Under the pieces are notes generated by a model. That model was given only the letters and a program-made list of their open reading frames with translations, did not search any database and was not told the origin of the DNA. From assembly GCF_018977255.1 (NCBI RefSeq), contig NW_024704742.1:112904001-112968000 (forward strand): 64,000 nt of DNA, written 5' to 3'. Origin of the DNA: Callorhinchus milii (taxonomy: Eukaryota). The position numbers were made by a program, and so were the translations under genes. Positions 1-64,000 of this stretch are shown here, in pieces (position 1 is the stretch's first letter; every line of letters starts with the position of its first letter).

Positions 1-460
1 CAAGACTGAGGATCTTGAAGTCAATCGTCTCTGGGACAGGCAGCCAGTGCAGTCTGGCAAAGACTGGGGTAATCGGGGAGCGGAGTTTGGTGCGGGTAAG
101 AATTAAAAGGTCTCACAGACTCACTAGGCATATTGTTCTCAACCAACATTCCACAATTATCAGCTCTTTGGTGAATGGCGGCATGATAAACCTAATCCCC
201 AACAAGACATCTTTTGAATGAAGTTGCAACAGCAGAGAACATTAATGTAAAATTGAAAATACAAAATAACTTGTCTGAGATCAGCACTCGCAAATGCTGA
301 ATGAAGCTTTATTTTTTACCTCGCAATGTTTCTGTCAGTTTGTCTATCAGGAGGGATGAGTGCACCCAGCGATAAAAATCAAAATGTCTTTATTGCTGCT
401 TTTCACCACTTCAATAAAAGGGAATGAAGAAAAACACTTCCATTCTACAGCACGGTGAAT

Positions 461-1938
461 ACAACAACAACAACAATATTACATTTATAGAGCACCTTTC
501 ACGTTGAGAGGATGTCCCAAGATGCTGGACAGTTGGGTCGGGACCCCAGAAAGGGGGAAATGGTCAGGGTGAGGGGAGGGAAGTCCTGTAGAGTCCTGGA
601 GTCCTGTAGCTCAGTGGTTAGAGCACTCGCTTTGCAAGCGAGAGACCTGAGTTCAATTCCAGGCAGGGCGAAACCTTGGGCAAGTTTCCTTACTCCACAC
701 GCCTAATAATAATCCCTCCAAAACCAAAAACAATAATAAATTGGTCATTTTCAATCTACGACTGTTTGTGGGACATTGCTGTGCGCAATTGGCTGCCGCG
801 TTCGCCCACAAATATACAGTCAATTCACTTTACAGTATATTCTGTGAAGCGCTTTGGGACGTCCTCCCGACGTGAAAAGCGCTATATCAAATGCAAGGAT
901 TATTATTATTATTATTATTAGGGAAGGGAGGGAGCGAGGAGGGGGTAGAGTCGAGAGGGGAGCTGAAGGCACGGTTGAAGAGAAAGGTCTTGAGACCGGC
1001 CTTGAAGGAGGAAAGGGAGGAGGCGGTGAAGGCATTGAGGGATGGAGTTCCAGAGCCCAGGGACTGAGAGGCTGAAAGCCCGGCCACCGATGGTAGGGCG
1101 GTTGGGGCGGGGGATGTGGAGCAGACCGGAGCCAGAGGAACGGAGGGTACGGGCAGGTAAGTAGGGGGATAGTAGGTCGGAGAGGTAGGAGGGAGCAAGG
1201 CCGTGAATGGCCTTGTAGGTGAGGATGAGGATCTTGAATTCGATCCTCTGGGGGATGGGAATCCAGTGGAGGCGAGCGAGGGTGGGAGTGATGTGGTCGC
1301 GAAGCCTGGTGCGGGACAGTACACGAGCTGCAGAGTTCTGAATGACCTGCAGCTTGTGGAGGGAGGTGCCGGGAAGGCCGACGAGGAGAGAGTTCCCATA
1401 GTCCAGCCTTGAGGTGATAAAGGCGTGGACCAGGGTTTCAGCAGCGTGAGGGGTGAGGTAGTGCCGTAGTCTGGCGATGTTCCGGAGGTGGTGGAAGGCG
1501 GTGCCAGTTGTGGCGCAGATGTGGGGAAGAAAGGACAGCTCAGGGTCGAACAGAACCCCGAGGTTCCTGACTGGCTTTGAGAGGTGGAGAGTGCAGCCTT
1601 GGATGCTGATGCTGTCAGCGCCTGAGGTGCGGAGGCGCTGACGTGAGCCAATCAGGAGGGCCTCAGTTTTGCACACGTTGAGCTGAAGAAAGTTGTCTCT
1701 CGTCCACGACTCGATGTCGGACAGGCAGGCTGTCAGGACATCGGTGGTCGTGGAGTTGAGGGTAGAGGAGGAAAGGTAGAGTTGGGTGTCATCCGCATAC
1801 ATGTGGAAGTTAACCCCATGTCTGCGGATGATGTCACCAAGGGGGAGCATATAGAGGGTGAAGAGGAGGGGACCGAGGACAGAGCCTTGAGGGGCACCGC
1901 ACGAGACAGTGCGGGGGCTGGAGGAAAAGCCGTTAGCG
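461..1938 (-). mobile_element. Young L2-clade LINE, 5'-truncated (C-terminal RT, 3'UTR, (TTG)n tail), interrupted by a SINE at 598-919
   Basis: ORF 918..1850 encodes [48 protein letters not shown], typical L2 RT motifs; (CAA)n on + at 461. Confidence 0.93.
598..919 (+). mobile_element. Young tRNA-Ala(TGC)-derived SINE, full length (short form)
   Basis: A box TAGCTCAGTGG, B box GTTCAATTCC, anticodon arm CTCGC-TTTGCAA-GCGAG, L2-like 3' hairpin, (ATT)n tail, TSD AGGGAAG at 577-583 and 920-926. Confidence 0.93.
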
Positions 1939-2498
1939 AAGAATATATCTTAGGCAATGTTTTTTCTAGTTTGGGAAAAAAATCACACTCTTATTTTCTG
2001 AAATTGTTTAAGATATACACTGTGAATCTATATTTTTAACGTCTCAGAGACCAGTGTTGTCAAAATATTAAACTGCTTTTTTTTATTCCCCGGAGAGCAC
2101 AGTATTATTCTGAATACAAATTCCATTTGAATCCTCCTAAACCCACTTCTAATTTGCTAAGGTATATGCTCAGATAATATCATGCTGGGATCAGGACTGT
2201 CAATGATATTGAATAAAAATGGAACATTAACGTTCTATTTTCTGTCAGCAATATAGCTGGATTGGATACGATTAGCTAGATTCAATATCTACAAACCACA
2301 AATGTATCTCTTTTAATTCTAAGAAAGTACCCACTTATCTGTATCTTTTCCTGGATGTTTGCTGGTTATGGCTCTATGTGTGGCTGTAGTCTTCTGCTAC
2401 TTTAGATATCAATTCTTCCTTTGGAAATCTACAAAAATACACAGTTAATACACTGTACAGTAAATTCTGTGAAGTGCTTGAGACCGTTTGATGGCATG

Positions 2499-2868
2499 AT
2501 AATAATAATAATCCATGCATTTTATATAACTTCTTATCACATATTTGAGATGTCTTAAAGCACTTCACAGAATATACTGTAAAGGGAATTGACTGTATAT
2601 TTTGTGGGCCAAACATGGCAGCCAATTATACACAGTAGTGTCCCACAAACAGTTGTGGAATGAGTGACCAATTTATCATTTTTTTTAAGGAATTATTACC
2701 ACCGGAAAAACAATCAGCCAATCGACTAACAACTGGGTTCTACTTACTGCTAGGTAAATAAAGGCGTGTGGAGTAAGGAAACTTGCCCAACATTTTGCCC
2801 TGCTGCGAACCAAACCCAGGTCTCCCGCTTGCAAGGTAAGCGCTCTAACTACTGAAATGCAAGGATTC
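2499..2868 (-). mobile_element. Older long-form tRNA-Ala SINE with an extra ~70-bp central block
   Basis: Same head and tail as the young SINE plus an internal ...TTTACCTAGCAGTAAGTAGAACCCAGTTGTTAGTC... block; more diverged. Confidence 0.8.
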
Positions 2869-2917
2869 TTATTAAAACCATAGAGCATTGAAATTTACAA
2901 TATAGAATAAGTAGGCC

Positions 2918-3155
2918 ATCACCATGCTCAAAAGTATCCCAACCAGACTGAGGGTTCCATGTATGTATGCCACCCGCACATAGAAATTTCCTTGTGTCTG
3001 CAATGGAATGTGCAGTCTATCCTTGGAGGTTCAGACTGAAATGACTTAATTCCAGAGAATATTAGGCACAGAGTGGCAAAAGCCAATGCTTGGAGACCTC
3101 AGGATGTATGAATGGGATGCTGCTGGAGTTTTACCAGCTAAAACTGCATAGCTTG
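2918..3155 (+). repeat. Unclassified old interspersed repeat, copy 1
   Basis: Aligns by eye with 10745-10945, 12470-12660 and the minus strand of 46620-46850 (CACCATGCT..AGTATCC..CCAGACTGA..AATTTCCTTGTGTCTG..TATTAGGCACAG). Confidence 0.7.
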
Positions 3156-3939
3156 CACAAGCTGACAAGCATATTACATAATGTGTAATTGTGTTTTATC
3201 CACATATCTACTGCAGCATCAGTCTACAAAGCACATATCACAGAAAACAATTTATGGATCTTTTCACAAAAAGTAGTCTGTTGGGAAGCATCAATGCCAT
3301 TGTAAAAAAGGCTAATGCCTCTTTGGAGGAACATAAACGTTTTTGTGCCAGGACATTTTGTGAGCAAACGGGTGAGCCTTCAGAAACATCTCTTCATTGA
3401 CATGCTGGTGAAGGGTGGAAATGTCTTGAATCATCTAGCAGAAATGACAGATGTTTTCATCATGCACCTCTGTGAAGAAACGTAGAGTTTCTTATAAATG
3501 GTGAAGATTAATAAAGGCAGTTGCATGAGATTTGATAAATGATGGAGAAATTATTAGGGAGCCAAGTTGCATCAGAATATTCCAGACCGGTACAGAATAC
3601 AAATGAGCAGGGAAAGGAGTGGAAGTTATTTAAAAAGCAAAGATAGTTACTTTGGCTCCATAATCCATGTTAAATGTAATGTTATAATTGCAGTATATCA
3701 AAGCTTTGCTGAAAAATTTGTGTCACAGTCTTACAGAATTTCAAATATCTGATGCTACCTTAATATTTTGACACTGCATATTTTCTTAACATACCCTCTG
3801 TCAAATTCTTACGCAAGGCAAATACAAACCTTTATACAATAAATAATTATGCAAATGTTGTTTTGTTTTTAGTGACAGAAACCTCTATCCGTTCAAATTT
3901 TTTTTCTGCTTGTATACTAACCCTGTTAACTTTGTGTAA

Positions 3940-4112
3940 TTCTGGCTCAGTTGGTAATATTCTTACATCTGAGTTAGAAAATTGTGAATTCATGCCCCAT
4001 TTTTTTTCAGGGGGCAGCATTTTGCTCTCACTATCTTGGCTGACATTCCAATGCAGAGCTGGGGGAACGTTGCTTTATTGGAGGTGCCGTCTTTTAGATA
4101 AGCAGTTAAAAT
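3940..4112 (+). mobile_element. 5' fragment of an old SacSINE1-like Deu-SINE
   Basis: CTGGCTCAGTTGGTAA head; GGCTGACATTCCAATGCAG..TTGGAGGTGCCGTCTTTTAGAT. Confidence 0.65.
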
Positions 4113-4131
4113 AAGGTGACGTATGTATGAC

Positions 4132-4225
4132 GAGGAGGAAAGGTAGAGTTGGGTGTCATCCGCATACATGTGGAAGTTAACCCCTTGTCTGCGGATGGTG
4201 TCACCAAGGGGGAGCATATAGAGGG
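4132..4225 (-). mobile_element. Isolated internal L2 RT fragment (YADD region) with no 3' tail
   Basis: Nearly identical to 1765-1858; encodes [30 protein letters not shown]. Confidence 0.85.
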
Positions 4226-4495
4226 ATATGGTTTTGCACTTGTTAATAATAGCATATAGCAGGACATGGTTTTGCACTTGTTAATAATCCTTGCGTTTGA
4301 TATACGGCATTATTACTTCGCTGATATATGTCAAAGTGCTTCATAGGATTTTATTTACTCGCTGTTTGTTGGCAAATACGGCTGCCAATTTGCACATAGC
4401 AATGTCAACGATATTGAAAAAGAATATCTTAAGCACTGAAATGGTGAACTTCATTTAAAGTGGGTGCAATATAAATGCAATATGTCAGCTTGTTT

Positions 4496-5262
4496 GCACA
4501 CTACAACTCACCAAGCCAGTCAGGAACCTAGGTGTCTTATCCGGCCCTCAACTGTCTTTTCTTCCCCACATCCAAGCTGTGACCCGCTCTGCCTTCCCTC
4601 ACCTCCGTAACATCGCCCGACTCCGCCACTGCTCACCACTCAGGCCGCTGAAACTCTTGTTTATGCCTTCATCACCTCCAGGCTCAACTATGCCCTGCTT
4701 GTCGGCCTTCACAACTCTTCCCTCCACAGGCTGCAGATAATCCAGAACTCTGCAGCTCGTGTCCTCTCCCGCACCAAACTCCGTGGCCCCATCTCCCCCA
4801 CTCTTGCCCGACTGCACTGGCTCCCTATCCTTCAGAGGATCCAGTTCAAGATCCTGGTCCTCACCTACAAAGCCCTCCATGGCCTTGCCCCACCCTACCT
4901 CTGCGACCTCCTAACTCCCTACCAAACTGCCCGTTCCCTCCGCTCAGCTGGCTCTGGCCTGCTCCACGTCTACCGATCAACCCACCACACCATTGGCGGG
5001 AGAGCCTTCAGCCACTCTGCCCCCAACCTCTGGAATTCCATCCCCCAATCACTCCACTTCACCCCTTCCTTAGCCTCCTTCAAGTCCCGCCTCAAAACCC
5101 TTCTCTTCGACCCTGCCATCGGCCACCCCCTTTCCCCACCCCTCCCTTCTCCCTCCCTGAGCCCAACTTAGGTCTGAAATGCTGTACACTGTCCAGCACC
5201 TTGGGACATCCTCCCGACGTGAAAGGCACTATACAAATGTAATCTTCTTGTTGTTGTTGTTG
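4496..5262 (+). mobile_element. L2 LINE 3' fragment
   Basis: Degenerate RT C-terminus, 3' hairpin, (TTG)n tail. Confidence 0.9.
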
Positions 5263-7559
5263 ATCTCAAAGCACTGGTTAATAAACTAGTGAAAGCCTTT
5301 CTGGAAAGAATGCTAGTAGTTACTCAACAAGGTCAAGTACCTATAAGCATATCTAAGCTTCCTGAAAGAAAAGAGTTTTAAAATGTAAGTCATAGTAATA
5401 CATTGGAATTCCATTATTATCCTTCAAACCCTTGTTTCCCTGACTATCTGCTTGCCTGTAAGTTTGTTCCACGTGTGCAGCTTTCTCAGAACAAGCTTCG
5501 ACAACTAAACAAGAGAACAATGAACTTTGGATAAGAATCTTTAGATGTATTAAAAGGTCATAGCTAGTAAAATGTATAGATGTTTCATTAGAAAAATGTC
5601 AAGTGCCTTTAATTAGAGTGAAGGATTAGCTAATTCTATATGGTGGATATTTTTCACCATTTCCTTTTGAGCAGTTGCTAAAGTGGTAATAGTGTTCAAA
5701 GGCAATGTTATCATTACTGAGCTGACTGGGAAGAAGTTGTTTTTAAATAAGTAAGACATATGCAACAAATCAATTGAACAAGCAACAGAGATGAGCTTTA
5801 TTTTTTAAGCAGACAAAGTCAAGTCATCGAGTTCACTTCTGAATTATAATAAGAACTGTTGCAAACAGATTCTTCTGGTGTGAAGAAATATTAATCACAT
5901 GCAATTTTAAAAATTCAGTTTACAGATTAACCTTGGTTTGCATTTGACAGATCTATATCTGAGTGCTCTTATCATTGATCAACAATCCAGTTTTGGAATA
6001 AGCAATAATTTTCTACTTTTCTTTAACAAAGCTATGAACAACACAACGGGAATGCAAACTATTTTGTGCTGTTAGCAGCTCACAGACTGAAAGACATAAT
6101 AATATTGCCACTTCAATTACAATAGGAATTTTCAAAATCTTTGAATGTTTTCCAGTATTAATGGGTCAGTCTTATTCACATATACTATGTATCTGTTGAA
6201 AATTAAAAGTGAGAAGAAATGTATCTAAGAATATGAAACGGGTTCTCTGAAGCTTGTTGGGCTGACAATTCCCACATAACCTGCCTACAGAGATTTCATG
6301 TTAGAGTGAAAAAAATCCTAGTGCTCTGATCACATTTTCATGTAAATGAAGAAAAAAAGTTAGGAATGAGTGAAATTGCTACACTACCTGATAATAATGG
6401 AAATCCAGCAGCAAAGTTTCAATGCTGAGTCCAAAAGGGGAAATGCAATATCCCTCTTGTCTGTGCATTGAATGATTGTTTTAATTGCACTTTTCAAAAG
6501 TGTACACTGAAGCTCAAATACCAGAAAGGCTCACTCCCAGGATTGCAATCCTTTTCGTTTCACATGAAATCATTTTCAGATAGACTTCAGAAACAATGAG
6601 TTAAGGCACCCCTTGAATTGGCATCTCTTTGACTCACTATTTGAATCAATGCAGCAATTTCAGTTCAGATGTTCACTGTAATTATTGCTCTCTCTATTTT
6701 AGTAGACCGTCTATCAGTAACACTTAGGCAGTTGAATGCAATAAATGTTTGTGTCAAGCAAGGCTTCAGCCTAAGTCTTACTGTGGCACTGATGAGTTAA
6801 CCGCTTCATTGAGCCACATCCATTCCTCAAAGAATTGTTGACATTGTAATACAGTAGCTTCAGGAGCAAACAATTGGTCCGTCAAGTCTACCCACCCAAC
6901 TTCCCAAAAGATTCTTTTAACACATGTCACATCATCCACTGATCCTGAATCCATTTAATTTCCAGGACTTGTATAGTTCATGTTTTATTTTCTTGTTCTA
7001 CCACCTGTACTAGTAGCTTGTTCCACATGTCTATCGTGCTTTTACTGAATAAAGCCTCTCCAGTATATTCTATTTACCTTTGTCGTAAATACTATGAGAC
7101 ACTGCCTCTCTCGAAGGGCGCTATATAAATGCAAGTTGTTGTTATCATCCTTATTTCCAGGGATGGGCAAATAAATGCTGGAAAAATATCAGCGATGCCC
7201 ACATCCCAACACAGAGATAAAAAGAAGAAGCTGTTATTTCCTGCTTTTTAATTTTGTACACAATTTAAAAGCTATCTGAACATTGGAAACTTTTACAATT
7301 TTTTCAATCAGAAAATCATAAAATCACCTCTATCAATTCAGGCCAAGATTTCTCTACACTTGTAAGAATAAGCAATGTACTTCCCCAGAATGCTACAGAT
7401 GCAGAATCAATTGCTATGTTCAAAAAGATGATATATAAGGATGAAACAAAGGATGGATAATTGGGAAGTAAGGATATTAAGGAATTTAGAGGAAAAAGTA
7501 GGGAAATTGCATTTAAGGAATTGCTGTGATCTAATAAAAACAGCTTTGATAGATAGAAT

Positions 7560-9374
7560 GCTAACCTGTTCCAATTCCCACTAATCGGCCGCCTCTCATC
7601 TTAGCGTGCACATCTTGGCTGCCGCCCCTGACCCGAGCTGGCCCTCCCTCAAAATGGCCCTCTCCCTGCAACTCTCCTGCTCTGTCCTGCTCTCTCTCTC
7701 TGCCCTCCCCACCTCCTATCTCTATTTGACCTCCCACCCACTGCCTCCTTCTGCTCCAGCCTGGGAATCCTTCACCGGGCTCATCGTGGCACTCAGTGTT
7801 GGCTGTCCAGGAGCAGCCACACCGACTACCCCATTCCCCACTACCGCCACAAGCCATCCCAGACCCAGAGGCGAACCTCTCCTCCCTCATCTGATTCCCC
7901 AACCTCCCTGCCAACCAATCCACTATCCCCTCCCATCCCACACATCCCCCTGCCAACTGTCCACTCCGCATTGGCCTTCAAAATGTCCGCTCCATCTGCA
8001 ATACGTTCCTGGCCATCAATGATCTTATCTTCGATGAGAACATTGATATTATGGCCCTAACGGAAACCTGGATCAGCCCAAATGGCATCCTGACCATGTG
8101 TGACCAGGGCTCCCTCTGGCTCCTCGTCCTCCTCGACCTCTCCGCCGCCTTTGATACTGTGGACCACTCAATCCTCCACCGCCTCTCTTTCTACCTCAAC
8201 CTTCAAGGTTTTGTCTTTGACTGGTTCAGGCCCTACCTTTCACACCGCCTCCACTTCGTCTCTGCAAACGGATTCTCCTCCAGCCCCCGCACAATCTCAT
8301 GTGATGTTCCTCAGGGCTCCCTCCTAGGTCCCCTCTTATTCACCCTCTACATGCTCCCCCTTGGTGACATCATCCGCAAACATGGGGTAAATTTACATAT
8401 ATATCCACATATATGCAGATAACACCCAACTCTATCTCTTTGCCTCCCCCTCAACTCCAGGACTACTGGCGTCCTGACCGACTGCCTGTCCGACATCAAG
8501 TCCTGGACGAGGGACAACTTTCTCCAACTCAACATCAGCGAGACCGAAGCTCCTCCTGATTGGCTCGTGCCAGCGCCTCCGGACTTCGGGCGCTGGAAGC
8601 ATCAATCTCCACAGCTGCACACTCAACCTCACAAAGCCAGTCAGGAACCTGGGTGTCTTGTTTGACCCTGAACTGTCCTTTCTCCCCCACATCCAAGCCA
8701 TAACCTGCACTGCTTACCACAACGTTGCCAGATTCCGCCACTGCCTCACCCCTCAGGCTGCTGAAACCCTCACCCATGCATTCATCACATCAAGACTCGA
8801 TTATTGAAACTCCCTCCTCATTGGCCTTCCCAACTCTTCCCTTCACAAGCTGCAAAACTTTGCAGCTCGTGTACTCTCGTGCACCAGGCTCCGTGACCCC
8901 ATCACTCCCACCCTCGCCTGACTCCACTGGCTCCACATCCCTCAGAGGATAGAATTCAAGATCCTCATCCTCATTTTCAAGGGCATCCATGGCCTTGCCC
9001 CCTCCTACCTCTCTGACCTGCTGACTCCCTACCAACCTGCCCGCTCCCTCTGTTCAGCGGGATCTGGCCTGCACCATGTCTCCCGCCTGACCCGCCCTAC
9101 CATCGGTGGCCGGGCTTTTACCCTCTCTGCCCCCACACTCTGGAACTCCATCCCACAGTCCCTTCACTCCGCTTCCTCCCTTGCCTCCTTCAAGGCCGGT
9201 CTCAAGACCCTCCTCTTCGATCGTGCCTTCAGTCGCCCTCCCACATCTCCGCCTTCCCTCACCCCTACCCCACCCCTCCCCCATGCTTGGGTCCTGACCC
9301 CCGACTGTCCAGCCCCTTGTGACGTTCTCCTGATATGAAAGCCGCTCTATAAATGTAATTTTGTTATTGTTGTT
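7560..9374 (+). mobile_element. L2 LINE retaining 5' sequence, with a large internal EN-to-RT deletion
   Basis: LQNVRSI..IDIMALTETW (APE endonuclease start) fused to [30 protein letters not shown]; ends in a TTG tail. Confidence 0.88.
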
Positions 9375-9876
9375 ATCATGACCTCTTAAAGTAGGGAATA
9401 CTAGATGTCCTCTGCCCCATTCACTGCATGGAACAGGACATTACAGTTTCAAGGAACTGTGTCACCTCACCACTTTGCATCTTCTCTTAGCAGATGATTA
9501 ATTACCACATGTTTTAATTACATTTAAGGCACTTTCCTGGCTTGTGACTGGACTTCTGTGCAGCCAATCATCATAATTAGGTAGAACACAATGAACAAAG
9601 AGAAATAACAGAGGGTAGTAAAATCAATGGAAACTAATAATAAGAGCAATTTATGCGCAAAAAAAAGATTACTGTATCTTGAGCTACACTCTGCCCTCAA
9701 AACTTATAGGGAATAATATTCTGATTTATGGTGATTATAGTTGTTGAATTAATGCTCAGTAGGAAATGTCAGTGTGGAGTCAAATAGGGTTCCTTTAGAC
9801 ATATTACCACTAAACTGAATTTTCCTATGAGATTAGCTACCACAATAGTTTGCTGTTGGTTAAATCGCCTGTTAAA

Positions 9877-10736
9877 TGTCTGTCGGACATCAAGTATCCG
9901 AGAGCTAACTTTCTACAGTTGAACATCAACAAGACTGAGGCCCTCCTGATTGGTGCTGACAGCATCACCATCCATGGTTGCACACTCCAACTTAGTAAGC
10001 CAGTCTTGTTTGATCTTCCACTATCCTTTCTACCCTACATCTGCACCATGATCAGCTCTGCCTTCCCCCACATCCACAACGTCGCCCGGCTCCGCCACTG
10101 TCTCACACCGCAAGCCGCCAAAACCCTCATACATGCTTTCATTACATTAAGGCTTGACTATGCAAACTCATTGCTTGTCGGCCTCCCCAACTCCTCCCTC
10201 CACAGGTTGCAGATCACCCAGAACTCTGCAGCCTATGTCCTCTCCCGCACTAAGCTCTGCGACCATATCACCCCCATCGTCGCCCAACTCCACTGGCTTC
10301 CCATTACACATAGGATACAGTTCATGATCCTGATCCTCACCTTCAAAGCCCTCCATGGTCTTGCTCCTCCCTACCTCTGTGACCTCCTAATCCCTATCAT
10401 CCTGCTCACTCCCTCCGCTCAGCGGGCTCTGACCTGCTTCACATTCCCCGCCTGGCTCACCCCACTATTGGTGGGCAGGCCTTCTGTCACTCTGCCCCCA
10501 CCCTCTAGAACTACATCCCTCAGTCCCTCCACCTCACCCCCCTCCCTCGCCACCTTCAAGACCCATCTCAAGACCCTCCTCTTCGACCATGCTTTCGATC
10601 TCCCTGCTTCCCCCACTGCCCTCCACCCTCCCAGACCATGACCCCCAACTTGAGTCCAAAACTCTGTCTGTCCAGCGCCTTGGGATATCCTCCCGATGTG
10701 AAAGGCGCTATACAAACGTAATTTTGTTGTTGTTGA
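9877..10736 (+). mobile_element. L2 LINE 3' fragment
   Basis: ORF 9850..10641 with [34 protein letters not shown] tail. Confidence 0.9.
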
Positions 10737-10744
10737 TTTTGGTC

Positions 10745-10945
10745 GGCCAAGTGTCTGATGCATGTGGAAATCTCTCACCATGCTTAAGAGTATGCAACTG
10801 TGCACTCTCCCCATGGAAAGACACATCCTGCTTACCTAATTTTGAAGAGTATTAGGCACAGGTAAGAGCCACCTGAGGCTTGGTGATCCCAGAGTATGTT
10901 TGGGATATTTTTGGAGTTTAGCCAGCTAAAGATGCATAGTTTACC
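10745..10945 (+). repeat. Unclassified old interspersed repeat, copy 2
   Basis: GTGTCTGATGCATGTGGAAAT..CACCATGCTTAAGAGTAT..TATTAGGCACAG..GGAGTTTAGCCAGCTAAAGATGCATAG matches copy 1. Confidence 0.65.
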
Positions 10946-12469
10946 ATTGAAAGCACTGTCTGGCAAGCTTCCCACAGGCTGATAACAGCTTAGCTCATCG
11001 ATAAGTCCTTGGAAGGGCAGACCAATCACTAGGGGCAGGGATTCTCCCACTCAGTTCCTGTTAACCATGCAAACCAAAGCGCTATCAGGTTGAGTGGTCC
11101 CAGCTGAACAAGTATAGTCCACATATGTGTCCAACCTCCTAATTCTCCTTCCTGTGGCCATCTGTTTCCTTCTCCCTCCTGTATGCCAATAGTTGAACTA
11201 ACGTCCAATTCAGTGTGAGTGTAAGCAAATAAACAACAGAACATTGTATTCAGTACTGAGACCCCAGCAGTGATTCTACATGGCTGCCACCAGTAAATTG
11301 CCAACAGTGGCTTTATACCCATTTTTGTGACTATATCTATTAGTCTCACTCTAGATCTTGCTAGTTGATATTCATCATTTGTTCTTCTTAAATTTCAGCT
11401 CACCACATCATAAATTTCAAATTTCACCAGAGACTCGGAATTCTGTTTACAAAAAAATGACATTTCTGTAATCTGTCAATGCTGCCTTCTTCTGCACATT
11501 TCATACATTCTATGATTGATATGGAGAGATTATTGTCCCATTACAATTGTGAACCTTCCAGCGAATGGTTGAGAAATAAATCAATGTACGTGACGAAGTC
11601 CATAACAGCAGAAAACTAAAATTCAGCAGAAAGATTGTCCTCACCATTTACACACACTCCATTTCCAGATTCTGACAAAACCTGCTAAATATTTAATAGA
11701 TATAGCTCTGAATAACTGTGCCATTTTCTGAAAATTAAAATTCAGTTTGAGCTGTAACTAAAATAAATGTAAAATGTTATAATAAAAATCTATTATCCTT
11801 TTTCTCCAAACATGTTTATTTGTTTATCTCACATTGTCACGTATTGCTACAAGTCAAGCAAATTAAACTTTTTGTGAAATGGACAAAAATATGCTACATT
11901 CACTGCATTATATATAAGCAACGGAACTGCGTAATTGTTTTACATCGAATTATTCACAGTTGTTCAAAAAGGCTGATTTCTGAACTTTAAATGAGCTGTT
12001 TAATTCTCCATAGTGTCAGATTGTAAATTGGTAGCACATTAACCACATAATGCTGGATGCCGGAACCATAGAATAGTACCTTGGGGAACATGAACTTGCT
12101 CTGAGGGATTATATTCCACAATTGTAGGGAAGGGAGAAGGGGAAAAAATATAATAATCCTTGCATTTGATAAATTGATTACCCTGTCAAATTGTTAAATT
12201 GTCTCAAAGTGTCCCCCTAGATTTACTGGGACGTGTAATGAGGGTGTATTTGTACATGAACAATCCTACTAAAAGCGCTGTACATAAATTATGTTAAAAT
12301 CTAATTACTGCTATTGCGATTGTATAACCAATCATTTTGGTTCCTGCTCTTTTCATGATACTGCTAAGAATTGCAATGTAAACCTTTTTCATTTCACCCA
12401 AACATTTCTGAGCCTGAATGTTGCAAAAAAAAATTGGGCACTTGCAAATTGCCAGTTTTTCAAATTTAT

Positions 12470-12660
12470 TTTGGTCAGCCACAGGTGGAAATCCATTACC
12501 ATGCTTACGAGTATCCAAACCAGACTGAAAGTACCACATAGTTATGTCACCTACACATGAAAATTTCCCTGTGTTTGGAATGGAATCCTTGCCTAATTCC
12601 GAAAGGTATTAGATTCAGGTTGGGAAGGCCTGAATTCCAAATCTTGGGGTTATACAATAT
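12470..12660 (+). repeat. Unclassified old interspersed repeat, copy 3
   Basis: GTGGAAATCCATTACCATGCTTACGAGTATCCAAACCAGACTGA..AATTTCCCTGTGTTTGGAATGG. Confidence 0.7.
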
Positions 12661-12773
12661 GTAAGCAAGCATCACAGCTAATGTTTGACACAATGACCGT
12701 TATGACTGAATGTGATTGGATTTTTTGTAAAGTTTGGATCCAGGAACAATGTTGGCCAGGACATTTGCAGGGC

Positions 12774-13195
12774 ATAATAATAATAATCTTTGCATTTTGA
12801 CACAGTGCCTTATCACATTATGAAGATGTTTCAAAGTGCTTCAAAGGATATCTGTAAAGTGGTTTGACTGTGTATTCGGTGGGCAAAATGTGGCAGCCAG
12901 TTTGGGTAGAGCAATGTCCCACAAACAGCGAAAGGACCAATTTTATTTGGTGGATAGTTGGCCAGGAGAAACTCACTTCTCTTTCAAATAGTGCCATGGG
13001 ATCTTAAACATCCACCTGAACGGCCCTTGGTTTAACATCTCAGCTGAAAGAGTGCATCTCTGACAATGTAACATCCCCCCAGCATTGCATTGGAGTGTCA
13101 TCTTAGACTATATGATTCAGAGTCCCCTACGTGGGGCTTGAACCCAAAACCTTCTGACTCAGAGACAAGAGTAGGCTGACTGAGCCAGGCTGACA
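12774..13195 (-). mobile_element. Old SacSINE1-like tRNA-derived Deu-SINE, near full length
   Basis: TGTCAGCCTGGCTCAGTC..TCTGAGTCAGAAGGTTTTGGGTTCAAG head; Deu-like AAGATCCCATGGCACTATTTGAAAGAG; ATT tail. Confidence 0.82.
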
Positions 13196-13817
13196 CACAA
13201 GGAATCTTTATAAGTCCACTCGGACAGTGGTTAAATTCCCTTTGCTGTACTGTATTCTAATGTTAAAATGCCAGTTGCAGTTTGAAAGAGTATTTGAGAT
13301 GCATAAGGATTTCAATTAATGCATTGATCCACATGATTCCAATTGGTAAAAATATTTTCACACTGCAGTTTGTAAGATTATTTACAGTAAAGAGAAACCA
13401 CAAACTTCTGGAATTTGAAAGTACAGTATGTGAATATTTTTAAGTTTCAAATGTTTGAATTGGAAATTGAAACAAATCCGGATTTTGAACATGGTATTTT
13501 AGACCCCAACATCAGCAACAGGTGTAATACTAACACAAAACCACACTCTATTCATAACATTGCTCTTATGGGATAACAATTTCATTATATCGAGTGCTAC
13601 AGGAAACTAAATGTTTGCACCAGTGTGTTGAAACAAATGAGGCTTGAAATTCCACCCAGTCTTAGCCTCTAAAACAATTTTGTGTTAAATTTTAAGGCAC
13701 ACAGAATTGTGGAAAATTGTTAAATTCAATCAAAATTTGGAAGATGATTATTGGCAGTTCTTAAAAGTAAAAACACTTTACAGATTACAGATTAAGGCTG
13801 AATTGAATAATGATACC

Positions 13818-13871
13818 GAGCCTTGAATTAGAAATATGTAAACTGAGCCTTGAATTAGAAATATGTAAACT
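13818..13871. repeat. Perfect 27-bp tandem duplication
   Basis: GAGCCTTGAATTAGAAATATGTAAACT x2. Confidence 0.95.
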
Positions 13872-15009
13872 GTTTGTTTATCCTTCTGGGCTTGTTGTCT
13901 TTATCCCAAATCTCCTTTTACCGTTTTGCCAGTATCATTTTGCATCCAAAAATTACACATACTGCATCTGGATTAATAGACTTTCACCTAAGAAAGACTG
14001 AATTGGCTTTAGGTACATTAACACTAATGAACAGGCATATAGTGAGTATAGTGAGTTCATGCAATTTCTCAGTTATTTGTACGAGGGCTTGATGCCCATT
14101 TTTAATGAATAGTGGAAACTCAGGCCCTCCAGTTACCAGATATTAGATGAGAATACAGTCATTATGAAACTGCAGGATGTTCTATTTAGAAACCAAGTGG
14201 ACAAAACATCTGTGCGCACAGTATTTTACTAGACCATCAGGCACAGTAAGCAATACTAATAGTATCAGATACCCTCTATTAGAGTTTAAGGAACTGAACA
14301 ACACTCCCACACTTTGCCACGGTGTAGTTAAAAAAGGATCATTATAAAATAGATGATTCTTTCATCGTGGATACAGATGATCATTAGTCAGTGAACAGGA
14401 ACCACTGTTAGAGAAACCTGCAGTGAGAATGTAGAACAGCACCACATGTGTAAAGAGAGGAAAATATGTTTCTGTGTACGGAGAAAATATCCGTTAATGA
14501 CACTTGTGCACCCTCAATATCTAAATTTGGGAAAATGCATCTATCTATGTGATCAACTGCACCGAATTTGAGTCACTTTAGGTATAGTATTTACTTTGAT
14601 CCTCCATTAGTGTTTGTCAGTCTGATGTCTTCCTAAATCCTAGGAATGTAGCTTTAAATATTGGGGAAATTAATTAATTGAGGATGTAAGGTTGAAAAAG
14701 AATCACAATCACAGATGATTTTCCATTGAGATAGACATAGAAATCAACCATACTTTTTGTGTATATAGCGCCCTTCATGTGGGATAATGTCCTTTGCAAT
14801 GGTGGGATAAGAAGCCAAGCAGGGGAGAGGGAGAAAGCAAGGTGGTCACAGATGTGGTTGAAGAAGCAGGTTTTAAATTATACAATATCATATCAAAGTT
14901 AAATATCATTGTTATTTTTGATATGATAGTTTGGAACATAATGTGGGGAAGGAGAATACAAGAGTTGGGAAGTCTTGCTGCAACTGTATAGGTCCTTAGT
15001 GAGATCGAA

Positions 15010-15570
15010 CCTAGAATATTATGTGCAGTTTTGGTCTCCTTAGTTAAGAAACGACATACTCGCCTTAGAGGGGGTGCAGCGTAGATTCACTAGGTTAGTT
15101 CCTGGGATGAGGGGCTTCACCTATGAGGATAGGTTGAGTAAACTAGGCCTATATTCTCTAGAATATAGAAGAATTAAGAGTGATCTTATAGAAACATATA
15201 AGATTCTTATGGGCTTGACAGAGTAGACAGTTGAGACTGTTTCCCCAGGTAGGAGAATCTATAACTAGGGGTCACAGTCTTAAGATTAAGCGTCAGTCCT
15301 ATCGAACAGAGTTGAGGAAACACTTCTTCACTCAGAGGGTAGTGAATTTATGGAATTCTCTACCCCAGAAGTCTGTAGATGCTTAGTCCTTGATCATATT
15401 CAAGACCGAGATTGATGGATTTCTGAAGCATAGAGGGATTAAGAGATATAAGGATAAGGCGGGCAAATGGAGTTAGGTTAGAAGATCAGCCATGATCTTA
15501 TTGAATGTCGGGGGCAGGCTCGAGGGGCTGAATGGCCAACTCCTGCTCCTAATTCCTATGTTTCTATGTT
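15010..15570 (+). mobile_element. CR1 LINE 3' fragment
   Basis: Encodes LEGVQRRFTRLVPGMRG..YEDRLSKLGLYSLEYRR; CR1 3'UTR with TTCCTATG-type terminus; similar to 34723-35300. Confidence 0.9.
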
Positions 15571-15608
15571 CAAAACTATAGAGTCCTTGTACAAAGGAAA
15601 ATGGATAA

Positions 15609-17320
15609 AACAACATCAAAATTACATTTGTATAGTGTCTTTCACATCGGGAGTATGTACCAAGGTGTTGGACAATCTGTTTTGCACCCGAGCTGGGGTC
15701 GGGATTGAGGAGGGTGGAGGGCAGGGGGTGAAGGAGGGTGAACGAAGGCACGGTTGAAGATGGTAGCTCTTGAGTTGGATCGAAGGAGGCAAGGGAGGAG
15801 GCAAGGCAGAGGAACTGCGGTATGGAGTTCCAGAGGGTGGGGGCAGAGTAGCTGAAGGCCTGCCCTCCAATGGTGGGGCAAGCAAGCTGGGAGACATGAA
15901 GCAGTCCAGATTCCGCTAAGCGGAGGGAGCGGGCAGGTTAGTAGGTGGTTAGGAGGCCGCAGAGCTAAAGGGTAGAACGGTCATGGAGGGCTTTGAAAGT
16001 GAGGATCTTGAACTATATCCTCTGTGTGATGGGAAGCCTGTGGAGTCGGGCAAAGATGGGGGTGATAGGTTCACAGAGCCTGATGCGGGAGAGGACACGT
16101 ACTGCAGAACTCTGGAAGATTTGCAACCTATGGAGGAAGGAGTCAGGGAGGCCGACAAGTAGGGAGTTTGCATAGTCAAGCCTGAAAGTTATGAATGCGT
16201 ATATGAGGGTTTCGGCAGCCTGCGATGTGAGACAGAGGCGGAGCTGGGCAATGTTGCGGAAATGGGATAAGGTATAGCAAATCATGCCATGGATGTGGGT
16301 TAGAAAGGATAGTTGAGTGTCAAACAAGATGCCAAGGTTCTGGACTGGCTCACTGAGATGGAATGTGGATCCTTGGATGGTGATGCTGTCAGCTCCTGAG
16401 GTGTGGAGGTGCTGACGGGAGCCAATCAGGAGGACTTTAGTCTTGTTGACGTGCAACTAAAGAAAGTTAGCTCTCATCCAGGACTTGATGTCTGACAGAC
16501 ATTCTGTCAGGACAGTAGAAGTTCTGGAGTCAAGGGTGGAGGCAAAGAGATAGAGTTGGGTGTTATCCGCATACATGTGGAAGTTGACCCCACGTCTCCA
16601 GATGATGTTACCAAGAGGGAGCAAATAGATTTTGAAGAGAAGGGGACCAAGGACAGAGCCTGAGGAACATAGCACAAGATGTTGCGGGGGCTAGAAGAGA
16701 AACAATTTGTGGAGATGAAGTGGAGACTGTGTGAGAGAAGGATCTGAACCATTCAAGGACAGAACCATGAAAGTTGAGTTGAGAGTAGAGGGGGTTTAGG
16801 AGGATAAGAGTGGTCAACGGTATCGAAGGCAGCAGAGAAGTCAAGGAGCACGAGGAGGCTGAGGGAGCCCTGGTCACAGATGAACAAAATATCATTTGTC
16901 ACTTTGACCAAAGCTGTTTCTGTGCTGTGGGCAGCATGGAAACCTGATTGAAGGGGTTTGTGAAGGGAATGCCAGGAGAGGAAGGAGCGAAGCTGGGAAG
17001 CAACGACTCATTCAAGGACCTTGGAAAGGAAAGGGAATTTGGAGATGAGGCTGTTGTTTGAGAGCATGGATGAATCCAGGGAAGGTTTTTTAAGGATAGG
17101 AGTGATGACGGCTGTTTTTAAATGGGTGGGAAGGTACCAATGGAGAGGGAGAGGTCTTTGATGTCTGTGAGTAGAGGGGCAAGGAGGTAAGGAGAGGGGT
17201 AGGGATAGGACAAGGGAGCAGGTGGTCGGTTTCATGTGGGTTATAGTGGTGGTGAGAGAGAAATGGGAGACAGGTTTGAAGGTGTGAAGGGAGGGATGGG
17301 TAGGGGCTGGGGTGTGAGCT
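15609..17320 (-). mobile_element. Degenerate L2 LINE (RT and 3' end)
   Basis: Frameshifted fragments [52 protein letters not shown]. Confidence 0.9.
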
Positions 17321-18117
17321 GTGTGACAATCCAATCAATGACGCATAACTGGCTGAACATCGTTACATCAAAAGTTTTAAAACAGCTTTTGAAAAAAATT
17401 AGTTTTAAATGGACTGGTAAGATGGAATGGTTTGATTTGAAAGTATACTGAATAGAAAACACAACTCTCATTTGAGATATTTTTAAAGGTTGAGAAAAAC
17501 TGATCTGACCTCCTCGCTTGGTCTGACCGTTTGTAGGTCAGTGGAGTGTCTGATACATTCAAAGACTCATCACCGTGGTTAACAGCATCCAAACCAACCT
17601 GAGAGTTGTGAGCAGTCTGATTGTAGTTAAAGATTCCTGACAAGGTGCAAAGTGCAACTAAGGGCCAGAGAGCAAAATAGAAGCCTAGACTATGAAATTA
17701 AATGGGGCTACAGAGCTTGAACCTGCCTCCATCTGACCCAGAGAGCTACTAATTAAGAGAGGCTATTTTGCAAATATTGCATTTTAGATCTCAATGTATA
17801 AATCATAGCAAAGTAACAGATTTTGTATTGATCAACTGTGAGTTTGACTTGAAATGAAATCCTTTGCAGTGCTTCAGCTAATGAGAACTCAGAGAAAGTA
17901 AGTCTTTGTTTGCCAATTCTGGAGTGCGTAATATCTCGGCTGCACTTTCTATTCACCAAGATTGTCATCATGAAGCTAGTTTCACTCTGCAGAGAAATCG
18001 CTTACATTGCCTCCAAAGAGGAGAGAATATAGAAATAATTATTTATAGACTTTCTTCAAGAGAGATGTTATTGCCTTTTCTATGCTGCATGAAGAATCGC
18101 TCGAGAGAATGAAAAGT

Positions 18118-18684
18118 AATAATAAATAATAATCCTTGCAATTCATTTGGTGCCTTCTACGTTGGAAGGGTGTCTCAAAATGCTTCACAGTAGCATTTGC
18201 ACTTACTGTAAAATGTACTGTTTTGCCTACAAATATACAGTCAATTCACTTTACAGTATATTCTGTGAATCGCTTTGAGACATGTAGAAGAAGTGAAAAA
18301 CACTATATCAAATGCAAGGATTATTATTACTGTAGACTGTATGTATGGGTAAATATGGCAGCCAATTTGCACATACAGTAATTTCTCACGAACAGCCATG
18401 AAGTACCGGATTTTATCTGGAGATTGGTAGGCAGGACAACCGGAAAAAGCTTCCTTCTCGTTTCACATATTGCCATTGGATCTTTAACATCCACCTGAAT
18501 GTTATGTTGGTTTAACATTGTATCTGAAGAATGGTACCTTCAACAATGCAGCATGCTCCTAGCACTGCATTAGACTGTCAGCCTGGACAGTGAGTTCAAA
18601 GTCCCAATATAGGGCATGAACCCACAATGTTCCATAATGTTTGTCTCAGAGGCGAGAGTCCTACGAACCAAATCAAACTGACAG
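18118..18684 (-). mobile_element. Old Deu-SINE containing an inverted 3' fragment of the tRNA-Ala SINE (18222-18327, +)
   Basis: Deu-SINE head near 18684 and tail at 18118; nested fragment flanked by TACTGT at 18216-18221 and 18328-18333. Confidence 0.75.
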
Positions 18685-19037
18685 TGAGGTAGGTCATGTT
18701 TATTAGTTTGTCCCCAAATCGTGGACATTACTTTTGCTGCTTATGGAGTCCAGCATCTCATTGCTACTGTGGAAGATACTAGCCTGGCTGACTGACAAAG
18801 ATCAATTACTGGGGTGGCAACCACAATACCAGCAATTGGAGGCTCCAACCGTGAGTGAGAGGAAGAGGGCCTCACACCCAAACTAGTCAATAATTAAAGA
18901 CTATTGTGGACCACAAATTTCAGTACTATCACATCAGCATGGAATCAAAGAATCATAGAAATTTACAACATAAAAGAAGGCCATTTACCCCATCCTGTCT
19001 GTGTTGGCTCTTTGAAACAGCAATCCAGTTGGTCCCA

Positions 19038-19134
19038 AATAAAAACAGAAGTCACTGGGATTATGCAGCAGGTCAGGTAGCATCTATGGAGAGAAGAAAG
19101 TGAGTTGATGTTTCAGGTCAATGACCTTTTGTCA
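19038..19134 (-). mobile_element. ~100-nt Penelope-type repeat with a decayed minimal hammerhead ribozyme
   Basis: Minus strand reads CTGACAA-A-AGGTC-ATT-GACCT-GAAAC-ATC-AACT; flanked by GTCCCA at 19032-19037 and 19135-19140. Confidence 0.7.
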
Positions 19135-19433
19135 GTCCCATTTACCTGACAACTCCTGCAAATTTAATGTTTCACATTTTTCATCCCATTATTTTGTTTC
19201 CTCATTTACCCACTGACAGATGTTTGTGACCAATAGGAATAGTCTAATGCATTATGCACTGCCAGATTTTCATGCAGTATACATCCACTCAGATTAATAA
19301 CTGGGGAGTTAACTGAAGCACACAGCATTTAATCTGAGTATGCAGAAATGCACTCTAAAATATTCACTTAGATGCATAACAAGGGATTTAGTCTTATTAA
19401 TACATGCCTGTCTATTCTGCCAATAGAAAAATA

Positions 19434-19537
19434 TGTTCTGATGAAGGGTCGTGAACCCAAAACGTTGACTCACTTTCCTTTCTCCATAGATGCTGCCTGA
19501 CCTGCTGATTTTTCCCAGCTCTCTCTGTTTTTGTTTC
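19434..19537 (+). mobile_element. ~100-nt Penelope-type repeat with a decayed minimal hammerhead ribozyme
   Basis: CTGATGA-A-GGGT-CGTGA-ACCC-AAAAC-GTT-GACT; flanked by AGAAAAATA at 19425-19433 and 19538-19546. Confidence 0.72.
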
Positions 19538-22284
19538 AGAAAAATAAGTTTTTTTTTGTAACATAAGGGTGTACTATTAGTAAAAATATACATATTGCAT
19601 CAATTTTGTTGCTCAAGCTTTATAAAAAAGTGCCGATTATTTTTGTCAGTTTTGAACAAATATGAAAATGTTGACCATTGGGAAATACAAACTGTCACCG
19701 GCATTAATAAAGACTGAACAATATGTGATTAAAACAACAAATAAATATATAGATAATTTGCGGTGTTCTTTATTTAATGCTGGCATAAATTACCATCCAC
19801 TGGGTGGCAGGACATTCCTCCGGGTAAGTCATTGCTTCCTTTTCAGGTCTTAACACCTGCCAATCGGACTGAATCTGAGGCAGGCATTTTTTATCACATA
19901 AATTTATGGACCATACTTTGGAATCTAATTTATTTTTGATTGATATGTATTATCAATTGTTGATATGTGGAGAAAATGCATACTTTCCATTTAACTCCTC
20001 AGCTCCTCTACTAAGCACTCCTGGCGTGAACGGCACTATATCAAATGCAAGGATTATTATTATAATTTTTTTTTATCAATCGAGCAGTAAGGCTAAACCC
20101 AAAACCTCTGGACCATTCAGCAATAGTCAATTTTTAGCCAAATCATGCTTTCCTCTCCTGGAGTGTAAGCCTAAACTATGAGCTTCAGTGCCTGATGCAG
20201 GGCTTGAATCCATAATCTTGTTCACCAGAGGCAAAAGTTTTACCAACTGAGCTAAGCTTTTAAATAATAAACTTGTATTTAATGTAGAATATTGATTTGT
20301 AGGCAAATGCAGCCGTTAATCTGTGCCAGGATTGTCCCATAAACAATATCTAGATAAGTAACAAAATTGGATACATAAAGGGAAGCATGATTAAATTATT
20401 TGATTATAATGTTATGCTAAACAGATTTCACATGCACTCTTAAAAAAGAGCAAATTTATAAAACAGAACAGAGAATATGAAGGAAAAATCTAAAAAAAAG
20501 TCTCAACCTGGAGATCAAATTGACAAATGTACAAGGTCAAATGAATAATTCATTAGGCTCCAATACTGAACTGAAGCCTCGTTTTATATCCGTTGTGATA
20601 AACAGGCAGGATGTTGATTCATGCTTTTTATCAACAAGAATTTTACATGGTTGAAATTCTGATCACCATCGAAGCCAGTTAGTCTTTGGAATCCGGTGTT
20701 CCTTCTCTGTAGTCCAGACGCATAGGAGTAGATATTTGGAGTGTCAGTACATTTACCATCAATTTATTGCCAAGCAGAATATGTCAATCAAAATGTTAGG
20801 GTACTTTGAGCAGTATAAATGCCACTGTGTATTCTGATGAAGGTTAAGTATAATGGCAAGCAAGTGAATTGAGGAAAACAATTTGTCCAATTATGGAAGT
20901 GTGTGTGGTGGGAGTACATCCAATGAATTTAAATAATGCTGTATGTTCTAGTCTTTGAAATCACATTCAATACTATAAATCAGATTGAAACCATACTTTC
21001 AGCATGCATACAGAGTAAAGTTAGCATTTCCAGAACATGTTGTATTTCCCATTGCTTAAAAAACAATCTGAAGACTGGAATTACAGAGTTTCGGGGTATA
21101 ATGGCTGAAAGGATGGCCACCGATGATGGAGCGGAGGGGACGAGGGACACCTCCACACTTAGATTAAGGGTAACTTGAGCTACAGAAACTTTTCTAAGTG
21201 TTCAATGCAATGGAAACTAAGCAGAATTATTGGAGCAAAGTGCTTTGGATTTAACTGAGACACTGGTGAAAAATTTTGTAAATTTTAATGTTTTATAAAC
21301 GAGGCTCTTTTGCGATATATATCTGGTTATATCAGCTACATTCTTACCTGATAAAGGTGAAGAGTCACATTCTTTGGCATCTTGACTAATAAAAAGGGAA
21401 AAAAGTCCAAAAATTTCAGTCCAGTCTGAAGAAAAGGCAAATGCAGAATATTTATTTTTGATGTGTTATTTGGATTATCTTATTATTCAGCCATCTTTAT
21501 TCTGCATGTTTCTAACGTGGAATTCCAATTGCAGCCCTTTCATACTACCTTATACCATCTCAAGTGGATTCACAGTCAGAACTTCTATGGTTGTACATCA
21601 TGGAGACCCTTGTACGCGGTGAAAGAAATGGATTAAAGTTAAAGAAAACATTATATATTTACTATACATCACTAACATTTCCATTTTAAAGACAAGATTT
21701 ATTATTAATTGAAACTATACTTTTCATTGAACAGTATAACTGTTGTTAGGAGGAGCCATTGTCTACAATCCCATGACTGTTAATTAGTAGAATGCTAGTT
21801 CACAACTCCTCTATTAAAAAATAAAATGAACCTCGTATGTCAAATCTCAACTCCTGATTGACTAGAAAGTGACATGATGATTCATTTTTAATGATATTCC
21901 TCAAATATTTCATTAAAAGATGTTTCTGGTGAATTTCATGCTCAACAAGGTGAGGGTGAAAGTGTAGGAGAATGGATTATGGAGCATATTGTTAAAAGAA
22001 TAATGCAGAGTACTTATTTGTAAATAAAAGGTAAAAACCCGCATCTGTTTTTTTCTATTTACACATTCCACTCTCGTAATTATAATCACTCAGTAGGCCT
22101 CCAGTAAACGATGACAAGAGAAATTGGGTCTATTCATTTCATCTCATGGCATCAGAACACCTAACTTGATAATAATTATAATAATAATTCTTGCATTGGA
22201 TATAGCACCTTATCAGCACTCTAAGACTCTACTCTGGGTGGAGGGCATTATATAGGTGCAAGTTGTTGTTGTTATTATGCTGTT

Positions 22285-22555
22285 GAGACGTCTCAAGGAA
22301 TATACTGTAAAGTGAATTGACTGTGTATTTTGTGGGTGAAATGCAGGAGCCAATCGTACATAGCAGTGACCCACGAACAGTCGTGGATTGAGTGACCAAA
22401 TTATTATTGTTTTAAAATAAATTAGTGGATTATTATCCCAGGAAAAGTGATCGGCCAATTCACTAAGATCCTGGTTCCTATTGACTGCTGGTAAACAGAG
22501 GCCTGTGGGGTAGGAAACTTGGCTGAGGTTTTGGCTGCTGGGAATCAAACCAGTA
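22285..22555 (-). mobile_element. Long-form tRNA-Ala SINE, partial
   Basis: Central block GCCTCTGTTTACCAGCAGTCAATAGGAACCAGG plus Deu-like 3' part. Confidence 0.7.
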
Positions 22556-22853
22556 ACCACATTTTTGGGGGGTTATTGCCTGGGACAATAGAAAAATGCG
22601 GCTGCACTTTGTGTGTTGATTGTGATTGTGTGTTTTTGTTAAAGAAGCAATTAATTTTTTTGCAACAACCAATGAGGAAATGTTATTTCCTCATGTTTAG
22701 TTTTTATCAATAAAGTGAAAAAAAATGTAGGTTGGGAGTAAAATGTACCTCTATAGCACCAATCAACTCCCCGCAATTCTAAGCAAAGATTTCCCTGCAA
22801 TTTTCCAAACTCCTCACAAATATTCACGTACTTTTCTATTGGCTCAGGTTATT

Positions 22854-23164
22854 ATAACAATAATAATAATAATAATCCTTGCACTTGTTATAGCGCTTTT
22901 CACGTCTTCTAGACATCTCAAAGAGCTTCACAGAACATGCTGTAAGGTGAATTGACTATATTTGTGGGCAAAACGCGCAGCCAATTGCGCACAGGAGTGT
23001 CCCACAAACAGTCGTGGATTGAAAATGACCAATTTTTTTTTGAGGGATTATTATTAGGCGTATGGAGTAAGGAAACTTGCCCAAGGTTTCGCCCTGCCTG
23101 GAATTGAACCCAGGTGTCTCGCTTGCAAGTCAAGCGCTCTAACCACTGAGCTACAAGGACTCCA
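22854..23164 (-). mobile_element. tRNA-Ala SINE, short form (TAGAA-loop variant)
   Basis: Full head to ATT tail. Confidence 0.9.
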
Positions 23165-23174
23165 CAAAGACCCA

Positions 23175-23354
23175 GAAATTACCTCCAGAAAGAAATCTGA
23201 CAATTGACTAACAACCAGGTTCCTATTTACTGCTAGGCAAACAGAGGTTTGTGGAGTAGGGAAATTTACCTAAGATTTTGCCCTGCCCAGGAATCAAACA
23301 CGAATCCTCTCACTTGCGAGTCGAGTGTGATAACTACTACGCTACAGGACTCCA
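23175..23354 (-). mobile_element. 5' half of a long-form tRNA-Ala SINE
   Basis: GGAGTCCTGTAGC head and central block CCTCTGTTTGCCTAGCAGTAAATAGGAACCTGG. Confidence 0.75.
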
Positions 23355-25849
23355 TGAATATGGTTCCATAATAACATCAAGCTGTTTCGTGAATTATTTC
23401 AGTGTCCTGGATAACTCATTCCAGTTTTTGATTATCCTTCATGTAAAGAAGTGCTTTCCAGTGTCTGCCTTAACCCTGCTCTAACTCTGAGCCAGTGTTC
23501 TCTTGACCTGCTGCCTTGGCACATCTGAAAGTTTTTTTATCAGGTCAGACCTTTGCTCTATTTCATCTTGGGATTTTTTATTAAAAAAAACTCGTATACT
23601 GAACTCTAATAATTCCTTCTGAAATTCCATACAACTTGTGTCCATTAGTTTATTTATCAACTGATTTATAATCTCAAAACATTTCCAACAGAATAGGAAG
23701 AAATGCTCTATTGCTTCTAAAGGACACAGACTACACTTTGCTCTTTAAATTAAATTGATAATATACTTCATAAAATATCAGGTTATATTTTATAGAATAT
23801 CTTTAAAGAATATCAGGTTACACTGATCCTGTAAACGCCTCAAGTTCCCTTTCAAATTTCATCCACAGTCAATAACAACTTGCATTTACACAGTTGTCAG
23901 TTCAGTTTACAGTATATCCTGTGACACTCTTTGACAGAACATTAACAGTTAAACAGTGAGTTCATTTTTTAGTCATGTTAGAAATTCCATTGGATATTTT
24001 AATTGCATAAATAATTTGCAGTTGCGTCATCAAAACATTAATTATATCTTAAGCTGCTTATTTATGGCCCGGCAATTTTTTACTCTGCCAATTCAGTCCC
24101 TTCTCTCTGCTTTAATATAAACACTCTATCACAGGTTGAATTTGGCATTAACATTCTCAAAGCTCATGTTAGGAGGACCAGATGCGTAACTTGGAAAGAA
24201 CATTTAACATTCCTTCAAGTATAGAACATTACTTCTTTTTCCCCCTATCCATACAAATATGTCACTTCAAGGCGAATCCTGCAGGTGCATATTCCATTAC
24301 CATTGTAACCCTACTGTGCCCAGTAACAAAGCATCAAGACAGTAAAACAAGACATAGGATTAGAGTTACAAAGGGACTTTCAGGACAAGTACCAGTAAGT
24401 TTTCTTTACCTAGAATGTAACTAATGACTAGAAGGGGTTGCCAGGAAGAGTGGTTGAGGCCACTGGGCTCATTCAAAATTCAGGTTGATGCTGTGATGGG
24501 AGGATTGAAGGGTATATATTCTGGAGGGACATAACCAAATGGGCTAAAAGGCTTTCTTCATCCAAACCAATCTTGTAATCTTGAGTACTAGACTTTTTCA
24601 CATCCTACATCACAAAAACAGCCCTAAGGGTTGGAAGAGTTTCATTCCCTTCCAAAACTCCTATGCCGTAAGATACTGCATCTACTGGCCTGTATGACCT
24701 GGAGGACATCTAGAAATTTAGGGATGGGATACCACATACAGTAGCAAGAAAAAACTCAGTCATGCTCTGTATGAAGTAGTTTGCAGGAAGTCAGAATCGG
24801 AAATATTATATCTGAGGGTTGCGGTGAAGGGAAGAAGTGATGGGATAAAATCAAATATATCAATACATTAATAAATCTAGCATTTTAAAGATAAATGTTT
24901 TGAATATTTTGCACTTTAATCTGATATGGCCTCAAAATGCTTAAGAATTTAATTTTATGTTAAAATTACTTTTGTTTGCTATCAACAAACTATATCTGCC
25001 ACATGAAAATAAAAACCTAAATTATGTATTTGACAATAAGAATTTCTTTTTAGACTGTCTGTTAATATAATAATAATAATGTCAAGAAGCTAGTGTGATG
25101 TGCACATAATGCTTGATGATTCTTGTGAGTGTGAGCCTGGCTCAGTTGGTTGGTAAGCCTGTTCTTCCCTCTCTGTCTGATGAAAACCCTATTCATGGAT
25201 GTATTGTGCTAGCAGCCCATGCAGTTATTACCCCACTTGGAGTGCTTTTAGGAGTGAGTGAGTTCTAAATTAGAATAAGCTTTGGGTAGTCTGTGAACAG
25301 AGCAGGCTGATGGTCCAAACAGTTTTTTCTCATCCCATTTTCTCTTATGCTGCCTCCCTGATAGAACTGAGTGGGATGGGTAGATTGTATAAAAGGACAA
25401 ATTGTATATAATCTGTGCAGAAAATGGGCTTGCCAGAATGTGTGACCTTTCTCCATTCATTATTTTTAATGTTGTTATTGAACAGACTCCATGGATTCCA
25501 CATAATTGCTTGTCCAAACATCTATTCTTGTTCAGTTTGGTGCATTAATGATAATGTGCAAATCAAAGAAAAAGCTACAGTAGAAAATGGAAAGCTAATA
25601 CATTGCTTATCATAATTATTTGAACTCTTTATAAGCAAAAATTAATTTGGGACACAGAAGTGCATACAAACCTTTTACTTGCTCCATTCCTTTGCTGCAA
25701 ATCATAATAAATCTTCTGCTAGTTTCTTTCACCATACTTCCATGCCAATTAACATAGCAGCAATGACAACTTGCATTTGTATCGTGCCCTTCTGATATAG
25801 TCTCAGAGGGCTGCACATTGGTGGGGTTGGAGGCTGAGCAATGAAGTGC

Positions 25850-26105
25850 GATCAAAGAGATAGGTCTTCAGGTGGATTTAAAGTTAGATGAAGAGGGGTG
25901 ATGTACAGGGATTGATGTAGGGGTTCCAGAGATTAGGGGCATGGTGGGTGAATGCATGGCCACTGGCAATAGAGGTACGGAAGGATTGGGAATGAGCAGC
26001 AGGCCTGTGGTAGCTAAGGAGTGGGGAGGAGCAGGTCAGAGAGGTTGGGAGGTATAGGGAGGCACTAGGATGTGAAGGAAGGGTGAGGATCTTGAAGTTG
26101 AAAAG
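25850..26105 (-). mobile_element. Old L2 3' ORF fragment
   Basis: FKILTL..GHAFTHHAPNLWN. Confidence 0.65.
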
Positions 26106-28892
26106 CAAAAAGCAAGGTTGTATTTTACTTCTGGATTTGGAATTGCAAAATAAACTTGTGCTGTATGACAGTAAATTTTATATTATTTACCTCCAGGGTA
26201 TATTGTTGCTTTTAATGTTTTTTTTTTGAAAAACCAAAGGGAGCGTAGCAATTATACAAGAATATAAGCAGGGAAAAAATGAACACATTTATTTTTCAGC
26301 TGGTATATTGAAGAGCACAAGACAGAAACGTAGGCGTGCAGTATGTTAAAGTAATGTAACCTTAGAATAAATCAGAGAAAGAATATCGTGCAAGTTGCTG
26401 GAAACAAATCAAGAATTGTCTCCTGTGACCGATTACTTCTGACTTCTCAGTTTGGAAGTGCCATGGACTTTGTGCAAGGTCGCCTCAAGGACAAAACTGC
26501 ATAGTCAAAGCATATTCAGATGATGATTCTGGCACCAATTCACAGAAGCGGTTTGCAGCACTACAAGGGTAAGTGGATCAGCTCTTGCTGTCTGAGGCAC
26601 TGTGCCAAACAGACTCTTCTTGTGAAGCACCAGACAAAAGGTTAATAGAGTTGTTGCAGATGATGTGAACTCTTGTTCTAAGACTTATTTTCAGATCCTG
26701 TTTATTCCCCAAAACGTCTCCTGTGTCACAAGATCGCCTTTCGCAATTAAACTAAATTGCAAATGTATATTTATGAGTTGTTTTATTTAAAAATAACAAA
26801 CAAAATGAATACAGGACTTTATTATTCTACATTTGCAACATTTTTTCTCCTCTCAAAATGCTTCGGATGACCTCCCAGGTTGACCAGTGATTTTACATCA
26901 GGTTCTCAGTTGTCACATTCTATCATCTCAGTGTTAAATAGGCCAAACACTGTATTTCACAGATGAACTCTAGCATGCAAAACATAACGGAAAGGTAGTT
27001 GTGATCTATGTTTACAATTGTTGGTGGAGAAGAAATGAGACACATGATAATCTCATGTGGCCAGGAGTCAATAATTGTCACTTGCTGTCGGAGTGGACCT
27101 TCCCTAACTCCAGCACAATAGCTAGCCCCAGAACTGGTTCAAAGTTCCTGACTGCCAACATCTTTGTTCTTATTATCAATAATAATAATACTTACATTTG
27201 GTATAGCACCCCTTTCACATCGGAAAGATGTCTCAAAGCACTTTAGAGAAGTTACTGTAAAGTGTAGTGACTGTGTATTTTGCAGTTCAATGCAGCAGCC
27301 AATCTGACCACAGCAATGTCACACAAAAGTCATGAAGTGAATGACCGATTTTATTCTGTTTTTTGGCCAATATACCAAGAGTTTACACTTATCTAGCGCT
27401 TTTCATGTTAGAATAACGTCTCAAAATAAATGGAGCATGAAAAAATCAAGTAATTGCTGTTTGCCAACAAATACATAGACACTACACTTCATAGTAAAGT
27501 CCTGTAAAGCACTTTGAGACATCTTGATGGCAAGGTAAGGTCCTATATCAAATGCAAGGATTATATTTGTACTTTAATATGGTTCTGGTATCTGTTATTG
27601 GGGTGAGAAATGCAATGTTTCAGAACACATTAGTTAATTATTAAATCTCTAATGAAGCATGCCTTTTTCATACCTAGAATATAACTACTACATTTTGAAA
27701 GTTCAAAATTATCATTTCTACTTTTCCTTTAGTAATCGAGTCCCAGGTCTGATTTTCACCAGAGGCTAAAACCTCCCTGCAGCAATATAAAGTAGATACT
27801 TAAGAGATGTATGTGTAGTAAATTACAGGTATTAAAAGATGGAAACCAAGCCCAATTAAGATACAAAGGGACCAGTTCAGGTTAAATGGAAATTTGCTGC
27901 AGTTCTAACCATTTCTAGCTCTGCTGTCAGGATGGCAGGTGAGTCATCGCTGGTCTAGAAACAATAAGCAGAGTCACAGCAACAAAACGCAAGCTGGTTT
28001 GGTTCATTGTAACACTATTTTTCTACCCTTCAAGGTCCTCTAACCTCTCTTGAAGGCACTGACAACATGCTGGAGTGTTAGCCCACAGGATGCTTCTTAT
28101 CTTGAGGTACCTCAAACAATTAGCTGCCTACAACTGTGAGCCCAGGTGGTAAACACTAATGGGCCGTTCAATTGTGGGAGGCATCGCGGATGAGTTCCCC
28201 ACCCAGGTTGGAGACACTGCAGTGAGCAATGCAGTGCTCTTATTGTCAGGCCGACTAACTCAGCACAGTCATGGGAACAAATCTGGGACTTTCTCGGTCA
28301 ACTATGCTGGACAGCAAATGGGCCGTACAGAGAAAAAAATATTATTTTTAAAATGAATTATTACCTTACAGTCTGGTAGATGATAATTAATTATTTGTGG
28401 TCTAGTTGGGAGCTTTAGGCCAGTGATGACCTTGTATCTAGTCTGCATCTATTCCCTCTGGCAACACACTAGTCATCTGTTGCTTGGCTGTTTGGTGGTA
28501 ACCAATCATTAAGCCAGTTCAGTATGTGTGGGGAGTTCCAATTGGAGTATATCTAATGGTAGATATACTTTTAATTTCCTGACAGTCAAATCAATCCACG
28601 TGTTTTTTTGGCAAACTGAACAGTCTGGAAAGAAGTTGTTTGGAATCTGACCTCCAGTTGTGTGCATATAAGTGTGCATCATTTTTCCTGAGCAGCGCAA
28701 TGGATGAGATAAAACATTTTTTTCGTGGCAGACTCCAATCTAGCAACATGGGGGAATTAAATCTTTGGATTTGTGAAAATTCTATTTACAGGACCTTCGA
28801 ACCTAGAACTGAACCTGTATTCAGAAAGAACAAAAAATTCTCATGCCAACCGTGACTATATATACAATACATGCATTTGATACGGTGATTTT

Positions 28893-29277
28893 ATAACAAT
28901 AATAATAATAATCCTTGCATTTGATATAGTGCCTCATCACATCTTCAAGACATCTCAAAGCGCTTCACAGGATATACTGTAAAGTGGATTGACTGTATAA
29001 TTTTGTGGCCAAAACATGGCAGCAAATTACTCACAGCAATGTCCCACAAACAGTCATGGATTGAGTGACCCAATTTTTTTTTACCAAAGGTTTGAAGGGA
29101 TTATTATCCTCGGAAAAGCGATCCACCAATTGACTAACAGCAGGGGTCCTACTCACTGCTGGGTAAACAGGCGTGTGGAATAAGGAAACTTGCCTAAGAT
29201 TTCGCACTGCCAGGAATCGAACCTGGGTACTTTCACTTGCAAGGCAAGTGCTCTAACTGCTGAGCTACAAGGCTCCA
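28893..29277 (-). mobile_element. Long-form tRNA-Ala SINE, full length
   Basis: Head GGAGCCTTGTAGCTCAGC, central block CCTGTTTACCCAGCAGTGAGTAGGACC, ATT tail. Confidence 0.85.
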
Positions 29278-29356
29278 CAAATGATCATTATGTACCATGT
29301 CAGAGATTTGGAGTGTCTCGTATATTGCAAAGACGTTTTACATATCTGACTTTGTT

Positions 29357-29540
29357 ACAACAACAACAATCAACAAATTACATTTGTATAGCACCTTTCA
29401 CTTTGGGAGGATGTCCCAAGGTGCTGGACAGTCAGGAATTCAGACCAGAGCTCAGGGTTGGGATCAGGAGGGGTGGAGGCCTGGGAGGGTAGAGGTAGGA
29501 GGGTGGCCGAAGGTGGGGTTGAAGAGGATAGTCTTGAGAC
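29357..29540 (-). mobile_element. L2 3' end forming the tail of the ZNF retro-chimera
   Basis: GTCTCAAGACTATCCTCTTCAACC..3' hairpin..TTG tail, homologous to other L2 ends in the window. Confidence 0.85.
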
Positions 29541-30048
29541 ATACCGGGAAGGACGGTGGTGATGGCGGTGATGGGCATCTCTGTTATCATCTTCACCACC
29601 TGGGCGTAGGCATGAGTCTTGAGGTGGGGCTGGAGATAGAAAGCCATGATAAAAGCCTCCCCGCACAGGCCGCACTTGTATGTGTGCGCTGGGCAGGAGG
29701 AGGTTGGAGAAGTGGGTGAAGATCTTGGCACACAGTGGGCAGGCGTAGAGCTGCTCTCCCCTGTGGGCACGCTGGTGCTGCTGCGTGTTGGAGGACTGGG
29801 TGACGGTCTTACCGCACAGTGAGCATCAATACGGCCTCTCACCCATGTGCCGGTGCCGGGAGAGGCTGGAGGAGTTCTTGAAGGTCTTGACGCAGTTGGA
29901 GTAGTGGTAGGGTCTCTCGCCGTGTGCTACCGCACATGGTACTGGAGTGGGGTGACCACTTGAATGTCAGGCCGCACTCCGAGCAGCAGTAAGCCTGCAG
30001 GAAGGTGTGGCCGCGCTCATGGACGGCGAGTAGCGAGAAGCATTTGAT
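29541..30048 (-). pseudogene. ZNF628: Disrupted C2H2 zinc-finger retrocopy fragment, ZNF628-like N-terminal finger cluster
   Basis: Conceptual translation [114 protein letters not shown]/..YKCGLCGEAFIMAFYLQPHLKTH. Finger helices resemble my recollection of ZNF628 (FKWSSHYQYH, FKNSSSLRRH, FTQSTNLRQH, FTHSSNLLLH). Contains stops and frameshifts. Confidence 0.8.
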
Positions 30049-30426
30049 GTCTCAAAGCCCTTCACAAAATTTTTCTGTGAAGTGTTGTGACTGTGTTTGT
30101 GAACAAATGTAGCAGCCAAATTAAGCACACAATGTCCCATAAACAGCTATGAAGTGAATGATCAATTCTATCTGGCGGACTTTTGGCCAGGGCTCTTGGA
30201 GAAACTCCCTTCTCTTTTTGAATAGTGCCATGGGATCTTTATCATCCACTTGTACAGGCAGATGGGCCTTCAGTTCAACATCTCATCCAAATGTCATCAA
30301 CTTAACAATTCAGAATTCCCCCAGCATTGCACTGAAGTATTAGCTAGTCTGTAAGTTGAAAGTCTCAATGCGGGGCATGAACTGACAACCTTCTGACTCA
30401 GAGTGCTACCAACTGAGCCAGGCTGA
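30045..30426 (-). mobile_element. Old SacSINE1-like Deu-SINE lacking its terminal tail, joined to the ZNF fragment
   Basis: TCAGCCTGGCTCAGTTGGTAGCACTCTGAGTCAGAAGG head; AAGATCCCATGGCACTATTCAAAAAGAG; ends at GGCTTTGAGACATC. Confidence 0.82.
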
Positions 30427-30877
30427 TGTGTAATATATTGCATAATATAAACACAGAATTATGGATAATAAGGAATGAGTCAGACAGTGCTAAATTTAAT
30501 TAAGCCGATCGCATAATGTCATATTATGAAAGTGAAGGTATTGTAGACCTTGTTTGAAGGATAAGATTAAATCACAGTACGGTGACTCATTCCCATGCTT
30601 GTTGTGTCTGATCATACAGATAAAACAGGAAGCAGTGCTGATGGCAGGTAAATGTGGAGCTCAAATTATATTGATTGAGAGGAACAAGAGAATACTGGGA
30701 TATTATCACTGCAGAATAACACTGGTACATGATTAATAAGGAAATTACTGGTATTTTGTATATGGGAAGGAAATTGTAGAGCTGCTGAAATTATAACACA
30801 GGTATAAATGGAAATTGACACTTAGGCGTATTGAGTTCTAAATTTAAATGTAACTTATACTTCCAAGAAAACATTTA

Positions 30878-30938
30878 TGTCCTCCCGACGTGAAAGGCGC
30901 TCTATAAATGGAATCTTGTTGTTGTTGTTGTTGTTGTT
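30878..30938 (+). mobile_element. Ultra-short L2 3' terminus
   Basis: TGTCCTCCCGACGTGAAAGGCGCTCTATAAATGGAATCT(TGT)n. Confidence 0.85.
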
Positions 30939-31304
30939 ATGTCTATTACACAAATGAGATTGCAAAGAAAGCTTTACACAAAGTGAAGCTGGATCTGAGC
31001 ATCCTCAAAAATAGTTGAGGTTTATGAGTGAGGTGAACATTGTAAATTGAAATTCCACTAAATTACTAAGTTACATATTTGCACTTGTTCGGACTGGGCT
31101 GTCTCCAGTCTGAACAACGTGTGAAAAATCAAACAGGACTGAAGACTTCTGCGGGCCTCAGGAGGGACATGTCTTTTTTTCTGCAAATTTTCACCTCCCC
31201 TGTAGTACAATTCCACATTTGCTAGGCACTCTGCGATACTACAGGAAGAGGAGAGACTATCCATCCTGAACCTGTGCTACCAGTTAATGAGAGCATGGCA
31301 GATC

Positions 31305-31978
31305 TTTTATAATCCGATTTTTGCTATATAATGACTATGTATTTTGTTGGTGAAAACAGCAGCCAATTTGCACACAGCAATGTCACACAAACATCCATGA
31401 AGTAAATAACCAGTTTCCTTTGGAGGATTGATTGTTGGCCAGAATGCTAGGAGAAACTCACTTTTCTTTTCAAATAGCGCTCTGGGATCTTTAACATCCA
31501 CCTAAACAGGCAGGTGGCATCTAGGTTTAATGTTTCATTCAAAGGACAGCACCTCTGACAATGCATTGGAGTGCCAGTCTGGACTGTGAGTTCAAAATCC
31601 CGATACGGATCTTGAACCTAGAACCTTCTGATTGCTACCATATAATAAAATATAATAATCCTTGCATTTGATATAGTGCTTTTCACATCTTCTCGATGTC
31701 TCAAAACGCTTCACAGAATAGACTGTAAAATGAATTGACCATATATTTATGGGCGAAACGTGGAAGCCAATTGCGCACACCAGTGTCTCACAAACAGTCG
31801 TGGATCAAAAATGACCAATTTATTATTGTTTTATTTTGGAGGGATTATTATTAGGCGTGTGGAGTAAGGAAACTTGTCCAGGGTTTCGCCCTGCCTGGAA
31901 TTGAACTCAGGTCTCTCATTTGCAAGGCGAGTGCTCTAACCACTGAGCTACAGGATTCCATATGAGCTAGGCTGACAC
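31305..31978 (-). mobile_element. Old Deu-SINE interrupted in its head by a tRNA-Ala SINE
   Basis: Deu body 31305-31640; head remnant GAGCTAGGCTGACA at 31964-31977. Confidence 0.72.
31652..31960 (-). mobile_element. tRNA-Ala SINE, short form (GAGAA-loop variant)
   Basis: Full head to tail. Confidence 0.9.
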
Positions 31979-32794
31979 TGAAACAGGCTATGGTCACATT
32001 AGAATTGGATAATGTTTTATCTTATAGAAAATATAGAAAAGTATAGAATGAGTGAACGTGGGTTTGAAAGATCGGCTGTCATTAAATAGAGTTGATCACC
32101 TCCTATTAATTTTTATTTTCTCCAATAGAATGTTTACAAGATGCATGGAAAATATGTAGTAATAATAATAAGAATAATCCTTGCATTTGAAATCGCGTCT
32201 TATCACATCATTCAGATGTCTCAAAGTGCTTCATAGGATATATAATAAATTGAAATGAATTTATTTTTTGGGCAAAACATGGCAGCCATTGAGTAACCAA
32301 AATATTTATTTTTTGAATAAATTTTTACCCCCAGAAACCAATAATAACCTTAAGATTTTTGTGCAAAAGACGCTGCATTCTTCATTTGCAAAGATGAGGA
32401 GGAAGTGGCTATTCCCTTCAAAATGCTTTATTTACATCAGCGATACGGCCAAAACTAGGTCCCCGGTTTCTTCAGGAAGCCCAAAATCTTTCCGGTATAT
32501 ATCATTATGAATCAGGGCAAGTGTATCTTATCAAATATTGTCCAGTCATCACTTCTATGCCAAACTGACAATTGTTTTTGGTAGTGTTAGCTGAAGGATG
32601 TGATACGATTCACTGTTTACATGTAGTCAACTAAAACAGCTGCTGGAGGATATTTGACTAACTGCTGACATTATGTAAAGCTAATTGACACCTTCAGTTG
32701 AAGTCTCATCAAAGTAGATCACGGGCGTATCAAAATATTCATTTCGTAGCTCTGAATACTTATAGATCAATAACTTTTCCAACATTTTGCAGTC

Positions 32795-33132
32795 AACCCT
32801 CCCGCTCCCTCCGCTCAGCCAGCTCCGGCCTACTCCATGTCCTCCGACCCACCCGCCCCACCATTGGTAGGGGAGCCTTCAGCCACTCTGCCCCCAACCT
32901 TTAGAATTTCATCCCCCAATCACTCCGCCTCGCCCCCTCCTTAGGCTCCTTCAAGTCCCACCTCAAAACCCTTCTCTTCGACCATGCCATCAGTCACCCC
33001 TCTTCCCCTCCCCTCCCTTCTCCTCCCTGACCCCAGCTTGGGTCTGAAATGCTGTACGCTGTCCAGCGTCTTGGGACGTCCTCCCAATGTGAAAGGCACT
33101 ATACAAATGTAATCTTGTTGCTGTTGATATTG
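32795..33132 (+). mobile_element. L2 3' fragment
   Basis: PSRSLRSASSGLLHV..TIGRGAFSHSAPNL; close to 4925-5262. Confidence 0.88.
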
Positions 33133-34722
33133 TTCTTACTCCCCCCCAATCACTCCTCTCTTCCAAGTCAGAGTTGCTTGGGATGGAGGTGGTAGGTGAC
33201 AGGAAGCAAGTACAAAACTTGCATTTATATAGTGCCTCTCACGCAGGGTAGCATCCCAGGGCGAATGTAAAAAGGTACAGGTAGTGAGGAAAGGAATTGG
33301 GATCACAATTATTTTATTATCTCTCGAGGATGAACTAGCACCAGGCTAGAGCCTAGGGGTCTATGGCCTCATCTCAATTTGTAATATCTATTTTGCTTTA
33401 GGTCAGTCAGATGGTCGTCACCATGCTTACGAATGCCCGGGTTACGAGAAGCCAAGTGGGAAGAATCCCTGCTCCCAATGATCAGGTCCTGCTGATGAGC
33501 CAGGCTGGCTGCTCTGTCATCAGCAATACCCCGGAGAACTCCTGACCCACCTCATACGGAACCAAACAACCAAGACTGTGCCAGAGGGTTTACACGATTC
33601 TGACATTCTTCTGCCAAGCAAGTCATGTTGGAACCAGCTCAGCTCTAGAGACCCTGTAATTTACATTATTCTCTGCATGTACACAACATCAGAATTTCTT
33701 GCTGAGACAAACAGAATACAGCTCAATCAGAGAATATTACACATCTTGAAACACAATCTTAGATTGATGGCATCATAAATCATGACAAGAAAACTCAAAC
33801 CAATTTGTAGTCACCTGAGTCCCTAAAATCGTATATAATATACCATCCAAGACAGTTTTGTTTTAACAATATATATAATCTTCCATTACAGTGAATTGAT
33901 TTCTTTCTTCCACTTCACAGTAATCTTTTGCTATTTAGGTTTGAATTTGCTACTCACAAAGAGATTGCCTCATATGTGACAGGAAAAGCGGATGAAGTGA
34001 AACAACTATCTCTGTTGCCCACTGGTATTATTCCCAGAACCATTGCTGGACACTCTGAACGGTACATGGTGATCTGAGAAAAACAATACATTTAATATTT
34101 CCATTACCTTTATCATCAATCTCAATAATACCAATTTATTTAGATGAATTCCATGGTTGTCTTCTTTTAATTTTTTTTCTGTTATTTCCACAACAGCAAG
34201 GCACGTTTAATCCACCATAACTGTGAAAGAGAAAGTAGCAATATCAGATATAACAATTACTCATGGTAGTGCATAAGCATACATAGCATTGTATCAGATT
34301 TATTTTAATCCAAAGATTATGAATCCCCCTGTTAGGACCAGGGATAGCTGTAGTTTCATTTCCCAAGGTGCCAATAGATTGTGGCTTTATTACAGTAAGA
34401 CCCCCATCTGAGCTTGCTCTGTTACAACAAAAATTATATTAAGTTTTACTTGTTGGTAGCGGAGGAAATACATAATTCATCATGAGAGTGCATCAGACCA
34501 AATATTTTGAACTCACCACATTACGTAGGATGGTCATTGTTCTTCTATTTAACTATGAAATAACAGCAGGCAGCAGTGAGCATTTTGGGGGGATTGGTTT
34601 CAAGGCGCTTTCTGATGGAAGAGAGAACTAGACTGCTTCCATTATTAATGTTATACCAGTCACTACAAATAATCCAAAATTATCAATCCTCAACAGGTCT
34701 ATTGCAAGTGTCATTGATGCCT

Positions 34723-37540
34723 ATAGGAACATAGGAACATAGGAGCAGGAGTAGGCCATTCGGCCCCTCGAGTCTGTCTTGCCATTCAATAAGATCATGG
34801 CTGATCTTCTAACCTAACTCCATCTGTCCGCCTTATCTCCATAACCTTAAACCTTCTATCCTTTAGAAATCCATCAATCTCAGTCTTGAATATGTTCAAG
34901 GACTGAGTATCTACAGCCTTCTGGGGTAGAGAATTCCATAAATTCACTACCCTCTGAGTGAAGAAGTGTTTCCTCAACTCTGTTCGAAAGGGCTGACCCT
35001 TAATCTTAAGGCTGTGACCCCTAGTTATAGATTCTCCTACCAGGGGAAACAGACTCACACTGTCTACTCTGTCAAGCCCGATAAGTATCTTATATGTTTC
35101 TATAAGATCACCCCTAATTCTTCTATATTCTAGAGAATATAGGCCTAGTTTACTCAACCTATCCTCATAGGTTAAACCCCTCATCCCAGGAACTAACCTA
35201 GTGAATCTACGCTGCACCCCCTCTAAGGCAAGTATGTCCTTTCTTAAATAAGGAGACCCAAACTACATACATATTCTCGGTGCGGTCTCACCAAGGCCCT
35301 ATACAGTTGCAGCAAGACTTCCCTATTCTTGTATTCTAACCCTTTTGCAATAAACGCCAACATGCCATTAGCTTTTCTAGTTGCTTGCTGTACCTACATA
35401 CTAACTTTTTGTGACTGGTGTACAAGGACACCCAAATCCCTCTGAACACTAACACTATCTATCCTCTTCCCCTCTAGAAAGTAATCTGCTTTTCTGTTTT
35501 TACTACCTAGGTGAATAACATCAATCCAAAACCAAAAACAATAATAAATTGGTCATTTTCAATCCATGACTGTTTGTGGGACATTGCTGTGCGCAATTGG
35601 CTGCCGCGTTCGCCCACAAATATACAGTCAATTCACTTTACAGTGTGTTCTGTGAAGCGCTTTGGGACGTCCTCCTGACGTGAAAAGCGCTATATCAAAT
35701 GCAAGGATTATTATTATTATCACACTTCCCCACATTATATTCCTTCTGCCACCTTCTTGCCCATTCACCTACCCTATCTATATCCGTTTGCAATCTTTTT
35801 GTGTCATCCTCAGAGCTTACTCTCTCACCTAGCTTAGCATCATTCGCGAACTTAGATATTTTAAGTTCTATGTCCTTGTCTAGATCATTGATATGGATTG
35901 TAAATAGTTGAGGCCCAAGCACTGATCCTTGTGGCACTTCATTAGTGACATCTTGCCAATCTGAGAAGGACCCATTTATCCCTACTCTCTGTTTTCTTCC
36001 CACTAGCCACTCTTCGATCCATGCTAATATATTGCCTTTAATTCCATGGGCCCTAATCTTGTGTAGCAGCCTTCTGTGTGTCACCTTGTTGAATGCCTTC
36101 TGAAAATCTAAATATACTACATCTACTGGTTCCCCCCTATCTAACCTGCTAGTTACATCCTCAAAAAACTTTAAAAGATTTGTTAAGCATGACTTCCCTT
36201 TTGTAAAGTCATGTTGCCTCTGCCTAATCATGTTATGGTCTTCTAAGTAACCCACTACGACGTCCCTAGTTAAGGATTCTAGAATTTTCCATACCACCGA
36301 TGTCAGACTGACTGGTCTATAGTTCCCCACCTTCTCTCTCCCACCCTTCTTAAATAGTGGTGTTAAATTTGCGATCTTTCAATCAATGGCAACCGTTCCA
36401 GAATCCAGAGAATTTTGGAAGATCAAAAACAAGGCATCCACTATCTCAGCAGCCACCTCTTTTAAAACCCTAGGATGCAGGACATCAGGTCCAGGTGATT
36501 TGTTATTTTTCAATCCCAACCGTTTCCCTACTACTAATTCTTTACTGATGTTAATTTCCCTAAATTGCTCACTAATATTAGCTTCTTGGTTCCCCTCTAT
36601 TTTTGGTACGTTTTCAGTGTCTTCTAACGTGAAGACAGAAGCAAAGTATTTGTTTAATGATTCTGCCATATCTTTATCCCCCATTATAATTCCTCTTGTC
36701 TCTGCCTGTAATGGGCTCACATTCACTTTTGATAGTCTCTTCCCCTTTATGTATTTTTAAAAACTCTTGCAGTCTGTCTTTATTTTCCTAGCTAGTTTGT
36801 CCTCATAATCCATTTTCTCCCTCCTAATCAGTTTCTTAGTTTGTCTTTGTTGATCTCTGAAGCCCTCGCACCCTCGGGTTTACTGCTCTTTTTGGTAGTA
36901 TTATAGGTCTCTTCTTTTAATTTTATACTTTCCCTAACTGCTCCAGTTAGCCATAGTTGAACCACTTTTCCCATAGTATTTTTATTCCTCAAGGAAATAT
37001 GTGATCACTAGGAATTATGTACTATATCTTTAAAGGTTTGTCATTGCTGGTCTACTGTCATATCCTTTAATCTAGTTCCCCAGTCTATTTTAGCTAAATC
37101 CTCTCTTATACCTGGAAATTTGGCTCTATTTAAATTTAAGACCCTTGCTTCGGACTTAACTATATCACTCTCTAACTTAATGCTAAATTCCATCATGTTA
37201 TGGTCACTCTGCCCTAGAGGAGCCTTAACTTCCAAATTGCTGATTAGCCCTGTTTCATTACACAAAACAAGATCTAGGATAGCCTGTTCCCTGGTTAGTT
37301 CCTCAGCAAACTGATCTAGAAATCTATCTCTAATGCATTCTATAAACTCCTCCTCTAACTTACTTTTGCCAATTTGGTTTTCCCAATCTATATGAAGATT
37401 AAAATCACCCACTATTAGTGTATTTCCTTTGCTACATGCTCCACTAATTTTCTGGTTAATACTCTGTGCAATACTGTGACTGCTGTTCGGGGGTTTATAA
37501 ACTATTCCCACTAGTGTTTTCTGCCCCTTGTTATTTCGTA
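34723..37540 (-). mobile_element. CR1 LINE ORF2 (partial EN, RT) and 3'UTR, 5'-truncated and disrupted
   Basis: IVGDFNLHIDW..AILDLVL..LGQSDHN (EN); [49 protein letters not shown] (RT); (TTCCTATG)n terminus. Confidence 0.95.
35526..35717 (+). mobile_element. 5'-truncated young tRNA-Ala SINE inserted in the CR1 RT
   Basis: Splits CR1 KCD|VIHLG; ATCA on both sides. Confidence 0.9.
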
Positions 37541-39572
37541 ACATTTTGGTCTCACTGCACACAATCTGTCCAGCAGAGAGCGGATGTGTTAGGGTCTATG
37601 CAATGTAGGTCATCATGAGAACTGCAGGATCAATTCCATATAATTCTCAATCAACAAAATAATTTGAAATGAATGGTATTTGGGGGAAAGTATAAGACAT
37701 ATTCTGCTAAAATACATACAAAATTCCATAGACCTTTTAGCACAAATATTTCCACACTATAACAGTAAAAACCTTAACTGGTTCTCACTCAGTGCTCCGA
37801 GACTCTGCCCCACGTGAAGGGCACTATATAAATGCAAGCAGTTGTTAGTGTTAACAAGTGGGGTTCAATGCAGTGTATTTTCCTGTTCAAATTCTGTCAT
37901 TTTTGAAGCTTTTAACACCAGTGGTCATCTATGACAAATAGATGACCAAGAGCTGACAAGCTTCAGGTTACTGTTCAAGGACCATCAAGGAAGATTGAGC
38001 AGCAGGCACGTTCTTTAATTCTTCAATTTCAGCTATTGCTGCTTTTAGACATATATATGTATCTCTTGCAGTGTGTGTGTATAGCAAGAAGCAGCTCCCC
38101 TTCTCAGAGATTCTCTCAACTTAGTGCAGAGAAGATGCTTTCCTCTCACTGAGTCCTGGAATCGAGAAGCCTTTGCAATTTGGGAGCAATGTTTCAGAAC
38201 AAAGTTATTGTTGGTAACAGTATAACAGTATTCACTGCACAAGTTTTAATATGTATGATACAACTTCACAATTTGCTAGACATTCTTCTGAGGGGGCGGG
38301 GAAGAATATGCTAAATCTTTACTCAAACTACCAATTTGCAAAAGTCGTATATTTGAAGATCCGTTAGTTTTGAGAAAAAAAATCTGCGTGACTCCATCCA
38401 GAGATCAGAACAAATATTTTCTTTCAAAGCAAAGTACCTGTTCAAAATGCCTGAACAACAAAGGAACAAAATCATACTTACAGATGGTGTGGCCTTTTGC
38501 CAGAGGTAATAGAACGGATAATTGTCATTCATATGCAGGTTGAGTTTGTCCTTCAAAATGTTTGGAGTCACTTGCGTACTATTGTCTGCATTGTGGTCTC
38601 AACGGTCGCTCCTACCCCTGCCTTGTGCAGGACCCAAGCGCTCCGGGACGCTACCTCATGTGAAAGGTGCTACATAAATGAGATTGTTGTTGACCCGTGG
38701 GGTCACTTTGAATGTCCCCAGCATCTCTTTGTTGGAGAACATGTTGATTCTGTGGGTGTCTACTTTCCTCATGGGAACCATGGTGTTGCTGATGTCCTAC
38801 ACCACCCTCCCAACCCCAACAGCCGAACCCCAAGTGATTGGAACTGTTTCCTTTGCCCTATTACTTCTGCAGTATCACTTAGTGTTCTAAACAATGACAC
38901 GTCCCCATGAACCGAGGACTAATGGACATTTTCAGCAGTGGCCTTCTAAATGGGCAGCCTTCCATTGAGAATGCAGGAATGTACAAGTTGCAAGTGGAGG
39001 AAGGATTGCAGCCGGCAAGGATGAGACTATGGCATTCATCACTGCGATTTTGGCAGCGGTCTGCAGAAACAACCCTTCTCTATGTTCTTAAAAAACAAGC
39101 TACAAGGTGAAGCTGACAAGAGGATAAACTACTTCAACCTTACCTTGCTCATGGCTACTGTCTTCAGATTGAGTTACAAGCTCCTTCACAGTTTTACCAA
39201 CTTCACACTTAGGAGAAACTTAGACATTACTTTTTGACTGTGTTGGAAAGATTCTGCATTGAAACAATCACCCCTCAGTTGATTCAGATGAAGATGATAA
39301 AACAACTTCAAGGAACTGCTGCAGGTTCACGATTTGTTGATATGTATATTATTCATGGCTAGAGAATGTTGTCAAAGGCTACCTTTTTTTCATTCTTTAT
39401 ATATTTGTGGTCTCTAGAACATAGAAGAATTGGAGGGGATCTTATAGAAACCTATAAGATCATCAAAGGGCATGATGGAGTAGATAGTGGGAGATTGTTT
39501 CCCCTGGGGAATATGGGGATAAGGCAGGGTCAGATTATTATCTGGAGTTAGATTAGAAGATCAGCCATGATC

Positions 39573-39828
39573 TTCCAGGCACAGGGCGAAACCTTGGGCA
39601 AGTTTCCTTACTCCACACGCCTAATAATAATCCCTCCAAAACCAAAAACAATAATAAATTGGTCATTTTCAATCTACGACTGTTTGTGGGACACTGCTCT
39701 GCGCAATTGGCTGCCGCGTTTGCCCACAAATATACAGTCAATTCACTTTACAATGTGTTCTGTGAAGCGCTTTGGGACGTCCTCCCGACGTGAAAAGCGC
39801 TATATCAAATGCAAGGATTATTATTATT
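39573..39828 (+). mobile_element. 5'-truncated young tRNA-Ala SINE in a CR1 3'UTR
   Basis: Starts at TTCCAGGC; ATGAT on both sides. Confidence 0.9.
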
Positions 39829-39883
39829 ATGATTGAATGGCGGGGCAGGCTCGAAGGGCCGAATGGCCTATTCCTGCTTCTAC

Positions 39884-39981
39884 ATGTTATGTTATGTTTA
39901 TGTTATGTTATGTTATGTTATGTTATGTTATGTTATGTTATGTTATGTTATGTTATGTTATGTTATGTTATGTTATGTTAT
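39884..39981. repeat. (ATGTT)n microsatellite
   Basis: About 19 units directly at the CR1 3' terminus. Confidence 0.95.
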
Positions 39982-40413
39982 TTCTCTGTCTGGCTGTTTA
40001 ACATGGACACTGGACTAATCTTTGTAAGTTGTGTAGATATAGGGGCACAATGATATTAATGGCATTATTTACTCTTTACTTTAAATAAGCCACAATGTGC
40101 TATTATCTTTGCAATAAACTTTCATATGTGGAAATACTTTGATAAATAATTTATATGATATTTATGTATGTAAGTTCTTTATTTCTGTTCATAATTGCCA
40201 TTGTATATGTTCCATTAATTTCAATTGCTGAAACGTTGTCGTCAAAGATCATTACAGGGATCAAACATTTAATAACGATTAGTTGACCCCTTATTATGAT
40301 AGATACACTGGTCATCACAGCGATTCCTGTGATATAGTCAGAATAGTTTGCTTTGCAATGCATTCATTTTAAACTTTGTTTATAATGAGTTAAGAAATAA
40401 AGATTAATGTGAA

Positions 40414-40483
40414 GATTGTATCAAGTATCTTTAAATCACAAGACAACAGATTGTATGAATTATCTTTAAATCACAAGACTACA
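40414..40483. repeat. Imperfect 35-bp tandem duplication
   Basis: GATTGTATCAAGTATCTTTAAATCACAAGACAACA / GATTGTATGAATTATCTTTAAATCACAAGACTACA. Confidence 0.9.
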
Positions 40484-42270
40484 AGAATAGTTTGGATGAA
40501 GAAGTTCCTTTGTCCATTCGATCTCAACCTAGCACTAGGCCCACAAAATACACGGTCAAACTACTTTACAGTATATGCTATGAAGTGCTTTGAGGCACCT
40601 CAACAACATGATAAGAAGCTGTATCAAACGCAAGGATTATTATAATATTATTACATTATTATTATTCCAGAATACCCACCCTACTGTCCTCCCATCACAG
40701 CATTATAATGCATTTTCAATGAGTACAGTATCCTAATCTCAACTTTCCTGGCATCCTGTTCCAGTCACTCATTACACTCTGGGTAAAGAAAAGAGAAGCA
40801 ACTTTTTTAATGAAAACCTTGGCAACGGTTCAAGGCTCATAGTATATCATACCATCACAGTTGAACAAAATGGAATAAAATGTTAGATGTCAGAAGAAAT
40901 GGTTAGATGATGCCAAAGTTCAACCATTCTAACCACGCTTTATGGAACTCCTCCTCACCTCATCCCCTCCCCTCCCTCCCGATTTTTAATGCCCACCTTA
41001 AGACCTTTGGTCACCTTTCCTCTCCTCCTTACTCAGGGCCCCCACTCACCAGTTCAGGCTCCCAGTTGGCTGTGAAGCACTTTGAGATGTCCTCCTAACT
41101 CTAAAGATGCTGCATACATGTAAAATTTATGTAGAATTATTGCTGTTGAACTGGTAGTTTTATCTATCAACATAAATATGCCTCAATATGTCTGCTTTAA
41201 GAATGCTTTGAACCACCAGTCTCACAATTCCATCGAGTATCAGCCTTTCAGACGATTTTGTCCTATGTTTTACGATTGTAAAAAATTCTTTAATCAAGTC
41301 TTCATTTGGAATTGGGTTATTTTTAAAAACTATGATTTTCAATTTGAATTGAATTTTTCTCCACAATTCTGCACAATCTTATATTTTAAGATAATACAGT
41401 TTCAGAGGGTGAGACCATGATGAATTTCAGGCTATTATTCATTGTGAGCTTTGAATAGGATAGCCAAGAAATCCAAAGAAATTGATAAGTGTCCAAGCAC
41501 TTCCCTTTATAATTTTAGGATTAAGCAATAATTCATCACAGAATATTTCCCCTTTAATAAAACAATGTGATTTCAAAAAGTGCACATCAATAAATCAAAT
41601 CCAAGGACTATTCTTAGGAGAAAATGTACACTGGAGCTGTATTTATTGGGCTTGGATTTAGGCTAGGTGCCCTGCTGCTTCTCAATGCTAACATCAATTA
41701 ATAGTCAAGTGCATCCATACGGAAAAGATAGCAACACACATCCCTGCATTTAAAAGGCTTTAGAATTTTGCTCTTCTGTCATGCAAGGCTGCCATCTGAA
41801 GCTTGTAAATTTCTGGTGAATGTGATCACATATGTTTCCACTATTGTGCGCAACAGTGGCATTGTAATGCACAAATTGGCTGCCGTGTGCGACTACAAAT
41901 ACACAGTTACTTTATAGTATACCTATGAAGTACTTTGAGATGTCTTCCTGACATGAAAATCATTATATTAAATACAAATATTATTATTATTTATAGTACA
42001 TTTCTGCAGCTGATGCTTGAAATTAAAATTCCCAAAATATATGTTGTTAATTTTTAAGGAAGAGGGAATTACTGAAGCAAAGATACAGATCCATTGTTGT
42101 GTAAGATTCTGGTGAAAGCAACAGTACAAGGCAGGTTTTCCTTAAAAGAGATTATTCATTAAAACAAATGACTCAGAGGGGACCTCATAGAGATGTACAA
42201 CATTTTAAATGGCCTGGAAAAAGTAAACATAGATCAATACGTTAGAATGCAACAAGAGAATAGAATAAGT

Positions 42271-42588
42271 GGAGTCCTGTAGGTCAGTGGTTAGAGCACT
42301 TGCTTTGCAAGCAAGACACCTGGGTTCAATTCCAGGCAGGGCGAAACCTTGGGCAAGTTTCCTTACTCCACACGCCTAATAATAATCCCTCCAAAAAACC
42401 CAAAACAATAATAAATTGGTCATTTTCAATCTACGACTGTTTGTGGGACATTGCTGTGCGCAAATTGGCTGCCGCGTTCGCCCACAAATATACAGTCAAT
42501 TCACTTTACAGTATATTCTGTGAAGCGCTTTGGGACGTCCTCCCGACGTGAAAAGCGCTATATCAAATGCAAGGATTATTATTATTAT
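42271..42588 (+). mobile_element. Young tRNA-Ala SINE at the duplication junction (hybrid)
   Basis: Full length; shares the GTAGGTCAG variant with the 44377 copy but differs downstream. Confidence 0.92.
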
Positions 42589-44376
42589 AATAGTTTGGAT
42601 GAAGAAGTTCCTTTGTCCATTCGATCTCAACCTAGCACTAGGCCCACAAAATACACGGTCAAACTACTTTACAGTATATGCTATGAAGTGCTTTGAGGCA
42701 CCTCAACAACATGATAAGAAGCTGTATCAAACGCAAGGATTATTATAATATTATTACATTATTATTATTCCAGAATACCCACCCTACTGTCCTCCCATCA
42801 CAGCATTATAATGCATTTTCAATGAGTACAGTATCCTAATCTCAACTTTCCTGGCATCCTGTTCCAGTCACTCATTACACTCTGGGTAAAGAAAAGAGAA
42901 GCAACTTTTTTAATGAAAACCTTGGCAACGGTTCAAGGCTCATAGTATATCATACCATCACAGTTGAACAAAATGGAATAAAATGTTAGATGTCAGAAGA
43001 AATGGTTAGATGATGCCAAAGTTCAACCATTCTAACCACGCTTTATGGAACTCCTCCTCACCTCATCCCCTCCCCTCCCTCCCGATTTTTAATGCCCACC
43101 TTAAGACCTTTGGTCACCTTTCCTCTCCTCCTTACTCAGGGCCCCCACTCACCAGTTCAGGCTCCCAGTTGGCTGTGAAGCACTTTGAGATGTCCTCCTA
43201 ACTCTAAAGATGCTGCATACATGTAAAATTTATGTAGAATTATTGCTGTTGAACTGGTAGTTTTATCTATCAACATAAATATGCCTCAATATGTCTGCTT
43301 TAAGAATGCTTTGAACCACCAGTCTCACAATTCCATCGAGTATCAGCCTTTCAGACGATTTTGTCCTATGTTTTACGATTGTAAAAAATTCTTTAATCAA
43401 GTCTTCATTTGGAATTGGGTTATTTTTTAAAAACTATGATTTTCAATTTGAATTGAATTTTTCTCCACAATTCTGCACAATCTTATATTTTAAGATAATA
43501 CAGTTTCAGAGGGTGAGACCATGATGAATTTCAGGCTATTATTCATTGTGAGCTTTGAATAGGATAGCCAAGAAATCCAAAGAAATTGATAAGTGTCCAA
43601 GCACTTCCCTTTATAATTTTAGGATTAAGCAATAATTCATCACAGAATATTNCCCCTTTAATAAAACAATGTGATTTCAAAAAGTGCACATCAATAAATC
43701 AAATCCAAGGACTATTCTTAGGAGAAAATGTACACTGGAGCTGTATTTATTGGGCTTGGATTTAGGCTAGGTGCCCTGCTGCTTCTCAATGCTAACATCA
43801 ATTAATAGTCAAGTGCATCCATACGGAAAAGATAGCAACACACATCCCTGCATTTAAAAGGGCTTTAGAATTTTGCTCTTCTGTCATGCAAGGCTGCCAT
43901 CTGAAGCTTGTAAATTTCTGGTGAATGTGATCACATATGTTTCCACTATTGTGCGCAACAGTGGCATTGTAATGCACAAATTGGCTGCCGTGTGCGACTA
44001 CAAAATACACAGTTACTTTATAGTATACCTATGAAGTACTTTGAGATGTCTTCCTGACATGAAAATCATTATATTAAATACAAATATTATTATTATTTAT
44101 AGTACATTTCTGCAGCTGATGCTTGAAATTAAAATTCCCAAAATATATGTTGTTAATTTTTAAGGAAGAGGGAATTACTGAAGCAAAGATACAGATCCAT
44201 TGTTGTGTAAGATTCTGGTGAAAGCAACAGTACAAGGCAGGTTTTCCTTAAAAGAGATTATTCATTAAAACAAATGACTCAGAGGGGACCTCATAGAGAT
44301 GTACAACATTTTAAATGGCCTGGAAAAAGTAAACATAGATCAATACGTTAGAATGCAACAAGAGAATAGAATAAGT

Positions 44377-44690
44377 GGAGTCCTGTAGGTCAGTGGTTAG
44401 AGCACTCGCTTTGCAAGCGAGAGACCATAGTTCAATTCCAGGCAGGGCGAAACCTTTGGCAAGTTTCCTTACTCCACATGCCTAATAATAATCCCTCCAA
44501 AACTAAAAACAATAATAAATTGGTCATTTTCAATCTACGACTGTTTGTGGGACATTGCTGTGCACAATTGGCTGCCGCGTTCGCCCACAAATATACAGTC
44601 AATTCACTTTACAGTCTGTTCTGTGAAGCGCTTTGGGACGTCCTCCTGACGTGAAAAACGCTATATCAAATACAAGGATTATTATTATTA
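44377..44690 (+). mobile_element. Young tRNA-Ala SINE inserted in an old CR1 3' fragment
   Basis: ATAAG on both sides; CR1-like sequence resumes at 44692. Confidence 0.92.
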
Positions 44691-44931
44691 TAAGAGGAAA
44701 TAATGGTTTAGAATTGTAACGAGCAATTTCAGGACAGATGCCAAGAAGTTTTTCTTCCCTCAGAGGGTAATCAACGACTAGAACAGGTTGCCAGGAAAGT
44801 AGTTTGAGATCACAACACTGGACTCATTAAATACAATATTACATTTGTATAGCACCTTTCATGTCATGCCGAAGACTCATTAAAAAAGCAACTCGATGCT
44901 ATGATAGGGAGGTGATCATAGCATCAAGTTA

Positions 44932-45001
44932 CAGCGCCTTGGGACGTCCTCCCGACGTAAAAGGCGCTCTATAAATGGAATCTTGTTGTTGTTGTTGTTG
45001 T
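44932..45001 (+). mobile_element. Ultra-short L2 3' terminus (hairpin and tail)
   Basis: CAGCGCCTTGGGACGTCCTCCCGACGTAAAAGGCGCTCTATAAATGGAATCT(TGT)n. Confidence 0.88.
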
Positions 45002-45399
45002 AGTCGGGTGGGTGTTTTAGAAGGATGAGATTGGATGGCCTGAAGGGCCTTCTTGATCCAAACTAATCCTGTGATCTTGTGTAGAAAAGGATAGCAACAA
45101 TATTTGATAAAGGGAAGTTCCATTCAAATTTCGATCAAACATAATTGTGTAACAACTACGACACCGTTAGCACTTTGGGACATCCTCGTGATGTGAAAGG
45201 CGCTATATAAATGTAAATTCTATTGTATTGTACTTATTCAACATGGCAAGGTAATTGAACAAATTATTAAATTATATTAGGGTTAAAAATGCAATGTTTG
45301 ATAATAGATTCAATGTGATAATGATTATGTTGAAGCTGGTATGAATTATCACATTTTATTGAATTGCTGTTAGCATTCACTCAGCCCAGGTCACTGGTA

Positions 45400-45790
45400 G
45401 GATCAGCATTTATTGTCCATGCCTGTTTGCCCTGAGAAGGTGGTGGTGGACCTTCTCTTTAAACTACCTAGTTTTTTGTGACAATATTGTTCCAACAATG
45501 GTATGGGGTAGGAGTTCCAGGTTTTTGACCCAGCAACAAAAAAGGAATTGTGATATATCTCGACAGCAGGATGGTGAGTAACTGGGAGGGGAACTTGGGG
45601 CCAGTGTCCCCTTGATACCACTGTTCTTGTTTAGGTTGATGAAGGTGACATGGTTGAGCGATAATATTGAAACACACTTGTTGAGTTGCTGTGGTGGATT
45701 TTGCAGATAGGACATACTGCAGCTACAGTACATCGACGAGAGAGGAAGTGAACCTTGGTTTTTGGAGACTGGGCTGTCAATCAAATGAGC
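45400..45790 (-). mobile_element. Old non-LTR retrotransposon 3' end of a distinct family
   Basis: Minus strand SFFVAGSKTWNS-like ORF end, then CCACCACCACCTTCTCAGGGCAAACAGGCATGGACAATAAATGCTG; related terminus at ~7158-7208 (+). Confidence 0.55.
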
Positions 45791-45996
45791 TCCTTTCTCC
45801 TCGTCAGAGTTGTAAAGGGCAATTTCAGCTTAGACACCAGGGTAATCGAAGACTGAAACAGGTTACTAGTAAAGGTGGTGGAGGACAGGGGCACTAGACT
45901 CATTTAAAAAGCAGCTTGATACAGTGATGAGGGGATGGTAGGGTGAGTGTTCTGGAGAGATGAGATCCGATGGGCCAATGAGTCTTCTTCATCCAG

Positions 45997-46578
45997 ACAA
46001 CACCAAAATGACATTTATAGAGCGCCTTTCATGAAGGGAGGACGTCCCAAAGTGCTGAACAGTCAGATGTTGGGGCCCGAGCATAGGGGAGGGTGGTGTA
46101 GGGGTAAGGGAAGGCAGAGAGGTAGGAGGGTGACAAAAGGCATGATCAAAGAGAAGGAGGCAAGGGAGGCGAAGGGACCATGGGATGGAGTTCCAGAGCG
46201 TGGGGGCAGACAAGCTGAAAGCCCGGCCACCGATGGATGGCCTTGAAAGTGAGGACAAGGATCTTGAACTCGATCCTCTGGGGGATGGGGAGCCAGTGGA
46301 GTTGGGTGAGGGTGGGAGTGATGGAGTCACGGAGCCTGGTGTGTGAGAGTACGCGGCCTGCAGAGTTTTGGATGATCTGCAGTTTGTGAAGGGAAGAGTT
46401 GGGTAGGCCGATGAGGAGGGAGTTTCCGTAACCGAGCCTTGAGGTAACAAATGAGAGGGTGAGGGCTTTAACAGCCTGAGGGGTGAGGCAATAGCGGAGA
46501 CTGGCAATGTTGCGGATGTGGTGGTAGGCAGCGCCGGTCATGGCGCGGATGTGGGGGAAAAAGGACAATTCAGGGTCA
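45997..46578 (-). mobile_element. L2 3' fragment with internal deletions, inserted in an old CR1 3'UTR
   Basis: [32 protein letters not shown]; host CR1 ..TTCATCCAGAC|AATCCTGTGATCTTG continues across it. Confidence 0.88.
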
Positions 46579-46619
46579 ATCCTGTGATCTTGTGGGATAG
46601 TGCTGAGCTTCTCCAAATA

Positions 46620-47050
46620 CTGATTTGGTGGCTCCAAGTCATACCACAATACATAGTCTGAGGTCCCCAGATTTAGCTAAAAAGGGTTGTATTCTGAAAC
46701 CATAAGAAAGAGTCCCTGCTGGGAGGGAGCTTGTATTCCAGACACAAGGAAAATTCCATGTCAATGTTGCATACAGATGTGGAACTCTCAGTCTATTTTG
46801 GATACTTAAGCATGGGGATAGGATTCCACATGTGTCAGACACCAACAAAAAAGGCTCTCTGAGTGAAATTGGCACATTAGTGTCAATTTATACTGTGAGA
46901 TTGCACAGGTTGTTTTGTAGCTGACCAAATTCATTTCACGGATGATCTTTACACGCTGGCAGACAGAAGAGGTGTTCTTGCTATCAGCTTTGACTCCAGC
47001 CCCAGAAGTGAAAGGAATTGTGTGATAACTAGTTGAGTCACTCAGTTCTC
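46620..47050 (-). repeat. Unclassified old repeat, copy 4, with a degenerate tRNA-like / LF-SINE-like 5' portion
   Basis: Shares its core with 2918, 10745 and 12470; upstream CCTTTCACTTCTGGGG..GTGAAATGAATTTGG..AATTGACACTAATGTGCC. Confidence 0.6.
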
Positions 47051-47585
47051 TGCCTATTGTCCTTATTTATTTTACCCTTCCCTTATTTTATTTTGAAAAC
47101 TTGACAATAAAATGTCATTTGAGTGAATATTTTTCAAAGATGGTCTAAAGCATGGTCAAAGAGGAAGGTCAAGAAAAGGAAACTCCAGGATGGATCTCCC
47201 AAGAGTGGGGGCAGATATGTGAAAACGCGGACATCAATGGCGAGGTGGGGGATATGAAACAGGCTGGTGTCACTGAGCGAAGAGAGTGGCAGGATTGGCA
47301 GAATTTATACTCATATTAAAACAAAATGTATTATAATGGGGTCCCGATGTATTGCACAAAATATAATTATGGTCAAGTTCCTTCAGTGTTCATTACTGTT
47401 GATGCAGGATCAATATTTATATGGTTCAACTTGGGATTAGCCTCATGAAAATTATATTCAATAAGTAAACATTTTGCTATCAAGGCACAGCACAAATCAA
47501 TTCTTTGGTGAACACAAAGTATGCTGAAAGACCAAAGAAAAGAATATTCATGTGAATACGGCGTAAAAAAAAAGAACACATCAAT

Positions 47586-48028
47586 ACAACAACAACAACA
47601 ACAACAAGATTCCATTTATAGAGCGCCTTTCACGTCGGGAGGACGTCCCAAGGCGCTGGACAGTTGGGTCAGGACCCGAGCAGGGGGGAAATGGTCAGGG
47701 TGAGGGGAGGGAAGGAGCGAGGAGGGGGTAGAGAGTCGAGAAAGGAGTTGAAGGCACGGTCAAAGAGAAAGGGCTTGAGACCGGCCTTGAAGGAGGAAAG
47801 GGAGGAGGCGGCGAAGGCACTGGGGGATAGAGTTCCAGAGCCTAGGGGCTGAGAGGCTGAAGGCCCGGCCACTGACAGTAGGGCGGTTGGGGTGGGGGAT
47901 GTGGAGCAGACCGGAGCCAGAGGAACGGAAGGTACGGGCAGGTAAGTAGGGGGATAGTAGGTCGGAGAGGTAGGAGGGAGCAAGGCCGTGAATGGCCTTG
48001 TAGGTGAGGAGGAGGATCTTGAATTCGA
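47586..48028 (-). mobile_element. Young L2 3' fragment
   Basis: Highly similar to 461-1243; (CAA)n on +. Confidence 0.92.
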
Positions 48029-48463
48029 ATTCAAGTATACAGTTTTTATTGTCATGGTTTCAGGATAGGCTGATGGGAATTAATCCTCCTGATGTTCAGT
48101 TGCTTGATCCAAATTCAATTAAATTCACTGGACCTGATCCTGGAACAGAAAGCACTTGGAAAATAAGTCAGCTTCCTGGAAAGTTCACCTCCCTGAGGCC
48201 TAAAATTCTTTAGCCTGCAAGATCATTTTGTCTTAAAATTTTAAGAGTGTGTGCTCCATTCCAGACAAAACTGTTTGTGCATTTGTGAGATTCTCAGTGG
48301 TTTATTTTGTATAATCTTAAGGATGGCGATGAGTTCTGCCTATGCCAGACACCAGCTGATCTCCAAAAAAAATCCAAATGTATGTTTTCATGTATAATTC
48401 TTCACTCTATATAACATTTTTCTTTGTCTTTGTGGAAAGTTTTTGCCTGCATCCAGTTATCCA

Positions 48464-48748
48464 TGCAAGCGAGAGACCTGAGTTCAATTCCAGGCAGGGT
48501 GAAACCTTGGGCAAGTTTCCTTACTCCACACGCCTAAGAATAATCCCTCCAAAAAAAAAACAATAATAAATTGGTCATTTTCAATCTACGACTGTTTGTG
48601 GGACATTGCTTTGCGCAATTGGCTGCCGCGTTCGCCCACTAATATACAGTCAATTCACTTTACAGTTTATTCTGTGAAGCACTTTGAGACATCGAGAAGA
48701 CATTAAAAGCGCTATATCAAATGCAAGGATTATTATTATTATTATTAT
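48464..48748 (+). mobile_element. tRNA-Ala SINE, slightly 5'-truncated (GAGAA loop)
   Basis: Starts in the anticodon loop; ATT tail. Confidence 0.9.
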
Positions 48749-50075
48749 CGCACTTATAAATGGCCGACCCCAGGTTTTCAGGTTGCCATAGCCATCATTT
48801 TCTATTTGCCTCACATGCATGAAGCAGGAAGTGACATCAGCAGTCACCTGATGAGCCATTTTGCACAAAGGTATTTCCAGGTGATCAAATCTCTGCCAAC
48901 ATTATTTTCCATGTGCGCATAGTGCACAGGAAGTGATGTTAGGGTGACTTAATGACCTGGAAGTCAGCTATTTTAGGACAAGATTCAGCGTGCTGGAAGT
49001 GAATGTATGCAGTAAACAGGATCCACTCTCCATCCACATTATATCTGACTCCATGCTATAAAGAAATGGGTTATCATGGGACTGTACTATAAGTATATCT
49101 CATAACTTGGACAATAAATTGCATCTCTTTTAATATACAGCATAATTTTTATATTCGACAATTGATAAGCCACTATAACGACACGTTAAATAATACAACA
49201 CACCACAGCTTTCACTGTTATAGGGGAAGTCTTTTTCTTTCAGGTTCTATCAATGGCTATAAAAACTTCTAAAATTACATTTTATCTGTAGTGATAAACC
49301 CTCACTTTTCTCTGTTACCTGTGACCTGCCTTTTCCATTCTCTTCAGTCATGTCTCAGATTGTGATGTGTCCATCCCAGAATGACTCCATTAAGCTTAAT
49401 GGGGTCAGGCAGGCCAGGCAGTCTGTCTGACTGCAGGAAAGTGCAATAATGACAGTATCCCTGTTGAACTGAATGTCACATCCCTAGGATGGTAACTCTG
49501 TAAAATTGATCATTAGAGCAGCCTAGCAGTAGAAGAGAATTTGTTTGGTTCCAGGCTCTCTTGATTGGTCTGAAATTCAATCTAGTCTTAAATTGTAAGA
49601 TCATTCCTGTAGACATGAGAGAGAAGAGAGAATAGAGGGGTATGTGGGAAGGCTAAGGAGGGGGATTAGGAAGGGTAGATGCTCATGCAGAGTATAAACA
49701 CCATCCTGGACTAGTTGAGCCTAATGGCCTGCTTTGGTGCTGTAGATCCTATATACTGTAATTTTAAATAACTTGCTTTAAAATGGATGACTGCTCCGAA
49801 ATGTGGAAAATTCATGTATTTAACTCTAATTTGGAAGATATTTTTAAAACATTGGAAAGTAATGTTTGAAAATTAACACTAAATTGATGAATTCTTGTTA
49901 ATTATGTGCAATCATAAATTTTAAGACAACATGATCTAACAGGTTAAGAATAGGTGGATTCTCAGGACTTCTGAGTACATGTACTAGGAAGTATTGTAGA
50001 TGATACAAGTTCTTGGACAAATGGAATTAACCTGTTACAGTGTTTTACTCCCTTAATGAATGCAGATGTCATTTT

Positions 50076-50376
50076 AATAATAATAATCCTTGCATTTGAT
50101 ATAGCGCTTTTCACGTCTTCTAGACGTCCCAAAGTGCTTCACAGAATATACTGTAAAATGAATTGACTGTATATTTGTGGGCGAACGCGGCAGCCAATTG
50201 TGCACAGCAATGTCCCACAAACAGTCATGGATTGAAAATGACCAATTTATTATTTTTTTGTTTTGGAGGGATTATTATTAGGCATGTGGAGTTAGGAAAC
50301 TTGACCAAGGTTTCGCCCTGCCTGGAATTGAACCCAGGTCTCTCGCTTGCAAAGCGAGTGCTCTAACCACTGAGCT
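50076..50376 (-). mobile_element. tRNA-Ala SINE, short form (TAGAA loop)
   Basis: Head minus the first ~10 nt through ATT tail. Confidence 0.9.
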
Positions 50377-52014
50377 TGTTGGACATGTTTCATGTTGGAC
50401 AGAAGATTACAGTGTAATGAAGAACTATAATGAAGTTACAATTACTTACATTAAACCACTCTTGTTTACTGATCTATAAATTAGAAGGGTATTAACCTTC
50501 TACACGTTAATATTTCAGTCGATACAGGGGCCAAGATTTGTCAATTTCACTGATAGAGGAGCTGACGATTTTTCCCATTCAATTCTTTAAGTCATTAGTG
50601 TTCACTCCACTTCCAAATTAAGTCCGATTTAAACAGCCCCAATGTTTGATTCCCACCAACACAGCATGAATCTCAAACTTCCATCTCATCTGCCTGATGT
50701 GTGCTTGGAAAACAACAGCAACAATAACAAATTACACTTGTAAAACGCCTTTTATGTTCACCCCTCAACACACACGCACACCCTCAATCTCATTCCATCA
50801 GTGATGTAAAGTAATATAGGCCATTGTTCTGTGCGTATATGAGATGGAAATTCCAATCGCCAATTTCTCAACAGTTATCCAGTCTGCTGTATAAAGTGCT
50901 TTGAGACATCCTCCAAATATGAAAGGTGCTACATAAATGTAAATTGCATTGTAATTACATTGTATTTCAGTGAGATGCTTGGATTGCTTAACTGCCCTGT
51001 TTCACTATGAGAGCAAGGATAAGAGGAATGAGTGCCACTGGAAGAAAAGGTTAGCAATAGGACAAGCACAGTCATGAATTTAAAGTTGCTGTTGAACAGT
51101 TGAGGGATTCACAACCAGAAGAAGAGGGAATTTAAGAGAAATAGCACTGAGAATTGATGGTGGAGAGTATCTGGATTTTTTTCTTGATCATTATTCGGTA
51201 ACCTGACCTATAGCAAAAATCCATAGAGCATTTATTTAAAATAAAAATAACGGCAGAAAAATCCATTGAGTTAACCACGAAGGTTGAGGATACCAGAAGC
51301 AACTCTTAATCATTGGCCCAGGGATGGGCTTAACAGCCAAGATGAAGTGAGAATGACAAGGGAAGATCAGGCAACTATATACAAACTGTAAAAAAGTTAG
51401 AAAATGTGACTTGGGAACAAAAGCAGCCCAGAGTATAACAGATTAAAGGTTAATTGACTGTCTAAAAATGATATTAATCCTGTGACTCTCTGGTACTTCG
51501 GAGTTGGAAATGCATAAGTATAATACGTTTTAATCCTGAAGCATAAACAGTGACATATCAGTCAGACATTTTCAGGATACATCTGGATATAGCCTAATGA
51601 ATACATGGTTCCATCCGACAATCTGGTCCATGAATAAATAATGATACCTCTGTAGTCTCAGCACATGTCAGATGATGTTTCATTACAAACCAGATAGCAG
51701 CCGGAAATGGAATTATTGAAATTATTGTACTAATGTGTACTTACTTAGTGTTAAATATAACACCGAATTGTTCAGTTTTCTTCAGTTCAATGTCTTACAC
51801 TGTTATTAGAATGCTTCACGGTGTTTATTTTGATAGATCACAAACTAGGTTTATCTGGTGACTATGAACATCGTTGCTTACTGTTTGATTTACATCAAAT
51901 TTGCTTAGAATCCGTGTGATAGCATTTTTCCCTCTATAGCTTCAGATTATAAGCATCTATGTACAGTCAGTCCTAGGATTATTTCAATGCAACACATTTC
52001 TTTGCAGGAAAATT

Positions 52015-52335
52015 GAGTCTTGTAGCTCAGTCGTTAGAGCACTCGCCTTGCAAGTGAGACACCTGGGTTCAATTCCAGGCAGGGCGAAACCTTAGGCAAG
52101 TTTCCTTACTCCACACGCCTAATAATAATCCCTCCAAAACAAAACAATAATGAATTGGTCATTTTCGATCCATGACTGTTTGTGGGACACTGTTGTGTGC
52201 AACTGGCTGCCGCGTTTTGGCCAGAAATATACAGTCAATTCACTTTACAGTCTATTCTGTGAAGCGCCTTGAGACGTCGAGAAGACGTGAAAAGCGCTAT
52301 ATCAAATCCAAGGATTATTATTATATTATTATTAT
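52015..52335 (+). mobile_element. tRNA-Ala SINE, short form (GAGAA loop)
   Basis: Full head to tail. Confidence 0.9.
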
Positions 52336-53634
52336 AAAATGCTTCCTCCTAAACTACAGGAACTGTTATTCATATCTGTTCAGTCTCCTCAGATAAAGTT
52401 GTGTTTCCATTTCACCCCCATTCGGTCAGCAAAACATGTTTTAGTCATCTTGACTGTTTGGTTTATTGAAAAACCTAATTAAAGGGCCAAGAGCCACAGT
52501 GAGAAACAGTTAGGTTGAAAAATAAGAGAAAAGATGAGACTGGTTAAGATGTAAAGTTAAATGACACCTAGGTTGGATTTTAAAAGCCTGCAGATTTTAG
52601 GAGAATGAAAAGTCTTGGAAACATAAGGTGTTCATTAGCTTTCAGATCCTAAGACTTGCTCTATGATGTTCACAAGAACTATAAAATAAATTCAGATGAA
52701 TAAAGCCCTTTGGCCCACTTCATCTCATCCTTCCAGAATACCTAATCTACCATCTTGATGCAGTAAATGTGGGCTTTATTTCTGCATGGGAAGTTGTTCA
52801 TTTTAATATTTATCTTTCCCATAATCACAGAAATACAGATTCATGTTAGCTCTGTAACTAACTCCTGAATTAAGATGTATTTCAGTGTGATAGTATCATG
52901 ACTTTAATCCATAATCTGAATTTGGATAAGTACATAAGTGAATTTATCATATATTTTTGCATTGTATTGTACATAAAACATTGCAGCATGGAAACAATCC
53001 ATTCAGCCAAACTGGTGTTTATACTGCAAACAAGATTGTAACCCCACGCCCCCCCCCCCCCCCCTCCACCCTCCAATCCCCTCTCCCATAACCCTCTATT
53101 CCCTTTTCCTTTATGTTAGCATCTGGTTTTCTTCTAAAAAGAATATGTTTTGCTTCATCCACAGTCAACAATAAGTTCCACATTCTCACCACCCTCTGCA
53201 TAAAAAAGAATCCTCCTAAACTTCTGTTTAGATCTTCTACTGACTATTTTATATTTATGCCCCCTTGTTTTGGACTCATGAAGGAGTAGAAATATCCTTT
53301 GTTTAAGTTGATATTCATTTATCTTTGAAAAGGCAAAAAGAAAACCTCCTCGTACACTATAATGAGAATTATAAATCTTGTCCTCGTTGTTCTTTATAGA
53401 CCTTGTTGCACTTATAAAAGGATCAACAGAATACAGAATTGTTGGCTACATGATACAGTAAATCGTTTAATTCTGAGCGAACCATGGGTCTGCTGCTCGT
53501 GAGCTAGCTTATTTGTAGAATTATGGAGAACACTGCATCTGAAGCTGTTCAAATATTATTTATACTACGGTGAAGGCGACCTCTATCTCTCACAAGTGAC
53601 TGTTAGAAGGGGAACAACAACAAAGGCCTTCACA

Positions 53635-54200
53635 TGTCAGCCTGGCTCAGTTGGTAGCACTCTTGCCTTAAGTCAAAAGATTATGAGTTCAAGACACATG
53701 TCAGGTTCTTTGAACTTTCAGGACATTGAACTCACAGTCCATGCTTGCATTCCAACACAATTCTGGTGACATGCTGCATTAAGGTGTCCTTCAGACAAGA
53801 TGTTAAACTGGAATCCTGTCTACTGTAAAGCTGGGCATTAAAGATAGCACCATTTAAAAAAAGAGAGTTTCTTCTGGTGTCTTGGCCACAAACAATTGGT
53901 GCCAGGCTGGCACAGTGGTAGCACTCTAACCTTTAAGTCAGAAGATTGTGGATTCAAGTCTCAAGTAGGGACTTGGAATGACATAGTCTAGGTGACAATC
54001 CAATGGGGTTTGTTCCATTGTCAGGGGTGCCATCCTTTGGATGAGACATTAATCCGAAGCCTGTCGTCTGTTCAGGTGAACATTAAAGAACCCATGCTAC
54101 TATTCGACAAGAGAAGGAAGTTTCTCCCAGTTTCTGGCCAATAATCCCCCAAATAAAACTGGTTACTCACTCCATGGCTGTTATGGGACATTACTGGGTA
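53635..54200 (+). mobile_element. Two tandem old SacSINE1-like Deu-SINE copies (about 53635-53890 and 53900-54200)
   Basis: Two heads (TGTCAGCCTGGCTCAGTTGGTAGCAC; GCTGGCACAGTGGTAGCAC), each followed by a Deu-like body. Confidence 0.7.
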
Positions 54201-54204
54201 CAAT

Positions 54205-55455
54205 AAATTAAACTTGTATAGCATCCTTCACTTCAAAAAATTGACCCAGGGCACTGGACAATCTGGGGTTTTGGACCTAACTGGGAGTTGAGGTCAGGAG
54301 AGGTGGAGGGCAGTGGGGGGTGAGGGGTGAGGGTGGCTGAAGATATGGATGAAGAGGAAGGTCTTTAGATGGGACTTGAAAGAGCCAAGAGAAGGAGTGA
54401 AGTGGAGAGATTGTGGGATAGAGTTCCAAAGTGTGGGGACAAAGATGCTGAATGCCCGACCGACAGTGGTGGGACGGGAGGTGCAGGGGACCTGAAGCAG
54501 GTTGTGGAGCCTGGTGCAGGAGAGGAAACTAGTTGCAGCTGGTGGAGGGAAGAGTTGGGAAGTCCAGTGAGCAGGCAATTGGTGTACTCAAGCCGGGACA
54601 TGATGAAAGCGTGGACAAGGTTCTCGGCAGCCTGCGTTGAGAGGCAGTAGCAGAGTCGGGTAATGTCAGGTAAAGTTGTGGAGTTGGGGAAAGATGGAAT
54701 GGGTCATAAATGGGGGGGTTGAAGGATAGCTAAAGGTAGAACAGGACACTGAGGTTCTGTATTAGCTCAGTAAAGTGTGAACCTCATGAATGGTGATACT
54801 GTCAGTGCCTGAGGTGAGGAGGCATTGAGGTGAGCCAAGCAGGAAGGCCTCTATCTTGCCAACATTCAGCTGGAGGAAATTGGCTCTCATCCAGGACTTG
54901 ATGTCTGACAGACAATTAGCCAGGACAGCAGTGGTGCTGGAGTTGAGTGTGGGGGCGTCGAGATAGAGTTGGGTGTCATCTGCAATCATGTGGAAATTGA
55001 CCCCATGCCTGCGGATGACATCACCGAACGAGTGTGGGTACATATGGAAGAGGAGGGGATCAAGGACAGAGCCCTGAGGGACCCTCCACGTGACAGTGCG
55101 AGGTCTAGAGGAAAAGCTGTGAGTGGACACGAAGTGCAGACGATGGGAAAGGCAAGAATGGAACCAGGCAAGAACAGAAATGTTGAGGTGGAGATGAGAG
55201 GAGAGGCTGTGGAGAAGAAGAGTGGTCGACGGTATCGAAAGGGGCCGAGAGGTCGAGAAGGTTGAGGAGACAGAGAGAGCCCTGGTCACAGGTGAACAGA
55301 ATGTCATTTGTCACCTTGACCTCTGTGCTGTGAGCAGCACAAAACCTAGATTGGAGGGGTTCATGGAGGGAATGATGTGACAGGAAAGAGCGAGGCTGGG
55401 AAGCGACAACTCAACTCAACCTTGGAAAGAAAAGTAAGGTTTAAAATGGGACGGT
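54205..55455 (-). mobile_element. Degenerate L2 (RT to 3' end, internal deletion)
   Basis: NDILFTCDQG..LLDLSAPFDTVDH, VPQGSVLDPLLF, FHMIADDTQLY. Confidence 0.88.
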
Positions 55456-55897
55456 GCTAAACTAGCTTCCACAAATTTCACCCATAAATTACACAGTCAA
55501 ACCACTTTATAGTATAATCCTTTGGAGCTCTGTGAGACGTCTCAATGACGACAACCTGATAAGGCACTATATCAAATGCAAAAATTATTATTATTATTTA
55601 TCAATGCAGTATATGTAAGATTTCCGGGGGAGATATAGTTAAAATATAAAAAGATACAAACAGTAGTTGTTATGAATGGCGGTTTAGCTTGCTCTGCTGC
55701 TGGAGTGTATTACCTGTGCTGGAGTCATATGGAGCAGTTTGATAGTTATGATTTTTAATAAGTTATTCTCGGGTCAACTGAATAGCGTCAGAGTGTTTTT
55801 ATTGCATTGGTTGGTGCTGCAGAATGCTGAGGTGGTTGCTATGGTTACACTCGGACTTCTGTGATGGTGAGAACCACCACATAGCTGTATAGTGGGT

Positions 55898-56208
55898 AGT
55901 CCTGTAGCTCAGTGGTTAGAGCACTCGCTTTGCGAGGTGCAAGTGAGAGACCTGAGTTCAATTCCAGGCAGTTTCCTTACACCACACAGAGCCTAATAAT
56001 AATCCCTCCAAAAACCAAAAACAATAATTAAATTGGTCATTTTCAATCTACGACTGCTTGTGGGACATTGCTGTGCGCAATTGGCTGCCGCGTTCGCCCA
56101 CAAATATACAGTCAATTCACTTTACAGTGTGTTCTGTGAAGCGCTTTGGGACGTCCTCCCGACGTGAAAAGCGTTATATCAAATGCAAGGATTATTATTA
56201 TTATTATT
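55898..56208 (+). mobile_element. Young tRNA-Ala SINE with a rearranged head
   Basis: Small insertion in the anticodon arm and a short deletion after the B box. Confidence 0.88.
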
Positions 56209-56555
56209 TTGAAGCTACAAATGGTTCATATGAAATAGATGTGTTAACGCTGTCGTCCAGTTAACTTGGAACAAATTCAATATTCTACACACGTGAAGCA
56301 TTCTTTGCCCTTGGGCCATTTGTTGCCTTTAATATTGTGAAAGCTTTTGAAACGATAAGTAGAGAAAGATTATTCTCATTGGTTGGTAAAGTTGGTAACA
56401 AGTTCAGGATTATCATTGGAAGAGTTCAGAATTAGAAGAATTTTTAAACAAAAGGATTATTACAACATTGGAATGCTTTACCATGAGTGACTCTTAAAGT
56501 ACCAATGCGGGTGATGGGGGTGGGGGAGGAAGAGCAGGGAACTGAGAAAACAGTT

Positions 56556-58192
56556 TATTAATAATCCTTGCATTTGATACAGCACCTTTCACAGGAAGAT
56601 GTTTCAAACCACTCAGAAGATTTATTGGAATGTATAGTGACTGTGTATTTTGAAGGAAAATGAAGCAGCCAATTTGAGCACAGCAATATCCCACAAACCG
56701 CTATGAAGTGAATGACAATTTTATTTGGAGGGGAGGATTGTTGAGCAGCACCCTGGGAGAAACGCCCTTCTCTTTTCAAATAGTGTCTAGGATCTTTAAT
56801 GGCCAGCAGAACAGGCAAACAAGCCCTCGGTTTAACAACTCATCCAGAGGACAGCATCTCCAGCACTGCAGCACACTCCAGCACTGTATTGGTGTGTCAG
56901 CATAGACTGTTCCTTCAACAACAACAACAACAACAAGATTCCATTTATAAAGCGCCTTTCACGCCAGGAGGACGTCCCAAGGCGCTGCACAGTTGGGTCA
57001 TGACCCGAGCAGGGGGGAAATGGTCAGGGTGAGGGGAGGGAAGGGAGGGAGGGAGGAGGGGGAAGAGAGTCGAGAGGGGAGCTGAAGGCACAGTCAAAGA
57101 GAAAGGTCTTGAAAGGTCTTGAGACCGGTCTTGAAGGAGGAGAGGGAGGAAGCAAGGCAAAGGCACTGGGGGATAGAGTTCCAGAGCCTGGGGGCTGAGA
57201 GGCTGAAGGCCCGACCACCGATGGTAGGGCGATTGGGGCGGGGGACGTGGAGCAGACCGGAGCCGGAGGAACGGAGGGTACGGGCAGGTAGGTAGGGGGA
57301 TAGTAGGTTGGAGAGGTAGGAGGGAGCAAGGCCGTGAATGGCCTTGTAGGTGAGGATGAGCATCTTGAATTCGATCCTCTGGGGGATGGGGAGCCAGTGG
57401 AGGCGAGCGAGGGTGGGAGTGATGTGATCGCGAAGCCTGGTGCGGGACAGTACACGAGCTGCAGAGTTCTGAATGACCTGCAGCTTGTGGAGGGAGGTGC
57501 CGGGAAGGCCGGCGAGGAGAGAGTTCCCATAGTCCAGCCTTGAGGTGATAAAGGCGTGAACCAGGGTTTCAGCAGCGTGAGGGGTAAGGTAGTGCCGTAG
57601 TCTGGCGATGTTCCGGAGGTGATGGAAAGCGGTGCCAGTTGTGGTGCGGACGTGAGGGAGAAAGGACAGCTCAGGGTCGAACAAAACGCCGACGTTCCTG
57701 ACTGGCTTTGAGAGGTGGAGAGTGCAGCCTTGGATGCTGATGGTGTCGGCGCCTGAGGTGCAGAGGCGCTGACGTGAGCCAATCAGGAGGACCTCGGTTT
57801 TTCGCACGTTGAGTTGAAGAAAGTTGTCTCTTGTCCAGGACTCGATGTCAGACAGGCAGCTGTCAGGACATCGGTGGTCGTGGAGTTGAGAGTAGAGGAG
57901 GAAAGGTAGAGTTGGGTGTCATCCGCATACATGTGGAAGTTAACTCCATGTCTGCGGATGATGTCACCAAGGGGGAGCATATAGAGGGTGAAGAGGAGGG
58001 GACCGAGGACAGAGCCCTGAGGGACACCACATGAGACAGTACGGGGGGTGGAGGAGAAGCCATTCGTCGAGACAAAGTGAAGACAGTGAGAAAGGTACGA
58101 CCTAAACCACTCAAGGACAGTGCCTTGAAGGTTGAGGTGTTAAAGTCCTGAGATGGGGACTTGAACCCACAATTTTCCAACTCATAGGCAAG
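56556..58192 (-). mobile_element. Old Deu-SINE split by a young L2 (body 56556-56910, head remnant ~58140-58192)
   Basis: GGGACTTGAACCCACAA (B-box complement) resumes after the L2. Confidence 0.7.
56916..58138 (-). mobile_element. Young L2 LINE, 5'-truncated
   Basis: ORFs 57094..57807 and 57783..57980 (YADD); very similar to 461-1938. Confidence 0.93.
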
Positions 58193-58394
58193 ACTTTACA
58201 GCTTTAGTGGTGGAGTTGGTAGCAGCATAGGCTAAATGCTCTCCTATTTGGCTTCCGTTAGAACCTTCTCACATTAGATGCTGATAGCATTATTATACAT
58301 GGATGGACACTCCACCTCAATAAACTAGTATAGAACCTCTGTATCTTGTTCAATTCTCAATTATCCCTTAAAGTCCAGATCTGTGCCTTGACCT

Positions 58395-59009
58395 GTTCAG
58401 CTTTCTCTCACCTCCGTGACATCCACCACTAACCCTCTCCTCAGGCAGCCCAGACCCTTATCCATACTTTTGTCATTTCCAGGCTTGATTATGCTCTCTG
58501 CTTGTCAGTCTTCCCAACCCTGCCCTTCGCAAGCTGCAGACTGTTCAAACTTCTGCAGCTTGTGTCCTCTCCTGCACCATGCTCTCCCATCCCAACCCTG
58601 CTCTCCATCTCCCAAAGAATTGAGTTCAAGGACCTCATCCTCACTTTTAAATCCCCACTCTACCTCTGTGACCTTCTAAAACCTTATCAACTTATCCTTT
58701 CCCTACGCTCTGCAGGAACTGGCCTGCTTCACATCTCTTGTCCTACCTAAGCCACCATCGGTGGGTAGACTTTTAGCTTTTCTGCCCCATTCTCTGGAAG
58801 TCCATCCCTGAATCCTTTCACGTTGCTCCTTCCCTCGCCTCCTTCAAGGTCCATCTCAAGACCTTCCTCTTTGACTGCGTCTTTAGTCATCTTTACACCC
58901 CTCCCTTCTTGAATCTAACCCCCAGCTTAAGTGCAAACCCTTGACTGTCCAGCACCTTTTGATGTCCTCCCAAAGTGAAAGGTGCTATATTAATGCAATT
59001 TGTTGTTGT
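58395..59009 (+). mobile_element. Older L2 3' fragment
   Basis: SQRIEFKDLILTF..SLRSAGTGLLHI; TTG tail. Confidence 0.8.
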
Positions 59010-59587
59010 AAATTTTATAATTAATTCTGGGGGTACAACACTTTCCATGGCAAATCATTGATTGTCCTCTGTTTATGCAAGGGCTTCATACCTTTTGTTA
59101 CCACCTGGCAAGCTTTGAAATGTAGAAACCGATTCATTTGGTTCCAAATGTCTCAAAGGAAATAAGACAAACTTTAGACCTTTATCCCTGATTGTGTTTT
59201 GTGTGGTGTTTGATGCCAGGACATTCCCCAAACACTAAATGGTTGCCAGATTTCACATTCCATACTCACTGGCAGGTACATAACTTCCAGGATGCATCAA
59301 GTAACTTCAGTTGTATAAGATTTGCTGTTGTGTCATTCAGAAGTCTGGCATGCTTTCAGAAACAATTAGTGTTTTGAGGTTGTCTAAACAGGATGCTGGA
59401 AACAGGTGTGTGTAAGAGGTTTTGCTTTTGGTTCACTGGGAAAACAAAGGGAGGTGAAATCCCCTGCACATTAAATGTGTACATTACACGTGTGACGCCA
59501 TGTCTGGTTTTAGCGCTACCTATGCTTGGTGTGGGTATCCTGCTCAATATTAATGGTAAACATGCAGCATTACTGTTAAATAATAGC

Positions 59588-59898
59588 AATAATAATAATC
59601 CTTGCATTTGATATAGCGCTTTTCACGTCGGGAGGACGTCCCAAAGCGCTTCACAGTACACACTGTAAAGTGAATTGACTGTATATTTGTGGGCGAACGC
59701 GGCAGCCAATTGCGCACAGCAATGTCCCACAGTTGTAGATTGAAAATGACCAATTTATTATTGTTTTTGGTTTTTGGAGGGATTATTATTAGGGGTGTGG
59801 AGTAACGAAACTTGCCCAAGGTTTCGCCCTGCCTGGAATTGAACTCAGGTCTCTCGCTTGCAAAGCGAGTGCTCTAACCACTGAGCTACAGGACTCCA
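59588..59898 (-). mobile_element. Young tRNA-Ala SINE (CTCCC loop)
   Basis: Full head to tail. Confidence 0.92.
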
Positions 59899-60681
59899 CA
59901 ATGTTACACTGATACAAATCATTTGCTTGTAAAATGCTTTAACAGCTTGGATGAGCTGCGAAGTGACCATAAAGAGCATGATGATCTAAATCCAGTTATG
60001 CATTGTGGAAAATAGGTGCATTGTGGATTTTTTGGCTAAGTCATCCCACAGAGGTAACAATGGAATTACTTATTTTGTTCATGGTAATATTCATTAATAA
60101 TGATACAGCCTTTTGTGTGCCTTGCAGGGAATCAGCAATTTATATGTATTTGGGCCAGGTTACAAGAATGAAAAAGTTCATGTTATTGTATAGTGTAGAA
60201 TCATGATATGTATACAGATTCATATAATTTATTTAAAAATATACTCTAAAAATAACTCAGATGCTTGTGAAGATTGAGGAAATGTGTAGATAAACATTCT
60301 AGTTTTACTCTATTAATGTAACATTTAAAAGTGTCCAGCATTTGTTTGATTCTTAAATAATCTTTCATGTTGGAGTTAGCTTTCTGTAGGTTTCTTCAAG
60401 AAACTATAGAAGCTGGGTTCAAACTTTAACAACACCAACAACAACTTGCATTTATATGGAGCCCTTCATCACAGACAGCGTCTCGAAGCGCTTAAATATG
60501 AATGCAACAATTCTCCCAAATCTGCATCCTCTGAAGTGTTACGCTAGTAGAGCAAATCTAGTCCCAGGTGGAACTTTACAGTGGAACCCAAATATGTCTG
60601 GCCTGTGCTAATATCTACAGAAAGTGTAGTACATTGTAAAATTATGATACATGGAATGTACTGTAAAAAATCTTCCCAAGA

Positions 60682-61085
60682 ATTAGAGGGGATCTTATAG
60701 AAGCCTATAAGATCATCAAAGGGTGTGATAGAGTAGATAGTGGGAGATTGTTTCCCCTGGTTGGAGAAACTAAAACCAGGGGTCACAACCTTAAAATCAG
60801 AGGCCAGCCCATTCGCACTGAGTTGAGGAAGAACTTCTTCACTCAAAGGATGGTGAATGTATGGAACTCACTACCCCAAAGGGCTGTTGACGCTCAGTCC
60901 TTGAACATATTCAAGACTGAGATAGATAGATTTCTTATTGCAAAAGGGGTTAAGGGATACGGGGATAAGGCAGGGTTAGGTTATTAGCTGGAGTTAGATT
61001 AGAAGATCAGCCATGATTGAATGGCGGGGCAGGCTCGAAGGGCTGAATGGCCTACTCCTGCTCCTACATATTATGTTATGTTATG
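60682..61085 (+). mobile_element. CR1 3' fragment
   Basis: LFPLVGETKTRGHNLKIRG..FFTQRMVNVWNSLP; (TTATG)n terminus. Confidence 0.9.
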
Positions 61086-62055
61086 TGCTGTATAAATGTA
61101 ACTTCTTGTTGTGATGGTTAACAGTAGTACAAAGTTTAATTAGTTAGAATGCTGCTCTGTTAACCTTCAAAATACACTCACAATAAATCATGTGAAATGC
61201 TTTAAGATAGCTCCTGATGTGAAGGGCACAATAACATACAAATAATTTTCAAAAGATGTCATGGAATCTTTAACATCTACCCAAACATAAAGACAGGACT
61301 TCAGTTTAACATTTCAAACGAAGGGTGGCACCTCCAACAATGCAACACCCCCCAGCACTGCATTGGTATGTGAACTGAGACATGTGTTCAAAGTTCAGCG
61401 TGGGGCGTGAACCCATATCCTTGTGACTGAGAGATGATATGCTGTTTGGATATTGGCCTAAACAAGGCAGCTTCTTTCCCACTCAAAAAAATTCTGTAAC
61501 ACACATTCTCAGATAGGTTATCAGATAAGGTTGACAAATGAAAAACACATCTTACTTGCCTGCAGCAGACACTGTATGTTTCAGAGGCAGATGCTGGCAG
61601 ATAAAGTGGTAACAATAATGAAGGTAACCTTGAAGAACCTGGTTCAGCCGTTAACTCATTTCCCAGTCTTTGGCAATTTATAATGGCAATAAATGTCTAT
61701 GATGGAAATTAATTAGTCCAAACACAGATAAATACAGTTGCAGACAGAAGTAATAAAATGAATAATGCTTCCTTTTTACTCATCCTTTTTATTGTTGTCC
61801 AGCAATTCTTCATTTCACATTCTTAATCTGATATTCAGCACTTCTGATTTCACCTTAATTGTCACTAGGTATGGACTGTACGTACAATATTTTATTTATT
61901 TCTACATTAATGTGCAAGCATGCACTGCCATAGCCTTTTGTGCCAAAAAAAACATTGTAAGGTGCAACAGCTTAGAAATATCTGTTGAATTAATTGATAC
62001 AATATTTTTCCTTGCCGCTTATAAATATATGGTGCTTAGATAGTTTGTTATGTTT

Positions 62056-62122
62056 CAGCGCCTTGGGACGTCCTCCCGACGTGAAAGGCGCTATACAAAT
62101 GTAATCGTTTTGTTGTTGTTGT
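62056..62122 (+). mobile_element. Ultra-short L2 3' terminus
   Basis: CAGCGCCTTGGGACGTCCTCCCGACGTGAAAGGCGCTATACAAATGTAAT..TTG tail. Confidence 0.85.
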
Positions 62123-62734
62123 TACATTATATGAATAGAGCATGTATGTGCAATCAGCATGCAGGGAACAAAGCAAGAAAATACCCATTTTTAGCATTTG
62201 CACGTGTATGCCACTCAGAACTGGTTTTCAATCAGGGTTAAATCTGCTGCCTAGATATTTGCCAATTGCAGAAATGGAACTGTCAGACTTGCTGCAATCG
62301 CTACACAGCATAATGTACATGGTTGTCAACGTGTGCATACATTTCTTTCAGAAATTATGAGATCAAAATTGCCATGGTGCTAAACATAGACCATTTTTTT
62401 TAAAGACTAAACTGTAAACAAGGTAAAGATGTGTTTTGAAACTAACCCTCGCTTCCCACTTTTACTATTATTATTGTTATTAATAATAATTTTTGAAAAA
62501 AAAATATTCAGTCAGCTATGTTTGTGAAGCTCTTTAAGATGTCCCCCTGACATGCATGGTGTTATATAAATGTAAATTGCTTTTATTGTTCTGATTTTTG
62601 TATGGATTAGATGCTACCAAGGTTACTTGATGATCTCAGGAGGATTTCTCTTCTCTTACAATACTTATATGTTTTGTTATATATTATTCCAGAGTCGCAT
62701 GTCCTTTGTCGGATTAGCTGCTGGTAAGGAAGAG

Positions 62735-63120
62735 TTGATCTAGTTTGGCTCAGAACTTTCAATTTTGGTTGAAGGTTCAATGTTCAAGCTCCATGTTGAG
62801 AATTGAGCTTCTGGGCTAAGCTGACAATATAGTGTAGTACTGGAGGAGTGCTACATTGGTGGAGATGATAAAATGAAGATACCATCTGCCTATTTCGAAA
62901 GCCGTGATATAAATCTCATTATATAATAAAAAGAAAATCTAATTTCTGCCTGTGTCCTGATCCAGATTACTTGGTTATTCCCCTCATGGCTGTTTGCGGG
63001 AGCTTGTTGGTGCAATTGGAATCTTCATTTGCCTAGAAAAATAGTCACTGCATTTGACAGTAATTACGCATGAAGCTCTTTGAGATGTTTTGACATAAAA
63101 AGCTATAAAGACACAAGTTC
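62735..63120 (+). mobile_element. Highly diverged Deu-SINE
   Basis: TTGGCTCAG head remnant; GCTGACAATATAGTGTAGTACTGGAGGAGTGCTACATTGG; CTGTTTGCGGGAGCTTG. Confidence 0.6.
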
Positions 63121-63621
63121 TTTTCATAGTTTTGCTGTATTCAGGTTAAATCTAAAAGGACTTGTGCCAAAGCTAGATAGAGAATCTTAAGGGGAAAATT
63201 GTGGTAAGTGATATAACAATGCACCTACAAATAGGTATCAAATTCAAAAGTTAACATTTATGATTTTGACATCAAAGACTACATTTCCCTTCTTCAAAAG
63301 ATTGTATTGACAACCATTACCTTATAGTGAAATTCAATTAAAACTAATTGCAAAACAGATTGCAGTCTATTAACCTAATGCAATTTTCTTCCTTTAGATT
63401 TCAAAATTCTTTGATGCAGTATTTTGCCTTTGACATTTTACAAGCCTCTGAAGTAATCAGGGCTCACCTTGTACTCTGTAATTCCAAGTGTGACTCTGAA
63501 TTTGCTCATTCCTTAAATATGTCTCTTTTGTCCATTGATTTTTATTATGAATATGTTAATCTGAATCTTTTCTTGCTCACTGATCAATGCCTCTTCAGCC
63601 TAAGCGATTGAAGCTCGCGCT

Positions 63622-63940
63622 ATAATAATAATAATAATCCTTGCATGTGATATAGCGCTTTTCACGTCGGGAGGACGTCGCAAAGCGCTTCACAGAACAC
63701 ACCGTAAAGTGAATTGACTGTATATTTGTGGGCGAACGCAGCAGCCAATTGCGCACAGCAATGTCCCACAAACAGTCGTAGATTGAAAATGACCAATTTA
63801 CTATTGCTTTTGGTTTTGGAGGTATTATTATTAGGCGTGTGGAGTAAGGAAACTTGCCAAAGGTTTCGCCCTGCCTGGAATTGAACTCGGATCTCTCGCT
63901 TGCAAAGTGAGTGCTCTAACCACTGAGCTACAGGACTCCA
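63622..63940 (-). mobile_element. Young tRNA-Ala SINE (CTCCC loop)
   Basis: Full head to tail. Confidence 0.92.
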
Positions 63941-64000
63941 CTGTGAATTAGAATCACTACCTGACATCCAAATATATTAATGTCAGCATTGCTTATATTT

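Follow-up and report, generated by a model that had tools for sequence, protein, structure and literature searches.

Penelope-like elements (PLEs; for background see PMC6155905 and PMC3088659) are known to carry minimal hammerhead ribozymes (min-HHRs); also in print already are accounts of such motifs occurring alone or on opposite strands, of tails and inverted partners, and of initiation at internal sites. The hammerhead family that we describe here is like the min-HHRs reported by Cervera and De la Pena in 2014 (PMC4209133): it is of type I, with a 4-bp helix I, an extra base between positions 9 and 10.1, and a palindromic 15.2–16.2 without helix III, and it occurs mostly as single dispersed motifs; the published set also includes opposite-strand pairs 100–700 bp apart, as here. 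By contrast, our family has a helix II of 5 bp, GUU serves as its triplet, and in subfamily B the conserved G10.1-C11.1 is replaced by A-U. The parts of that paper available to us do not map copy ends, target-site duplications (TSDs) or a start site, and do not name cartilaginous fishes.

Further likenesses come from Neptune-type, endonuclease-bearing (EN+) PLEs (PMC8557442; PMC3846280): a reverse transcriptase (RT), a Cys-rich linker and, at the C terminus, a GIY-YIG domain; a tail of ~30 nt on one arm; a head-to-head inverted partner; TSDs of about 7–16 nt; and a pLTR with a TATA box and initiator (Inr). The TATA box and Inr were described for a pLTR in PMC3846280, and the optional tail of 30–40 bp and the inverted partner of PLEs in PMC8557442, which also defines Neptune by a Zn-finger-like CX2-5CxxC motif in the RT-EN linker, shared with Nematis and Naiad. 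In contrast to the elements as presented in the available text of these two sources, many insertions of our family consist of the hammerhead-to-tail segment alone, with a sharp 5′ edge.

Two other systems are instructive. PAc, a Poseidon element of the green anole and a member of another clade, starts reverse transcription in vitro at two internal sites, with the tail lying between them; uncut RNA is its main template, and ORF nucleotides to +172 are needed (PMC11167929). Our family has two 3′ ends past the hammerhead, as PAc has two RT starts. In PAc, however, the ORF begins within stem II (PMC11167929); in our family the long frame has its first ATG ~35 nt beyond the tail. PAc primes without homology to the target, whereas the two inserts described below share 1–3 nt with their TSDs. 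Non-LTR retrozymes (PMC7229834; bioRxiv 10.64898/2026.07.22.740005) resemble our family in being non-coding, PLE-derived and equipped with a type I hammerhead, and dispersed monomers of them occur. Yet they are described as head-to-tail tandems that self-cleave and circularise, whereas our inserts occur singly or as head-to-head pairs, and their start lies at stem I and not at a unit defined by cleavage. The head-to-tail arrangement of retrozymes is not seen here: tandem units were seen in L004 only, 257 nt apart. In the literature we found no account of such an element in cartilaginous fishes, nor of stubs whose ends are tied to the start of transcription; Repbase or Dfam may already cover the family.

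Two hammerhead inserts and their flanks

A search of the window (the whole 64-kb stretch of DNA that was analysed, part of a 992-Mb animal assembly) returned two copies of the unit and no others. We number the unit from position 0, the G three bases 5′ of the CUGA core; this is 19435 in the right copy, and the left copy begins at +3, which is 19135. The right insert (19435–19540, plus strand) is a subfamily-A stub that extends from 0 to +105, the last 3 nt being common to its TSD. The left insert (19037–19135, minus strand) is a subfamily-B stub that extends from +3 to +101 and does not include stem I's 5′ strand. Each is tail-less: the full unit is ~135 nt, and the window copies end at ~+101 and ~+105, each without the ~30-nt tail. 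The ~100 nt given by the first-pass annotation fits the window copies but not the unit. The two are in divergent orientation and align over 99-nt arms (19037–19135 and 19438–19536) that are 76% complementary and 302 nt apart, which bears out the homologous pair, ~300 bp apart, that had been noticed by eye. Relatives match the right copy at 94–97%, and a separate set of relatives matches the left copy at 88–92%; the right insert has 4 differences from the subfamily-A majority, and the left insert 9 from the subfamily-B majority (each over 96 nt), while the two majorities differ from each other at 14 of 96 sites.

Each insert has its own direct repeat. The right repeat, AGAAAAATA, occupies 19425–19433, is followed by one extra T at 19434, and recurs at 19538–19546, where it overlaps the last 3 nt of the insert. 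The left repeat, GTCCCA, lies at 19032–19037 (its last base common to the insert's 3′ end) and 19135–19140 (its first base common to the insert's 5′ end). TSDs are a family trait: direct repeats of at least 8 nt flank 33 of 82 insertions versus 0.1% of 1500 mismatched flank pairs, a count from which we excluded copies that continue into the pLTR upstream or lie close to the edge of a locus. In mismatched pairs, repeats of at least 6 nt arise by chance in 7% and those of at least 9 nt in 0.1%; the right TSD, at 9 nt, exceeds what chance would give, and the left one, at 6 nt, is weak by itself at that 7% rate. Related copies of the host repeat have GTCCCA at the corresponding place in 2 of 9 cases, and TCCCA in 4 of 9.

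The inserts are separate insertions of two subfamilies. True inverted pairs of this family are head-to-head, no more than 35 nt apart and enclosed by one TSD, so the 302-nt spacing and the two TSDs describe a neighbourhood of separate insertions; on these grounds, and from the difference in subfamily, we rejected a single inverted-repeat element across both arms. The first-pass annotation had likewise read the inserts as independent, each with its own TSD. The locus is ordinary debris of an abundant retroelement. To the left of the left insert lies the 3′ end of an old, CR1-like repeat (18942–19031, minus strand; E 2e-18 to L045), which we take to be CR1; the ORF piece that adjoins it has no Pfam match. 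The idea that the left insert splits a CR1 3′UTR is plausible: the old repeat does end on the left, but its continuation on the right is not significant, 86–387 of 500 shuffles having scored as high.

Minimal type-I hammerhead remnants, with the boxes that were originally described, occupy 19103–19135 (minus strand) in the left insert and 19435–19470 (plus strand) in the right insert. The majority sequences of both subfamilies have the two core boxes, a 5-bp stem II after an extra A (one of its base pairs being G-C in subfamily A and A-U in subfamily B), a stem I of 4 bp, and a minimal stem III that is palindromic. The full set of min-HHR features (CUGANGA and GAAA boxes, helices I and II, minimal helix III) is thus present in the family, though not in the window copies. 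Of the A copies, 36 of 60 retain an intact core, as do 13 of 30 B copies, the latter set being biased toward the left window copy's own changes by the choice of query; one intact natural copy lies at L022:1566–1610 (minus strand). The left remnant has G8 changed to A, G16.2 to A and U17 to C, in addition to the loss of the stem I 5′ strand; the right remnant has G12 changed to A (19459) and a broken stem II closing pair (19454). From these core losses we infer that both window hammerheads are probably dead, as had been supposed. The idea that the losses reflect CpG decay has support in subfamily A, where CpG sites are mutated at 16% versus 2.4% for other sites, a decay about seven times faster. 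The ancestral GTCGAC that went with this idea, and its GUC triplet, are not supported: GTC (GUC) occurs in none of the 90 A and B copies, and GTT (GUU) is the cleavage triplet in 50 of 60 A copies. Hammerhead triplets with U17 cleave more slowly.

The Rfam hammerhead covariance models, to which the first-pass annotation had looked for confirmation, gave no match in the window region or in a near-intact copy. A competing minimum-energy fold is predicted at −11.4 kcal/mol, versus −8.2 kcal/mol for the hammerhead fold (over slightly different spans). Cleavage of dimers has been reported for PLE hammerheads (PMC6765202).

The parent element and its short copies

We found a Penelope RT/GIY-YIG element with the same terminus, as the first-pass annotation had advised seeking. 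In locus L027, RT-side and GIY-YIG coding sequence lies upstream of an A-type unit; this sequence is 62% identical (E 4e-49) to P0002, a protein that matches RVT_1 and GIY-YIG; the direct Pfam match of L027 is weak (E 0.14). An RT with a C-terminal GIY-YIG domain is joined to the terminus in L027, L036, L059 and L092/L093, every copy that was read being broken; the near-full-length copy (L092/L093) ends at +100, tail-less like the window copies. Some copies extend upstream via a pyrimidine-rich pLTR into coding sequence, and in L101, L105, L109 and L004 the tail runs on into the start of an ATG-led ORF: the unit is the end of the pLTR after the RT/GIY-YIG gene, and also the stretch just before the ORF start. 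The parent is an EN+ PLE with RT and GIY-YIG. It is probably of Neptune type, the clade being read from the linker motif alone: in L027 a Cys-rich linker with the Neptune-type Cys motif precedes the GIY-YIG endonuclease region, which points to Neptune or Nematis. The optional 30–40 bp tail and the inverted 5′ partner are both present in the family. Rays and a shark are the sources of the named proteins most similar to the linked gene, so a cartilaginous fish is the probable host. We found no intact autonomous copy of subfamily A or B (L091 is truncated); intact frames of ~825 aa on small contigs match an outgroup protein weakly.

The short copies do not appear to form a lineage of their own, and the separate non-autonomous family of the first-pass annotation is not sustained: the unit is part of an RT/GIY-YIG element, and short and long copies are intermixed in the tree (94 rows, 95 alignment columns; a short alignment of low power). 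A lineage of short copies is unsupported because long copies sit inside both well-supported subfamilies (the A clade of 55 has 6 of them and the B clade of 29 has 4). The 'long' label needs 13 changes on this tree and is mildly clustered, with 11 of 500 shuffles as low.

Copy length is clustered, not fixed. The 3′ ends of 53 non-query copies fall at 93–111 in 36 cases and at 126–135 in 9, with 8 elsewhere, and of 18 inverted pairs selected through the 5′ part of the unit, 15 have the tail on one arm only. The 5′ ends were read from 30 loci chosen by the unit's last 64 nt alone, of which 5 were already among the earlier loci: 13 start at −3 to +6, 13 at +8 to +49, and 3 at −395 or further up; the remaining locus is a deleted derivative's second unit. 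Of the 13 loci truncated at +8 to +49, 10 have an inverted partner that starts at ~0. No start lies between −6 and −390 in these 30 loci, although other sets do show intermediate starts (−14, −43, −50, −65, −151, −208 and −257). The least selected sample comprises 14 bystander insertions (all other sets were chosen by query similarity): 4 are short and start near 0, 5 start at +14 to +88, 4 are long, and 1 is a deleted derivative. Found in about 0.3 Mb of flank, these 14 suggest, as a rough figure, a family of tens of thousands per genome. The non-random 5′ boundary seen at the outset is upheld by the pile-up at −3 to +6, whereas the fixed length is contradicted by the two 3′ ends and the spread of 5′ ends, half of the short copies starting inside the hammerhead. 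Random 5′ ends without TSDs were to have marked ordinary truncated Penelope ends; here the outcome is mixed, there being TSDs and non-random ends, yet also a parent with the same terminus.

Copies on the ORF side behave differently from the short copies in where they stop. Of 19 such copies, 15 of them the best-ranked junction-spanning matches, 18 do not reach upstream of 0. Position 0 itself is reached by 1 of 18 ORF-side copies versus 13 of 26 short copies (p 0.002), and stops between +71 and +28 account for 9 of 11 ORF-side copies at risk versus 5 of 30; of the long cDNAs arriving from the 3′ end, 17 of 19 stop at ~+28 or later. An apparent pile-up of ORF-side 5′ ends at 102–107 and 131–133 (7 of 15) was set aside, the query edge being at 130.

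The 5′ edge and how it may arise

The edge at which so many stubs begin has promoter-like signs. An Inr-like CCAGTTC at the edge fits YYANWYY in 11 of 12 long copies, and positions −30 to −24 are 95% A+T in 11 long copies (TATAAT in subfamily B), forming a TATA-like box 29 nt upstream of the edge and outside the stub. In 35 single short copies the match to the template drops off at −1 to −2: 21 retain A(−1), 27 retain G(0), and 7 retain C(−3), which is background. Among copies that retain A(−1)G(0) but depart from the templated C at the next base, that base is G in 7 of 9 (p 0.002, post hoc). In work on L1, the RT reportedly copies the cap as an extra G. From these signs, the common stub start seems to mark the start of the element's RNA. 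The CCAGTTC and upstream motifs would also fit a branch point and 3′ splice site.

In one polyA single-cell RNA run, from another organism, the two strands are about equally represented and 79% of reads enter other sequence; neither this run nor the contigs have discrete RNA ends, and the reads come mostly from embedded copies. Contigs and reads from other runs have loose ends at 0/+1 and −2. In the depth profile, stubs far outnumber upstream pLTR sequence.

We consider it probable that each insert is a dead retro-copy, independently made, of a PLE hammerhead region, and that it arose when an internally started RT ran off the end of an RNA with a capped start at −1. In the proposed sequence of events, the TATA/Inr promoter of the pLTR would direct transcription from the A at −1, which is stem I's 5′ base in the hammerhead; the endonuclease of the element would cut the target; RT would begin at either of two internal RNA sites, ~100 or 134 nt away from the cap, as PAc does in vitro; and by running off the RNA 5′ end it would leave an insert of ~100 or ~135 nt with a TSD. 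A head-to-head pair would result if both cut strands were used, or if the cDNA folded back. The hammerhead would have been copied uncut, with later CpG decay killing both window copies; stubs, which would be left without the TATA box and without the downstream RNA that the anole protein needs, would not be expected to propagate. The capped start and the run-off are deduced from the edge motifs, the A+T island, the G excess and the failure of ORF-side copies to pass 0. Hammerhead cleavage as the maker of the stub 5′ end was rejected, as the cut would fall at +32.

Some considerations count against this reading. The polyA single-cell run of another organism shows no site where many molecules begin. 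A simple run-off leaves the ORF-side stops at +71 to +28 unexplained; some additional factor would be required, for example that they collided with the first cDNA, that the hammerhead cleaved late, or that the subfamilies concerned are older. And if the promoter were internal, by analogy with D. virilis, stubs could be transcribed.

The foremost competitor, though we regard it as unlikely, is that the inserts are ordinary 5′-truncated PLE 3′ ends, RT having set out from the 3′ tail of a long transcript and then stalled or switched template at the folded hammerhead or at the small CAG-TT-CTG palindrome at its edge, with no RNA end at −1. 5′ truncation is the norm for PLEs (PMC8557442), and solo min-HHRs have been called probable truncated PLEs (PMC4209133); in our own data, 13 of the 26 short tail-picked copies stop inside the hammerhead, at +8 to +49, and several inverted junctions are centred on the palindrome. 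Such stalling does not account for the cliff in the tail-picked loci (0 of 30 starts between −6 and −390), nor for a TATA-like box and Inr at canonical spacing and the G excess at −2; moreover, a stall would be expected on the 3′ side of the hairpin and not beyond its 5′ base.

It is less probable still that the stubs are a self-propagating, non-autonomous mini-element with an internal promoter, transcribed from its first base and moved in trans by the Neptune protein. There are precedents: the D. virilis promoter is internal (PMC2377424), RNA could be mobilised in trans by virtue of pLTR sequences (PMC3846280), and non-autonomous PLE derivatives are known (PMC8557442; bioRxiv 10.64898/2026.07.22.740005). 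Moreover, the stubs begin at the presumed start and far outnumber the upstream pLTR, and the rarity of ORF-side copies at 0 raises the prospect that the stub template differs from the mRNA. Against this, there is no short-only subfamily (6 long copies lie within the 55 of A, and 4 within the 29 of B), the TATA-like box is left behind, length is variable, and 77 tail-bearing copies have no 3′ flank in common, common host repeats aside.

That a 3′ splice site (with its branch point, pyrimidine tract and CAG), or some other site of processing, accounts for the edge, the stubs being copies of processed RNA, is very improbable: the upstream motif does fit a splice acceptor and a D. virilis intron end maps to helix I (PMC4209133), but the would-be intron bases are kept (the A(−1) and G(0) of 21/35 and 27/35 copies), no upstream exon is held in common, TSDs are directly adjacent in several copies, and processing by the hammerhead would give a 5′ end at +32, not 0.

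What the stubs may record

If the capped-start reading is followed further, a larger claim can be made, which we put forward as speculative and unlikely: that the stubs record a step in the Penelope cycle of which we found no description, in which RT starts no more than 100–135 nt from the cap, so that the most frequent product would be a full copy of the 5′ leader with the hammerhead uncut, the cap sometimes being read as G. The ORF-side stops at ~+28 may then mean a late hammerhead cut at +32. In the boldest form of this proposal, stubs with an intact core and an internal promoter would be the smallest ribozyme-bearing non-autonomous retroelements.

The value of the family lies in its being a natural data set, in which short copies that have TSDs and sharply defined ends number in the thousands. 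This collection of stubs lets one examine, by counting and by 5′ RACE, where the RNA starts, where RT starts at its two sites and how the inverted partner originates.

A deleted derivative and inverted pairs

We identified an internally deleted derivative of the Penelope-like element (PLE) on the minus strand of one locus (L004:1216-1606), a type that is also present in L005 and L087 (G000:C1241). Its start falls exactly at position 0 of the unit, the G three bases before the CUGA core, and from there it takes in the hammerhead, the tail and ~95 nt of the ORF; a short stretch of homology then marks its switch to a second hammerhead unit. Because its two hammerheads lie head-to-tail, 257 nt apart, we regard this derivative as retrozyme-like. 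The same contig carries a second hit, in inverted orientation, at a distance of 3 kb. Where unit copies form head-to-head pairs (e.g., L021, L033, L034, L037, L084), a CAG-TT-CTG mini-palindrome occupying -2 to +5 marks the centre of the inner junctions; such a sequence would permit fold-back of the cDNA or annealing between two cDNA ends.

Leader, subfamilies and insertion sites

Pyrimidine tracts ending in AG occur at L101:280-335 and L109:330-365, and at unit positions of about +36 to +55 and +85 to +105; one stops 3 nt upstream of the ORF's ATG. These tracts resemble splice acceptors, and an intron may lie within the leader, which carries both the hammerhead and the tail. A subfamily-B element is interrupted in its endonuclease region by a subfamily-A stub (the hammerhead segment inserted alone) at L036:1876-1997, and A is therefore the younger. 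Several stubs outside the window (L018, L025, L041) are inserted at the A+T-rich end of ~320-nt-type repeats. The window itself holds a young, SINE-like ~320-nt family, with copies up to 97% alike, at 597-920 and at least ten more positions (e.g., 42270-42591, 59579-59898, 63622-63940).

Related coding sequence

Pieces of the same Penelope-like coding region as the unit's parent lie 8 and 32 kb past the window's end (G000:C1:112976040-112976770 and 112999682-112999789). Small contigs of the assembly carry stop-free open frames of ~825 aa, distant kin of the Penelope-like protein, in tandem ~3 kb apart (G000:C1063 at 2834, 5830, 8823 and 11817; also C888, C162, C269 and C235); these are possibly a young, intact and separate PLE family.
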